From assembly GCA_976226885.1 (NCBI GenBank), contig OZ320314.1, positions 35,836,001-35,900,000 of the forward strand: a stretch of 64,000 bases of DNA, in the 5' to 3' direction. The notes beneath the pieces are model-generated. The model saw only the letters and a list, made by a program, of their open reading frames with translations. It did no database searches and had not been told where the DNA came from. Both the position numbers and the translations under genes were made by a program. The DNA comes from Iphione sp. A-MEVVRFRX5. Its lineage: Eukaryota. Positions 1-64,000 of the stretch are shown here, in pieces; the first letter of the stretch is position 1; each line of letters opens with the position of its first letter.

Positions 1-2334
1 TCCTCATTAAAAAGGTCCGATAGATGTAAAAGGCTACATATAGAAAGGTCAACCATATAACAAAATGTTTGTCACGTTACCAAGTAATGAAGCGAGTATA
101 ATTTGAGGATAATTTATGCAACGCTCTTTGGGGACGGGGCGAATCGATAGTCTATCGATTCTTGGTGGCCGTGTTTAAAGCGGCGAGTCAATACCTTGGC
201 AGGAACCGGGTGCTGAATTTGATAATTATCGCTCGGTCAGCCCGACGGGGTCTGTGGGCGTCAAGAGAGCTGCTAACAGAAGTTCAGGAGCAATGCCCAT
301 GTGAAAGGTCTGAGGCAACGGGGCAAGGAGACCATGCCCGAGACAATACTGGGAAATCGAATGATAATTTGGCGGCAACGAGTCGTGCGTTTCCCAGGCT
401 AATCCTATCAGGTCAAGCACTGTTACCTCTCTGTGATCCACTCCTCGCGACCCGCATGAGAGAGAAGGGGGGGGGCGAGGCATTGAAGTTTACTACGTCG
501 CAGGGCCACGTTTCATGAGGTCGCAACCGTCGCATCGCGCAACTGGGACGTAGAGCAGCCATGCGTCATCGTGACAAGCACTCGGCGAGGTTGTGCCCCG
601 TCAGGATCATCCTCCATGGACTGAGGAAGGGGCTGCAGGAGTCGCATCGCTGCTCTCCCCCTTGCCACGTCTGGCGGCGAACGCTGCGCTCGGTGAGCTG
701 CAATTAAAGCAGCACATGGCGTTGGTCTAAAACATTATCGACCGGCCGGCTTTTGTCGCACGATTCTGCGCGCAAACACTTATTAATAATCCAATAGTCA
801 TCAGCTGCGCCGTCGTAAACACAAGAGGACAGTGGCCACGAGGGGGCGGGGCAGCGCGGGGGTCAGCGACGCCTAGCGGGAAAGCTGGGGATTAATCCGG
901 CGGGCGACCGTAAGGGGCCGCTGTCGGGGAGTCGGTTTGGGGCGGAGCGGCGAAGCAGAACGACGCTGTCACTCATCTGTAGAGCTAGTGTCAACATCTC
1001 ACACGGTGACATCATTCACACGCCCCTGAGACCCAGGTAGCGGGATCGTCGGGGCCAAAGGGGAAAAACGACGACATAACCGCAAGAACGGAGCTCGCTA
1101 GCAGGGGCGGCAATGGTTGCCAGTACGAGTATAGTCGACCACCATGTGTAAAAACAAAGCCGGGCGCCTCTGGATGCATGCATGGTTGGAGTTATCCCGT
1201 TAATATAATGGTATGGAAACTGTAACCAACATTTAAGATAGGTGAGCAACGCGTATGGTGGGGGTGACCTGCTGATTCATCAGTCGGAGAAGTGGGTATA
1301 CGCCAGGATACACAGCGCCTCACGTTTCGGTTCCCTGCACACAGGCATACACCACTTAAAAAGTAAACTATATTTGTCTCTTAAAGGAAAAACCGTTCTG
1401 TTTGAATTTCACGCCCTGTTAAATCCATATAACAGAGTATTCGATGAAACACCGATTGGAGGGGAATACACCTTTCATGGAAGGTGATATTCATAACAGA
1501 CAAAGGACGCTCAATTTTGCAATGTCGGCCTTTGATGTTCCTGTCCGCCTGAGAAAACCAATGATTGCCATTACCTTCCACGCCGCTTTCATACAGTGAA
1601 AAATTGAAAATACTACATAGCCTTCTTACTTTTGTATTCAGGTCGCCCTAAGTGGGATAGCACCCAAACATCAGTGGAAGATATTGTAACGATCTGGACT
1701 ACACCGGGATCCTTTTAACGAGGTAAGAACTTTGCTATTTGTCCGTCTTTACTTTCGGAAACAAATGAAACGGCAGCCACACTGTTGTTCCCAATTTTTC
1801 CCCTTTGTGTGCAGTGCCTGGTTCCTTGTTGTGCCTTTTAAAAAAAAGGTCCGTACAAAATCGTGATGTATATGAGAAGATAGATCCGTGACAGCGGTCT
1901 GAGAGACGTCGACATGATCCTTGGCCATATACACGTACATGTACATGGGAAAGGCTAAGTGCGCTGCTTAAAAAGTGTTTCACTCGTGAGTAGAAATTAA
2001 AGACGTTTTTTGTTCATATCCTCTGCCATACGATTATAAAGGTTCATGCGCCATGGGAAGTAACAAAAAATAAGAAAACGATAAGAAAAAAGGGTCTTGG
2101 CTACCTGGGCTTTTGACATCAGTCAGGGACCATGCGGCTGGTCGACTGCCCTGGGCGGTAGTCTGCGTGACGGCTCCATTTCATTTAGCTGTGTCAAATA
2201 ATGAAGGCATTTGTTGTGACTGGCGGCTGTATCCACCAAGGAGAGGCTCCGGACCGTGCAGAGTGGGCCGAGTCACCGCTACAGTCAGCTGGCCCGGCGC
2301 CCCCTTCCTCAGACGACCCACACATGGGCAGACC

Positions 2335-2370
2335 CACCGACCTACACACACGCACACACCAACACACACA
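2335..2370. repeat. Imperfect (CA)n microsatellite
   Basis: ...ctacacacacgcacacaccaacacacaca... Confidence 0.7.
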
Positions 2371-5300
2371 TATCGCCAGCGACTGACGCACGGGGCAGAT
2401 GGTAGACTTTCCATTACATATCGCCTAGCAAGAGCGACAAAAACAAAGGCCCTCGAGGACCCTCGAGAGAGGAGGACCTTGCCACGGTCAACATTTCATT
2501 TCTCCTTGCTTTCTGGAGCGGCTTTGAAGTCCTCCACGAGGAATTGACATCTGAAAGGTTGCTATGACAGCGAGGAGATCGCTTGGAACCGAGGATCGTC
2601 CCTCCGAGTTGTTTTTAGCCACATGTCTGACTGGCTCAGTGGAAACATTGCCTCTCTGACACACGCTTATTACCAGGGATATCTGAAACTACCCTAGTAG
2701 GATATACCAGCGGCGCATTGAAAGGGCTAGGCAGAATGTACATTTCCCGTGGTAAGTGAATCTTTGTTTTTAGAAAAGCGCGATGTAGGATTCTAGAACG
2801 ACATTAGTGGCGCCAACAGCGTTCACAATGTGCAGTCGCTAGGTTCAGTTCTGGCCAATGTCTCTTTTCGACGCCTGTACAGCACACGAATACACCACAA
2901 CGCGGATGTGTTTGTAACCTAATTATCACGCAACCCTCTGTGCATTGATGATCAGGGACAAGAGAGTAAAACACAATTCTAGACGAACGTTTTCTCCACA
3001 ATCTGCCAACGACGCTGACAGGTCTTGCGTTTTGTCAGTTCATAAAGCCAGGTGAGGCAGTCAAACGCAATGGTGATAAACGTCTGTGCCACTGCCCCAC
3101 ACTTGGAAACGCTTGCGGCGCAAGGGCGCTCACGTTAACACAAAGCAGCTACCAACTAACATAATTATCCCCCTTACATTGCATAAGTGACATGATCGCT
3201 CCCCCGTATTATTCAGTGGCGTGATCGAATTGCGCTGTTTATTCGCCAAGCTCTTGATCAGTGCCTATGCAGGCGCGAGAGACGCCTAGTCGTGTCATCC
3301 GACAGCGCTGGGCATATGGCAACAGGGTGACATAATCCACCGACGGATGCTGCCGCGACCAGCCACTGCTGTATTGTATGTCAGTGATGTAACCGATCCA
3401 TTATACAATACAACAATAAATATGGATATACTGTCGCCTTCACCATCGGTGGTGGTCTTGGACGAGGGGTCGGGGCAAAACACATCCCAGCAGGTCCCAG
3501 GGGAGGTCCCCCATAGGGTTCAGTGACAAGGAGTCCAAGCAAGCCCAGAGGGCATCACACACGATGGCTTGATCCAGAAGAGTGTAACATAAACCCAGAT
3601 AACCGGTAAATCCGCACGTCAAATACTGTCAACCTTGCTCGGTCACTGACTCACGTCTTGCAAACACCATGCGCGTGTAAGCGATCGCCGTCCTCAGGGA
3701 CTGGAATCCCGGAGCGGCCAAGGTCATTTGAAGGTCACACTCGTTGCAAGCCTCGGTCGATTTAGCTGGTGTCTTCCTTCGGTGGGCCTGGTGTGGCCGG
3801 ATCCTTGGGGAAGGATCGGATGTGGCTGGGAGTAAAAATCTGGTGAAGTAATGTGTATTTACCTTTGTGTCACACAAACCTGAGGATAGAAAAAAAGAAC
3901 CTTTTCATCCGTTGACCTTAACGGACTAGGGCTCTCCTCGTTACTCTATCATCCTGAGGGGTATACGCTTGTATAAATGCTAATTAATAATGATGAAGAT
4001 GCGCCATCATCATCGTGTCTTCCGGAACAGATGCCATGAGAAATCTAATTTGGTGTCCATTCTTGTTAGTAGTGTGACGTAGGGAACATCTATGTTAAGG
4101 GATGGTGTGCGTCATTGTAAGCTACTTCGGGTATTATTTGGTGAAGGGAATGTACAATCCGACGGCTTTTAGCTCGTAACGTAGAGCAATTTTGAAACCA
4201 TCGTTTCCTTCATTGTCTGGCGATATTTTCAACCAAGTTGCAGAGAAATGACAAAAGAGGAGATGATTAAAGAATCAATACAATCCAAAGATTCAGCAGA
4301 CGCCCGCCGGCATTCCACGGCTTTAAATGAAAAGAGACGTTTGCAGTCGAACTTGTATTGAAAAGACCGGTCCTCTAAAATCAGGTTTCCAAACACGATG
4401 GTTTATTAGTTTCACCCAAGGCGGTGAAATATCTCTCTTTCTGGCTGCTTCGATCTTTCCCCAATCTAGTAACATGGAGGGTTGTAAAGGGGCGAGTGAG
4501 CGCTGTGGCTCCCATTGTATAATTCACCATGTGTGACAGCATGTAACGCTGCCGTCACGCAATGCTGTTTTCATGATCCCACCCTAGGCGTGCCGGGTCC
4601 ACCTTTAATGAGCTGTATACTGCTTGATGAGTAGGACGTGATCACACGTAGGATTTATAGCACGATACTGCCCAATCATAGTTTATCTAGAGACAATATA
4701 ATGATGATATGTCTTATATTCACATGTAATCCCAAGTTTGGTACATCCTATAGTAGTATAGCCAACTTTTTATGTCACTCATCAGCATTAGATTGTCTTA
4801 CACTCGTTTATCATATCTTTCTACGTGGAGAGATGGATTGGGATTGGTTAGGAGAAATGGAGAAGTGTTAAATAACTACTTTCACTTTACCTCGTAGGCG
4901 TACCAAAAGGTGTTACGTGTATAGCTGAGTCAAAGAGGATGAACAACCATGATGAACAAGCACATATCAATATAGACGTTTGGGATTAGAAGGAAACCAA
5001 GCTCACAATCAGTCACTGAAGCCCAGAGGAGGGCGTCCTGGTCCCCTTTTACTTTCACCCTTGGGCATGATCAGGAGCACAAACTAGAGGAGGAAATTAA
5101 ATAAATCACGCTGAAAGGCGGCTGCGGATACAAAATTGATTGCTATCGGATTGACCCTTGAGATGCAGACTTAGGCAGAGTTTTGTCAGAACAGTCCTGT
5201 TAGGGGACATATAAAGGGGACACCAGTAAAGCTGCTGGATTAGAAGATGCCCAACAAAATAGGTGTCCCTCGCCCAGTATGAAAGAAGAGTGTGGAAAGT

Positions 5301-8300
5301 GGTGCAAGTGGTTCCCCTGAAACCACCGTGTAGAGCCTGCAGTTGTTACGGGCTCTACTTCCTCCCAGGGTGGGCTTTCATGTATTCACTGGGTGGGAAG
5401 TGTTTGAGCCGTTGGCCTCCAAGCTGGATCTCATCCTGGGTGGCAGTGATAACTGAAAACAATGTCGATGATCGGCAGATGTGGCCCCGCAGCCGAACCA
5501 GCGCTTAACAAGAACCATTCGGTGGCGACAACTGTGTAAGGAAGGCGCCGGTGAGTTACAGTTTGATGTGTGTGATGTGTGTCTGTTGGGGGTGGTGGTC
5601 TACGATGGAGGGGGGGGGGGTTGAGGTGGATGACCCGTCGCTGGCCGAGTACCTCACAGCATGGGGGGCTTCTTCGGACTAGAGTCAATCCACACGGCGT
5701 CGACGGCGACCGCTCGCTTGCACGTGTTCTCACCCTTGTACATCTGCCTTCAGCGGCGCCCATCTCTCGAGCTCACCGCCACCTCTCAGATAATATTGAC
5801 AAGGTGGTAGCAGAACGTCGGATTCGGCTCGGGGCGGCTTCTGGTTGCTGAACGTGCTAAACCGTGTCCACTCGGGCGGGCGCGCTCTTGAAGGAAACCC
5901 TCATCGAAGGCAGTCATGTTCGAAAGAGCTTGCCAAGTCTCACAGATGAGCCAGTTTCTTCCAGTCTTCTACGAGACGAATGAGGGCATTGTCATCGTAC
6001 ACCATATGGTTCAGGTGTGTGCCACGTTTTCTTTAGTGTGCACACGTTGCTGCTCTATTCAGGGAAACAAGGACAGAAATATCAATATAGCACGCGCTAT
6101 TTTCAGTTATGAGATTTTTATTCATTTTCTATGTGTACCTGACCCAACGGTGTGGTGTGGCGGTGGGTTCTAGACGTTTAGTTTGGCTGATGACGTGATT
6201 ACATTATTTCCTAAATGTATTGTTTGGTGCCTCACAATGGTGAGCCTCCCACTATATGAATTTACTTATGGATGTAACGTGTGTTTGCTGTGCATGGCCA
6301 TGGATGGCGGAAGAACTAGTTTGGGGCTGGGCTCGTTTCCCACCAGCAGCCCACCACATGTATAGACAACAGACAATAGCGCGTCTTGCAAGAACACTAT
6401 ATCAAACAACTCGGGCATTTATTTTTCTTAGTTCGCCCTCGCACTGCCGATCTCCCCCCTTGAGAACAAAGGATGTGACGACCAGTTTTGGAAGGGAGGG
6501 CCGCAGGTTTGTATATTGGCATAAAGCCCGGCCGCCCTGCTTGCGGTTGCTTTCATAGTGTAACCGTGCATGGAACATGAAGCAAACTTCTTTTGTGAGG
6601 CTGCTTCCTTCTGGCTGTAGATACGCAGTTATAGTTGTTGCCTGTATAGTCTATGGCAAAACTGCAATTTTTTTTTTGGTGGTGACGAGGGAAGGAGGGT
6701 TACGAGCGAAGTCGGAATCAGTTGGGAGCTTGGTGCTTCCCCTACTAATTTTCTGTCATGTAAATTATACTGTAATCACTTAACAATTGTGTGCAGAGTT
6801 TTGTCAGGTATTAAACTTTCCGGCTATTATCGTGTGGCGCCCATCCGACGTAACCTCTTGTCAGATTTATACCTTATCTTTTCTTTTCCAAGCCCAGATT
6901 CATCTTTACGGCCGGGTTCACTTAATAGCTTCCTGGCCTCAAGCTAAGACCAATTATGAGTAGAAACACTCAAAGCAACGCCTGAGGTCCTGCACCTATT
7001 GTAGCAACCAAGGTTACAAGTTTCCTGTGTTCAACGTGTATGTATGTCAGGAAATAGGTGTTGGAAGACGTTTTCAATATGTAATTTCCCCAGGAGATTT
7101 TTTTTTAAATATAATCACCAGAAACCGCTCAGGAGGTGGTTTCTAACTCGCCAGGAATCCCCACATGGATTCCCCATGGCATATGGAAATAATATTGGCA
7201 TGTGGATGGTGTTTTTTCCTGGAAAGCAACTGTCGAATGGACAGTGCTTTCTGTTGACTGGAAACTTCAAAGGTCTTTGTGTAGACGTAGTTTAGTTCGG
7301 GTGTCGGTCACCAGGGGGCATGAGGGAGTCTGGCTAAGTTGCTTCAGGGAAGATGAAGAGTCTGAGAAGCGAACAGTAAGCGTCATTCACGCAACCATAC
7401 CATTTCTTAGTGTTATAATCCATGCTGGAACGGAGTGCATCACGACATAGTGAACTAAATGTCTGTTCTCATTCACAATGACTTCAGATTAAAATCGATC
7501 CGACGTTTATCGAGATGACACCTCATGATTGCCTATTGTACAAGATGCATTAAGTCATCAGTGATAATTACTGATTTAGTATTTCACATCGTCACTTTTT
7601 TTCTTTTACCTAAGTAGTTTAAACACGTTTATGAGGAGAGACACATCACTCAATCTGGCAGCTCATGCTACCTTTGAGCGCCATTCATTTATAGTACTTT
7701 TTTCCCCTCAAAACTGTTAGAGGGCGTGAAAAGTTCGCCAGTCCACGATCGGTGCAATGTGTCTAGGCAACACCTTATTGGCAAAGCACTTGATTTATTA
7801 CGAGATAATCGAGTAATTAATTAAGCGGGAGCAGCCCAAAGTTAATTAAAGAACAATGTTGTTTAATATCCACGGCGACATGCGAGCGAGCGGTTCGGGA
7901 ACGGAGGCCAAGCAGACAAGGAGCTAGCGCGGCAGGTATGAAGAAATAGTCGGCGATGGCGTGCAGTCGGGAGCAGCAGCAGGCCGTGCTTCCCACGCTA
8001 CCTACACCACTACCCCAGCCAACCCACCGTGCTGAGGGTCTCCTCTCCACCCCCACCCCCGCCGTCTTCTCCTTCCTCCAACCCCCCCCCCCGCCGATCT
8101 CCACGAGTCTCCATAATAACAGGCAATGGCTCATGGTATACCCCCATGTTGATATCAGACGAAGGTGGACCAGTTTCATGGTCTGTAGATTTAGTCTTGG
8201 TTTTCGGGGCATTGATCGACCGGGTCCGCAATTCGTTTATCGTGACAAAACCTCTTCCTCTTAAATATCACCCTTAATGGGTTTGAATCTATACTTGAGC

Positions 8301-11300
8301 AGCTTTCAGTGGGGGGTCTATTGTACTCATAGTATGCACTTAGATGGCAAGAGTTGTGGCGTTACAGTATATTGAAAATCTCGAGCCGGCTGAAAGTGGG
8401 ACCATAACAATTTGACCATCGACTGGCTGTTATAGTATTTATAGGTCCGTTCAATTTTGCATGACTCCCACATCCATGTATGGAGAAAATCCTCAGGCTA
8501 CATTGCTGACGACCACTGCACACACGAGACTAGCATGCTGTGATAAGCCAACCTTTCTGCTTACCCACATTATGTTAATGGATCCTTTTTCCTGTCCGAT
8601 CAACGTTTCCCCCCTCCAGAACACCAAGTAATTTTTCCATCATCAGAGCAGTCCCAAGAATTAGTGATTCATTTGCGTGCTCTCTTCATTGTGGCTGGCC
8701 GTCAACTCTGTGTAATCTATGGAGAGTTACCTAATTCTTTTTACCTCTTTGTATTAGCCGTACAAAACACGGTGGTTTTCTAGGGCGAAAGCTTCGGTAG
8801 AGATGTTGCTGTTATCATAGAAAAGCAACCGACGGTCTTGTTTCTTTATTCGTCTCACGACCTATCCCCAAGTCGTGTACACCTTTCATTCATCCTGCCA
8901 CACCCCTACCCGAAGCACCTTGCCAGTACCATTACTTTTAGCCATTAATCTCAAAATGTCGCCTCCTGAAAATTTAACGTTAAGTATGGCCAGATCAGGT
9001 GTGACTTAAGATGGATCATGGCCAATCCTGGTTGGTAGGGATAAAGTTGTCAAATGTAATCTATTACCCCTTTAGGTGGGATACCACCCACTACGCAGTT
9101 CTTCCCTGGCTAACAAAGGAAAACACTCGCCCCTCAGACTGCAGTTTTCTGAACTGCAACCCTGCACAGCTCCACATTATAGATATACACATGCCCTGGT
9201 GCACACCACATACGTACATGTAAATGCATACGATCAAACTGATATTGACACCTATCGAATGCCCGACTAGATGTGTAAGCTCTTCCTGTGGTGGCTCTTC
9301 TTTGTAAAGCCTCGACCACATTTAACTGAACAACTCCACTGTAATCAAGATACACATATATAATGAAGCCTAGGCGCCTGAAAGAAGACGGGGCCAGGAG
9401 GTCGCTGTGTTTACCCGCACCGCCCAAGGGGTAACTTCACTCCGCCCCTCTCGCTATTTCCCCTCCAGCATGCCCCGATTCTCGCTCAGCTTGGATCAAA
9501 AGGTTAAATACCTATGCGGAAGATCTTAATTGCGGAGGAGGAGGGCAATTTAAATCAGGCGACCGAAAATGCCAACGCAGCAAGAACTGTACACAAAGGC
9601 AATAAATGATTGCGATTGATACCACACCTATATGTTAAGGGCGCAGCCCCACTTGAATTATGTATATTGTATTTGTAAACGTTGAATGGGGACCGCAAGA
9701 TGCAATGGAGACGTCTCGATTCAAAACGAACCTGACTGGGCGGCTCCTTTGAACCCTAGTTTAGGTCAGGTGTGCAGGTGTCCACCCCATTCAAACCTCG
9801 CGCCAGCCTCGCCTTTACGTCCTATCTGAAGGGTCAGTTTATTGGAACGTTATCTATGCACTTGAGGCAGACACCAGACAGGTGATTGTGCCATTAAGCG
9901 GCTAATGATACAGCCTCGAACAGGAGGGTAAGTAGAGGGTGAACATCACCAAGATTGACAGGTTAATAGTAGGCCTTTCGGTACACTGGCAGCTGCGTAC
10001 CGTTTTCGCCTTTTTATAAGCCGCTACTCTGTACAAGCGCCGGGAAGTGGGTACACATTGCCAGCCGTACTGAAGGATAAATCAGTACACGGTCGGGTCA
10101 GAGATCTTATAGGGAGACAGCATGACCCTTCCGCAATTCTTGAAGCGCCTGTAGTATCCGCAAAATGAGGCGCTCTTCTCCGCCAAGAAAAGGGGGTGCA
10201 TTGACGCGAGGCACTGAGGCAAGGAGGCTGCCGGGGTGGTTCAGATGTTTTGCTAGCGTTCTCTAGTTGTTGGCTCATCCCACTGGCAGTCACCATGCCG
10301 GATACGTTCCCTGACCTTTCCCCTTGCCACCAAGGTCAAGCCCCTGTGGCATGTGGCGTTAGCAGAAAACTGTTATGTTCTAACGAGACTGTGTCTCACC
10401 ATGTCAGACCCTGGCCCTGGCCACAGGGGTCGGCAAAACACGACAGAATGTAACCGTGCCAATAGGTTGTTACCGTGTACTGCACTAGAAACAATGATTT
10501 TCGGTTCTCACCGTGCAAGTCAATTAAAATTCACAGCAGGCGGCCGAGCATAAACTGTGCCACTTCTTAAGGCAGAGATACAAGGTTAGCGTTTCAGGAG
10601 TATAGTGTTGCAAACTTTGCGGCAGATCGATGGATGCTGCCTCTATTGTAGTCACCAGTGAAGGGCGCGAAAAAAAGTTTAATCCCTGGAACAGCGCCAA
10701 TAATGTGTAAACTGTCAAATAGTCACTTCCTCTTGTCAAGGTATCTCGGAGGAGCTGCACGTGTTTTACACACATCATACGGACAGTAACGGTAGAGTGT
10801 CCAAATACTGCATTCCGACGTTCTTTTGTTGTCACTCACCGTCTTCAACCGATACTGAGTGACTACAAACGGGCTTGTTGACCTAGCGAGGATCGAGGCA
10901 AAAGGGGGCTGTTTGCACTTGCTGACACCCTCCTAGGTTTGTATTGCGAGACGGCTGATATACAGGAGCCCTGGTGTATAAGAGTTTGTGAATATTCACT
11001 CTAATCGTCACTAGATTTGCAAACCTAGACCATCAGCTACACGTCTATCGGGCGTGATTCCAAAGGGGAGTTTACCGAGATAAACATGATTGATGGAATC
11101 ATAAACGTATCTTTGCTGAGAGGTTTCTTGCTGTCTGAAGTTTTTTTAAAAATATATATCACCCTTAACTTCCTGCCATTCTTTTTACCTGTATAAAGAG
11201 ACAGTGTCGGGATAACGGGTTGTAGCACTACACCGACAACTAGGCAAAGCTAATTGATTTAGGCCTGAGGGCAAACTAGCAGTCCCCATTTGGCTTCATT

Positions 11301-14300
11301 GGTTTACGGTCTCTTTGCCTTCCAATCACCGTAACAACGAATTAATAGCGATTACGTCTTCGTGGCGATGCATGCAGTTGGTCTTGATCTTTGATGGATG
11401 AGCCTTTACTGGAATGAAATGGCAAGGGAAAAGAATTCAGCTGTATTTCAAGGGATGTCTGGTTGAAATCTTAGGAAAATCAACGAATGAATGATGTGAT
11501 TGATTTTTCTTAACCACGCCTATCCTGTCTTGTTAGGGTTAAGGATTTTCCTTGCATAGCACAGTGCTAGGTCAGTGTGGAAACCTTCGAACCAGATACT
11601 GCCATTAAAGCACTTGGCAAATGATTAGCACTTGGCAGATACTGCAAAGCTGGCATCGAGTTAATACTGTCGTGACTAACGTCCGAGTAGGCTACTGCCA
11701 AATCAAGGAGAACGCCATTCTGTTAAGAAGATGGTTGCGGCTCCAACAAGACGCCCAAAGAGGAGACACTCAGTCCCAGTGTCCTTGTGCACCTTCGCCA
11801 TTCAAAGCAACTCTTTTGGTGAGGCAATGCAGGAGAACCCTATTCAGATATTTGCGTGCAGGCCTTATCATGCAATGATTCTTGAGAACAGAGAAAAATA
11901 CATTCGAATTCACGACTGCTTAGGTATCTGTTACATTTACATTTACATGCGTTGTAGAAATGGATTCACGTAGTTTATATGTTAGCATATTCTCATTTTA
12001 ATGACGGTATTTGATTTCCATGAAACGATTGGCATTAAAGCTAGTTAACAATGCAGATGTGGCCTGAAGTTAATTCCTAGTGAATATCTGGCCAAAACCA
12101 TGGTTATTCATACTCTAAGCTTATGGCTCTCACAATGAAAAAAAAAATCCCACACCCAAGTATTACCATCCGATACATAAAACAGGAACACTTCAGTAGC
12201 GGAATGTCTCTGATAACAAAGTTCCCCACAGCAAACTAAAACCAAGAAACACATCTACTTCGTAAATAAAGGTGTGCACAACTATATTTGCGTACAGGTC
12301 TATATGTATTCATACATTTCTTAAACGTGATCTAACTTGATAACCAATTCATGTATAGCCAAAGTCATGCAATGCAGTGCACGATAGTCTGCTACATCAA
12401 ATAGTTTGTAATGTGAGTTATAATAAGTGTAGAACATATGATAAATATAAAACATACATGTTCATGTCGAGCAGACTCCCTTTAAGACCAGCCTTTCATA
12501 GGACTATGGACCTCTATCACGAACATGTGTCGAAAGATCAAAATAAAGTTTTTTTATACATGTATTACTGACCCTTCCAAAAAGGTCATCTTTCAGAAAG
12601 GACCATCTTTCGAAGGAGCCAAGTGTAGTTGTTATAAAAGAAGTCAACCTTTCCTGCACAGTCACCCCTAATACCTAATATTATCTGTCGAACAGATTTT
12701 AGCGAGTGGAACGCAGTATCCATGTTTATTCTATCAAGATATTTGATTACCTTGGACTAAAGCATACCTCATGAGAAAGGCTGCACTAGTTATCGGTTTA
12801 TGGTTGTTTAACGTGAAAACGATTGGTTACATATAGACGGTCAAGTATTGCTATAAAATCTTCCTTAAAAATGGACCATTTTAAAATCGATTTTGTGTCG
12901 CTGGAAACGTGTCGTTTTGAAGGAAGTAAAAACGGCCATTGTATTTGCCTTGATCGTTTTGCGGGGCAGAAAAACTCACACTTCCGGTACGGTGTAAATA
13001 CAACTTTTTGGAAGGATCGTGATTTATTTTATCTTTCAGTGCCAGCTTTCTGTGCCTGATGTCGGTCGTATATACTCAAACTGATGATGGTCTTTAGTGA
13101 CATGAGTACTTTCTCACAATTGTTGGTTGGTACACTTATAAATAGATGCGCTGTCATAGAAACACCCGATTGTATTCTTCAAAAACCAGTAAGGCAATAC
13201 AAAATACATTCATATAAGTGAGTAACGTGAGTTTTTATTTGAGGAAAATACATTTAAATGTGCTTTCTTACAATTTATCCCATTCTTTACAGTAGTATTT
13301 CACCTCTTGATACATTATATTGAGATTCTGAATCTTTAAAACATGATGATGTGTGATATGTCCTCGTCCATGATTAATACTAGTACTCGCATTTCAAAAT
13401 ATTCTACGCACCACGAAACTATTCTATGGACTTGGTGCATTATGCGTATATTTTGGAAAACATACATTTTGATTTCTTGGTTCTTATAAAGAACGAGATG
13501 CTGTTACATTTCTCAAACAAATGCTATTTCTAATAAGAATCTTTAAAATACAGATGAGCAGAGGGTTTCAGAATGTTAAAGCATATAGTTTGTCCGGGCA
13601 AGTCAATTTTGTTTTTCCTCCAGAGAAGACCTATAGACGCCCAGTCTCCCGACCCGCCAGCCTCTTTGAACATTAATAGGGAAAGGCAGAGAGTCGTCTC
13701 TAATGGCATCCAAAGATTAACTAGAAATGACTGTTCTTCCCTCATTTCGTCTCTTTTCCTCCTATCATATTTACAGGAGAAACGGCTTCGGAGATTGTAT
13801 TTAACTTAGACCGAGCAACATTGGCATGAGATAACGCAGCGCAGGTGAAAATAGTTTTTTTAGAATGTATTTAATGGCCTTCTCGAATTACAGCTATGTG
13901 AATCCCTCATTCTTCTAGCAGGTGTTACTTGCGTAAGCCGTCCACTTCGCAAACAATCGAGGAACTAGTTGCGATATTCACCATAGGACGAGTTCTGTTA
14001 GCAGCGAATTACATTTTTTTATGTGCGTATGGATATGAGATTGAAACCTTAGCAATTGCTTACTAATTTGCTACCTTTAAAGTCATTAGAGCAAGACCTT
14101 ATTTTCTTCGGATGCAGCCAGAGAACATTTTGCCTTAAAAGAATTTTATATCATTGAACGTCATAATTCAGTCGGACAATTTAGCTTTCTCTCTCATAAC
14201 GGTTCCCATGATCAACAGCACCAAATGTCATATATCTCGTCTTAGGAGCACACACACACCTAGGCTGCATAGGTGTTTACTATAAACCTTAGTGATAATT

Positions 14301-17300
14301 GAATGACTTGCCTGAAATAAATACCATTTCACACAAGTTTATAGCAAAGGCAATTAGTTGTACGGTATTCCCCCCTCATTATACTGTTCGCCAATGTTGG
14401 TTTCTATGTTGAAGTATATGATGATGTAATTAAAAGAATGATGTGATTGCGTTTGAATACATCACAATTAACTACGTGTTCATGCAGATTAGTCCCGTGC
14501 TATTAATGTGACTAGCGTGACCTGCTCAGCATGTGGTTCCATTCGTGGGAATATAATCCAAGGGAAAGCCCCAAGCCCCAAGGCCTAAAACGTGGACCCC
14601 TGGATATTTACCCTTCCGTTTATCAATGCCTGAGTATTATTTGCATACTATTGACCACAATAATGCGCCGAAGAGCAAGCGTCAATGAGGTGGTTGTGCA
14701 ATAAGTTCTTCCCTCTCTCCATCTTTACCCTGCAATGCCACAGACCCTTAGTCCACGGCTGCGTCATTTGTAATGTAGAGAGGACCCTGATCAATCATTT
14801 CTAGCGAGCGTTGGTACCACTCATGGATCGTAGCAAAACCCGGTCGCTCGTGTTTGGTTAACTGGAAGTTTTTCCAATGTATACATTTGATCATTTATGG
14901 CCTGACTTTATTTTTAGCCAGAGAAAATATTTTTTTTAGAAAGTGGAAAAAATACCACGACAACACAGGCATCATCTATAGGCGCACATTACTTCAAAAA
15001 AGGAACCTGTGCTCATATACATACACGTATATGTATGGATGAAGACTACTGAAGCAGTACCACCTATGTTCACGACTATCCCGCGACGCTCATCTATTTG
15101 ACGTTGGGAGCATTTTTTTCTACTTGCTTGCTTCCTTGTCTTCACCATGCGACTTTAAAAAAGTGATGCATGTAATTGGATGCTATTTTTGTCAACTTTA
15201 TTGAGAAGCACGCCAAGCAAAACGTGTCTAAATTAGGGGTGAATAGTTCCGTCCCTAGACTTTCCGTTTCATATACATTAAAGCTCTATTTTGCACCTAC
15301 CTAAGAGCATATGGGAACTGTTTGTAGAAAGTAAATTGGAAAGCACAGGCTGTATAATTATTGTACCACTTATGCGGGGCAATATGATGATGGATCATGC
15401 TGACAAATCAGCTACCTGTAATGATATTGACCTCTTAATTAGGAAGGTAACATTTTGGATCACTAGAACGAAAACAGCGCTTCTTACTAAGTACAATCAA
15501 CACAAGAGCCCGTTAAACGCGTAAAGGGAATATTGGAGAAACATGTTCCCCTTGTTAACGGTTTAAGTCCTGAATATGCATTGAGGCATTACCAGGCCAG
15601 GACAGGAGGGGCTTGAAGACACTATGTCAAATAAATGCTTAAATATATTTGAACTAAAATCTTTCATGGCTGAAGACTGTGAACCACGTCGAAACGTAGT
15701 GACCAATGAACCTACTCGTATCAACACAATCGTCGTTGGATTTTTTTTTCTACAAACTCCTGAGATTATTATAGTAACAAAGTGATAAATGTATATATAG
15801 ATTATGTGATCATTTTCTAAATGCACATACCACAATTATTAGTTAATCACAGCCACTAGTTGCTCCGGATTGATAATATTATAAACAGTTTTGCCCCCTT
15901 TTGCCCCCCTGGGGCAAGTCTGCACTTAAAGGCGCGCCCTTCTCAGAGACCATCATAACCACCAGCCGTCGTGAATTGGTTAAGGGCAGCAGAATATTGG
16001 ACAATACATGTACAGCGCAATCAATGCAAAATCTGTGTGAGAGAAACCGTGTCAATATTTTGATTTGATTGATTATTCGATGTAAACATTGATAGTTATA
16101 CATTAGAATTCTAAACGTCTGCCAAGTGATAGAGCTATCAAGCCTAGAAAAGAGCTTCCATTTAGAATGTCATTGTAAACTGTTCATTTGAGAGCAGTGT
16201 CTTTTCTCTTGCCTAATTGCATCATTTATTTTCCAAGCAGAACACCGGCAGGGCCATATTGCTCGTTATTTTAAGGTCTAACATTCCCTCCCTTAATGGA
16301 TCCAGCCTGCTCTTTTCTCATAACCAGTTCCAATTCGGACTGGTCGCGCCCATCTCGTATTGTCTTAATTTTCTCAAGTTCACGGCACATATTTGAGAAG
16401 GATTCCCCCCTCTTTTCATTTACTCGTCGGTATCTTTCCCTCACTATCTTCTTTTTCCCCCATGGAGATTCTACACAACAGTTGTATTTCATTCACTCAT
16501 TAACCGCGGCCATGGCGACAGTGCTCCACTTAGTGCGCTACAGCGTGATGTCCCAGAAAACAGTTGATCCCGACGACATTACAGTCTAGACGAAGTACTT
16601 AGGGGTGATACAGATGTTTCCTCGTGCGCCTCGCTCTAGTCACTTCAGTTTTTCCCTCTTATGCACCGGAAAGAAGTTTTTAGGGCGAGACTAAATGAAT
16701 CTCATGGGATGTGTACCATTTGATGAACATTATTTGCGGGATGGGGGCCCTCCATGTCCACTGTTGGAATTACCTCTGTTTTGTTCCGATAACTCACTTC
16801 TATGCCATGGGTCCGTGTCTGTGGACATTAACCAATAAAACTAAATCTGAATGCCAGTTCCATGAAGAAAGATTCCTTCTGTTCAACAACAGTCACCCCC
16901 TGAGAAGATGTGCGTGTGCAAAGGCTGTCGAGCTTTGACCGGAAGTGGGCAGGGTCACTGGCGGGTCCCGAAGTCGGTGGCGTTAGCAGGGAGGGCTGCT
17001 TTCTCATCATCGGCGATAATACGTGTGATGTTTGTCAGCGACGGTGGCGTATTGTTGACAAGGCCATGTTAAATATTTGTCAGCGTCAGGCCGTAATTGG
17101 CGTAAGTCGCGTGCGGATTAACGGAGAAAGGTTTCGCCGGCGGCCAGGGTGGACGCTGGATTAACAAGGCCTGGCACAAGCCAAAGCCTCGCTTAATTCG
17201 CACCGTCCTGCCACCCGTCCTACCGCGCCACTCAAATCAGGGGCGCCATCGCGTGAAACAACATGAGTCAGTCACTATTGTCTGCGGACTCTCTGAATGT

Positions 17301-18071
17301 TTGAAGTGATGATTGTCTGAGGCCGGCATAGTTTTATGACCTCGTGGTGTCGCCATCTAGCTGTCGCGCCGTGGACTACGCGGTATCAATCTTAGGTCTC
17401 TTGCTTCCTCGGGCGTCGGGGATATTTTCAATTCTGACAGAAGATAAACAGTCGCCAAGGCAGGAATACGTCACCGACGTGCCTTGATTGTAGGGCCTGT
17501 TGTGACAGACGAGGGTCGTTGGGGTCAGGCGCTCAGATGGGGGGCGGGGAATTTTCACGGGCTCACACTTGACCTACAGGGTTAAAGAAGGGCACTTTGC
17601 TCCATGAGAAGTAGAGTCGTTCGTGGGGGCATGGGACGATCAGACAGGAACTGTTCCAATACTCCTTCGGGAGACAAGTTCATTAAGATTTATTGATAAG
17701 CGATGTGCAGTGATGAAGCCGAAAGCGTGGTTAGGGTAGGAAGGAAGCGCCAGGCTGCCCAGGCATCATCACAGCCGCTCAGGGTCTGGGCGCAGAGGAG
17801 CACGATAATCTCAGTCCTACTTGCCGGGACATGCCCCCGTGCAATCTCAGGGAGGCTAACAATACGGTACGCATCCCAATTATCCAGATAAGGAAGCCGC
17901 TGGGTCTGATATTTCTGATTTCCTCTGACCTAAAGAATTCCAACCACATTAATATGTTGATTTCGGACTGTATGCGAATGGAATTGAATGTTGTACTTAA
18001 CTGTGATCATTTCGTGAATATATTGGACGATTTCGGGGCATTTGATGTCATTTTTGAAATGATCGAAATGG

Positions 18072-18090
18072 TTTTTTTTTTTTTTTTTTT
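18072..18090 (-). repeat. Poly(A) tail of the LINE (19 uninterrupted T on the plus strand)
   Basis: Direct sequence; 5 nt from the AATAAA on the minus strand. Confidence 0.9.
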
Positions 18091-18095
18091 AAACT

Positions 18096-18101
18096 TTTAT
18101 T
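18096..18101 (-). terminator. Polyadenylation signal AATAAA of the LINE
   Basis: Plus-strand TTTATT adjacent to the poly(T) tract. Confidence 0.75.
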
Positions 18102-18105
18102 TATA

Positions 18106-18125
18106 CTGACCACCACTGGCGTCAG
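18106..18125 (-). other. 3'-terminal stem-loop of the LINE RNA (CUGAC...GUCAG)
   Basis: 5-bp perfect stem, extendable by G-U, C-G and C-G pairs around an AGU loop with one bulged G; directly upstream of AAUAAA. Confidence 0.45.
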
Positions 18126-18188
18126 ATAACGTTACAATTCTTGTATTTCAATCTTAATTACTAAACTATATACATTTATATATACAAT

Positions 18189-18206
18189 ATCAGACCGACG
18201 TCTGAT
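18189..18206 (-). other. 3'UTR hairpin ATCAGAC-4 nt-GTCTGAT
   Basis: Perfect 7-bp inverted repeat with a 4-nt loop in an otherwise AT-rich UTR. Confidence 0.5.
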
Positions 18207-18333
18207 TATACAGAATATTGATAATCATTTGATGGTAGGAGTATGTACACTATATACATAAGAGATTGATTTAAACCATTAATATTGTTTTTTTGTGAGA
18301 CATATCAAAATTTACGGATACATGGTAAACTGT

Positions 18334-21162
18334 TTATGACACTTTCCAGTTCTCTTTGGTTAGACGATGGAATAGTTCCTCCTTTACATTTCTCTTGAAT
18401 TGGTCCTTAACTGGAACCTTCAAACTGTCATTGAGCTTGTTCCAGAAAGATGTTGCCATAAATAAGGGGTCTTTACGATAGCTGCATTTTTTGGGCATCG
18501 TGATAGGTAGGTTGCATTGTCTGAATTTGCTTTTTGATTTTTTTATTTGAAATAGCGGATATAGATATTTGTGATATGTTGACAAGGAAAAATATTCACT
18601 TCTTAACTGTAGTGGCAGAATTCCAACTTCTTTGCAGATAATGTTATAATTCTGTTTGAATTTCCCTGTTGCTAATCTTATTGCCTTTTCTAATTGTTTT
18701 TCTAGTTTTGTAAAGCCGAGTGATGAATAACAGTGGATGGACCCAAGACCGTACTCAAGTATTGGAATAAAATATGTCTTCAAAACTTGAATTGCTATTT
18801 TTCTGTTGATTCTTGCTGATTGGCGAATTGTATTCATTAGTACGCATGATTTCTTCAATTTACTCGAGAGCTCTAGGTTCATATCAAGATTTTGGTCTAG
18901 TATGACTCCAAGATATTTGTAGTGTTCAACGTGGTGAATAGTGTGATTATCTATTGTTATTTCTAGCTTTTTACCATTAGACTTATTTCTTTTGTGACAG
19001 AATAACATGGACTCAGTTTTAGTCATATTCATTCTGATACCATTGATTTTACACCACGTGTTTAATCTATTTGCGTCCTCAGTTAACTTTTCTTCAATAA
19101 ATTGAATATTCTTACCCTCTATTAAAAGTATGGTATCATCAGCATACATAATACTGTGTGCATGCTTTAATGTTAGGATACTGTCGTTGATGAAAAGGCT
19201 AAAGAGGAGGGGGCCTAAAATGCTACCCTGGGGTACGCCTATTGTCATTGGTAGAGGAGACGATATGTGGCTTCCTATTTTGGTAGTAATTGATCTGTTG
19301 GATAGATAGGATCTTATCATTCTCAATTCTGTGGTCATTCCCATTGTGTTCAGTTTTTCTATTAAGATATTATGCTGAATACTATCGAAAGCTTTCTGAT
19401 AGTCTATGAAGAGGGCTCCAACAATGTTGTTTCTGTTAATAGCGTCATGAATATAGTGCAAAACATCATTTAGGGCATCAATGGTGGACTTTCCTTTTCT
19501 GAAACCATATTGTGAGGGTGCAAGTAGATGATTATATTCAACATAGTCTGTTATTTGATTTGAGATAATTCGTTCGAGAATTTTACTCAAAGCCGGCAAA
19601 ATACTGATGGGCCTATACGAGTTAGCGTCATAGAGATTACCTTTGTTTTTGTACAGTGGCGTAATGCAAGCTGATTTCCATGCGATAGGGAAAATTTTTT
19701 GTTCAATACATACATTGATTAAATATGTTAATTCCTGATTAGTCTCCATTAGACATGATTTAAGTATTCTAGTCGTACATTTATCTATTCCAGATGGTTT
19801 AGATTCATTTAAATTTTTAATCAATCTTGAAATGTCTTCATTACTTACCGTGTGTATTACTAGTGGTATTTTACTCACTGTGACAAATTCAGTTATCCAT
19901 GGATGTGTTGGGTTAGATGAAGATTTTCCTATGACAGAGAAATGTTGATTGAACTTGTCGGTTGTATCAGCAGTTGTTAGGACTGTACCGTTTTCTTTCA
20001 AATTCACAGTTGAAGTCTTTTTGCTATATCCTAAAAGCCCCTTGAGAAATTTCCAATATTTTTTGGGATTGTCCTTATTAGTCGAGATTTGGTTGCTTAC
20101 GAAATGAGATTTATCCTCAATAAGAGATTTTTTACTCTCTAAGTTTAATTTACGTGCTTCCATAAATAAAGTTGGGGATTTTAGCATGATTGCCTTTTTG
20201 AACGTAACATTTTTGTGGGTAATTAACGATCTTGTACGTGCTGAGATCCATCTGTCTTGTGTTTGAATGTTCTTGCTTATTTTTAACGGAGATACCTGTT
20301 CTAGAAGATGAATTATAATTTTCTCATAATACGTTGCCATAAAGTCAGGGTCTCTGGATGAGTAAAATGGAGACCAGTCAGCCTTTATTGCAACATGGTG
20401 ATATTTTTGTTGGTGTGAGATTTTCCATGCTCTATAACTGAAGGGCCGTGGCGTATTAGTGATCATCTTTATGTCCAGTTTAATTGATATTGCATGGTGG
20501 TCGCTTAGAAAAGTAGGTATTACTTTAACAGTAGCATTGTTAAATTCTGTAGTAATGATCAGATCAATACAGGAACTAGAATTCGAGCTAAATCTAGTTG
20601 ATGTTTTAACAAGTTGTCTCATATTGAAGTTCATAGATAAATGAAGGAGATTTATTCTATTGCTGTTATTAGTGTCTAGGAAATTAATATTGAAGTCCCC
20701 GATTAAGACTACTCGTTCTCCGTTCTTAATAGTGTGTTCTAAGATTATGTCAAGATGTTCTAGAAATTTGGAAATATTACCCTTAGGAGGTCGATATATA
20801 GTGATTAATACTATGTCACTACCGGATGGTGGGGTAATACTAATAACAGCGATTTCACAATCAATGCAGCTCGTATTGAGAACTTTCCATCTCTCACTGT
20901 CTAGGGGAATTTTGTTATTGTAATAGACTACTATTCCACCGCCTATTCCATATTGTCTGTCCCATCGGAAAACATTATAATTGTGCAGGTTAATCTGTTC
21001 ATTCGAGTCCAAATTGTTTAACCATGATTCTGTGAAAACAAATACATCCGCTATGACGTTACTAAGTAAGTGATTACATTCTAGTAACTTGGATCTTATG
21101 CTGCGTATATTTAAATGAAAGATGGTGAAGAAAGTGTCAAAAGCTACTTGATTGCATGCCAT
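18334..21162 (-). CDS. LINE ORF2: AP endonuclease plus reverse transcriptase (942 aa)
   Basis: APE motifs at aa about 13-228 (20479-21126): HLNIRS, FTESWL, RWDR..GGGIVVY, IYRPP, IGDFNIN, CIDLII, LSDHHAI. RT motifs at aa about 455-756 (18895-19800): YRPISILPALSKILE, QYGFRKGKST, FIDYQKAFDSI, GVPQGSILGPLLF, YADD (19135-19146), YKYLGVILD. No RNase H or C-terminal CCHC knuckle seen, consistent with the CR1/L2 group. ATG context atcATGG. Confidence 0.97.
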   Translation of the reverse strand: MACNQVAFDTFFTIFHLNIRSIRSKLLECNHLLSNVIADVFVFTESWLNNLDSNEQINLHNYNVFRWDRQYGIGGGIVVYYNNKIPLDSERWKVLNTSCIDCEIAVISITPPSGSDIVLITIYRPPKGNISKFLEHLDIILEHTIKNGERVVLIGDFNINFLDTNNSNRINLLHLSMNFNMRQLVKTSTRFSSNSSSCIDLIITTEFNNATVKVIPTFLSDHHAISIKLDIKMITNTPRPFSYRAWKISHQQKYHHVAIKADWSPFYSSRDPDFMATYYEKIIIHLLEQVSPLKISKNIQTQDRWISARTRSLITHKNVTFKKAIMLKSPTLFMEARKLNLESKKSLIEDKSHFVSNQISTNKDNPKKYWKFLKGLLGYSKKTSTVNLKENGTVLTTADTTDKFNQHFSVIGKSSSNPTHPWITEFVTVSKIPLVIHTVSNEDISRLIKNLNESKPSGIDKCTTRILKSCLMETNQELTYLINVCIEQKIFPIAWKSACITPLYKNKGNLYDANSYRPISILPALSKILERIISNQITDYVEYNHLLAPSQYGFRKGKSTIDALNDVLHYIHDAINRNNIVGALFIDYQKAFDSIQHNILIEKLNTMGMTTELRMIRSYLSNRSITTKIGSHISSPLPMTIGVPQGSILGPLLFSLFINDSILTLKHAHSIMYADDTILLIEGKNIQFIEEKLTEDANRLNTWCKINGIRMNMTKTESMLFCHKRNKSNGKKLEITIDNHTIHHVEHYKYLGVILDQNLDMNLELSSKLKKSCVLMNTIRQSARINRKIAIQVLKTYFIPILEYGLGSIHCYSSLGFTKLEKQLEKAIRLATGKFKQNYNIICKEVGILPLQLRSEYFSLSTYHKYLYPLFQIKKSKSKFRQCNLPITMPKKCSYRKDPLFMATSFWNKLNDSLKVPVKDQFKRNVKEELFHRLTKENWKVS

Positions 21163-21282
21163 GATAATGTTTCAAGGAATACATAAAGTATTAGATTTAG
21201 CACAGTCTCAAGACAAAAACAAGAAACAGTATGTACATTTAGCGGCATAAGCAATTCAGAAATCATGCTTACGCAGCTTGAT

Positions 21283-21295
21283 TGGCTGCCGGGGG
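21283..21295. repeat. Spacer arm of a 13-bp perfect inverted repeat (TGGCTGCCGGGGG); partner at 24573-24585
   Basis: Exact reverse complement of CCCCCGGCAGCCA at 24573-24585. Confidence 0.85.
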
Positions 21296-21779
21296 GCAGA
21301 TAACTGAGTAATTGTAGACACATACTTCCACAGATTGTATCTTTATTTCTTGGTTACATAGGAACTCAAGTGGAGTTCAAGCAGTGTGTTTACATCGGTC
21401 TCATTAGTGGAGAACCAGGATGTGGCGTTTGATTATTTCAACTGTGTCTCAAAACGGAGACAATGTGATATTTTTGTAACCAATTGTTCCAGTCATATGG
21501 TCAAATATACATTGATATAGTTAGGTATGCGGGTATAACAATATGCACTCAGTTGGCTAAGATACTGATGTCGACTTAGCAGCAATATAGGGCAAACCAT
21601 AACTTGTCATTTCACACCTTGTCATATGTCATCATTTTAGCATGCATAACGATAGCTAGACATAGTGATACCCTGGTTAGGATATGTCATTATTTCGATA
21701 AGTGTATTTCCTAACATGTATGTGCCGATATCACGTTTCAAGTGTCAATTTTTAAATTTGAGCACTCATGGTAAATCAG

Positions 21780-22487
21780 TTAGATGTTCAATCGTCCTAT
21801 AAATCTCGATAGAGCACTTATCATCTCACGTCGTCCTTGTACGTTCAGATGACAACCGTCACTGTAACGATGAAGCCGATTTGTATCTCGCCCATTAGCA
21901 CGTCCATGAACGATGCAGCCAGTATGAGGTGTCGGTGAGCCATGTAGTCCATTCAATGCCAGGATCTGTCTGTTCACCAGGTGTGCTGCCCGGTTTAGAG
22001 CCCTCTGCGTCTGGTCTACTCTCTGCGTCTGGTCACCAGTCTCTGAAATTACTCCATTGCTCATATTAGCATTGTATCTCATAATGTCAGGGGCCAATAT
22101 CTGAGAAAAGACAATATATGTACTTGGTAGGTAACTAGACAGAGCTTCATACGCATCTTGTACTTTTGCTATGTAGGATTCACAAATAACATACGGATCA
22201 GTGTCGATCGCTGAAATTTGACGTCCACGAGAGCCATCTGGTAACAATGCATTTCGGTTTAGTTTTGTAATATCATTGGTACCTACCAGAAGGACGAGAT
22301 AAATTGGTGCATCTGTGAAAACAAATGATAGTATCTCATGTACTAGCCTTGATACTGTCGCTCCTGGGAATATATGAAAAGGACAGTTTAGACCATTGCG
22401 CAAAAGTCCACGATGGAGATTTCTTCCATGTGAATCGCAGAAGAAATGTATTGGTAATGGAAGTGAATCAGGGTCTACCTCTAACAT
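21780..22487 (-). CDS. SGNH/GDSL hydrolase (esterase) ORF of the LINE (235 aa)
   Basis: All four SGNH blocks in order: FFCDSH (GDS-like, catalytic Ser), FPGAT (Gly), VGTND (Asn), DGCHL (DxxH). SGNH esterases are established components of ORF1 in some CR1/L2/RTEX elements. Confidence 0.9.
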   Translation of the reverse strand: MLEVDPDSLPLPIHFFCDSHGRNLHRGLLRNGLNCPFHIFPGATVSRLVHEILSFVFTDAPIYLVLLVGTNDITKLNRNALLPDGSRGRQISAIDTDPYVICESYIAKVQDAYEALSSYLPSTYIVFSQILAPDIMRYNANMSNGVISETGDQTQRVDQTQRALNRAAHLVNRQILALNGLHGSPTPHTGCIVHGRANGRDTNRLHRYSDGCHLNVQGRREMISALSRFIGRLNI

Positions 22488-22490
22488 TTC

Positions 22491-24404
22491 TCACTGTGTG
22501 ACTGTAGACTGTCTGAGCTTGGATCTAACCTTTTCAAGAATTTGACCTAACCAGTTGCTACCTGGGTATTCCGAGCGTGTCGAGCTGAAGTTACGTAGTG
22601 ACACGCCCAGCCCCCACCTGTTGTCCAATGAGGCCTCGAGCAGTCTTAGTTCGCCAGTTGCGAGCAGAGATTTCTGCACTGATTGACATTGGCCAAATTT
22701 AGCATCAAGAATATCACTCATTGTTTGTTGGGTCATCTGGTCAGTCCATGGATTCGCCTCATTGAGGGCCTTTGTCCTGCGGGGAATAGCAGTTGGGTCG
22801 TCAATGTGCATAATGTCATTAGCTAGGCTTGTCAGTCCAGCAGCTAGAGCCTTCGTCGCCTTATACGCCTGTTCCACCGAGTTGTATTTCACACCCTTAT
22901 ACTCAAAGGCACTTAGATGCATGTTCGAGAGCGGGTGATTCTTGCCATAGAATGCGAGACAATTATCATCTCTTTTCTCAGACGCCTTTTCTAGGGTCAG
23001 TCCAGGGGGTAGTCGGTGCAGGGTCCTTGTCGTGTATGAATTGCCGTCGATTGTTAGTTTGTCACCCTCCAATCTTGCATTACAACGTAATGATTTGGCT
23101 AAGTGGAATACACTTCGCAGTTCACCTCTCTGAACCCTGTCTGTTTCTGATAAGTCCTCATTCACCCAAACACCCCTTATCGTTTTCAGATTACCCCTGC
23201 CAAACAATATACGGGCCCTTGTGCTCTGTTTAGCAAATTTAATTTTGATATCTCGAGTCTTCCTGTCAGTCTTTTGTCCTAGTCGATAGCAGTAATCCAT
23301 GTTGTATGGAGAGAATAATGGATCCGCCATTGACAGTATTTCGCAAACCCTGTCCCATAGGCGTTGAGGTGTTTCACCGCCTTCCTCACATAACCCTGAT
23401 ATAATTAGGTTTGATTGCTTGTTTTCTCTTTCTAAACGATCAATTTGATTTCTCATGGCACGTAGCTCAGCATTTGTTTGTGTGCTGTGTAGTGTACCCG
23501 TACCACCCGAGATTCTTATTTCTGCTATTTTCGCCTTTAGTTCTGCATTTTGAGCCTCAAGTTCACTGATCCTGTTATTTTGTGCCTCAATAGAGTTGAT
23601 TGCATGTTTGATTTGATCACTGTTAGCTTTCATGCCAGCATTAAAGGTTGTGTTCATACTCTTTGTTTCCTCAATATGTGAGTTGATCATTTCTGATAAT
23701 CCCTTTATTGTTGTGTTAAGATCTGATTTAAGCTCAGCAAACATACCGTGCATCAGGATAGTCCCTGTTCCATCAGTGGGACTGGAACATTTTACTTCCT
23801 TTAGGAAACTGAGTATATCGTCATGGTGGTAGTCAGGTGGGCCGTCACTAGTCACTGGTGAGAAGTCTCTTGCTTTTTTGAGATCAGGATTCTCCACAAT
23901 CGGACTGATATCCTTTCTCTTAAAATTTGTTGCTGGGGTTGCAGTAATTGAGATATCAGTTTGTGTCTGGATTTCCCTAAGATTGATCGAGTCATTGTGA
24001 GTAGTGCACGGAGCGGACACTGTAATCAGACTACCTGCCTGTGTGTCGTTTCTGTATGCAGTCAGAGTGTCGGAACCTATGTTTGTCTTTTTAGCAACAA
24101 CGGTATTTGGGGTTGATAGAGTAGGTATGTCTGCTTTCTGTGGAGTGTTGTAACCGTCGGGTCGAGTATCAGTGTCAGATATTATTCTGGTTGGTTTGTT
24201 AGTTAGTACCTCGTCTATGTTGCCATTTGTATTTCCCAAAAATGTCTTATTGTCTGTTTTCTGAGAGGTGAGATTATTTTCAGGTCGAGTGTCTTTGTCA
24301 AGTAATATTTTTGTTGGTTTTGTAGCCAGAACTTCGTCAGCATAGTCAAGCGCCGCTGTTAGCGAGGCCTCAATCAGTATGCTCTCGTCCTGAAACAAGC
24401 TCAT
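22491..24404 (-). CDS. LINE ORF1 (637 aa): N-terminal repeats, coiled coil, L1-type RRM/CTD and C-terminal NADAR domain
   Basis: The track ORF opens at a TTG (24464); the first in-frame ATG is 24404 (aaaATGa). Coiled coil at about 23421-23741 (IEAQNNRISELEAQNAELKAKIAEI). RRM/CTD-like motifs at about 23034-23435 (SNLIISGL, YRLGQK, IKIKF, VWVNEDLS, GDKLTIDG). NADAR motifs at 22512-22958. Confidence 0.9.
   Translation of the reverse strand: MSLFQDESILIEASLTAALDYADEVLATKPTKILLDKDTRPENNLTSQKTDNKTFLGNTNGNIDEVLTNKPTRIISDTDTRPDGYNTPQKADIPTLSTPNTVVAKKTNIGSDTLTAYRNDTQAGSLITVSAPCTTHNDSINLREIQTQTDISITATPATNFKRKDISPIVENPDLKKARDFSPVTSDGPPDYHHDDILSFLKEVKCSSPTDGTGTILMHGMFAELKSDLNTTIKGLSEMINSHIEETKSMNTTFNAGMKANSDQIKHAINSIEAQNNRISELEAQNAELKAKIAEIRISGGTGTLHSTQTNAELRAMRNQIDRLERENKQSNLIISGLCEEGGETPQRLWDRVCEILSMADPLFSPYNMDYCYRLGQKTDRKTRDIKIKFAKQSTRARILFGRGNLKTIRGVWVNEDLSETDRVQRGELRSVFHLAKSLRCNARLEGDKLTIDGNSYTTRTLHRLPPGLTLEKASEKRDDNCLAFYGKNHPLSNMHLSAFEYKGVKYNSVEQAYKATKALAAGLTSLANDIMHIDDPTAIPRRTKALNEANPWTDQMTQQTMSDILDAKFGQCQSVQKSLLATGELRLLEASLDNRWGLGVSLRNFSSTRSEYPGSNWLGQILEKVRSKLRQSTVTQ
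22512..22958 (-). other. NADAR (YbiA/DUF1768-like) domain at the ORF1 C-terminus
   Basis: Motifs FYG..PLSN, GVKYNSVEQAYKATK, AKF, LLATG..LLEAS.DNRWG.G and GSNWLGQILEKVR match, in order and spacing, the NADAR family pattern as I recall it from E. coli YbiA (FY..FSNF..SEHYFQAQK..AKF..LLAT..LVE..D.YWG..GKNRLG.LLM.LR). Confidence 0.88.
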
Positions 24405-24572
24405 TTTCGCCCATCTGTAGTGCCGTGCTAAGAAAAGTCGATAAATACACTCAAAATACAGCAAAACAGTATTTAGTATACAACACAGTGACAGGGATAG
24501 ATATTACCTTCAATGTTTCCACAATTGTAGGTTGAGTGTCCGTGTTGTAGAGCTTATTTAGTGTCTGTCGTT

Positions 24573-24585
24573 CCCCCGGCAGCCA
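24573..24585. repeat. 5'UTR arm of the 13-bp perfect inverted repeat; partner at 21283-21295
   Basis: CCCCCGGCAGCCA, the exact reverse complement of 21283-21295. Confidence 0.85.
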
Positions 24586-24594
24586 GAACGCGTC

Positions 24595-24616
24595 CTACCA
24601 CCACGACGCCATGTCT
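24595..24616 (-). promoter_or_regulatory. Putative LINE 5' end: YY1-like ACATGGCG motif overlapping a 5-codon uORF (MASWW*, 24595-24612)
   Basis: The minus strand reads AGACATGGCGTCGTGGTGGTAG. YY1-type ATGGCG motifs at the 5' end are established for internal Pol II promoters such as human L1; the assignment here is inference. Confidence 0.45.
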
Positions 24617-25917
24617 AAAATGATACTGCACAGATGTGATTCTCCACGACAACTTAATGAACACAAACTGATCCTTCACCCTATTGACACCCTACGTTGA
24701 CCCATGGGTGGCTGAAATGCAACCATTAATGCAATGCAGTGGCGCCTCACATAAAGAGGAACTTGACGAGAAATCAATTTAGCCTATGGCAGAGCTTGAC
24801 AAAGACGAACGAATCCAGAGCAAGGTCTTATTCTGAGCTCCCCCAAGGGCCATTGACCCTTGTCACGGGCCACTAGCCTATCCTCTTGAATGCGATGTGG
24901 AACTTGCGTGGTTGACACTGACCTGGATTTTTTTAACACCCTTGGCGAGACCTATTTACTAGCCATCAGTTCATGATTCTCTGAAAGTGTTTCTTTCAAC
25001 ACAGCAGGATGATGATGTGGATATTACTACCTTTTTATATTTTCTTAACCCTATCAAGATGGATGAACCGCCGGATATACAGAATGCACATCTCACAACT
25101 GAAAAGACTCTCATGGCGGGTAGCTTCAGGAAGATAGCGTACGTTGAGCAGGTTTTCATAATTTATTCCTTCATTGTGCATTATTTCAGTTACATGTATA
25201 TGAGTAGCCAGGGGTGGCTGCATTTTGTTAGGGGTATTCCATCCCACTGGCATACTACAGCAGCAGCCTGTATGATAAGCAACCTGCCATTTTTACAAGT
25301 AGCAATGAATTCACCTATCTCTATACTATTCCACTCAAACACAGCCTGCTGGGAAACATGGCATGTTGATACACTCTCTCCATGTTTCGCGTTAAAACAT
25401 GATGGCACGCCGGTGAAGACATGCCCATAAAACATGGTAACATGGAAATGAGGTCCTAGGAAAGATGGAAAACACTAAAATCGTCAAATGGGTGTTTTTA
25501 TCTAAAGATGTCCGATGAGAAAATCGTGTAGGTAAACAACATAATGATACCTGATCGCGTGTCCCGACCTTGAGGGACATAATGTCAGAGTGAAACCTAT
25601 CCACAGTAAGAAAACCTTGCGCCAGGAGCCATCTTGATCTGCTTAAGTGAAACATTACAAATTCTAATAAGAAAGTAGTTCATACATTTCCATTTCCTTC
25701 CGGATCCATAATGTAACTAACCATTCTATGTTTGACTTACATATTCTTTTTCCATCAGACCTAGAGCAGTATTCGTACAAATGATAGTAGCACATTACCC
25801 ATCAACTACTACTGTCGTCGTCATCATTTTATGGCCTTGTGTTGTCTTAAGAAGTTGTTTGTCGTGCGTTACATTTCATCTGCGCTATAGCCATACCATG
25901 TGAGTCTGTAGCCTGGG

Positions 25918-25940
25918 ATATATATATATATATATATATA
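25918..25940. repeat. (AT)n microsatellite
   Basis: About 11 perfect AT units. Confidence 0.95.
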
Positions 25941-28900
25941 CATGTGCGTGTGTGTCAATATATGTTATAACCCGGGGAGGAACAAAACGCCTCTTTGCAA
26001 ATAAGGATGACAGTTTTCTTTTGCTACTCAGAATGATTAGAAAAGGGTAAAATATTATGATAATGGCTGATGCTCCAAGGGAAGCAGGTAATATGCCGCC
26101 ATGGGCCTGTCCCGACAATTTCATTACTTAGTTCAGTTTTTCCCTTTTGTGGTAAGCTCCAGGGAATTCAGAGAGATCTTCAATATGGAAAAGTAAGCCT
26201 GCAGCGCATCTCCTACCGACACGTCCATTTGACTATATTGTAGAGATTTCTCGTTCGCTAAAGAGATTAAAAGATTGCATTAGACAGTTACACAAGTTGT
26301 AATTAGTGAGTACCCATCAATAATAGGGCATGTTATTGCCTGGGGTTGTAGAGAGTGTTGCCAATGCTAAAATTCAATTAAGCAACAGGACAGGCATCCC
26401 GGAAATGACTTGAATGACAGCGTGACATTTACAGATGTACATGTAAAGGCATTTCTTTTTTATAATTATATCCTTGGACCAATTTTGTTTTCAACTATAA
26501 TTTCATTTCCCTCAGAAACTAAGAGAAATGCCCCGTATACACGGCTCCTTCCTGCTTGTAGTATGGGAGGTTTTTTTGACATGAAGACATCAAGCGGACG
26601 TATACAAATGAGGTTTCAATCTGAGAAGAGAATCGTGAGTGCTGCTTGGAGTTTTCAAAATGCCCTGGCGGACTCCAGACCGATAAACAGCAAGGCGGGG
26701 TGCCGGGAGGAGCCCGGGAAATCCTCAGTGGTTAATTCCCATAACGCGTGCTTCATGTTGCATGAGGCTAGGCGACGATGCCACCGACCGCGCCTCCCGC
26801 CCTGTGAATAATTCAGGCACTTTTGTTCGCAGTAACCGCCACTCAGTCATTCCGTCAAAAAAAAAGACCCCTACCTGTTCGACTCACTCCGTTTCGGTAT
26901 CCTGCATGCATGAGCAGAGAATAAGTCCACATGTACTTCGTAGAAAGCCCTCATCAGGTCGAATAACAGCATAAAAAAACCTTAGCTGCTGTTAGTTACC
27001 GTGCACGAACGAATTAACATACATACATGATTCCATTTAGGGTTTAAAACAACAAGGCCAGCAAACAATTGCTTTGGGGGAGGCATCCCTCCTTCCATTA
27101 GCAGCATTGCCGACGATGGTAGTTATCAACAGGTCCCATATACGGCTGGGATCGTGTAGAGCCCATTCTGCTCCCGTCGCATACCGGTACATTGAAATGA
27201 TTTGCTGTCGACCGGAGGTTTGGTTTGATGTATTTCGCTATATTCCAGGGTTGATGAGCTGAGCACTATCGGACGCCTGCTGTGCACGGCGGGGATAAAG
27301 GCCCGCTGATGTGGTGGCTACCTCCTGCAAGGAAGGGATGGGTGCTGCCGGTCATGGGAATGGCACGCACTGTCGGAGTAATCAGAGCAACAAGGGCCAA
27401 TGCTAGGCAGCTTGCACGGGTGCTAAATGACCACTCTAGATGTATATTGAGGTTTGTTCCTGGACGACTGACTGCGTAATGGTCCCTCATGGATATTAAC
27501 CGTTTCTCTTTCTTGGTGTCGACTAGCGACTGACGAGTCTTGGTTTGAGAACGCCGAAAGGAACATAAATAAAAGTCAAGCAAACAGGACATTTTCTTGC
27601 AGGAAATTCCTCATGGTAAAAAAGGGGGGGGGAAACGTTATTGACCATTTCAGGGTAATTGTAGCTTCCTCGTCCCTGGGCATCGGTACAATGCGTGGAT
27701 TATCTAAATATGCATTGGGCAACGATATCTAATTCAAGAGGAAACGAACGTATTTACCCACTGGCCTAATTTGCATTGTTCATTCTAAGAAGCGCAACCC
27801 AACTCTTGTGCCTGGCAGGTTTTTTTTCAAACTTTGGGTCGGTGACAGAATCTGTCTTGAAATGAAATGTTGATTGGAAATGACGGTTGGCTCTGTCTCT
27901 TTTCGCTGCATGTTCTGGCTTTTAACGTTGTTCTTGCAGAATGATGGTCATCTGTGCTCGGCCATCTTGGATAATTAAATGCCATTTGCCATTCACCGCG
28001 GCTAGTCTGCCCAGCAAACTAGCCGAGCATGCAGGAGGAGGATGTCAGTGATTCATAACAGGCAATTTGTTCATTATCATGCCTGAGGTTTTGCTAATTG
28101 TCATTATAAATGGCCCATTAGTACCTGCATGAACGACCGATGCCTGACAGAGTGCCATCCAGGCCCAGGCCCTGCGAAAGTAGTTAAAAGCGAGCATCGT
28201 TTCGGCCACAGCTTGGAACGGCGGTGCGTCCCCAAAGAGCAATTCGGAATGGGTCGGGCGTGTTTTCTTTGCTACTATTGCCAACTAGCATAGTGACAGT
28301 GAAAAAGCACCCGGCACATCCAATTAAATATGCCATATTTTAGCGTTGATTCAAAGAAGGAAAGGTTAGATCCATAAAAGTCGACGTCGGGATTTAGGGA
28401 GATGAACAATCAACCAGTGGATGGTGTGCGCACGGCAAGTCTAAACCCCGTGAATCGATCGGCAACCCGTTACTCCTCTTTCAGTGCTTTCGGCTATCAG
28501 TGATGTCTTCCCATACACTTCAAAGTAGTCTGTGATGTGTATATTCTAGGACAGCTTTTGGTAAATACGGCGCTGCCAAATTGCCGTAAGGAATATAAAT
28601 GACAACCTAGTCGCCGTAAAAAGGTTCCCCGGGTAAAAACCAACAGTTTAAGGGTTAAGAATAAAGCGGCTGGCAGCGCTGACGGTTGGCTTCCTTTCAT
28701 GACGTAGCCGGGTGAGCATGACTTCCAGCCAATTAGGACGGTCCGTGATTCTAACGCTGTTTGGCTAGAAAGTTGACGCTTTTCCCTTCTTACAGACTCC
28801 GACGCGGTTGGGTTGTGCATGGGCAAACGGGTACCGACTTAAGCATGATCACAACCTCCACGTACAGTGGCCCGCACCTTCCAGTAGGTCCCGTGTGGTT

Positions 28901-31696
28901 TCCTGTTCGGGCAGCCTTCCTTAGACAAGGGCATTCCAGTGGGACTTGCTCCGATTGGGTGGCCATCTAGTTTAGACAAAACTTGCGCAGCTGAGGAGCG
29001 TATTGCCTTACGCTGACCGCAGCTGAAGAGGGGAGGGAGGCCGGGGGAATGGTCACTTTGACAGAGTGTTTGCGTTTGTTTTCGGCCTAGGAGATAATGG
29101 AATGAAACTGTTGCGGGTGATGCTTCAGCCTGGTGGGAAGTTTGTACAGCTTTCCAGCCCCGCATCTAAATGAGGTTTGGGAATGGGGTCTGAATATCAG
29201 TAGAACCTGCCCGCATTGGTATTCCACAAGTTGATCATGGCAGGGGATTTTCTTTCCTCATCGAAATTTTATATCGGTCAGTTTCTTTTTGTGGTCTACT
29301 GCTCGCTTCTTGCCGCTTATCATATCGTAATACATTATAGTAACGTTGTTTTAATATTGAGCCCATCTCCCCAAGCGCCCTAGAGATAAGAATATTAATA
29401 AGCTCTCATACCTCTATTGCACGAATAGACAGTCTAGAGCAGTCTGCTTGTCACAGGTGGACAGGCATACTATGTACATGAATATACCCAGCAGTTACAG
29501 GACGCTTCAGAGCTACGCCAACATACTTTTGTACTGAATAATAATTATTTTAGTCCGTGAAGGTGAGGCGGTATATTGGTACCATTGGTGACTTTAAACT
29601 AAGCCTCATGGATAGGATTTCGTGATTGATTCTGTAGTTATAGTAGCGTATAATATGGAAGACATTCCCTGCATGTTAATCTTAAAGTCATTTGAGCAAA
29701 GCGTTAACTAACAGACTAAATGTAGAAAGGTGTTTTTTTCCATTTACAGGTCTAAATGTAAATTAGACTGACATTCATCCGAAAGACATATCATACAGGG
29801 TACACTAAAGTAAATTCATTCAAAATCCTCCTTGCTGTTCTTTGAAAAACGTATGCAGTCATATGTTAAAGTGCCCATTACCAGCCGTACTTGAATGTCA
29901 TCCATGCTCTTTGTGCAACAGGTGTCCAGTATTGGAAGCATAACCCCCTTTTTAGAAGAATTTTGATGAGCTCGATATTACATTAAATATCTAATCAATT
30001 CTGTCTACAAATAAGATAATACCTTACCAAGGTTTAATTCAAACTGATATTGACATTTAGGTCGTCGAAGAACACACATGTAAACGTCAACACGCACTGA
30101 GCGAACCCCACCACCTGGAAACAGTGTCATATTCGTGTTCACATAATTATCTTGATTTAGAAAATTCTAATAATTTATCATGCTGTTCGGACACACGAGA
30201 CATATTGAAACATGGAAACCAATTATCTTGTTCAATCCACTTAATAATATTAACAGGGAAGAGGTCTACCTTTTTTAACTAGAATTTTAACATCCGGTTC
30301 TCCCTGTTTTTCCACTTACGAGCATAAAATGATGTCATGCAGCAGATTGGAATATAAGCATTGCCGTGCCAAGTCCTCGCATTCTTGGTATTTTGGGGAA
30401 GACATAGTTTGGCAGGGGTATTATCAGTATTCTCTACAATCGTTCTAATTAAAACAAAGCATCTTCAAGGTAGATACTACAAAAATAAACTTGGAATTGG
30501 GACAATTGTAGCTGCAAATACATGGCTACAATGCACACACAAAACGTCTTTAAAATATTGTGCAACTGTAACTTTTCATACGCACCTTTTATATTCAAGC
30601 CAGTACAAACTCATTTCTAAAAGCTCGCATGTGAAACAATCCAGTTCTCGCGCGGCATTACTACAGCTACGTCGGAAAGCTTAAAACAATGAGAGTTGGA
30701 GAACACATATCTGCCTGTGTTTTTCTGGACCCATTTTTCTGATGCGCAATTTGTTTTGCACGAGGCTGTTTGTGGTGAACGTCTGTCTGTCTTCCCGGCC
30801 GGTTGTTGTATATACAGGTACCATGTGCACGGTCTACTTGATATGTAAATGATTGACCTGCTGTATTAGGCCTCAGTCCTTCTTAGATTAGTTCTGGGCA
30901 CAAACCCATGTGGTTGCCTCGGATGGGCTCAATGAACAGGTGTTATGTGGCGTCCTGAGAGAAGTGATTTTTGTATGCAGGTGTTGGTCGATGGCAGGAA
31001 GTGCCCATGCTATGGCCTAATGCTACCTGGTGGTGAGCTAATTATAAGCGCGAGGCACTGGCGCGAGTTGCTCGTCCGCTTGCAATCCGTACTGACCCAA
31101 CAACCCATATGCTCATCTCTCATAGGAAATCATTTGCCAGCTGCTCGTGCTCTCAGGGCCTTACTGCTCGCGGTTAAAATAAGTACGTTGTATAGTCGGG
31201 GACTTAAAAGTTCAACGCCTTTAAGAGTATAAAAAGGATTATTCGAGGTACGGATCTAAAGTGATGTTGGCCTTTCAATGTGATCTCATCTTCTCTATTA
31301 TTCATTTTATGCAAAGTAATTTTCAAAGTAACTTTCAAAGCAGAAATACATTCCTTAAAGCACAAAACAACTTAAAGACAGGGCCTAAGATAATGCTGTA
31401 ATAAACTGATAAAAATTCTTCTGAAAGTCCCGGGAAAAAGTATAGTCTAAAGTGTTAATTTGCTACTTGACAAAAATGTGCGGCGTAATTGAACTAATTG
31501 CACTGTTAAATCTTGTGATAAGATTTTTCAGTAAATGCGTTGTGTTGGGAAATAATTATCCAGCATGACGTGGTAAAGTTGGCGTTTGAATTTTTCCCTA
31601 ATATCTTTTAAGAAGCCTCTAGGGCATTCGATGAGTTTACCTTCCTTCGGAATCACGAGGAAAATAATGTACATCTGCCTGTGCTTGTTGTTGTTT

Positions 31697-31746
31697 AGAT
31701 GACCATGCATGATAATCCAAGATGACCATGCATGGTTAGTCCAAGA
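31697..31746. repeat. Tandem duplication of a 23-24 nt unit (agatgaccatgcatg...cca) x2
   Basis: Direct sequence comparison. Confidence 0.8.
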
Positions 31747-34700
31747 CAAAGCATGCCATGAAATGTATGCCTAACAACTAAGATGCTGGTACTAAGAATA
31801 CATTTCTCAAGAAGCCCACATTTAAGTACCTCATGAAAACTGGCGGGAGGGAAATTCTAGCATCATAACCACAGGCGCTCGTGAGTCATTCTACCGGTAG
31901 GGTGGTAATAAAATATACATATGACACATACGTAACGACATAGATCTGCGACTGACTCAGGCGGGGGATGTATCGTTAGGGGAGCGTGTAATACACCAGT
32001 ACATGTGTGAGGTCCGTGTGTGTCTCACTAACAAGGGTTGCGTGATCCGGGTTGTGACGAGGTATAAAATGTATACATGTATATAAATGTGTGTTTCCCT
32101 CCCTGCCTTTAAAGGTGAATTCTCCGTGAAGCACAGCGTATGCCTGATCTAGGGGACAGATGAAGTGATTAGTCTAACTTTGCGCCATAGCAAGTCAGGG
32201 CTATGCGAGAATGTAGGCGCGTCCCCCAGGTGGAATTACGAGAATCAAGCGTCGGTAATGAGCTGAGAGACAAGGGAATTAGGCGCCGATTTGGGGACTT
32301 TACTGTTCACACGTCACAAAAGCCCTGGACGGATTAACCTCCAATATTATTGCTCTAACTCGGTCCGAGTATTTCCTGTGGTGGTAATTAGGCTGGGAAG
32401 ATTGGTCTAAATTAGCGGGCATCTATTATTCGTTCAGGACTGCCGTCCGCCAGTGGGGCCGGTGGATCCCACTGGGATAATTATGGTTCTGGAGGAACGG
32501 CGTGGACATTAGGTTGGTCTCGGCGGACCATCTGAGTGGTCAGCTGGACGCCTGCTGAGGTAGTCCGTCACAGCACGCACACGGCCGAAGGGGGCGGAAA
32601 TTGTAGGAGGCCATGGACGTCTGAGCAGGAGTCAGCTGACCGACGCTTGACCATCGGTGTGTGTGTCTTAGTATGCACGGTCACAGAGGACAGCGCCACG
32701 GTCCCAGAGCCACGTGCTGATAGATTGGAGTACATCCTCAATTAGAGCCACCCCCCAGTCATTACCAGCCTGTATTGGCCCGATCAGGACCACTTCAGTC
32801 GGACTAAGCGAGGAGCAGTCTGCTGCCGAATGACCACCATAAGACAAATGGGAAGGAAGCGACTGGACTCAACCAACATAGCATTGTGAATTATCGCCCC
32901 CGCTGTAATGAAGTGCTCGCATTGAGTACTCGGATTGCCGAGGATTTTAACTCTTCCCGCCTTGATGGATCACGGCGACTCTGGTCATCCTGGGCATTAA
33001 GGGGGCCTATCGAATTCGCCGATAGCAAACAGTGAGTCATGCGGCATGTTGGTTTAACATCACATGAATTACAATCCCGGACGTTGACCTTTTCTCCCTT
33101 CAGCTTTCTCCCTCTGTACGGTGGTCCCTCTAAAATGCGTCCCTCTCTTCATATTATCACAACACAGGTCCATATATATTTCCATCTGGGCATATGTCAT
33201 GGTAAAGGAATGAGAGGCGGCGAAAGTATTTCAATTTGTGGGAAAGGCTCTTTTTATTTCTACGTAGGTGTATATGAATGAGAGTAGTCTCCCGCGGGAA
33301 CAAAGTGGATAGCTTTCACCAAACGTAGTCCCTTTTTTTGACAAACATCTATTCATTTGTTGGTCCCGCTTTGTCCAAACATGAACTAAGTCCTATTAAG
33401 GGGCAGTGGACATGATGTCGCCTGGTGTTCGCGTGTCCCGCCTATGGCAGTCTGATCCTCACCAATTGCCTCTCAGATAACGGTAGTGTCTGGCGACCCA
33501 TACAGGAGTTATTCAATTGTGTGATTGCGTGTAGGTTGCAGCCATCACCGTTATGGCAGCGTAGGTGGGTCTATTGATGGCGAGGTGGTAGTTTGTAGGC
33601 GACCGCCTGCCTATTCACCTTGCTACTTCTCCATAGACCTGACCACCAGGATTTAGTGCAGTACAGAACCTTTCCAAGGCTGTTTCGAAATTACTTCTAC
33701 TGGGTACTAACAATTTCAATACCCACATGTGTCACGCGGTTATCCAACTTAATTAATTCGGTTATATCTTTAAAATAAAGATCAACTACATGAACTCAGA
33801 AGGACATACTAATTTCATCTTCCCAGAAGCGGCATCGTACCCTGGATTACTGAAAGGCTTGAGTAGTATACTGGAATGACTCATTGCTCCAGGGTATTAA
33901 GGAAGACCGTGAATCTGTTAAAGTAATGCTGGTCATTATCGATGAAAGGGCAACAGTATGCATGAAGCCTGTGGATCACTTTATGATTAGGCCAGTAATA
34001 AATCTACATCAGGGATCGTCCGGCTCCCGTGTGGCCTAGTGAGGTGTTCACATGTGGCGGGCTAAATCTGCTTAGGCCTTGACCGAATGATCGGCAGAAT
34101 TGGTATGGTATCGTTGTAGCACCGTCGTTTCACATGGGGGAAATTGGTGGGGGATCAGGGATGGGACAGATATCCTGCACCGACCGGAAGTTCACCGGGA
34201 GGTCAGTGCGTAGCGCTAGCCGGCTAATCCGTACACTGATATACAAGGTTGGATGCACCCTTTTATCCATCTTTATTAGATTTGAAAGTCCTGAATCACA
34301 TACGACACACACCCATCCTGCCCACGAAAACCTGGTCATCGAATGAAATTGCCAAGCTTTTCGAAACGGAAGTAATGTGCATAATCCTCTGGAATATCAT
34401 GCTTTTTATAGCAACCGAAGCTAGTTTGGGTTTGAATAAGATGTCTGGTCTTTTCATAATAGACCAGAAATATGGAGACAACAATCGTGAATGTGATTAC
34501 AGCAGCCATGTAATAAAATGTTATGAAACGAATAATCCGGACTTACCTAAATGGGTATAGATAGCATCTTCTAGAGAGTGAAGAGGTCTATACCGTCAAA
34601 ATTTATGATTGCTATAATCACTCTTTTGTAACACTGCGAAAGATATATCACCTGTGTCTAATCCTGTTCAGCAGGTCCAATCTGAATGCTGCCATATAAT

Positions 34701-37700
34701 CTTTTATAGTTGATCTGGCGTCTTTACACTCCGAGTAATACGCACACTCGTGTTCACGCTGTTGTGCCCCTCAACAAGTGGTTGAAGCCAGTTTGTCTAT
34801 TGTGACCTTATTAATTGGCTTGGTATTAGCATTAAGGGGAGAAAAGGACGGCGCTAGAGGGCGTGACCACTGCAGGTATGTGATCTGTGTGTAGGAGGTG
34901 CTTCTGGCGACTCAGGCGGTCTAATGGGCCGCCTTATGCCATCTGTTCAGCGTCTGCTGTGGCATCGGAGAGGAAGTGGCCAATATCATTGCCATGCAGT
35001 CCATCCTGGCGCCCGCCCTGCCTGCTTGTCGCCCTGTGCCGGACACTTGATTGCCTCGCGCAACTCGAGAGGCAGTCACTGGTCATCAGCAATCAAAACA
35101 GCGCCCTTCTGTTCACAACAGCCGGCAAGTAGCTTCAGCTTGTGAATGCCCAGTGATTGATAGGGGGCGCCGCCGGTCGAATCCAAGGGTCCCCTACGGC
35201 GCTTTATTCTCACATGGACTACTCGCCGTTAAGACCCTTCGAGGCTAAGTCTGCAGGGAAAAAAATCTGGAATCTGCGAAGGTCAATTCCTCAGCTCGGA
35301 CAGCAATTGCGGCTAACGGAAATAATGCAGTATAGTAGGTCCTGGGGGAGTCTGAGGGGATGTGTCATTGTTTCCTTGTCACAGCCCTGACGCCCCCTTT
35401 GTGTGGGATTCTTCTGAGAACTAAGCCGGGGCTGCTAAATCTTACAGGATGGATGGCATGGTACCGTGACTCCACTTGTGGAAGACAAATGAAATTGTGC
35501 TCGCCCTGACGCGATCGCTTCTCTTACTGAACCGGGAAAGATGTATTCAGCCTTTCGTCGGAAGGATTCTCACCGTCTTGGCCGAAGGGGCCTCTCTTGC
35601 TTGATGGTCAGTTTACGGCCGGTTGCCCCACTCGAGACCGGATCTTGTTTTATCATCGTTATCTCGTTATGTTGTCCACGCTTGCCGAACATCCCCCCTT
35701 CGGATGAAGCCAACCCTGTGCGGATGCCATAGCTCCATGGCGGAGGCCATAGAACTCCCTCTCAGCTAACCTGGCTACCGTCTACGGCTGTCCTAGCGAT
35801 GGAAGGATCTAGTGCATGGGGGATGCATCCTCTCTGGGTCGCCCCGCACTTTCCAGCAAGGGCCCGTTGATATTCAGTCTCCAGTCCCCTGTCAGCACCT
35901 CTGACCGGTAGAAGCCGCAGAAATAGGGTGTTTTATTACAACCAACGGCCAATTTCTGTAGGTGCCACCCATGTTGACTAGGCGAACAGACGTGACCGCC
36001 CTGCAAAATGCGCCAGCCGGCTTCTTAATCAAAATCTGACCATTCTGACCGTCGACGGTGCTTCGACCACGGTCAACACTAGCCCTTTCGGGGCGTCAGT
36101 GGCGGCGGTCCGGATGTTGCTGGCATGTATTTAATTTGCAGTGCGTCGGATTTGATTCTGGATAACTAGATTCTTTTCGCTCGTGCTTGTCCGCTGTTAT
36201 GCGATATGGCACCTAGGCATATGGGGTATGCTACGTGTTTGGAGAGGACTTCAATGCGGCATTGGATGAGCTGAATAACAATCATTCCAAGATTTTGAGT
36301 AGTGATACAAAATCCTCCAACAGTTGTAAGGGTTCTGCTTGTGGAAAAATGTTCTCTAAGTAAATCTTGCACAAACTAATTTGTTTTAACAGGCACAAAA
36401 TATCATTTAATGGAGGACTGAAGCCAGATTACAGAACTCAGATGATCCGAGTATCTTGAAGCCATATCGTGCCAAGTGGCCGCACAACTGCCCTTCTTTG
36501 TCACATGCAGCAGTCGGCACCGTCCTCGCGATGTCATTTGCGATGCAGGCACAGTCCACTTCCTGTCAGCTGAATGACCATTGGCTGACAATTAGTGCTC
36601 GTTAGGGCCGATCAAATGATGAGCTGGAGATTGGTGTGGGACGAAGGCGCTTTGTGTTTGGGCCTCCTCACTCCCCTTCACATGCTTTGTGTCCCTCCAA
36701 GGGATGGCACCCGGGCTTTAAAGTGGCTTCTGTAAGAAGCCATCCCTCAAGGATATTCAGCAATGGCTTCAGCGATCCATCTGTTACCGGACCTCAATCA
36801 ATGACGTTTTCAACACATAATGGGTCTTTTCCGTTTTTCAGTGACTCCGCAATAAGCTATGTTTTGTTTTCGCATTATTACAGAAATTATTCTTTTCACT
36901 CCAATTTAAATACAGAGAGAAATATTAATTCGAAAAAAAGCGCCCGATATGTTCCCAATTGCAAGCAGTGCCTTCCACGAAGAATGGCACACTATCTCGA
37001 TATACATTTATGATGCTGACATCAAGATGCTACTACTGGTTTTCCAAGAGGCGTTTTCTAGGGTGATCAATATGTTTCTACATAAACCAAATTGTTTACG
37101 ATATTACGATGCATCGCTAAAAAGGCCACCCAGCAGGTGGTCCATTTGTCATTGCTCCTAGTGATTAGGACTCAATAGTTAAATATATTTACTGAGAGCA
37201 GTGACCTTTCGGAGAGCGCTCACGACTTGAGATTCCCATCTGATATAACCACTGCGGTAGGCGAGGGAAAATGTCGGCGCCGGCTACCACCTCCACGAAG
37301 CCTTGCTGCTAGCAATGATCAACAATGACATGCACGTGCAGGTCATCACCACTCCCTCCAGTGTCCATGATTGGCCGTCGACGGTTCCGCATGCAGAAAT
37401 ATACCGGGAAGTGGACATTCCGTCCGTGAACGTGTTCCCCGGTCTCCTGACGGTCCGCTGTCTTGCCCGCTCACACCCACCAGCCTTCCTGACAAAATAC
37501 CATAGCAGCTACCTCTCTCCTGGAAAGGCGCTGCCCTTTTCGGCGCCTGCTTCAACTACTACCCCAGCACTCGTTCCCCGCCCCACCCACTCTCTCCCCT
37601 ACTCCTGGTCGGAGGAGGATTTATTGGCCACACTGGCAGCATGGCTGATTGCCCTGAGTGCCACATTTCGCGGCACTGACCTCTTGGTCTGGTGATTCAC

Positions 37701-40700
37701 TTTACCACTGAACGGCCATTACCTATGTGCCCCCGGCCTGTCTCGCCAGTGGCAAGTTAGTTATCCATTGAAGTCTTGAGTTTATGTAAACTTCACAGCC
37801 ACCGCGATAAAGAAAATCAAATAAAAACGAGCCTAGTAAACTATCAGGTCTATGAAAAAGGCGATAAGGCGAGGAGGAAAGAACAAGAAAGAAATGAAGT
37901 GGCCGTGGTCCTTTGGGAGAACGTTCTTCTTGTGTTGTACGCTCTCTGTCCAAGATGGGATACCACATCCAAAGACGTCCCTAGGCCATACCACGATAGG
38001 CGGTTCGATACCGTTACGCATTGCGATCTTTATCGCATATATTAAGCCCTTGTCCTGGACGCTGAAGCTGATAATAAAGGTCACGCCAGAATGCTTTTAG
38101 ATCAGAGATTTATTGGGCTTGACTTGCCTCGAGTATGATACCCCGCAAGTGGCATCTTATCAAGGATGATTGGCAACCTGCTACCGTTACCTTCACGATC
38201 GCTTAGACTGCAGTTATAGGACATCTTCATTTAACATGCTCCCAAAGATAGATGTAAGATGTCCTTATGCATAACCTGCAAGGTATAGCTAAGATCATCC
38301 CTTTTAAAAGTGTCCTGTCGTCGTCGTGCTGTCTAATGTCAACGACGCTTTCTTTGTCTTTTATGGCTTACTTGTAAGCGACCGCTTACTTGCAATATTG
38401 CTTACTTGCAATATAACTTATAGGCGTGAGTCAGTCAGAAGCTGTTGTGGTCGATTAATGAAAGTTCAGCAGGTGTGCCCGCATCCCATGATGAGGCAAT
38501 TTAGCATCGCATGGGAATCCTGTGTTTAATCAAAGGATGTCCGCATGCCATGATATTGATAGGCATACTCTTCAAACAGTTTTATGCCATTATGCCATCA
38601 TAACTTTTAATAATGCAGTGAACCTTCCATGACCTGTCCGAGTTCGCGGTCAACCAAGGTAGAATATTGGTTGAGGTATCGAACACTGTAATTAATTGAT
38701 GCTGATCTTCGAAGATAGGATGCTGGTTGACCTTTGAAGTTCAACATTGAATCGGAGAACGGATACGTTAACGCTATAAGCTATTGAAGAGAAAGAATCT
38801 CGAAAAAAAGCACTATAAGTCAAATAATGTTTTGGAGGGAAGGTTTGGCTGTTTTCTCGGCAAGCCATTCTTATCATTAAATAAACTCGAGATCGAATAA
38901 TGGAGATAATATCGAATCCATTACAGCGCTTACCGTCATATACAAGGTACTCCTCCGGCTTTCTTGAGGGATGGAAACTGTGTGAAGAGATAAGAGGGAA
39001 GCCATCGTGGCGCCAGAACAAAAGTTCAACGATCGTGCTGATAAGACTGGCTACGCCCCCTGGATCACATTTTTCAGTAGATTTATGGGCCCGACGTTCT
39101 CTTTAACTCAGATGCCATTCGTCTTGAGGAAACACGCAGCTACATATTAAACGGCGCTGCTGTTTGGATCAGTCTATTGCCTCAAACCTAAGCCGCAGTA
39201 CAAGATGTCTTTCATTAATGGCGCATTAGTTTTGCACCATTCATTACTAAGCTGAACTCAGAGAAGCGCAGGGAAAACACCTTTACCAAGCAGTGTATTA
39301 GATTATTGAAATTGAATCTGAGCTACAAGGAAAAACGCCCGCACGCCATTAGATTGAATCCAGAATTAGCAGGGGTGGCTGCGAGAGAAATAGCAGTGTG
39401 TGCTGACGGCGACAAATGTGACGGGAGGGGCTGTTATCTGTAAATGACATTACAGTGCAGTGTATTAAGAAATGGACCATTAACAAAGTTGGTGCTCGTT
39501 TTTTTTGTCATTTGCTGATAGGCGAGAGAAAAGCGATGTAGACAACAGTATATAACCATCGCCTGGTCCAATGTGTTATACGCTAATATGACTATAGTTG
39601 TGTGATAAATACCTTCGGCACGAGAGGGTATGATGTCGATTTTAAGAAGTGGTTTGTCTGGATAAAGGCGATATCATTTTTAGCCGCAGTTTACTATTGA
39701 TTTCTAGAGACAATTATCGATGATGAACAAATAACGAGTCGCTGACTTTTTTTAAGCATTGTGATACGTGGATATGACAATCTCTTTGAAGATAATATGC
39801 AATGTGTTGAACAGGAAAGCCGTAGAAAGTGCGTTCATTTTTCTATAAAAAAACAAAAATAATCCTATCGTCACGAAGCATTTTATCTTTATAGTTGTGG
39901 AGAGGTACGTTAGCTGGTTCCACCAAACATTTAAAGAAACGCTGAAGAAGCTGGGGGTTATGAAAGCTTTTCAGTATATATTTATTAGTTCTATATTTTT
40001 CTGTCGTGTGTTTGTCCACACGGTTGACAGAGAATCACGTTTTCTTTATTCTTTCGTTGTTTTTAATTGGATATCGGAGAGCCCCGACCCGAAATAACTA
40101 ATGCATTCAGAATGGTAAACGATGAGGCAGAGAGTTATTCTGAAACCGCAACGCAGAATTGTATTTTTGCCCAGAATTGACCTCCCATTCTGGAGGCTGC
40201 ATAAATAATTGCTACCCGCTACTAAACAATGGCGCCTTGTCAGGGCCTTTATGATATCTTTGTCCACTTAGTTTGATCGGACGATAGACCGCGTTCATTA
40301 TTCTCATAAAGACTGTGCTTAGAGGGGGGGATTAATAGAAGTAGGCCACTCTTTAATCCGGCCATTCGAAGTCGAACCCTGTTGTAATCCTTCCCTTATG
40401 GTATTGATACGCCGCGCAGGCGCTGACGGGAGACCTACGCTTGGTAGCATATTATGAGGCTTATGGAGGAGCATGATAAACGGCGAAATCATCTCGTGCT
40501 ATCTTTTTCCTACCATTAATATTTGGACATTTGAAGCAATGCACAATATGGCCTGGGTTGAAAGTCTGCGCCTTTCGCTCTGTATGGAATTACAATTTGG
40601 TCGGAGGATGCAGGCAAATAACCAGAGTACATAATATGCATAGATACGGGACTTTCGTAACGCATGTAGCATAAATATTTGAACAAGGTTAAAAAAATAT

Positions 40701-42849
40701 TGTTCTGTGTGGATATGAGGTTTGTTTTCCAGCTTGAAAAGGCAGGCACAACTACTCATACATTAGTGATGATAGTTCTAGGGAATGCCGTTTGGGTTGG
40801 CCCAGCAACCAGTTAATAAAGCAGCTGGTTGGGTACATGTATTTCCCGGTCAGTCTTTAGTGTACATCCTATCCCTTTTGTGCATCGCAATTCAGCGTTC
40901 AGGGCACTGAATACTTTTCACTGACTGCGTAAAAGGCGTTTGGGGATACATGTATCTATGCGAACATATTTTCTGTTTAAATGCTAGACAGCGTGGGGAG
41001 CAGGATAAAGGTGGTGATTCAACAGGACACTAAACTTTCCCAGCTTAACCAGCTGAATGGGGAAGAGACTTTGACCTAGATATTTCTCACGGGGAAAGAG
41101 TCGCTCTGTGCGAGCAGCTCACCGAGTCAGATACTAAAGAACGCGTCGTCACAATGCACTGGCCAGAGGAGAGATCGAAGCCCGAGGGAAGTGGCTGGGT
41201 GTGGACTCAATGCTCGCCCATAGCACCCACCCCCGGTCACGGGGCTGTGCGTCCAGGCCAGGAGTGAGGGACGGCCGGAGGAGAGGGCCGCTAACACCAA
41301 AGGGCAACCTTACAATAATTTGATGTGCTCGGGCCATAAATCTGATAGCGAAACCCATTTCATTAACGACTTGGTGGACGCTGTGATAACCTATCCAAAG
41401 ACAGCGGTCATGCTTTTTATATCATGGGCACCCTTCCCAATGTGACATGCATAGAGGCCACGAGTATAAACTATTGACTGCAAGGGTGCAGGAAAAAGTC
41501 AGTTGCAGTCATTGGTTATTGCCATCTCGCAGATACCGACCGAAAGTGATAAAAGGCCACACAGGGAACTGCCAGGAGGGGAATATTTTAGACCTCACCT
41601 TCGTACGCTCGGTATAACATATCTTCATCATTCGCCGTTATTATTCTGCCACCAACAATATTTCTTTGCATTGAAAGCGTCGGCAGCTCCCCTCGATCAC
41701 AGCCGTTATTAACGTATAACTTCATATCACGGCGTTCCATCACACTATCAAATTTCTCATAACTCGTCCAAGAGCAATCCATATCGGCCGATAATTAAAA
41801 CAAATACAGGCCCCGGCTGCAGAAGTGTTTGAGGCGCACACTTGCTTACCAGGCGACGGATTCGTTGCAGCGAGGAACTCGATTGGTGCAAGCTGCCAGC
41901 TTTGTTCGGGTTGATTTTAACGCTGATCGATTATATGATTTTCACCACTGAACGACATCCACTTGTCAGCCGTGATGGGCGCTTGCACAAACGAGCACTA
42001 ACATGCAAGCGTCGCATCAGCATGTAACGTCCTTAATAAAACATGATGCTTGGTGATATAATAAGTAGCCCGCCTAGTCTTTCTGCGTCCTAAACAATAT
42101 TTGCTAAAAAAGGACATAATTCCCCTATTAGTAATTTTTGCCTCTGGTATGGACACTGTAATGGACTTTAAATTGACTTCACGTAAGACCACCTTATGTC
42201 TTTTCCGTGTCACTTAGATGCCATAGTCATGAATAAACTATTGTTCGCTTCATTTCAGGATGAGCTACACTGACAAAAAAAACCATCATTGCTGAAAAAA
42301 AGAGCCCGCGCTTCTGTTATATTCGTCGGTAAGTATAATTAAACATACATGTGCGTAATTGTGTCCATTATTCCAGTGGTGCAAGAAATACTTGAACATG
42401 GAAGTCGTCTTGGACATTAGAATTTTAGTGCGGAGGATCCCCAGGACCGTCCTCTTGAATAATCCATTGGCCCATGCATACCACCAAGTAATACACCATA
42501 AAGGTTCATATATTTGGCTTATCTTCATGGTTGGGTAAATTCGACACGTAGATGGTGGGAATATAAATGATGTTTATAGGAGTTTTCATGACAACATGAT
42601 ACATCATCAGCCATATTGGTAACTGTTCATGCTGCCATGAGGACACGTGTTGGGAGACAATGGCCGTCCCATTGGCGGCCTGCGGGGAAAGTATTGGAGG
42701 GTTCCACTCAAAGCGTGTAGCTCTGGCAGGGGCGGCTTTTGTCTAAAGCAGAACGGGAGGCCCCCAGGCGCCAGGTCAGGCATTGGACCGGGCCATTTGG
42801 TCTCTGACGCCTCAGCATGCTCTGATTAATATGAACGACAGGAGGTTTT

Positions 42850-42950
42850 GCTGTATGTGTATGTGTCTGTGTGTGTCTTTCAGTACTGGTATGTGAGCCC
42901 CTGTACGTATGTATGCATGCATGTGAGTTTATGCGTGTATGTATGTGTGT
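42850..42950. repeat. Imperfect (TG)/(TATG) low-complexity tract
   Basis: gtatgtgtatgtgtctgtgtgtgt ... gtatgtatgcatgcatgtg ... gtgtatgtatgtgtgt. Confidence 0.65.
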
Positions 42951-45900
42951 GGCCATTTTGGGATGCATTGACAGACTGTGCTGCTGGTTGTACGGGACAT
43001 AACCCCTCGCGGACACCTGTCCATCCTATACGGAACCATCTGCGGCATTCTGTCCGAGGATTCCACGCTAATAGGATCATTGCAATGTGGTTTAAACGGA
43101 TCACGGAAAACATCCGCCTGTATTGTCCATAATAGCTTTACATCAGTCGTGCCACACGACAACTAAGTGCCGATGTCCGATGGGTCAGCATAGTCCTCTA
43201 TGCTTAAGGGCGATTTTGGTCGATTGGTTTAACGATGGTGACATGCGACAGATTTTTAGGGCCGACAAAAATCATTCGCGGGAGAATATGGGAGCACAGG
43301 AATACTCCGATGCACAACACAATGTAATTATTGGCGTTTCGGTGGTAAGCTCATCCTTTTAGCTACCTGAAAGCGAAGATGAGTTTAAAGAATAAGGCAA
43401 TAATGCTTAAGCTGATTGTTCACTGGAGGCGTACATGGCGTTTATTTTGTCGAGGTCAGAAACTCTAGTATGCATCATTACAATATAGGTATGTGAACGA
43501 TGATAGGAAACCTGGAGGCATTGTTCTAAAATAGATATGCATTTCCAATAAAGGTACCAGTACACATGTGTAGACGGGGTTAATAAATGGTAAACTTTTA
43601 GAAAAGACCTGCTCGAAATAGGGAATTTCGATAGGTTGTTTTCCTGTAGCGTTTCCTTTTCACGCGTTTTGCCTACCCCAGGGAGCCTGCCAAATTTAAC
43701 GTAAAGGACTTTCAATTAGAGTTTTTACTGTCTCACCTACATCAGTTATGTGAAGTAGACGTCTGCTGCAAAGTATGCTTGTTTTATGCCAGCTAGAGAT
43801 GAAAGAGTAAACGCATTGTGCAGACCATTAGTGGCATTCCTGAAAGAATGTACCCCGAGAAACGTAGACAATAGCTGTCTCCAAGACGAAACTGGATATG
43901 GGCATTGTCAAGACAGCGCGGCGCTGACTAGCGACTGAAGACCTATAGGCAGTAACTGGACGTTAGTAAGAAGCCGACCTGCCTCGGCTTTTGAAGGAGG
44001 GCAACTAGCCGTTCAAGGCACCAACACCTTTAATCTTGCCAAACTGTCGTCCATCAAAGAACCCACCTGACTGTGTGCGGCCAGATTGCCGGAGGGCCTG
44101 CAACATTGTACTGGTGGCGAGCGTGGTAGGCCGGTTCGCTCCTGCTGTGCCCGTTGCTTTACAGCCCTGCAGGTCGCCACAAGCAGCCATCACACATGCC
44201 CCCCCCCCCGCCTTCGTCCGGACATGGTCTGGAGGCCGCCTCCAAGACCGTTGTAAAATAGTCGGTCGACTTGGTATCTTTGAAAAGGGAGCAAAGGCAA
44301 GCCAAGTCCTAAGTGTTTCTTTTGTTCATGCCTATAGACCACTATGTGATTGCAATCGGCCCAAGGTGTTAATCATTTTGAGGATTAGATCGGTGGATAA
44401 CCCACCCAATGTTAATTAGCGAAGAATAACGATAGTTAATTACCTTTCGTTGTGGGTGTGTAATCGCGTGTATTATTTTTACTATGAAATTCCTGAAAAT
44501 ATATAGATTTACAGTGTATTATGAACTGAATAGTATACTGAAACACAGTTGATCAATTTTTCCATTTACATATGCGCACAGTGTTATTCGTGTGAATTAA
44601 TATGGTTTGGTAGCAAGTTCAGTAACAGTGAATATTGTACTGAAGAAAACGATAAATCAGGCAGGGTTCAGCGTGCGTCTACTCTTTATCTTTATAATGC
44701 GTACCAGCTTCCGCTAAAGATGGAGCTTATATTCACCCAGTAAGTCGGGACTGGTGTTCAAAGAACCCTAGACTAGAGGATCATTGGAGCATATTAATTC
44801 CCCGACTCATTCGCCTCTCCTGTTGTCAAAAGCAGCACTCGTCAGCGCTTCATATACATATAGACCAGTGATGAGGGACTATTTCCCAATGTATAATTAC
44901 GTACATTGAGGGACAGTTTATATGATATATGCATACACGTGTTTGCAAAGCCCATGAGTGAGAGATCCTCACAGAGCATCCAGTATTCATGCGAAATACA
45001 TGTATTCGCAATCTACTTTGTAAATGGATGCACTGTCAACCATAAGCGTAAAACGTCAGCGCAGGCATAGCTCTATCAACTTTCCATGGCTGCTGTGGAT
45101 CTTTCTCCTAGCAGTTCCCTAGAGGTCTCCGCCGTCTCCTTTCTAGCTTGTTGGGGGAGGCGCATCACATGTTAACCGCAGCCCGCCCAGCAAGGTCAAT
45201 GGGGGAGGCGGTAACAGCACCGGGGTAGGAGGCTCGACGGCGACCGGGAGGAGTCAGTCAGTAGTACACACGAGTAGGATACGAGAGCAGCTCAGAGTCA
45301 CTCTCGCACGGCAAGACCGCGCGGCTCTGGCCGACTCACCGCTCTTCTGCATTATGAAATGGCTGTTATGGCCGCCAGCCACCCGAGGGGATGGGCTTAT
45401 ACCACTTCGCGCCTATCTACTAGGAGGTATATTCAGCCCAGCAGCTATGCTCATGGAAGCGGTGTCTTCTCGCACTCATCGCTCACGCCCTACATGTAAT
45501 GCGCCCGACTCCAGTGGCTACCACATAGTGATCAGCCACTGATGATAGGCCGTGGAAACAGCGCCGGGGGCCCGCCACTACGGCGTTCACCTTCTCCACT
45601 TCCGCCTACGCCTTATTGGCCGACACTTCTCCATTTTCCTCATATTACCCCTGCCCGGCCGGCCCGGTGGAAGTTCCGTTGCTGGGCTGTGGTGGCTGGC
45701 CGCCGTCACCACCGCCCGCTACAACGTATACATCCGGCTAACCTTTCCGCTTTGGCTGGGTGGCCATGCCAACAGCCACCAAAGACCAACGCGAGCGCAC
45801 GGCAGCAGCCGCCTGAGCGGCGATGGGGGTGGCGGTAGCAATGCCGGCGTAAGCTCCGCCAGCCGACTGAAGAAGTCCCGCATCATCTGCCGCTCAGTTA

Positions 45901-48900
45901 GCGCTCGCACTGTCCGGGGGGCGTCGTCGTTGTAGTGGTAGTGCTGGTGGTGGCAAGGGCGGTGGTAATGGTGGTTGTGGTGAAAGCAACCAGCTGGAGC
46001 ATTTGTCTTATACCTATTGCGATGGTCGCGCCCGCACAGGAAGGGGGCATAGTGGTCATTAGTGTGTTGCACTCCGTCAACGTTACAAGGACTAAATCCC
46101 GGCCTCGCTGACTATACTTAGAAGGTAAGACAGATACGCTTATGTCCAATGAAAAGCGCCATTCATTCGCGGATAAAACAAACTCGGTTAGTAGTGAGAA
46201 ACTGTGACTAGCATTCAGAAATGAGTATTTAACACAGGAAGCTACTGTGTTGTATACTAATGAATAACATACAGCTCCAGTGATGGGGACCGTTTTGAGC
46301 TGTTCATTTGACGAATCTTGCAATAATCCCCGTCAGAAATATATACGCAGAAACTGTATTTACGTACATGTATCAGGTAATACCCTTCTTGGGAACGTTC
46401 AATATACTTTGTCTCATAGTATTATAACCATCACAGATATCCAGTGCTTTAAGGAGTAACTAGAATGGGAGCCTGATATTAATTAACACTGCAAAGTAAT
46501 AATGATAAGCCAATTACGAGCCGTGCATGGCAGAGCGGGACTGTGAAGAGAAGAGATCCGGCCTGTTCACGTGAACACTCCTGAAGTTGCTGAGCCAGGG
46601 AATTCCCTAGAATTGTCTTTCATCGACCGACGCATTTATATCCCGTGCGTCGTAACAGGTAACATATTGAATATGTGCGACGGGCAGTTTGCGGATCATT
46701 CTGCTGTATGTCAGTCATTCTCTCCCCCCCCCCACCTGTACGCCAGCTAGATAGGTTATCCTCGTTTTATTAATGAAGAGCGCAATTTCTTGATAGGATT
46801 TTGCATTCTATGATCGTGTCTTTATTTCTGTAATGGACAGGCCTACAGCCGTTTTCTTCGTTTAAATAACGTTTGAATGATTCTATTTCATTCTGTCTTC
46901 TTTTCTGGGCGGTTTGTGACATGACATGAACAGAAGAGCGCCTTGCTCATCAGATTTTCTGAGATTAGGACTGCCAAATCCTGATTTACTCCAAATGACT
47001 TCGTCAATCAAGACAAACGATTTGAATTATTTTCATCCGAATACGGATCACGAGGGTTCATGTCATGGCTAAAGCCACGCAATTCACCTCGGCATTGCCA
47101 ACAATTATGGGACGAACCAATGATGTCGCCCGTTACATGCCGGCTTGGGCGGTGACCTTCAGCCTGGAACACGCTGTCTGATTGGTTGATTGATGCCTCC
47201 CAAGAGTCTCATTGTGCGGTCAGTAGGAGAACGATACCTACAGGAGGCGATGATGGCGATAGACCAGTGGATGGAGTAGGGCACGGGAATGATTGACAAG
47301 TGCAGAGAAGAGAGAAACCTTTTCGAGAACGTCTGTTTACTGGACGACACATAACGCGTTATTCTCATAGTCACATGTACATGTATAAAGTTGGGAGACA
47401 CAATGGGAGTTTATGACAAAAAAGATAACTTTGAAACGTGAACTACGCAGATGTTCCATATCTCTAGCATCTGCTGTCTGAGATAATAATTTCCACACCT
47501 AAAAAGTACATATTCTTCTTGATCGGTTAATTCTGGTTGTTTTAGTTGCATCCTTCATGCTTTGTTGCATAAGGTATCACCACACGGTGCAGTGTGCTGA
47601 GGTATATAGCTTCGTAAAATATGTATTATTGATAATAATAGTAATTTGCATGTCATTTCGAAAATATCGTTGAAATTCAATCATTTGGAGTTCAAAAGGC
47701 CATCTCAGATAGCCCTCCCAAGCACATGCTTTCTGTCAATGCCTTATGAATAAAAGGTATAAATAAGCACTAATGCGCACTTCCAATTGCACATTTTCTC
47801 TGACGATGAGTGTTCTCATTGACTAATAATGCTGAAGTAATTAGTGAGTATGCACATACAAATCAGATTGATAATTTCACTCTCAACAATAGCAAGAACA
47901 GTTCATTAAGATCTACTAACGCTGTGACTATGTAAAGGCATTCTCCTTTTGCGCTTCTTCATCTAGTTCACGTAATGTCTAGCGTCAACACAATTGAATA
48001 TTCACTGTACACTTCGAAAGTCAGAGGGATATTCACAAAAGGTAATAAACGTGAGACGGGACTTGAAGCATCGAGTCCCTATTTTGACAAGGATTGTTTG
48101 CCACATAGCAAATGGTGCCTACTTTCTCGCTTTTCAGCACCTGCTTAGTCATCCGACAAAAAAAGGAAATAGAGCAGCTGTTGTGAATTCTTCTGTAGCA
48201 TTGTAACACCGTGCTGCATAAATTGGGATTACGTCCAATCTAAAGGGACTCTTCAATATTCTTTACCCTGTTGGATACTCAGGACTGTTGTTGCGCATAA
48301 TCCTGCTAGAAAGAAACTATTTTCAGTGTGGTAATTTGTAACGAATCGAAAGCCTGTGAATTAGTCCAATCATGACAAAGTGCGCGGGATTTCCCGGCTA
48401 AAAGCTTTTCGCTTACGCTATTGTGTAGTTAGAATGAGCATGTAGGAGTAGCATTTGGAAACGTCAGAGACTTGAGGGGTCCTTAGCGGGTTTGTATTTA
48501 CAACTGGCTACCACGACATCTTTTGACTATTGCTAAGACAGCTCCATACAGCATCATACCACTGATTGATCGGTGATATTTGATAGCAGTCGGCGACTCC
48601 TATTTATCAGTGGCCATGGCCGTCTCCGTATAGGACGGCAGTCTTTGCTCTTTCATGTACACGTGTCTTTACTTTCTTTGATTCAGAAGACATAGGCCGG
48701 CGGTAGAAATAAGTATAGGGAGACATTCTGTGTATTCTGTGGCATGGTTGTTCTGTCAGTGGGGCCTGCCTCCTAGGCTGTTAATATAGACCAGACAGAA
48801 ATGAGGGACAACTGCTTTCTAATCAACAGTGACCCTTCTGCCAGAGCCCCTTTCTGTGCCTAGGTCATTTTTCCCCTGCAGCATTTGTTTACGTCTGGTC

Positions 48901-49039
48901 GCAGTCTTTGGTTGGCGTTTCCTTGTGCGGGATGTTATAATTCGGCGGCACGTACGTTCGCGGGCCCCGTCGATATGGATGTACCGCTATTTCGTCGGCG
49001 GAGGCAACACCCCGACTTATGAATTACACCCGCCGCCAC

Positions 49040-49925
49040 GGAGCTGGATCGACCAGACTTTGTGGCTCTATCGGCGCGTTTTATCACGCAGCCAGGCCAC
49101 TAAGACGTGCGCCTGGGCCCTGAGTTTGTAGCAATCTGTAGATCTTTTAGAGGGATGATTGCTGACAGGCAGACACCAAGTCTGCGAGTGGATGTCGACC
49201 GCCCGCCCATATATTCTACTTTTGCTGCGAGCCGGAGTTGTGCGACCGGTAGTGATCTCGGGCGCCGATATGAGAGGGAACCGTGGGGCGGCTCTGATGG
49301 AGTCGCTGCGGCGATAGGTCATCAGCCGCCAAGACGGCTGGTCGACCGACGGAGCGCTGGAAGTGAAGGAGCACAGGCAAGGCCGAGGGCGGCGGAAGAT
49401 GGTGGGCAAGAAAGGCTGCGGTACACCCTGTCATCTTGTTCCGGGTCCATTCCAGCCAGAGTCCATCCATCAGCTTCAGCCGGGGCCACTGTACGCTGTG
49501 TCATTGAGCATCTGTGTGAACCGGTAACAGCGGTGGGGGGCAGCGAAAGGGCTTAGCCCGCTCAAAGGTTTAGTTGAAAAGACCCAGAGCACAACGCCGA
49601 GATCCGTTCGTTGCTCATGCATGGAATATATGAGCTCGTGTTTATGATTGAGTTTGTGCATCTAAAAGGGAATGCATAAGAGACATCGCTATCGTCACAA
49701 TGTCCTCAATCAAGGCGCCCAAGTCGGTGGAGGAACTGGCTTTACAGGGGCCTGAAACGGCGAGAAGGGACGGTGCGCGGCGAAGCCTATAGACAGCCAC
49801 CACGTCTTATACACACCACTCATGGCCACCTTCCTGCTGTGGGGTCGGATCACCAGGCAATGGCAATGTGATGTATTTACGATTATGAATAGTTCAGGGC
49901 GAAAGGTTGATTGAGACCAATTGAG
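49040..49925 (+). pseudogene. Possible highly degenerate LINE ORF2 5' part (APE and post-APE linker)
   Basis: In order, with stops and frameshifts: PDFVALS (about 49053), GGSDGVAAAI (about 49286), AVGSDHQAM (about 49842), DYE*FRAK..D*DQL (about 49881). No GDFN or YRPP motif found. Confidence 0.28.
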
Positions 49926-50695
49926 ACGGATCACCTTGGCTGTGTGAAAGACTCGGCTTTGACGGCAGCGCCTGCACCTCATTCACCAAGAATTGCTGAT
50001 GTATATTTGTCCTCGCAGCTGTACGAAACACGCGTCCACATTCAGGGTCAACGCTACGATTGATGTTATCAGAATTAGAGCATAAAAGAGCAGTTTTCGC
50101 TCCAGCCTTGGTCGTGGTCAATGCCCCCGTGTTTACATACTCGCTGACGATAAGAGTGAGCAGCTTTTTACACCATGAAACCGATCAGGCGAACCAAATC
50201 GTCCCATAGATAGGGCTAGGCATTCCCGGTGTCATTGGGGGGACGTGTGAAAGAGAACAAGATGATTTACAGACATCTTCTAGGATAGATGACGAACACA
50301 AAAGAACTGCATAATGAGGGGTTCCCGTGACCGATATGGTGCATGATTGACGGTTGAAATAGACCTGCCTCGTTGTTGTTGGTCCTGTTCTGAAAGACGG
50401 AGATGAACGAGATGAAGACTATTTTCCTAGTCGCTGATCCAAAGCATACCGGATACTATGGCCATTATTTCTCTCTTAACGTTCAGCGCCCATGCCGTTC
50501 CGTCTTCCAAATGACACCTCGACGCACGCCTGTGTGTGTTCTTAATAAGAATAATAAGCCACAAAGAAAAGGATGGCTATTTAGAGGTATAAGGTAGGAG
50601 GCCATACGAAGTGGATGAGTCCTGGACGAGGCTCGATAATGCCGACACACTACACCCATCTGCTGACTCCATAACTTATTCCATTTTAGCTGTAA

Positions 50696-50725
50696 CCCCC
50701 CCCCCACACACACACACACACACAC
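50696..50725. repeat. Poly(C) run joined to a (CA)n microsatellite
   Basis: C10 followed by about 10 AC units. Confidence 0.9.
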
Positions 50726-52099
50726 TCGCCACCTCCCAACTTTTAGCCGATAATGCTCGTACACGGGAACAGTCACATATGGTATGTGAATTAGAATTTG
50801 AACAAACACACAGGTTGAGTATGAGTTTTGTATAAATTTAATTGGGTTCCTATATTGTGACATGAGCCTGGTCTCCAATAACTAAGACAATGCGAAATAA
50901 CAACAATGATCAGAAAATATGTGGATCACTCCAAATGCAGGAAATTAGCCTGCTGAAGTGCAACTCTCTCCGAGTGCATGTGAGAGAATATCACTTTATT
51001 AATCAGAAAAATACAATCGTATATTCTCCAGAGTAGGTCAATAGTGATAATGATTACATAAGACTTGCTTAAAAAGAGTTTCCCTGTTACTTCTGATTGG
51101 TCACTCTGGTAACAATAGTGGAGAGGATAATGCAGTGGTCGTATGACCACTGCAGGTGCACTCTTTTGCAATACCAATTAACCTTATTACGTAATAGCAA
51201 TCAACTCTGAAGTCTATTCTTAGTGAAGATGGTCGTGTCTCTGCTACAATATGCATACAGATGCACAAACACATCGACGTACATACACACATACACTTAA
51301 TCCAACAACACATCGTCCTACAAATGGTCACGGTTTACCCATATACCGAGTACATCTTTGACAAAATTGTCATATAGTATTAGTGTATTCATGATAGAGC
51401 CTGAACTTTTTTGTGAGAGTTATCTTAGCGTCTACGTTGTACCCTGATCTTTTGGCCACACGTGGCTCTTAACTCCTAGTGAGTCCTGTCATCGTATTGT
51501 TGCTATAGTCTCCTATACTGTGCCTCCGAGACTGGGGATCAAACTATCAATGGAAAGCAGTGTCAAGAGATCCAGTGAGAAGTGCTAGCCGACGATCGAG
51601 CCAAGTGACAGTGGTAGGGGCATTGTGAAGCGGTTGTTTGCGCAAAGTGGCCAGGAGGGCTGACCGGTAGGGCGGCGCCGTGTGCCGCCACCTCTAGTAA
51701 CATGAACGGTCAACAATGTGCCTCCGTGCAGCCCAAGATATAACACTCTACCTCTTGGCTCTCTTCTCCCATTCCCACTGCCGATTCACTAGAGGCTTCA
51801 GGGGAAGGAGGAGGAGGGGGGAGCTTTGGTGGGTGGCTGAAGGGGATCGGGGCGAAGGGTAGACGTGCGGCGAATACGCGCGGGGATGGTACGCAGAGTT
51901 TGTGTCGTAGAGAACACCACCTTTCCTGCTCCCAACAGTTGTATGAGTTCGTATATACTAAAAGCACCTGGTTGTAGATGTTGGTATAGTCCATGGAATT
52001 AGCATCGTTTAAGTGATTACAGCTTACAGCCAGATGGCTGTTCCTGTCGGACACTGTCGTCCAAAACCTCTGTAACCCCAAACATGCACGTACATGATG

Positions 52100-52177
52100 T
52101 GGTGGTAAATAACACCCGCTAACGTTTGTCTTACTTGCAAAAGAGCTGCGGTTAACGATCAAAACAGAGACCGACTC
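52100..52177 (-). pseudogene. Possible degenerate LINE AP-endonuclease fragment
   Basis: Translation ESVSVLIVNRSSFASKTNVSGCYLPP resembles the APE segment E.(V/L)WV.I....V..(C/I)Y(R/L)PP. Confidence 0.3.
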
Positions 52178-55100
52178 TTGCTTGAGCAATAGATCACTCA
52201 GTCAAACTTCATAATATGTTTCTGCAAAATAGAAACCGTTATCATTTGGTTGGGTTTATGGGTCAGCAAGGTGACTTGCTGGGCTGACAGAACCTTCCCT
52301 AAGCGCCACTTTCCCTATACTACTCTCGATTGGACGTGGGATGAGACGGGAGCCTGGGAGTCTGCCTGGTCTTCAGGGAGCGGGCAGAAGCAATCAAACG
52401 GGGCTACGCTCAACGATGGTCTCCCTGCCAAGATAGACCCAGTTCTGATCGTCACACCAGCTGTAAAGCTGGCACGGTTCCAAAAACGCCCGGGTCAGTA
52501 GCTTATGCATAAAATATGGTAGCTTTATCATTTTATGTGGACGCTTCTAGTGTCTGTGATAGGAACTAGCGGTAGAAAACGCGTATGAACCACAATGATG
52601 CCGCCGACAGATGTTGCCATCTGGTCTCTTCATAATGATATTATGACATAGTTATAAATTTTAGCGGTTACATTTATACTGCTTCTCAAACGGTCGTAAC
52701 TATGTTGCTCTCTTGATCCTATTCTCCCTGGTGGCCCCACGAGAATACACTTAGCCACAGATGAGGCTATCACATTTTCCAATTCATAAAACAGCGGGAT
52801 ATGTTTGTGTCGAACATAAGACCTAAGCACATATGTAGCAATTGTCGGCCGGAGCTCAAACGTTGAGAGCCAAAGCAATAAAACCCAATGACCATCTGCG
52901 GGACGGCGTGTGAGGGGGAGGGGGGTGGGTGGGTACGGGGGAGGGCAGACCGTCCGTCGGTTGACAGGACGATGAATGGACCGGCACGTGGCAGCCGCCT
53001 TCGGGGCCTTTTGTTTTAGCGCGCCTGGCGGTGACCGCGCCCGCACAAAGAGCACAGCAATGACCACACGCCAGCTGGCGTTCTTCACCGTCCCGCGTGG
53101 CGGCGCCAGCGGTCCTGCGGGCTAAAGGAAGTGAGCGAACAGACTGTAGCAGGTACACATTGTTGGGTAACCCTTAGACCATTCATAATACAGTGTCACT
53201 GTGTGCTGATAAGTCTCATCCTGCCACAACTTCGCTTATCAATGGTTCGACATCCCTTAAATGCACATGCCAATATAGCCTGCCCTTGAAGCTACGTTAT
53301 AATGGTGTGCTTAGTTTTTTTAAGGGCCCTTTATGTGTTTTACTACTTAAAACTTCCGAGGAAAACCACATACGTAAAAAGTCAGCGATTACACATGTGA
53401 CATACACCTGCCACAATTTTCTGATAGGTTTTTACAGCCCTGGATAACTGCTATGATTACATACTGCTCGTATAGGTCATTTTATTCTGTATCAAATCCC
53501 CAGATGGCTTTATCTTAAAACATGTAACGCTAATTATCGTTCAGTTCAAGCGGAAGCGGTTTTTGCAATTTTCCTGCATATGAAATAGTGTAACGATACG
53601 TGCATGTTCACAATTAACTTCAATATTCTTCCTGTCTTTGTTAATATTTATATGCACCTATTTACAATGACGCCAACGACTACAGTTCGCTCTTGAAGTA
53701 AAAAAAAAACAATAACCTTTTCTGATCAGCCTGTCAACGTCACGTCGAGATAAACCATATTTCTTTTCCCATAAAAATCGTGTGCCCTCTTCAAGTAAAC
53801 AGCAAATGCAATTTACCATATTCAGCTTTATCAGCCCATCATATACGAAAAACTAACACAGTGACTTTAAGCACAAGTCAGTTAATATGACGCAAGGACA
53901 AGGTGTAGATCCATATACATGTACACATTTGCATGCACATGTACATAAATACACCGATGCCTAACTACCACCCATCTTTTTACGCTTTGAAGAGGCTCAG
54001 CTATACTTCGCCTAAATGTAAATCAAGAACAATGCCGTATGTTGTATATGGAAAATTAGATCCCCCTTTTTCATCCGTTTTTATGCATCAAATTTAATAT
54101 CAAATTAACGGCCGCTCATGTCTTGTCCTTCGGCCTTGCAGAAGGGGTCGCCTTTAGCGGCTTTGCAATCATCAAGGGGCCCTTAGCATCTATTGCTAGC
54201 TTATTTCCATCTGTCTGAGGGCATTCAACAGTGCGCAAAACCGATCGGCTCCTTCAAAAGGGCCCTAGGGAGGAGGCTTCTGATACGGAACTGGAGGTAG
54301 GGAGGGGTTTTATCAGGGCATGGCAGTCAGCAGTATGACTGCGGGCATCTAAAGGAGGCAGGGCCTCTTTTCTCGAGGACTTTAATACCCTTTCGGTGTT
54401 GCGATACGCGGGTCCCTGCCAATCCACGCTCCTGCCGATAGCGTCGGCTGCCGCTGTTCTTATTAGACACTCGGCTCTCCCCCCGAACTCGTATGCCACC
54501 TGGGGTTGAGCGCTATAATTACTGTTATCCCAGGCTAATTAATTAATCTACCTGTAATTGGCTTTTCAGTAGAATGCCACTGCTTTGAAGTGAGTGCTTA
54601 GCTTGTTAAGCCGCGTACATAATGGCCGGTAGGAACAGGCGGGTGAGACTATCGTGATTTTAGTCTATGACCTTTGGTTAATAGCACAGCATCTCATCGT
54701 GCTAATCCATTTACGTAGGCGAGTGGGCTTTTCTTTCCACAGCTGCTGTGTCTTTGCGGATTAGGATATTTTATTGGACAATTGTTGTCACGGTACGTTT
54801 CAAAGCGTTGGCTTGTTTGTTGGAGGAGGCTGGTTGAGGGGCATGGCAGGGTGCCCGATTGCTATACCAGAGGGGATCGCTGTAATACAGACCCCCAGCT
54901 TACCACATACGGCCTACCTGATGGGGCCCGCGTGGTTGATGATGATGATAAACGAGCACATAAAGGATACGGAGAGAAACAAGGCCGGAGCACCTCCGGA
55001 CGGGGTAAATAGACGCCATGTGATGAGAGGTCCACCCAGGGAGCAGTACACGAATTATTAATGCCAGGACCTCGGGAGCTCCCGCCCTGCTCGGACCGGA

Positions 55101-58100
55101 GCGTGACGTGACATGCCACCATAAGCGCACGCACAAGGTAGGGTTCGGGCCCGTGTTTGGAAACTCTGCCATCAAACTACTTGTTTATTCGCCCATATTA
55201 TGTCCATTATACATCATGTCTCGTCCAAGCTTCGTCGGTCATTTATAATGTTGGGATAAAGGGCTATTGGTGCGGGAGGCAGTTTAAGGAGACGGAGAAG
55301 GGCGATTGAAAAAGAGCCCAAACCAGGGGCACACATGAAATCCATTGTGATCCGATGGCAAGAATCAATTGTGAACACTTTGCAGCTGCAGTCGAGCAGT
55401 TATGAGGCGCTCAGGCCATCGGCGACCCAATTTGCACCAATCAACGTCCAGCCAGCCACCGACTGTCCACTCGCTGCCTCGCGACGCTAAAATTGATGAC
55501 GTTGTCAGTGCCACTCTTGCTGCGCTCTACGTCACAGGGGCAGTGGCAAGTTGATCTGTCACCTCTCCTTGTTTCTGCACTCTGTCTTACTGCCTTGGCT
55601 ATGGGAAAAGTAGGATTTTCCTTTTAACACCAATGCACGTCCATTAATTTGATATCTCGAAAATGTGTTTTATACCCAACCGCTATACTCAAAGGCAATG
55701 TAGAGATGGCGTCACACTCAAATCGTAATGCATGGGAGGCCAATTGCACAATTGCTAATTCATTCTAAGCATACAAAACTTTGGAGGTACAGTGTAAATG
55801 GCGTAATTCCTTAAACGTTGGGATCATACATATCCGGAGAGGAAGGCAATCTTGTTTATATACGTCATGATGTGGTTCCTCACTTGGCGTGAAGAGGTTC
55901 CTTTTCAACCGATTTTAACATTTCAAAGAACAGTCCTAATCTGTGGTTATGTTGCTATTCGCATGTGCTACAGTGGTATTTAAGTATTTTAAGAGTGTTC
56001 TGTCTTGGAGCGCAGTTTCCCTTCTCCGTGGACGTTTATCATGACGCAAGAATTTTAATTGCATTGGGCAAATACACTGTACATCATGTCATTAATGCAC
56101 TCGCACAGCATGCATGTTTTCTTAGTTTAATTCTAACAACTATAATTACGTGTGAAGGAAGGGATATTTTTTCTCGGTAAAGCATGATGTCAACCATGTT
56201 CTATTTCCCTCTCCTTCTGCTTGATGGAATGTAACAGTAAAATTCAAGTACCGTCCGAATAAAACACCAAGTCAATTTTCTTTGATTCGTGTACAAGTGC
56301 CAAACTTGGCAGTGGTAGTGTAAATTTGTCAGTGATAAACTATATCACTAGATTATACTCGCCTATACATAAACCTATATACAGCTACCCCTCGCTATTA
56401 CAACAGTACAAGATGTACTTAGGACGAACTGGTTATGCACATAATAGCGAGGGGTTGTTGGTATTAAAGCTACAAGTTTTTCCTATTAAAAATATGTACG
56501 TATTCTGTTGCCTACTCATTTGTGTGGAATCCTGAAATGTCTGGAATAGTGAGGTGTTGCAATAGTAATGTTTCCTATACATATATATAATCCCTTAATC
56601 TGAACACCCTCCAACCGGAACAGCCTCATTATGTACAGCAATATGACAGAACCAACTCTATTTAAGACCTGCTAATCTAGGCAATCCACATTATATACAC
56701 TTTTTCTTCTGTCTTTTCGCTGTCTGGATCGCGGGATTGTCAGTACACATGTATACACTGTAACTATACTTTCACAATGCTGCTTACTGACAGATTATTT
56801 TGTCTGTAATGGCCACACTAATACATGTATGGGGGGCGTATGTTAAATACCCCCTGTATCAAGTAGATTTATTTCGAATAGCGAGGGGTTACTCTACAGG
56901 TTCGTGAATACTGCGTCTTTCACAACATGTTTAACATGATTGATGGCTGTCCAAACCTGATGTGTCAGAAGTCGAGTGCAGCAGGAGATGGCCAAACCCA
57001 TGTGGTGACAGGATGTATCACTTAAACAAGACATGGAACACCAGCTTCCATACAAAGGGTTGACGCTCGTTTTCTTTTTATTCACCAATCACACCCGCCC
57101 AAGCGTCACCCCACAGAAGAGAAAACCCCCTCCCATGTGTTTAGTATGCGGCCTGTTTTTACACATATCACACATTGATTTTTATCGCGTTTGGTGGTCG
57201 ACAGAAGGCTCTCGGTGACCATGCCTGCGGAGCTTTTCAGAGATTAGGAGGGAGGGGGCTTTCAGGGAGGAGGGGGAAAGGACAATTACCTCAGCCAGGG
57301 GTGCCTCCATCTGTTGAATTAAAGCACGAACATGTGTCGTTCTATGGTGGAGGGGGATGTTTTGTAGAGTTACTTCAGATGTAATATCCATGCACGTTCT
57401 ACTCCGTGATGTGTTTTCAGGAGGCTACCACAACCTTCATGCACGTAGCCCTTTGTCCCGATGGAACTCACATGTGCCTAAATGAGACAAAACATCAGTA
57501 ATGGCATACAGGAGTAACGTCGCTCCTTTGGAAGAACGAGCATAGAACTTGATAGGGGCGTCATGTTTACATGCTCTAGCCCGGCATATTGTTGTGGAGA
57601 GCTTACATGTCACATCCACCAAAATGGGGCTGGTGAACAGTAAGTACATGGGTATCTTTTGTTCTCCGAAAGAGCATTACATGTACATGTATAAGTCAAT
57701 CACATGTATAAGTAAGTCAAATACATGTACTGTATATGTATACAAATCTGTATAGATAAATATGACTGCCAATACCGGCATGTTCACTCCACGCGCCAAG
57801 AGGACTGTATTGTGGTTATGCTATATATATAGCTACAATTTTGATAAGACATCTTTTGTGGGTTTTTATATGCCCCCCGGACCATATTTCTTCTCCGGGA
57901 AGTCATGTCGACCATACCGAGAACGCCCGCTGGTAGAGCAGCGATGTGTATGGAACTATGGATCATGTGGCAAAAGCGTGTTACTGACAAGCGGTCGACC
58001 TTTGAAATATTAACAACGACTGGGATTAATCAGTAATGGGCGCGGGGTTTTGTTTTACCGCGGCTCGGGGGCCGTGTGTCATGATTAAAATCACATAGAA

Positions 58101-58253
58101 GCCGAGTTGACGACATACGTTATTACCGCGCTAGTCATGTAAACAATAGCGCGGTCTCGTGTGCCAGAGACTCTGTTGTTATTAATCCCTCAAAAGCAAG
58201 GCCCGCTGCGACAGAGGCGACGTCATCGGCTGCCAGGTACCCGCTCGGACGAG

Positions 58254-58370
58254 ATCTGTGATAAATAAGACGACATTATTAAACCAGCCTCGTCCAATTC
58301 TCCCCCGCTCCCGGTTTAATGTGTAGGCATCCAGGTGTTTAATACTATTCAGTAGCGTAACGAATCCAAC
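58254..58370 (-). pseudogene. Possible degenerate LINE AP-endonuclease fragment
   Basis: Translation VGFVTLLNSIKHLDAYTLNRERGRIGRGWFNNVVLFITD resembles the APE segment TETWL..L.GY.L.R.DR..R.GGGV.LY; motif resemblance only. Confidence 0.4.
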
Positions 58371-59006
58371 CGAAGGCTCTGGTGGCACTTTTAAGTGCTC
58401 GTGACCCCCATTTTCCCAACTCCCCATGCCGTTATCATCGCTCTTCTCCTTCAAGCATTCAAGTTGTACCTCTTCCCCGTCCTCCTTCACGGGGGCAGCA
58501 CACATCGAGTGCCATCCACCTGTTCCTCTGCTATGTAGGGTGCTATTAAAAGCTGAGACGTGACGCGCAATCCTCCAGCCACCTGCCCGACCTCCGACGG
58601 GTCTCAGGTGCGCCTTATTCTGATAGGCTTTCTTCTCGCCTCATGCCGACATGATGTGCTCAAGGCGTTGCTGGAGTCTTCCCTGGGGCAGCGCACCGCC
58701 CTCCCATCCCACCCCCTCCCCCTCCTCCCCCCTCGTCCCGGCCCTGTTTGCGCGTGCCGCCTCGCTATTAGGGGCTGATTCAAGGCGACACCTCCACGTG
58801 CCTCCGCCGCCTGTCCGCCTGCCCCCCTCGCCGGCGCGGCCCAGCTGCCGGGGTAATGATCATAACGATCGTGATTACCGCACGACGTGGGGGCCGCATG
58901 ATTACCTGCGTGGAGATTGCCCCGGCGCCGCTCAGGTAAGCTTACCGGGGACCAGCGGGTGATGGAGACCGACACTATGGAAGGCCCTAGAAAAGAGCTT
59001 GGGGAA

Positions 59007-59033
59007 GTGTGTGTGTGTGTGGGGGGGGGGGGG
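59007..59033. repeat. (GT)n microsatellite joined to a poly(G) run
   Basis: 7 GT units followed by G13. Confidence 0.9.
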
Positions 59034-59172
59034 TGAGTAGGAGAGGCGGTGGTCCCAGTGGATGCTTCCGTGCGTCCCGTCCTATATCTGACACGTCAAG
59101 GACAAACCTGCGCTTTTCAGTGATGCTGAGTGCTCAGTACACGCCGGCTCTAGACACAAGAGAACTCTACAC

Positions 59173-59206
59173 TGTTGGTCTAGCTGTAATGTTGGACTAG
59201 CTGTAA
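59173..59206. repeat. 17-nt tandem duplication (tgttgg[t/a]ctagctgtaa) x2
   Basis: Two copies with one mismatch. Confidence 0.8.
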
Positions 59207-60179
59207 TTGTTCAGACGTTAGTTTATAGCCCCCTTGTATTGTGCTGCAACCATGGCTTCCTCTGATATGCTTCTTATATACCTGTGCCTATAGTAATGTG
59301 CACACGTCCCTTCCAATCTGACAGGAGGCAGGAATACGGTTCACGGTCAGAGTAGTCTCGTTATTCAAAACATATGGTGAGCCTCTCTGACGTACACCGA
59401 ATAGTCTCTGAATGTAATCTCATAGTGTTTCATTAATCACTGGGTCTTTTCTCCTACGTATATTTAATAGTGCACCTCTAGTAGAGATAACAATGCGAAA
59501 CCTTTTGACTGGATTAGAGAGAGAGAGAAAGATGTTTACATGTATTAGAAAGTCCACAGTTAACAGAAAAAAAACTCCCAGGAAGTTGCCGTCGGTGCAT
59601 AGATTGGAATACATATACATGTACAATAAAAGTCAATGTCACTCAGTGGGGGAGCTTTGACATAGGAGGATATTCACATCATTTAATTATACTAATCTGC
59701 ATGTTTTCACTCTTAATGACGAACAATTCTGCTCATTAGCAGGGAGTATGGTAATGTACATGTGCTAATTGTATCCCTGTACAGTTATGGTCGATCCACG
59801 TTGTTTGAATTCTCAGTCGTTACTTAAGACAGCATAAAATGATTTGAGATTTTGAAATTCGGCTTATAAATCTATGTTTGGGGGAATTGTCTATGTGTAC
59901 AATGAGGCTTACTGACTATAAATTCAATGATTGATTTTATGTAGTTCAGTTAAAATTAATGTCACTGACAATTTATGTCAGTCACGCATTCACATCAACG
60001 GATCAGTTAGCACGAACAACATATATGTACATGTAAACCCGCCCCCTGCTCCATTCATTGCTTTTGGGTTGATTGGTTCTCTGGAGGTGGGGGAGGGGTG
60101 TTGAGGATAGTCCGATATTGAGGTATGAATGTCTGAAAAGCTTTCCCTTCAAATCCTGGAAGATATATACGTGTATATA

Positions 60180-60265
60180 TAGAGAGAGTGAGAGAGAGAA
60201 ATAGACAGAAAGAGACAGAAAGAGAGAGATGTACAGATATATATGAGAGGGAGAAAGAGAAGGGG
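60180..60265. repeat. Purine-rich (AG)/(AGAC) low-complexity microsatellite
   Basis: agagagagtgagagagagaaatagacagaaagagacagaaagagagag... Confidence 0.85.
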
Positions 60266-63200
60266 ACTTCTCCTAAAGAGATGTCATACAGGCATATCTG
60301 CTATCTCCGTAGCTCGTGACATACAGAGATGGTCTAAATATCCTGCAAAATATTTGCATGCTGTACTAACAGATATGCTTGAACTTGTTGAATACCAAAA
60401 CAACAGTTGTCAATTTTTTTTCGGACTGCGTTTTTCTGCTGACATATCACATCGGTAGAGAGTATAGAAGCTGGTCTGAAATGAAGGGATTAATTTAATC
60501 AATCTCCTCTGGGATCAAAATTCAGGAGATACTCTGTTGTTCCACCACACATATGCATAGATAAGTTACTATGTCACAGTTGACTGACTGCTTCTCAATG
60601 AAGGTAGAGCTTCTTAAAGTGAACTAATGTAGCCGACCTTTTGGTCCCCTATGTCTAGACATAAATGCATAGGACACGAATATCCTAAAGAGGATGTCTG
60701 GACATGTCACTAGTCAGTACATTTGAAAACAACGCGAATCGTAGACTTGTGGAAATGTCTAAACTTAGATGCGAGTAAGGTTTTTATTTGCGAGTCTGAG
60801 GCATTGTCTTTCTTATGAAAGCGTATTATTTACCTGCTCCGTTTTTGTTAACTTGCTGTGTGCGTGCGCGAGGTTGCTCTGCAGGAGATCTTGGCTTGAT
60901 TGTCGTAAGAATCTCCCTGCATGGCGAGACCTTAGTCAAACATGTCAACTTTAGAGAAAATATCGTCATTGATACGTGCTAACTAGCCTTTTGCATGTCC
61001 CATTTTTCAAAGCTAGGCGACATACACCTAGGTGGTGGGATCGATAGGCATCTGCATTTACATTTTGGTACATGTATGGTGTACATGCCCTCATTCTAAT
61101 CCGTCCTTTTTGTATTTGCTAGTTGTGCCATTTAACTATTTACAGCAGCAAGTTAGAATTAATACCACCAATCGAACTGGACAAAACAACCCTTAACTAT
61201 GAGTTGCCCTCCTAACTGAATTATTTATATATTTAATTATATAAAATATGAACCATGGGAACCAACCAAATTTGCCCTTATTAATGAGTTGCCCTGCTAG
61301 TTGAGTTTCCCACGAGGTGGGTTGCCACTGTATTCAACTCCAACTTGTGGGAGCATTTTATTTAATACTTTTATTAAGAACATGTAATGAAACTACTTCC
61401 AGATGTGAGGAACATGTAGACAGGTGTCTGATGATGCCTATAAAGGAGAAAACGGTTCGTCTTGATTCAACATTCTGAAGAAAAGAGGCATTCCACCTAC
61501 CACCAGGCTTATTTTTGTGTGTGCATGTGCCAGAATTTGTCTTCTATCATAGAATGGCTAGTTTTCATGCAACCAAACTTTAGAGTAACGACTCAAGTGA
61601 GAGCAACGTCAGAATGGAAGACACTCATCGTTGATGATTAATCGAATTCTATTCGAAAACCTTTATTTATGGGAGAAAAATCACCCATTAAAGCACCCTG
61701 CAAACCTATCCTTCTATACCTCTACCTCCGCCCGGGGACTTATCGAATACATAACATCAATCTAAACTAAACACATACATACATATAAATTATAAGTCGA
61801 AGCCAAGTTGTCTATAGATTGTGCGAGTCGATTTCGACAATAATGCAAAATATTATCCCAATGGAGAACTGTTGAGGAAAAAACAACTATCGAAGTAATT
61901 GCATTAGAATTTCAAGCTGACGTGCCTGGAATAAGAATGGAAAAGAAGTAACATTACAAAATTATTCCAGCACGTCATGTTTTGGGAAGCTGTTGATTGA
62001 TCCTGACTCTCGTGGTGTTTGTATCAATATTGCACGGTCGAATGTTCTACTTAATTGAGTAATCAATACCTACTTCGGTCGATATTATTCCCTCGTGTTT
62101 TTTTTCACAGGAAGATAATGACACTTAAGGAGGGGTTGGAGTATGCTAAAATGGCGAAAATTACAGCACTGCAGCCTCGGTTGGATTTTTTTCATTCACC
62201 TAGCCCTGACTAAGAGACAATGGTTAGTTACTTGTTTGAAACCCTCTTTGTTTGTGACGGAGATGGGTTTTGAATCTTTTGTCACTGGACATTAAGTTCC
62301 CAGTTGTCTCTGGCAAGACGCAGTCACCATTGGCACCAACGAGGTCACCTTCTGGTCGCCCCTTCACTGTTCGCTCAATCAGCATGGGTCATTGCCTCTA
62401 AGGAGGGTGCGGGAAAGATGCCTCTCGTAAAAAGCGTCAAGTCCATGCTTAATGCATGCGAATGTGCCAATCACGGCCACAATGGCCGACACAAGTGGCC
62501 GCATGTAGACAATATCGACATGAAATTACATGGAAACAGCTGCCGTGGCTTGCTGGGCCGAGCATGTCGCGGCGTTGGGCTGTTTATGCTGCAGTGAGTG
62601 ACGGGTGTTAATTATGTGGCCGCTTTTCGGTACGCGGGGTTTATTTTGCGTTTTTATCTCGCGTGGTTTGAAGTCTGCGGGCTGCTGTGCGGTGGCGGGA
62701 GGGGTTTTCCCCCCTGCCTGTCACGCCAACCATGACCGGGGTAATTCACATCAAGCCCCCCTGTGCCCCACTGACGGCACCCCGTGCCTGACGCCCCTGC
62801 CCTGCAACCCACCCCGCAATCATCATCAAAACCAACCGGCACCCACCTTATGCCCCCCCCCCCCCAATTCTTCCAACCCACCCCCAGGTCTACCGTGGGA
62901 GTGAGGCTAGGTCCCTGCAACCTCCAGTCGTTTCCACCTGGCCGCACGCTTCGGCGCAGCCTCGCTAAACAAGCAATAATTACTCGGCTTTCGCGGTAAC
63001 CATGGCAACCTGCAACGTGAGGCTGCTTACCTGGACTGTTGCCCCTTCCCTTAACAGGGCCCGTCAACCCAACACTCCTCTCCCCAGTAGTCTCCCATCC
63101 CCACCACAATCTCTCCGTCCGCAGGTAACCTGCAACCTTCCTCTCTCTTCAGTTCCGAGCACAGCCAGAGGTTTAGGAGTTTCCCGCGTCGCCGGAGCAA

Positions 63201-64000
63201 TGAGAGAGTATGACTGGACACTACGAGGCCGCCATGGAACGGTCCACCTTGCGTGAACCTCCCCCCCCCCCCCACTTCCAACCCCCGCCACCGCAACCCC
63301 AGCCCACCCCCGCCACCTCCTCGCCGGACAAACACTCCTACTGGCTGTGTAATATTGGTGTTTGCCCGACGCTGATGGAGTCGGGACTTTGCACCGGAAA
63401 GGGGAGCCCGGTGGCGGCGCCAATATGAAGTCGCCGGCGGCGGGCGCTGCCATCAAAAGGAACCCCGTAGAAACGGAGGGAAATTATCAGCAAATAAGTT
63501 GGCCACGTAGACATGCATTATGAGCAATTATAGAGGATGCAAGGAGCTATTGACGGGCGGCAATGGAGGCCACAGGTTACGGCTCCTTCAGTATACATGT
63601 ACCCGTTAGCATCGCCGGGGAGGTTATGCGCATCGACATTATTAAAGCAGGTGAGTAACGTGTGCGTGTGTATTTCCGGCTGTCCCAGGCAGCCGCGCCA
63701 TAACGCAGCTTTGTCTCCCACCTCGCTTGGCGTGCCGTTATAATAAGTACGGCTGTTGTAACCAAGGGTCGCCTCAACGGCTGTAAGTAGGGTGACTATT
63801 ACATTGCGTAGCTGCACCGTCTCCCTGTGTACGTTGCTGGCCACTCTGCGCCCTCTCCAGGTACACTATGGGTGCCTATTCGTCAGGAGTACATTACAGC
63901 CCTTTCCCGGGTGGGATTCCTGCCCATCCCGGTCGTGGCGGCACTTTGGCAAGTATCTCACCTGCCCATCGTGCGCCCTTGGATTACCTCACCGCAATGG

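Follow-up and report, generated by a model that had tools for sequence, protein, structure and literature searches.

Introduction

How ORF2 is translated in LINEs with long spacers has been described as an open question (PMC3894237). The closest described systems are the ribosome shunts whose take-off and landing features are documented, in the sections of a review drawn on here (PMC5902531), for the Caulimoviridae (CaMV, RTBV) and also for RTSV and prototype foamy virus. In the Caulimoviridae a 5'-proximal short uORF ends ahead of a stable helix, the sequences of the arms and uORF are free to vary, the landing zone is UA-rich and weakly structured, the start after landing is non-AUG in some members, and a poly(A) signal as well as a splice donor lies in the bypassed region. 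The LINE family analysed here is alike in its uORF, its predicted helix and the freedom of their sequences, and in carrying a poly(A) signal and a donor-like site in the stretch that would be bypassed; its clade A has a UA-rich landing stretch and candidate non-AUG starts, while in the group of the element under study a relay ORF intervenes. Unlike the Caulimoviridae, the host is a non-LTR retrotransposon, and whereas the caulimovirus bypass, as described there, is a leader stem-loop of a few hundred nt with short uORFs only, the LINE loop spans 2.8–3.4 kb and holds two protein genes. The distance from uORF stop to helix also differs, at 7–8 nt in RTBV and RTSV against a median of 15 nt in the LINE. 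The two long ORFs in the loop lower the family's claim to membership of the caulimovirus-type class, not the claim that it works like one.

Duck hepatitis B virus, in the parts of two accounts used here (PMC5902531, PMC3542737), is alike in that a shunt starting close to the 5' end bypasses a long first ORF and reaches the reverse-transcriptase ORF of an RNA that also serves as template, but differs in that these parts give an undefined take-off site, with no uORF-plus-stem and no long-range helix joining take-off to landing. Termination–reinitiation in caliciviruses, SART1 and mammalian L1, as covered in part by PMC3542737 and PMC5972666, is similar in two places: the relay ORF and ORF2 of the LINE overlap in an AUGnnUAG/UAA-type junction, matching the AUGnnUGA stop–start geometry described there (PMC3542737), and ORF1 and the esterase ORF are joined by overlapping or close stop–start pairs. 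In SART1 and L1, however, ORF1 itself passes ribosomes to ORF2, whereas here a dedicated, poorly conserved short ORF is found.

Among transposons, the CR1-group (L2/Daphne/Kiri/Crack) LINEs share the APE–RT ORF2, the L1-like RRM/CTD ORF1 and an esterase (PMC4120745, PMC13343379), and a NADAR domain on ORF1 is shared with the Tx1 ORF1 of Crassostrea (PMC12477816). The excerpted CR1-group descriptions set the present family apart, its esterase being a separate third ORF beside an L1-type ORF1 and its 3' end a poly(A) tail; those excerpts and that for Crassostrea Tx1 mention neither a uORF nor long-range pairing nor an internal poly(A) site. Titles and abstracts of the open-access literature yielded no description of a shunt or of long-range 5'-to-spacer pairing in a LINE.

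The element and its relatives

The window, the whole 64,000-nt stretch of Iphione sp. DNA analysed, carries on its minus strand a three-gene NADAR LINE of ~6.5 kb. ORF1 (22491..24404, (-); 637 aa) contains a coiled coil, an L1-ORF1p-like RRM/CTD and a C-terminal NADAR domain (about 22949–22512 (-), E = 2e-23), and the family ORF1 profile matches human L1 ORF1p (E = 8e-4). A separate SGNH/GDSL-like esterase ORF (21780..22487, (-); 235 aa; E = 1e-3, below Pfam's cut-off) starts 3 nt past the ORF1 stop. ORF2 (18334..21162, (-); 942 aa), encoding an APE endonuclease and reverse transcriptase, is followed by a 3'UTR (18072..18333, (-)) with an AAUAAA and a 19-nt poly(A) tail. With this ORF2, an RNA-binding ORF1, 3' poly(A) and no LTRs, the element is an APE-type non-LTR retrotransposon.

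A candidate 5-bp target-site duplication lies at 24622–24618 and is repeated at 18070–18066. The five extra bases between it and the uORF AUG (24613..24617, (-)) are the likely 5' end of the element; duplications ending 5 nt before the AUG were found in 4 of 53 elements against 0.19 expected, and in the sister L008 homology to the window element begins at 24612. The 85 relatives used for comparison all come from the same genome, and the tree is made of that genome's elements only. Metagenome scans for relatives gave none with the esterase, those with the ORF1 profile gave one distant 5'-cut element (L171) unusable for pairing, and a protein search with ORF1 residues 200–637 gave a single distant match.

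Long-range complementarity in the window copy

The sequence-only reading had reported a perfect 13-bp complement, with minus-strand positions 24585–24573 pairing to 21295–21283, behind a five-codon uORF, and both are exactly where it placed them. The uORF (24595..24612, (-); MASWW*), the predicted shunt take-off ORF, stops 9 nt ahead of the 5' arm (24573..24585, (-)); 120 nt separate the end of the 3' arm (21283..21295, (-)) from the ORF2 AUG, and the looped-out stretch of 3277 nt comprises ORF1 and the esterase. Apart from the two arms, the 6.5 kb of the element hold no perfect 13-mer inverted pair. The accompanying chance estimate of about 0.002 was made post hoc: when the element was dinucleotide-shuffled, 115 of 200 shuffles contained some perfect 13-mer inverted pair. 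Taken alone, the match in the window copy is weak, and significance rests on the relatives. A proposed 4-bp extension is likewise unsupported, only the 13 nt exceeding a pairing probability of 0.5 in the two-strand ensemble, and the helix is absent from the single minimum-energy fold of the 3.5-kb stretch of the window copy, where other pairing is preferred. The window uORF also has a 14-bp match inside ORF1, which is not kept in relatives and was therefore taken as chance.

The predicted helix in relatives

Across sister elements the position and pairing of the arms are kept while their sequence changes, so that one condition named by the sequence-only reading as refuting it, loss of the arms in sister elements, did not arise. 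In 58 elements the duplex energy of cognate arms is better, at -25.3 against -16.6 kcal/mol for non-cognate arms. The best whole-element partner of the 5' arm falls at -300..-50 of ORF2 in 44/58 elements (2.3 expected), and with the neighbouring uORF window as control the best partners are scattered along the element. When arms were swapped in 24 tree-independent pairs, own arms were better in 19, worse in 3 and tied in 2 (p = 0.0009). A-U/G-C/G-U exchanges occur in several helix columns, and the 44 helices show 35 different arm-start 8-mers. The loop closed by the helix measures 2.8–3.4 kb in the elements compared and holds ORF1 and the esterase, and the best contiguous helix begins a median of 15 nt from the uORF stop (range 7–26, 44 elements). 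In clade C, where the uORF has 11 codons, the helix is displaced downstream together with the stop, and of the 7 elements that could be tested, 6 scored better than every one of their 30 shuffles. Out of sample, 5 of 10 new elements beat at least 29/30 shuffles, two of the five being near-identical. There are 14 elements among the 58 without a contiguous helix of -20 kcal/mol or better.

A very different reading is that the uORF arises as a side effect of YY1/DPE-type promoter motifs and that the complementarity is chance, or low-complexity matching of G-runs to C-runs. The frequency of 13-mer pairs in the shuffles speaks for it, as do the many G-rich arms and column-level pairing in clade A of 0.79 for cognate against 0.73 for non-cognate arms. 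This last gap is small because the core is conserved, and the clade A column table is illustrative only, 2 of its 18 rows lacking an anchor and 4 being mis-registered. The clustering of partners before ORF2, the swap test, the diversity of arm-start 8-mers and changes in uORF length that preserve the frame all go against chance matching, which we regard as highly improbable; the swap test, the uORF frame counts given below and the positional clustering have largely refuted it.

A second helix, from uORF to landing zone, was considered and set aside as unproven (cognate -13.1, non-cognate -12.3, 24 elements, p = 0.33). Against a shunt, ribosomes translating ORF1 would disrupt the helix that closes the 2.8–3.4-kb loop. 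All support for the helix is comparative and comes from one genome.

The uORF and the 5' end

An in-frame uORF stop lies within codons 3–7 in 59 of 62 elements, compared with 3 and 0 in the other frames; the length is 3–6 codons in these 59 and 11 codons in the remaining 3. Stop codons interchange (TAG 26, TGA 26, TAA 10), and genome-wide motif matches are in frame in 29 of 31 cases, though 4 of the 7 allowed spacings are out of frame. On these counts the uORF is evidently conserved as a reading frame, in position and in length, with its sequence free.

The uORF overlaps the internal promoter, including a GGACGYG box (24589..24595, (-)) which we take to be DPE-like, so that part of its conservation may be transcriptional. 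DPEs do occur in LINE promoters (PMC4748587). The ATGGCG is conserved about 5 nt from the inferred 5' end, and bases upstream of it are variable except for a purine at -3 (49/59 elements, background 0.51). Near-identical siblings differ in the bases before the uORF AUG, so the -3 signal needs frequent resetting together with selection. In a TISU initiator the AUG is no more than about 12 nt from the cap, and its context is fixed and also bound by YY1 (PMC2518114). The caution that the uORF AUG may be too close to the cap proves compatible with the shunt model, the element seeming to start ~5 nt before the AUG and to keep the -3 purine.

An internal poly(A) signal ahead of the 3' arm

An AAUAAA (21342..21347, (-)) is situated 52 nt upstream of the 3' arm and is the predicted end of a short ORF1–esterase mRNA. 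Such a signal is found within -110..-15 of the 3' arm in 27 of 43 elements (shuffles: mean 3.8, maximum 9) and is absent from that tested interval in 16. Upstream of it lie three small conserved hairpin-like repeats (21362..21461, (-), at 21461–21446, 21416–21397 and 21378–21362).

These features bear on the possibility that a real helix acts on RNA fate, either by masking the internal poly(A) site's downstream element or by marking full-length RNA for RNP assembly and cis-preference, with the uORF separately tuning ORF1 and ORF2 reached via the relay ORF by IRES-like entry. The AAUAAA mostly precedes the 3' arm by 50–105 nt, some elements have extended pairings that run in its direction, the nearby conserved hairpins resemble protein-binding sites, and for long LINE spacers entry by an IRES has been put forward (PMC3894237). 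Against this, the spacers are only 50–65% identical even among close relatives and match no Rfam family: a search of four spacer loci gave one chance CRISPR-repeat match (E = 2.8), hence no known ribozyme or IRES in them. An RNA-fate role also leaves unexplained why the helix follows the stop in 11-codon uORFs, and why an AUG-free zone or a relay AUG starts right behind the 3' arm. As a full account we consider it unlikely; an RNA-fate role and a shunt are mutually compatible.

Landing zone, relay ORF and ORF2 start

Four out-of-frame AUGs between stem and ORF2 had been raised as a difficulty for a shunt. They are present, and are compatible with the shunt model, the first two belonging to a conserved relay ORF (21144..21266, (-); 40 codons) whose AUG is 16 nt after the 3' arm and whose stop is 16 nt past the ORF2 AUG. 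A relay ORF ending at the ORF2 start is found in 34 of 35 elements outside clade A (controls 2/35, 4/34 and 1/27), with a length of 34–62 codons in the family; its stop is at -4..+44 of the ORF2 AUG in these 34 and at +5 in 15 of them, and AUG-NN-UAG is frequent. The upstream stop thus overlaps or lies near the downstream AUG, as in calicivirus-type coupling. Between the esterase and the relay ORF lie 500 nt and one poly(A) signal. The UGGGA TURBS motif of such coupling is complementary to 18S rRNA helix 26, and short upstream ORFs may do without it.

A functional relay peptide was considered and rejected, landing regions being 53–65% identical in five of six close pairs. The relay frame of the window copy is changed relative to its sisters, and this, with the low identity, makes the relay ORF look like a device and not a functional peptide; the clade C relay keeps a short LHD-I/L-L motif. 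In clade A, 12 of 13 elements whose ORF2 has an AUG are AUG-free between the 3' arm and the start, and the landing stretch has a GC content of 25–44%. A further 8 of 21 clade A elements are without an in-frame AUG before the endonuclease, several having ATT or ATA there.

Splice-like sites

The helix could instead be a splicing bridge that brings an acceptor near ORF2 to a donor, located either at the uORF stop or at about +105, to give a subgenomic ORF2 mRNA. The uORF stops read G|GTRR in 56 of 62 elements and share their phase with the AG of the AUG-NN-UAG that is frequent where ORF2 starts, and the 8 ORF2s that have no AUG could gain one by splicing. A second, conserved donor-like site, AAG|GTAAT in the 5'UTR (24501..24510, (-)), is kept in 33/35 elements of the window's group (control windows 1–5/35) and keeps the idea alive, but is mostly missing from clade A (4/21). 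Moreover, the GT is absent in 6/62 elements with the stop kept, 15/35 elements have TAA or TGA as their stop at the start of ORF2, and the ORF2 AUG and the open relay frame are retained although they would fall within the intron. No positionally conserved acceptor was found by a crude score, and no spliced retrocopy among the 20 of 38 ORF2-start pattern matches examined or 10 new 5'-motif loci. Splicing is therefore a decidedly improbable explanation.

A proposed route to ORF2

We consider it probable that ribosomes reach ORF2 in this family by a uORF-dependent shunt of the caulimovirus type, which would take them past ORF1 and the esterase and would operate on read-through RNA only. The unusual ORF2 translation route suggested by the sequence-only reading gains support from the conserved arms and uORF frame in relatives, from which we infer the shunt. 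Transcription would start about 5–10 nt before the uORF AUG. Cleavage at the internal AAUAAA would remove the 3' arm, leaving an RNA that would yield ORF1 by reinitiation and the esterase by stop–start coupling. Read-through full-length RNA has both arms, whose complementarity and covariation are described above and which would form the helix in vivo. By analogy with caulimovirus work, a ribosome that has translated the 4–5 uORF codons would bypass the base of the helix and come down just beyond the 3' arm. From there, a ribosome on a clade A RNA would scan the AUG-free AU-rich stretch to a weak AUG or non-AUG ORF2 start; one on an RNA of the window's group would first translate the relay ORF and then reinitiate at the ORF2 AUG that overlaps it. 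These steps would give ORF2 in small amounts, and only from retrotransposable RNA. Relative to the sequence-only reading, the AAUAAA upstream of the 3' arm is new, as is the putative landing arrangement, either an AUG-free zone with a weak or non-AUG start or a relay ORF.

Implications

We lean slightly toward the broader view that a pararetrovirus-style shunt past two complete genes (about 3 kb) arose independently in a LINE lineage that is large and old, poly(A)-gated so that only full-length RNA makes reverse transcriptase, and with two landing solutions. If true, this would be the first shunt in a LINE, far longer than those in the portions used here of reviews such as PMC5902531, and would extend uORF–stem shunting from viruses to a transposon. 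The answer that the family offers to the question of ORF2 translation is precise and testable. It consists of a defined uORF, a helix of 12 bp, a poly(A) signal and a landing site, and nature provides dozens of variants of it. The mechanism would also suggest a compact tool for far-downstream gene expression from one capped RNA, and for these elements it would give a physical explanation for low ORF2 levels and cis-preference.

The window element and its relatives

The LINE studied is full-length, lies on the minus strand and runs from ~24617 down to its 19-nt poly(A) tail (18090–18072). It has three long ORFs on this strand: ORF1 (637 aa), with a coiled coil, an L1-ORF1p-like region (match of the family profile to human L1 ORF1p, E = 8e-4) and a C-terminal NADAR domain (22949–22512); an esterase-like protein (235 aa) in a separate ORF between ORF1 and ORF2; and ORF2 (942 aa), with APE and RT, which follows the esterase-like ORF after a 617-nt spacer. 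NADAR on a LINE ORF1 has already been published (PMC12477816), and in the genome of the window the fusion is found in at least 150 LINE loci, which are diverse and mostly low-copy. The N-terminus of ORF1 differs in length between relatives, and in the window its N-terminal part holds two degenerate 88-nt repeats, 123 nt apart (24128–24338).

Relatives were collected by a NADAR-region search of the same genome, in which 150 of 3785 candidates were scored and 85 of the best taken; nearly all 85 have the three-ORF layout. The 5′ motif ATGG...GACGYG, for which no stop codon was required, was found in 62/86 elements (52 strict, 10 relaxed), the remaining 24 being 5′-cut, decayed or missed. Esterase and endonuclease are also present in 59 of the motif-bearing elements, and exclusion of one with a 2-kb spacer insertion gave n = 58.

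Conservation of the long-range helix

The sequence-only reading had proposed a 13-bp pairing of a 5′ arm (24585–24573) with a 3′ arm (21295–21283, minus strand), preceded by a short uORF, MASWW* (24612–24595). Re-checking the sequence bore out the positions of both arms and the uORF. A 13-nt match within a single element means little by itself, because 115 of 200 shuffled versions of the window element hold a perfect 13-mer inverted pair. The window uORF has a separate 14-bp match in ORF1 which prevails in the full-length minimum-energy fold; comparison of whole elements did not find it retained in relatives. When the 5′ end and the ORF2 leader are folded as a two-strand ensemble, the 13 nt of the arms pair at >0.5.

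The comparison between elements is more telling. The best contiguous helix between a fixed 30-nt stretch after the GACGYG box and the 300 nt before ORF2 averaged −25.3 kcal/mol with the element's own partner versus −16.6 with those of others (n = 58); the own partner ranked first among the 58 in 18 elements and in the top 6 in 42. When the whole element was searched, the best partner lay at −300 to −50 of ORF2 in 44/58 elements, against 2.3 expected. For 24 tree-independent pairs, drawn from 48 elements with usable RT, own arms were better than swapped arms in 19, worse in 3 and tied in 2 by helix energy, and better in 20, worse in 3 and tied in 1 by duplex energy. Helices of −20 kcal/mol or better occur in 44/58 elements, 14 falling short. 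These 44 have 8–18 bp, begin on the 5′ side 7–26 nt past the uORF stop, end 59–223 nt 5′ of ORF2 and would loop out 2.8–3.4 kb of RNA. In clade C of the RT tree, where the uORF has 11 codons, the helix begins 22–33 nt past the stop, and in six of the seven testable elements it outscores every one of the 30 shuffles; the 5′ end was not found in 2 further clade C elements. Nineteen fresh loci were fetched, of which 10 were testable: five, among them lineages just 34–42% identical in RT, were better than 29 or more of the 30 shuffles, and the other five were not. On these sequence comparisons, the long-range helix is conserved and co-varying, and an origin of the pairing by chance, now largely excluded, is highly improbable.

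The uORF and the 5′ end

The uORF has 3–6 codons in 59/62 elements and 11 in three, and ends in TAG (26), TGA (26) or TAA (10), an early stop being found in the other two frames in only 3/62 and 0/62. In a genome-wide search for the 5′ pattern with seven spacings permitted, 29/31 matches were in frame. Judged by this pattern of frames, the uORF is maintained as a reading frame. One locus with an out-of-frame spacing (L153, G000:C2:81194400-81202400) has no LINE protein within 8 kb and is either a chance match or a non-autonomous element. The uORF overlaps a box resembling a DPE (GACGYG, which we take to be DPE-like), so part of its conservation may be transcriptional. The best complement of the uORF clusters near the end of ORF2 (+2540 to +2670) in about eight elements (L022, L026, L027, L028, L029, L035, L037 and L048), which may reflect codons or a 5′–3′ contact.

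A purine is found at −3 of the uORF AUG in 49/59 elements (background 0.51). Candidate target-site duplications number 10 versus 3.8 expected, and four, including that of the window, end 5 nt 5′ of the AUG (0.19 expected); the RNA therefore likely starts just 5′ of the uORF AUG. The bases 5′ of the AUG differ between near-identical siblings, which counts against both the start and the −3 evidence.

Splicing, by which the uORF stop would serve as a donor, is genuinely supported, as 56/62 uORF stops can be read as donors and 33/35 elements keep a second one. We nevertheless judge it distinctly unlikely: uORF stops persist where the GT is lost, a conserved acceptor was not found, and no spliced copy was seen among the loci examined. 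The second site (window 24510–24501, minus strand), kept in 33/35 of the window's group and followed by U-rich sequence, could be a U1 site acting on transcription or on an internal poly(A) site. A further motif, TG(A/G)GCGA(C/T/A)A, abuts the ORF1 AUG (window 24414–24405, minus strand) and is conserved both in the window's group and in clade C; the window copy begins with an out-of-frame AUG of 14 codons.

The putative landing zone and relay ORF

Two arrangements are found behind the 3′ arm, and their distribution follows the RT tree. In clade A (n = 21) the 59–135 nt between the arm and ORF2 are AU-rich, and 12 of the 13 elements with an ORF2 AUG are AUG-free from arm to start; only 1/13 has a purine at −3 of that AUG. 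The other 8 lack an in-frame AUG upstream of the endonuclease, two of them (L061 and L074) being open for 947 codons; several have ATT or ATA at the position of the others' ATG, and in 6/8 the landing zone holds a single out-of-frame AUG.

Outside clade A (n = 35), an out-of-frame relay ORF of 34–62 codons begins behind the 3′ arm. Its stop lies at −4 to +44 of the ORF2 AUG in 34/35 elements, versus 2/35, 4/34 and 1/27 in shifted controls, for which the window was 150 nt as against 120–220 nt in the test. In the window it occupies 21266–21144 (minus strand), in a different frame from its sisters L008 and L021, and the end 16 nt past the ORF2 AUG is retained.

The relay ORF of clade C retains a short hydrophobic peptide motif, LHD-I/L-L, ~91 nt before ORF2 (L071, L084, L091, L094, L095, L096 and L097), which is not so in other clades. 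Six elements (L027, L028, L034, L038, L040 and L051) share the motif TGTCAGAC within the relay ORF, 40–60 nt 5′ of ORF2; its distance from the stop-start site resembles that of a TURBS. In another esterase-bearing LINE family (L101–L120), ORF2 begins ATGGCG and in several members the −1 frame is open and ends at +8, which suggests a relay ORF there also.

The internal poly(A) signal

Of 43 elements (the 44 with strong helices less L033, whose best helix is a side helix), 27 have an AATAAA 15–110 nt 5′ of the 3′ arm, as against 3.8 on average and 9 at most in shuffles. The signal is flanked by small conserved hairpins. RNA cleaved at this signal would lack the 3′ arm. The helix might act in RNA fate, ORF2 being reached by IRES-type entry; we regard this as unlikely, since it leaves the tie between the helix and the uORF stop unexplained.

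The spacers of the window element (21461–21362, minus strand) and of most relatives carry arrays of two to three 6–7-bp hairpins (GGYCTC...GAGACC, GAACTC...GAGTTC) with pyrimidine loops, and in clade A the same hairpin is found additionally immediately 5′ of the ORF1 AUG. They are possible protein-binding sites.

A probable shunt to ORF2

The caulimovirus shunt, as described in PMC5902531, has a 5′-proximal short uORF stopping before a stable helix and a UA-rich landing site; the sequences of uORF and arms are both unconserved, and non-AUG starts follow the landing. AUGnnUGA is a typical stop-start overlap (PMC3542737). The LINE family has the short uORF and the helix; clade A has an AU-rich stretch behind the 3′ arm and candidate non-AUG starts, and the elements outside it have the stop-start overlap. 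On these features the best reading is probably a uORF-dependent ribosome shunt, by which ribosomes on read-through RNA would be delivered to ORF2, and of which we infer all the dynamic steps. No shunt or 5′-to-spacer pairing in a LINE was found in open-access listings and abstracts (a structural note on one might exist in Repbase reports), and two reviews, in the parts covered, name only stop-start coupling, unconventional reinitiation and IRES (PMC5972666, PMC3894237). Such a shunt would carry a known mechanism, in altered form, into a new kind of element, and it is of high interest because it is open to direct testing.

What the first reader, a model, noticed from the sequence alone, without database searches (positions are those of the whole stretch)
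22491..24404. LINE ORF1 protein fused to a NADAR (putative ADP-ribosyl-hydrolase) domain
Seen: the last ~150 aa of an otherwise typical coiled-coil/RRM/CTD ORF1 carry the full ordered NADAR motif set, including the Glu of VEQ, the Lys of ATK and AKF, and the Glu and Asp of LLEAS.DNRWG. It differs from YbiA at Q->K in EQAYK and in a divergent A.R.GR helix. Established: NADAR proteins include the YbiA/RibX N-glycosidases and the DarT1 antitoxins that remove ADP-ribose from guanine in DNA. NADARs also occur in phages and some RNA viruses. Animals have guanine-specific DNA ARTs (pierisins, clam CARP-1), and PARP activity is engaged at L1 TPRT sites. The usual ORF1 accessory domains are RRM, CCHC, PHD and esterase; I do not know NADAR as a described one. 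Inference: the element puts many copies of a de-ADP-ribosylating enzyme on its RNP, either as counter-defence against host ADP-ribosylation or to clean modified nucleic acid at the insertion site. Related proteins may already sit in databases as uncharacterised, so novelty needs checking.
Basis: partly seen in the sequence, partly recalled or inferred. Interest (0 to 1): 0.92.

Follow-up and report, generated by a model that had tools for sequence, protein, structure and literature searches.

The report
LINE retrotransposon ORF1 carrying NADAR hydrolase
An intact-looking jumping gene (a LINE) has, on the end of its RNA-packaging protein, an enzyme domain of the kind known to strip ADP-ribose off DNA and RNA bases. 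The fusion is real, old and kept by selection in many related elements, but it was noted briefly in a 2025 paper and its function is untested.

Summary
On the minus strand, ORF1 (22491-24404) ends in a full NADAR domain: Pfam PF08719 scores 83.8 bits against a cut-off of 35.1. An AlphaFold2 model (pLDDT 96) matches the Phytophthora NADAR structure 8BAU, E. coli YbiA, and the RRM-CTD of human LINE-1 ORF1p.

All catalytic residues defined experimentally for NADARs are present: E531, K538, E610, D614 and W617.

This is not a one-off. 98 of the 150 best NADAR relatives in a library of 1.84 billion proteins carry the same RRM-CTD in front of the NADAR. Several were shown to sit upstream of APE-RT ORFs. 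The two closest relatives of this element's reverse transcriptase, found without using NADAR, have the same layout. Catalytic residues are nearly invariant, and nonsynonymous divergence in NADAR is as low as in the RRM-CTD.

An SGNH/GDSL-fold esterase ORF (21780-22487) lies between ORF1 and ORF2 and is conserved in this lineage.

Novelty is reduced. PMC12477816 (2025) already notes NADAR domains in ORF1 of oyster LINEs.

The parts
18072..18090 (-). Poly(A) tail of 19 A, the 3' end of the element. It is preceded by AATAAA at 18096-18101.
18091..18333 (-). 3' UTR
18334..21162 (-). ORF2, 942 aa. Apurinic-type endonuclease at aa 18-225 and reverse transcriptase at aa 508-755. No C-terminal CCHC.
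   Evidence: Pfam PF03372/PF14529/PF00078. Best database relatives are 31% identical. PDB L1 ORF2p scores only E 4e-17, about the same as R2.
21163..21779 (-). 617-nt spacer with no ORF, between the esterase ORF and ORF2
   Evidence: Comparable spacers are present in L001, L009 and L010.
21780..22487 (-). ORF1b, 235 aa, an SGNH/GDSL-fold esterase. Motifs: DSHG (block I), GTND (block III), DGCH (block V).
   Evidence: Pfam GDSL_2 E 9.5e-4, below its cut-off. AF2 model pLDDT 81. Foldseek gives 107 PDB matches at E<=1e-3 to GDSL lipases and PAF acetylhydrolase. A homologous ORF follows ORF1-NADAR in L001, L002, L006-L011.
22491..24404 (-). ORF1 from its first ATG (637 aa plus stop). The frame is open upstream to a TTG at 24464 (657-aa numbering).
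22512..22949 (-). NADAR domain, YbiA subfamily (aa 506-651). The E531 codon is at 22872-22874 and the E610 codon at 22635-22637.
22980..23399 (-). RRM plus CTD of L1-type (Type II) ORF1p (aa 356-495)
   Evidence: AF2 model pLDDT 96. Foldseek to 2YKO/2YKP/2LDY, probability 1.00.
23400..23729 (-). Probable coiled coil (aa about 246-355)
   Evidence: Weak Pfam/NCBIfam coiled-coil family matches. Collinear with the matching region of the L009 ORF1.
23730..24404 (-). N-terminal low-complexity region with an internal duplication of about 35 aa. No domain found.

Best explanation
Window 18072 to at least 24464 (minus strand) is a full-length non-LTR retrotransposon with all three ORFs open. The ORFs are:
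- ORF1p: disordered N-terminus, coiled coil, RRM, CTD, NADAR.
- ORF1b: an SGNH esterase.
- ORF2p: APE endonuclease plus RT.

The NADAR is a YbiA-subfamily ADP-ribosyl N-glycohydrolase domain with a complete catalytic set. It is an inherited, selected part of a large and old LINE lineage.

Most likely mechanism: ORF1p coats the element's RNA as a coiled-coil multimer, so many NADAR active sites are held against the RNA, the nascent cDNA and the nicked target. There they hydrolyse ADP-ribose from nucleobases (N2-guanine, possibly cytosine) that would otherwise block translation, reverse transcription or integration. This protects the element from host nucleic-acid ADP-ribosyltransferases.

Shown: domain identity, fold, conserved catalytic residues, linkage to APE-RT elements, purifying selection.

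Inferred: that the domain is active, that its substrate is ADP-ribosylated nucleic acid, and that the benefit is counter-defence.
For: Identity and fold:
- Pfam 83.8 bits.
- Foldseek 8BAU E 8.4e-9 and YbiA 2B3W E 1.4e-7, on a model of pLDDT 96.

Catalytic residues across 54 ORF1-NADAR proteins that are about 30% identical:
- E531: 54/54
- K538: 43 K plus 7 R
- E610: 53/54
- D614: 49/54
- W617: 53/54
Their roles were defined by structure and mutagenesis in PMC11543638.

Family breadth and linkage:
- An RRM-CTD profile hits 98 of the 150 best NADAR representatives.
- NADAR-ORF1 lies directly upstream of APE-RT ORFs in L001, L004, L008 and the loci of P0110 and P0007.
- P0110 occurs as 5 identical copies in one assembly.
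- RT-first test: the two closest ORF2 relatives (P0162, P0163) both have NADAR-ORF1 plus the SGNH ORF upstream.

Selection: in a 52%-identical pair, synonymous sites are saturated (pS 0.77). dN is 0.27 for NADAR, 0.26 for RRM-CTD, 0.54 for the N-terminus and 1.05 for the C-terminal tail.

Known activity of relatives: eukaryotic NADARs not associated with DarT (Phytophthora), YbiA-type NADARs and a sponge NADAR remove ADP-ribose from guanine or cytidine in DNA and RNA (PMC11543638, PMC11125620, PMC12945103).

Parallel: the NADAR fold sits in the replicase polyproteins of invertebrate RNA viruses.
Against: - No biochemical or genetic data exist for any LINE NADAR.
- This copy departs from the family consensus at Q535K and in the phosphate/adenine-binding loop (PRRTK instead of KRxGK). 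The segment aligned to the adenine-stacking Y84 of 8BAU is gapped, so ADP-ribose binding in this copy is not assured.
- No ADP-ribosyltransferase was looked for or found in the host, because the host genome is not available.
- YbiA itself is a small-molecule N-glycosidase, so a substrate other than nucleic acid is possible.
- The 54 sequences were chosen by NADAR similarity to the query. This inflates NADAR conservation relative to RRM-CTD. It does not affect.
- The NADAR tree is poorly resolved. RRM-linked NADARs interleave with multi-NADAR proteins, so a single capture is not shown.
Confidence: 0.5

Rival explanations
1. The NADAR is an active hydrolase, but its substrate is not a modified nucleobase. 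Candidates are ADP-ribosylated protein (for example ORF1p or ORF2p modified by host PARPs), free NAD/ADP-ribose-derived metabolites, or an RNA-end adduct formed during RNA processing, as de Souza and Aravind originally proposed for the family.
For: The catalytic residues are conserved as above. E. coli YbiA and plant NADARs cleave small-molecule N-glycosides (PMC11543638 introduction). PMC12477816 suggests RNA processing. A coilin-NADAR fusion (P0071) hints at a link with nuclear RNP processing.
Against: Every NADAR tested so far, including YbiA-type and eukaryotic ones, is active on base-linked ADP-ribose in nucleic acids. Tethering to an RRM protein argues for a nucleic-acid substrate. No NADAR is known to remove protein-linked ADP-ribose.
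Confidence: 0.2
2. The NADAR and the neighbouring SGNH esterase act as a two-enzyme module on one class of substrate, for example acylated ADP-ribose derivatives or a modified lipid or nucleotide. They would not be two independent accessories.
For: The SGNH ORF follows NADAR-ORF1 within 3-90 nt in the window, L001, L008, L009 and L010, and is also present in L002, L006/L007 and L011. The catalytic Ser and the Asp-x-x-His motif are conserved.
Against: The elements of P0110 and P0094 have NADAR-ORF1 but no detectable SGNH ORF. LINE esterases occur without NADAR in vertebrate CR1/L2 elements and are thought to bind lipids (PMC3905857, PMC4120745). No chemistry linking the two enzymes is known.
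Confidence: 0.1
3. The NADAR serves as a non-catalytic binding module. It would read ADP-ribose or poly(ADP-ribose) and steer the RNP to PARP-marked DNA breaks or condensates.
For: The ADP-ribose-contacting residues (K538, D614, W617) are conserved. PARP activity at L1 integration sites is known from the literature (my own knowledge, not checked here).
Against: The two catalytic glutamates, which are not needed for binding alone, are conserved in 54/54 and 53/54 sequences. No NADAR is known to act as a reader.
Confidence: 0.1
4. The domain is a recent accidental capture or an annotation or assembly artefact. It would be neutral or decaying and have no role in the element.
For: Only one copy lies in the 64-kb window, and no target-site duplication was found.
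Against: The same architecture occurs in about 98 clusters at 50% identity, and also in the nearest RT relatives. Catalytic residues are conserved and dN is much lower than dS.
Confidence: 0.02

Closest known systems
NADAR-containing ORF1 proteins of Crassostrea gigas 'Tx1' LINE families in Repbase (noted in PMC12477816, Genome Biol 2025)
   Same: A YbiA-family NADAR domain inside a LINE ORF1 protein of an invertebrate. No function has been tested.
   Different: They are labelled Tx1. This element's ORF2 has no C-terminal CCHC, is only 942 aa long and is no closer to L1 ORF2p than to R2 in PDB searches. It may therefore belong to another clade. That paper does not describe the SGNH ORF, family size or selection.
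Human LINE-1 ORF1p (Type II ORF1p: coiled coil, RRM, CTD; PDB 2YKO, 2LDY)
   Same: The RRM-CTD fold (Foldseek probability 1.00), a coiled coil in front of it, and a position upstream of an APE-RT ORF.
   Different: There is no sequence-level match to Pfam Transposase_22. A 150-aa enzyme domain is appended after the CTD. The RT is not of the L1 clade by similarity.
P. nicotianae NADAR (8BAU) and E. coli YbiA (2B3W), YbiA subfamily of the NADAR superfamily
   Same: The fold, and the E/K/E/D/W active-site set, including the subfamily-defining Glu in the last strand.
   Different: Those proteins are free-standing. Here the domain is the C-terminus of an RNA-binding retrotransposon protein. The adenine/phosphate loop is shorter and diverged (PRRTK).
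DarT1-associated NADAR antitoxins (DarTG1) and phage orphan NADARs
   Same: An eraser of base ADP-ribosylation carried by a mobile or selfish element. This is the likely logic here, as counter-defence.
   Different: The DarT1-type catalytic Asp (D171) is absent, and the YbiA-type Glu is used instead. There is no partner ADP-ribosyltransferase in the element. The host is eukaryotic.
Esterase-type (Type IV) ORF1p of vertebrate CR1/L2 LINEs (ZfL2-1; PMC3905857)
   Same: An SGNH-fold esterase encoded upstream of ORF2 in a LINE.
   Different: Here it is a separate ORF downstream of a Type II ORF1, not the ORF1 itself. In PMC4120745 the esterase type was found only in vertebrate subgroups. Direct homology to the ZfL2 esterase was not tested.
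Viral macrodomains (coronavirus Mac1, alphavirus nsP3) and NADAR domains in invertebrate nidovirus replicases
   Same: A de-ADP-ribosylating domain built into the replication machinery of an RNA-based replicon (for the viral NADAR folds).
   Different: A macrodomain is a different fold and acts on protein ADP-ribose. The viral NADARs are also uncharacterised.

Membership tests
NADAR superfamily (Pfam PF08719) | Sequence match above the curated threshold over the whole domain | tested here: met
   83.8 bits against 35.1, profile 3-163 of 163. TIGR02464 scores 80.9 against 73.7.
NADAR superfamily (Pfam PF08719) | YbiA-like alpha-helical core fold | tested here: met
   AF2 model pLDDT 96.1. Foldseek 8BAU E 8.4e-9 (TM 0.68) and 2B3W E 1.4e-7 (TM 0.73).
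NADAR superfamily (Pfam PF08719) | Catalytic Glu and Lys of the first helix (E43/K50 in PnNADAR; E88/K95 in E. coli C7 NADAR) | tested here: met
   E531 and K538, spaced by 7 residues.
NADAR superfamily (Pfam PF08719) | ADP-ribosyl N-glycohydrolase activity | not testable with these tools
   Needs an enzyme assay.
YbiA subfamily of NADAR | Glu, not Asp or His, in the last beta strand (E125 of PnNADAR) | tested here: met
   E610 in LLEAS aligns to E125. D614 and W617 align to D130 and W133.
YbiA subfamily of NADAR | Intact adenine/pyrophosphate loop (K75, G78, R79, Y84, D86, W89, R93 of PnNADAR) | tested here: inconclusive
   W573 is conserved. The loop reads PRRTK, against the family's KRxGK. 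The Y84 segment is gapped in the alignment.
DarT1-associated NADAR antitoxin (BC4488 family) | Catalytic Asp two residues before the conserved Glu (D171), and an adjacent DarT1 gene | tested here: not met
   The residue at that position is Leu (LRLLEAS). No ART gene lies in the element.
Type II (L1-like) ORF1p | RRM followed by the CTD fold | tested here: met
   Foldseek 2YKO/2YKP/2YKQ/2LDY, probability 1.00, E 1.6e-3 to 5.5e-3.
Type II (L1-like) ORF1p | Coiled coil N-terminal of the RRM | tested here: inconclusive
   Only weak coiled-coil family matches at aa 246-358 (CdvA E 2.6e-4, SMC, Rad50). No dedicated predictor was run.
Type II (L1-like) ORF1p | Sequence membership of Pfam Transposase_22 (PF02994) | tested here: not met
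   No hit at E<=0.1. The relation rests on fold only.
Autonomous APE-type LINE | APE endonuclease plus RT in an ORF downstream of ORF1, and a 3' poly(A) | tested here: met
   PF03372/PF14529 and PF00078 in an intact 942-aa ORF. AATAAA plus A19.
Autonomous APE-type LINE | Target-site duplication flanking the insertion | tested here: not met
   No match of 8 nt or more between the 3' flank and 2 kb upstream of ORF1. The 5' end is not defined.
L1/Tx1 clade (by RT) | RT much closer to L1 than to other clades, and a C-terminal CCHC motif | tested here: inconclusive
   L1 ORF2p E 4e-17 against R2 E 8.6e-17. No CCHC in the C-terminus. A named relative is 'transposon BS'. No reference RT set was available for a clade tree.
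SGNH/GDSL hydrolase (ORF1b) | SGNH fold with block I Ser, block III Asn and block V Asp-x-x-His | tested here: met
   Foldseek gives 107 matches at E<=1e-3. Motifs DSHG, GTND and DGCH. Pfam GDSL_2 scores only 20.1 bits, below its cut-off of 32.9.

The most novel reading that the evidence does not exclude
ADP-ribosylation of nucleobases in RNA or DNA is a widespread innate defence of invertebrates, and of some algae, against retroelements and RNA viruses. NADAR erasers would then have been recruited independently by this three-ORF LINE lineage, by an Ectocarpus Gypsy lineage and by invertebrate nidovirus replicases, as the counterpart of viral macrodomains in vertebrates. Within the LINE, NADAR and the SGNH esterase could form a dedicated 'de-modification' module on the RNP.
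Probability: 0.2. Interest if true: 0.85.

Novelty: new member of a known kind. Interest (0 to 1): 0.6.

Why it matters
The physiological roles of eukaryotic NADARs are unknown, an open question stated in PMC11125620. [quoted passage not shown]

A large, selectively maintained family of animal retrotransposons that tethers a NADAR to its RNA-packaging protein gives a concrete eukaryotic setting in which to test whether this modification restricts selfish genetic elements.

It also adds an enzymatic accessory domain, plus a conserved separate esterase gene, to the known range of LINE ORF1 architectures. The idea is directly testable with standard enzyme and retrotransposition reporter assays.

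Tried and rejected
- The two word-indexed homologue searches for NADAR-ORF1 gave essentially nothing. One used the NADAR region within the full ORF1 and one used the 54-sequence profile. Relatives are at most about 45% identical, and the exhaustive phmmer search was what found them.
- Taxon names: three cluster look-ups returned no organism for any RRM-NADAR protein. Only Haliotis rufescens was named, for a multi-NADAR protein. The host range of the family is therefore not established here.
- dN/dS on close copies was impossible, because cluster mates differ by 1-3 residues. On the 52%-identical L002 pair, dS is saturated, so only dN comparisons and an upper-bound argument are given.
- Target-site duplication and 5' end: not found.
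- Stop-codon read-through fusing NADAR to the esterase: considered, because TGA-GAA-ATG is in frame here. Rejected as a general design, because the SGNH ORF is in a different frame in L001, L008, L009 and L010.
- C-terminal extensions after NADAR in relatives are low-complexity tails, not esterase.
- Single origin of the ORF1 NADAR: the tree backbone is unresolved and the careful search did not finish. RRM-linked NADARs cluster (23 changes against 41.8 in shuffles) but are not one clade.
- RT clade assignment: no reference LINE RT set was available. PDB and source names give only hints.
- Other features: Rfam, tRNA and tandem-repeat scans of the window found nothing else.
Full report
**Anatomy of the element**

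The only long ORFs in the 64-kb window are three consecutive ORFs on the minus strand:
- ORF1, 22491..24464.
- A 235-aa ORF, 21780..22487.
- ORF2, 18334..21162, 942 aa.

ORF2 has an apurinic-type endonuclease (PF03372, PF14529) and a reverse transcriptase (PF00078). About 240 nt downstream of ORF2 there is AATAAA followed by a pure A19 tract at 18090..18072. The element is AT-richer than its flanks. No second copy lies in the window, and no target-site duplication was found, so the 5' end is undefined. With all three ORFs open and a clean poly(A), the copy looks young.

ORF1 aa 506-651 match Pfam NADAR over the whole profile (E 2.1e-23, 83.8 bits, cut-off 35.1) and TIGR02464.

I aligned 54 related RRM-CTD-NADAR segments and predicted the structure of aa 356-657. 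The mean pLDDT is 96.1 and pTM is 0.88. Foldseek against the PDB returns three groups of matches, all at probability 1.00:
- P. nicotianae NADAR with ADP-ribose (8BAU, E 8.4e-9).
- E. coli YbiA (2B3W, E 1.4e-7).
- The human LINE-1 ORF1p trimer and its RRM-CTD (2YKO, 2YKP, 2YKQ, 2LDY; E from 1.6e-3).

So the protein is an L1-type (Type II) ORF1p with a NADAR appended after the CTD. The coiled coil in front of the RRM is supported only by weak matches to coiled-coil families.

**Active site**

Schuller et al. (PMC11543638) give the roles of the key residues in the 8BAU complex:
- E43 and E125 hold the distal ribose. E125 defines the YbiA subfamily.
- K50, D130 and W133 contact the adenine and pyrophosphate.
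- Mutation of the E43 and K50 equivalents, and of the residue at the E125 position, abolishes guanine de-ADP-ribosylation.

The phmmer alignment to 8BAU and the sequence place E531, K538, E610, D614 and W617 at these positions. The DarT1-type Asp is absent, so this is a YbiA-type NADAR and not an antitoxin-type one.

This copy deviates from its own family in three ways. Q535 is K. The KRxGK loop is PRRTK. The stretch aligned to the adenine-stacking Tyr of 8BAU is gapped.

**It is a family, not an accident**

An exhaustive phmmer search with the NADAR domain against 1.84 billion representatives gave 4692 hits. The best 150 are at most about 45% identical. How many of those 150 carry the RRM-CTD immediately N-terminal of the NADAR:
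- 75 by single-sequence search with this ORF1's RRM-CTD.
- 98 by an RRM-CTD profile.

Each representative stands for a cluster at 50% identity, so the architecture is highly diversified.

Genomic context confirms these are LINEs:
- L001 has NADAR-ORF1, then a 207-aa called gene (a 212-aa ORF from its first ATG), then APE and RT.
- P0110 occurs as five identical copies in one assembly. The four places shown are each followed by a 964-aa APE-RT ORF.
- P0007, P0094 and P0060 are likewise followed by RT ORFs.

As an independent test I started from ORF2. Its two closest database relatives (31% and 29% identity) were found without any reference to NADAR. Both have a NADAR ORF and a roughly 220-240-aa ORF upstream. 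The L009 ORF1 is collinear with the window ORF1 through coiled coil, RRM, CTD and NADAR (27% identity, E 3e-40). The architecture therefore travels with the RT lineage.

**Selection**

Across the 54 aligned proteins:
- E531, S513 and N514 are invariant.
- K538 is K or R in 50.
- K589, E610 and W617 are conserved in 53.
- D614 is conserved in 49.

Mean pairwise identity is 34.7% in NADAR and 25.3% in RRM-CTD. One caveat applies: the set was chosen by NADAR similarity, which favours NADAR in that comparison.

In two ORF1 genes on one contig (L002, 52% identical), synonymous sites are saturated (pS 0.77). dN is 0.27 in NADAR, 0.26 in RRM-CTD, 0.54 in the N-terminal part and 1.05 in the C-terminal tail. 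NADAR is thus as constrained as the RNA-binding core.

**The third gene**

The 235-aa ORF begins three bases after the ORF1 stop (TGA GAA ATG).
- Pfam GDSL_2 is sub-threshold (E 9.5e-4).
- The AF2 model (pLDDT 81) has 107 PDB matches at E<=1e-3, all to GDSL/SGNH hydrolases, including PAF acetylhydrolase.
- The DSxG, GxND and DGxH blocks are present.

A profile of this ORF detects homologues directly downstream of NADAR-ORF1 in L001, L002/L003, L006/L007 and L008. It also detects them in L009, L010 and L011, which were not used to build the profile (E 7e-34, 8e-38 and 2e-25).

In L001, L008, L009 and L010 the ORF is in a different frame from ORF1. It is therefore a separate cistron and not a read-through extension. 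The elements of P0110 and P0094 lack it.

**Clade**

The RT is not close to L1. PDB L1 ORF2p scores E 4e-17 and R2 scores 8.6e-17. There is no C-terminal CCHC, and a named relative is annotated after the Jockey-clade element BS. The C-terminal 'FWNKL...FK' motif resembles the CR1/L2/Jockey-type ORF2 terminus, but that is from my memory and was not tested here.

Type II ORF1 is known in the L1, CR1, L2 and R1 clades. The esterase type was previously seen only in vertebrate CR1/L2 subgroups (PMC4120745). I could not build a reference RT tree, so the clade stays open. This matters for the comparison with the 'Tx1' label in the literature.

**What is already known**

A full-text search found one prior statement. 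PMC12477816 (Genome Biology 2025) describes a NADAR at the N-terminus of Pol in an Ectocarpus Gypsy lineage. [quoted passage not shown]

So NADAR in a LINE ORF1 is not new as an observation. What is added here:
- the size and age of the family;
- conservation of the catalytic set and purifying selection;
- the Type II ORF1p fold context;
- the conserved SGNH cistron.

**Mechanism**

Known NADARs, including eukaryotic, YbiA-type and sponge enzymes, hydrolyse ADP-ribose from guanine N2 and from cytidine in DNA and RNA. Phage NADARs are thought to protect phage DNA from host ARTs.

Tethered to a multimeric RNA-coating protein, the domain would most plausibly erase base ADP-ribosylation on the LINE RNA, its cDNA or the target site. 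Foldseek against viral models shows the same fold inside replicase polyproteins of invertebrate RNA viruses: yellow head virus, gill-associated virus and Wenling nido-like virus 1. This fits a counter-defence reading.

All of this is inference. Activity, substrate and benefit are untested. Rivals remain open: a substrate other than nucleic acid, a joint function with the esterase, or a reader role.

The NADAR tree is too poorly resolved to say whether LINEs captured the domain once, or how the multi-NADAR animal proteins (for example Haliotis XP_048255699.1) relate to them.

**Verdict**

The structural interpretation is supported, and the functional interpretation is plausible but unproven. 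Novelty is moderate because of the 2025 mention. Interest remains fairly high, because the family offers a tractable eukaryotic system for nucleic-acid ADP-ribosylation.

Noticed in passing
window 21780-22487 (minus strand): A separate SGNH/GDSL-fold esterase ORF lies between the NADAR-ORF1 and ORF2. It starts 3 nt after the ORF1 stop and is in frame with it. It is conserved in related elements, where it is in other frames. In the relatives the block III Asn is Cys (GICD); this copy has GTND.
   Followed up: yes
P0071 (protein from a 2976-bp JGI metagenome contig): A 972-aa protein with a Coilin N-terminus, a Coilin Tudor domain and a C-terminal NADAR. Its NADAR is among the closest relatives of the LINE NADARs. 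It appears to be a coilin-NADAR fusion.
   Followed up: no
P0001 (Haliotis rufescens XP_048255699.1) and 15 other representatives: Giant or medium-sized proteins made of 2-7 tandem NADAR domains with no RRM. In the tree they interleave with the LINE NADARs. It is unclear whether they are host genes or derived from transposable elements.
   Followed up: partly
L002 317-2887 and 4188-6386 (also L003): Two ORF1-NADAR plus SGNH units, 52% identical, lie 3.9 kb apart on one contig with no ORF2 between them. The SGNH ORF of the first unit is frameshifted. This may be nested or truncated elements, or a non-autonomous arrangement.
   Followed up: partly
BFVD matches to the ORF1 model: The NADAR fold is embedded in replicase polyproteins of invertebrate RNA viruses (yellow head virus, gill-associated virus, Wenling nido-like virus 1, Ingleside virus RdRp), as well as in phages and giant viruses.
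   Followed up: no
window 24100-24350 (minus strand; ORF1 aa about 40-125): An internal duplication of about 35 aa in the disordered N-terminus of ORF1p (EVLATKPTKILLDKDTRPENN... and EVLTNKPTRIISDTDTRPDGY...).
   Followed up: no
window 18000-22000 compared with the flanks: The ORF2 part of the element has 33-37% G+C, against 45-50% in the flanking sequence. No other ORF of 170 aa or more, tRNA, Rfam match or strong tandem repeat occurs anywhere in the 64 kb.
   Followed up: partly
L001 588-3023 (minus strand): A gene for a THAP9/P-element-like transposase (TNP-like RNaseH and GBD domains) lies 5 kb upstream of the related NADAR-LINE in that assembly.
   Followed up: no
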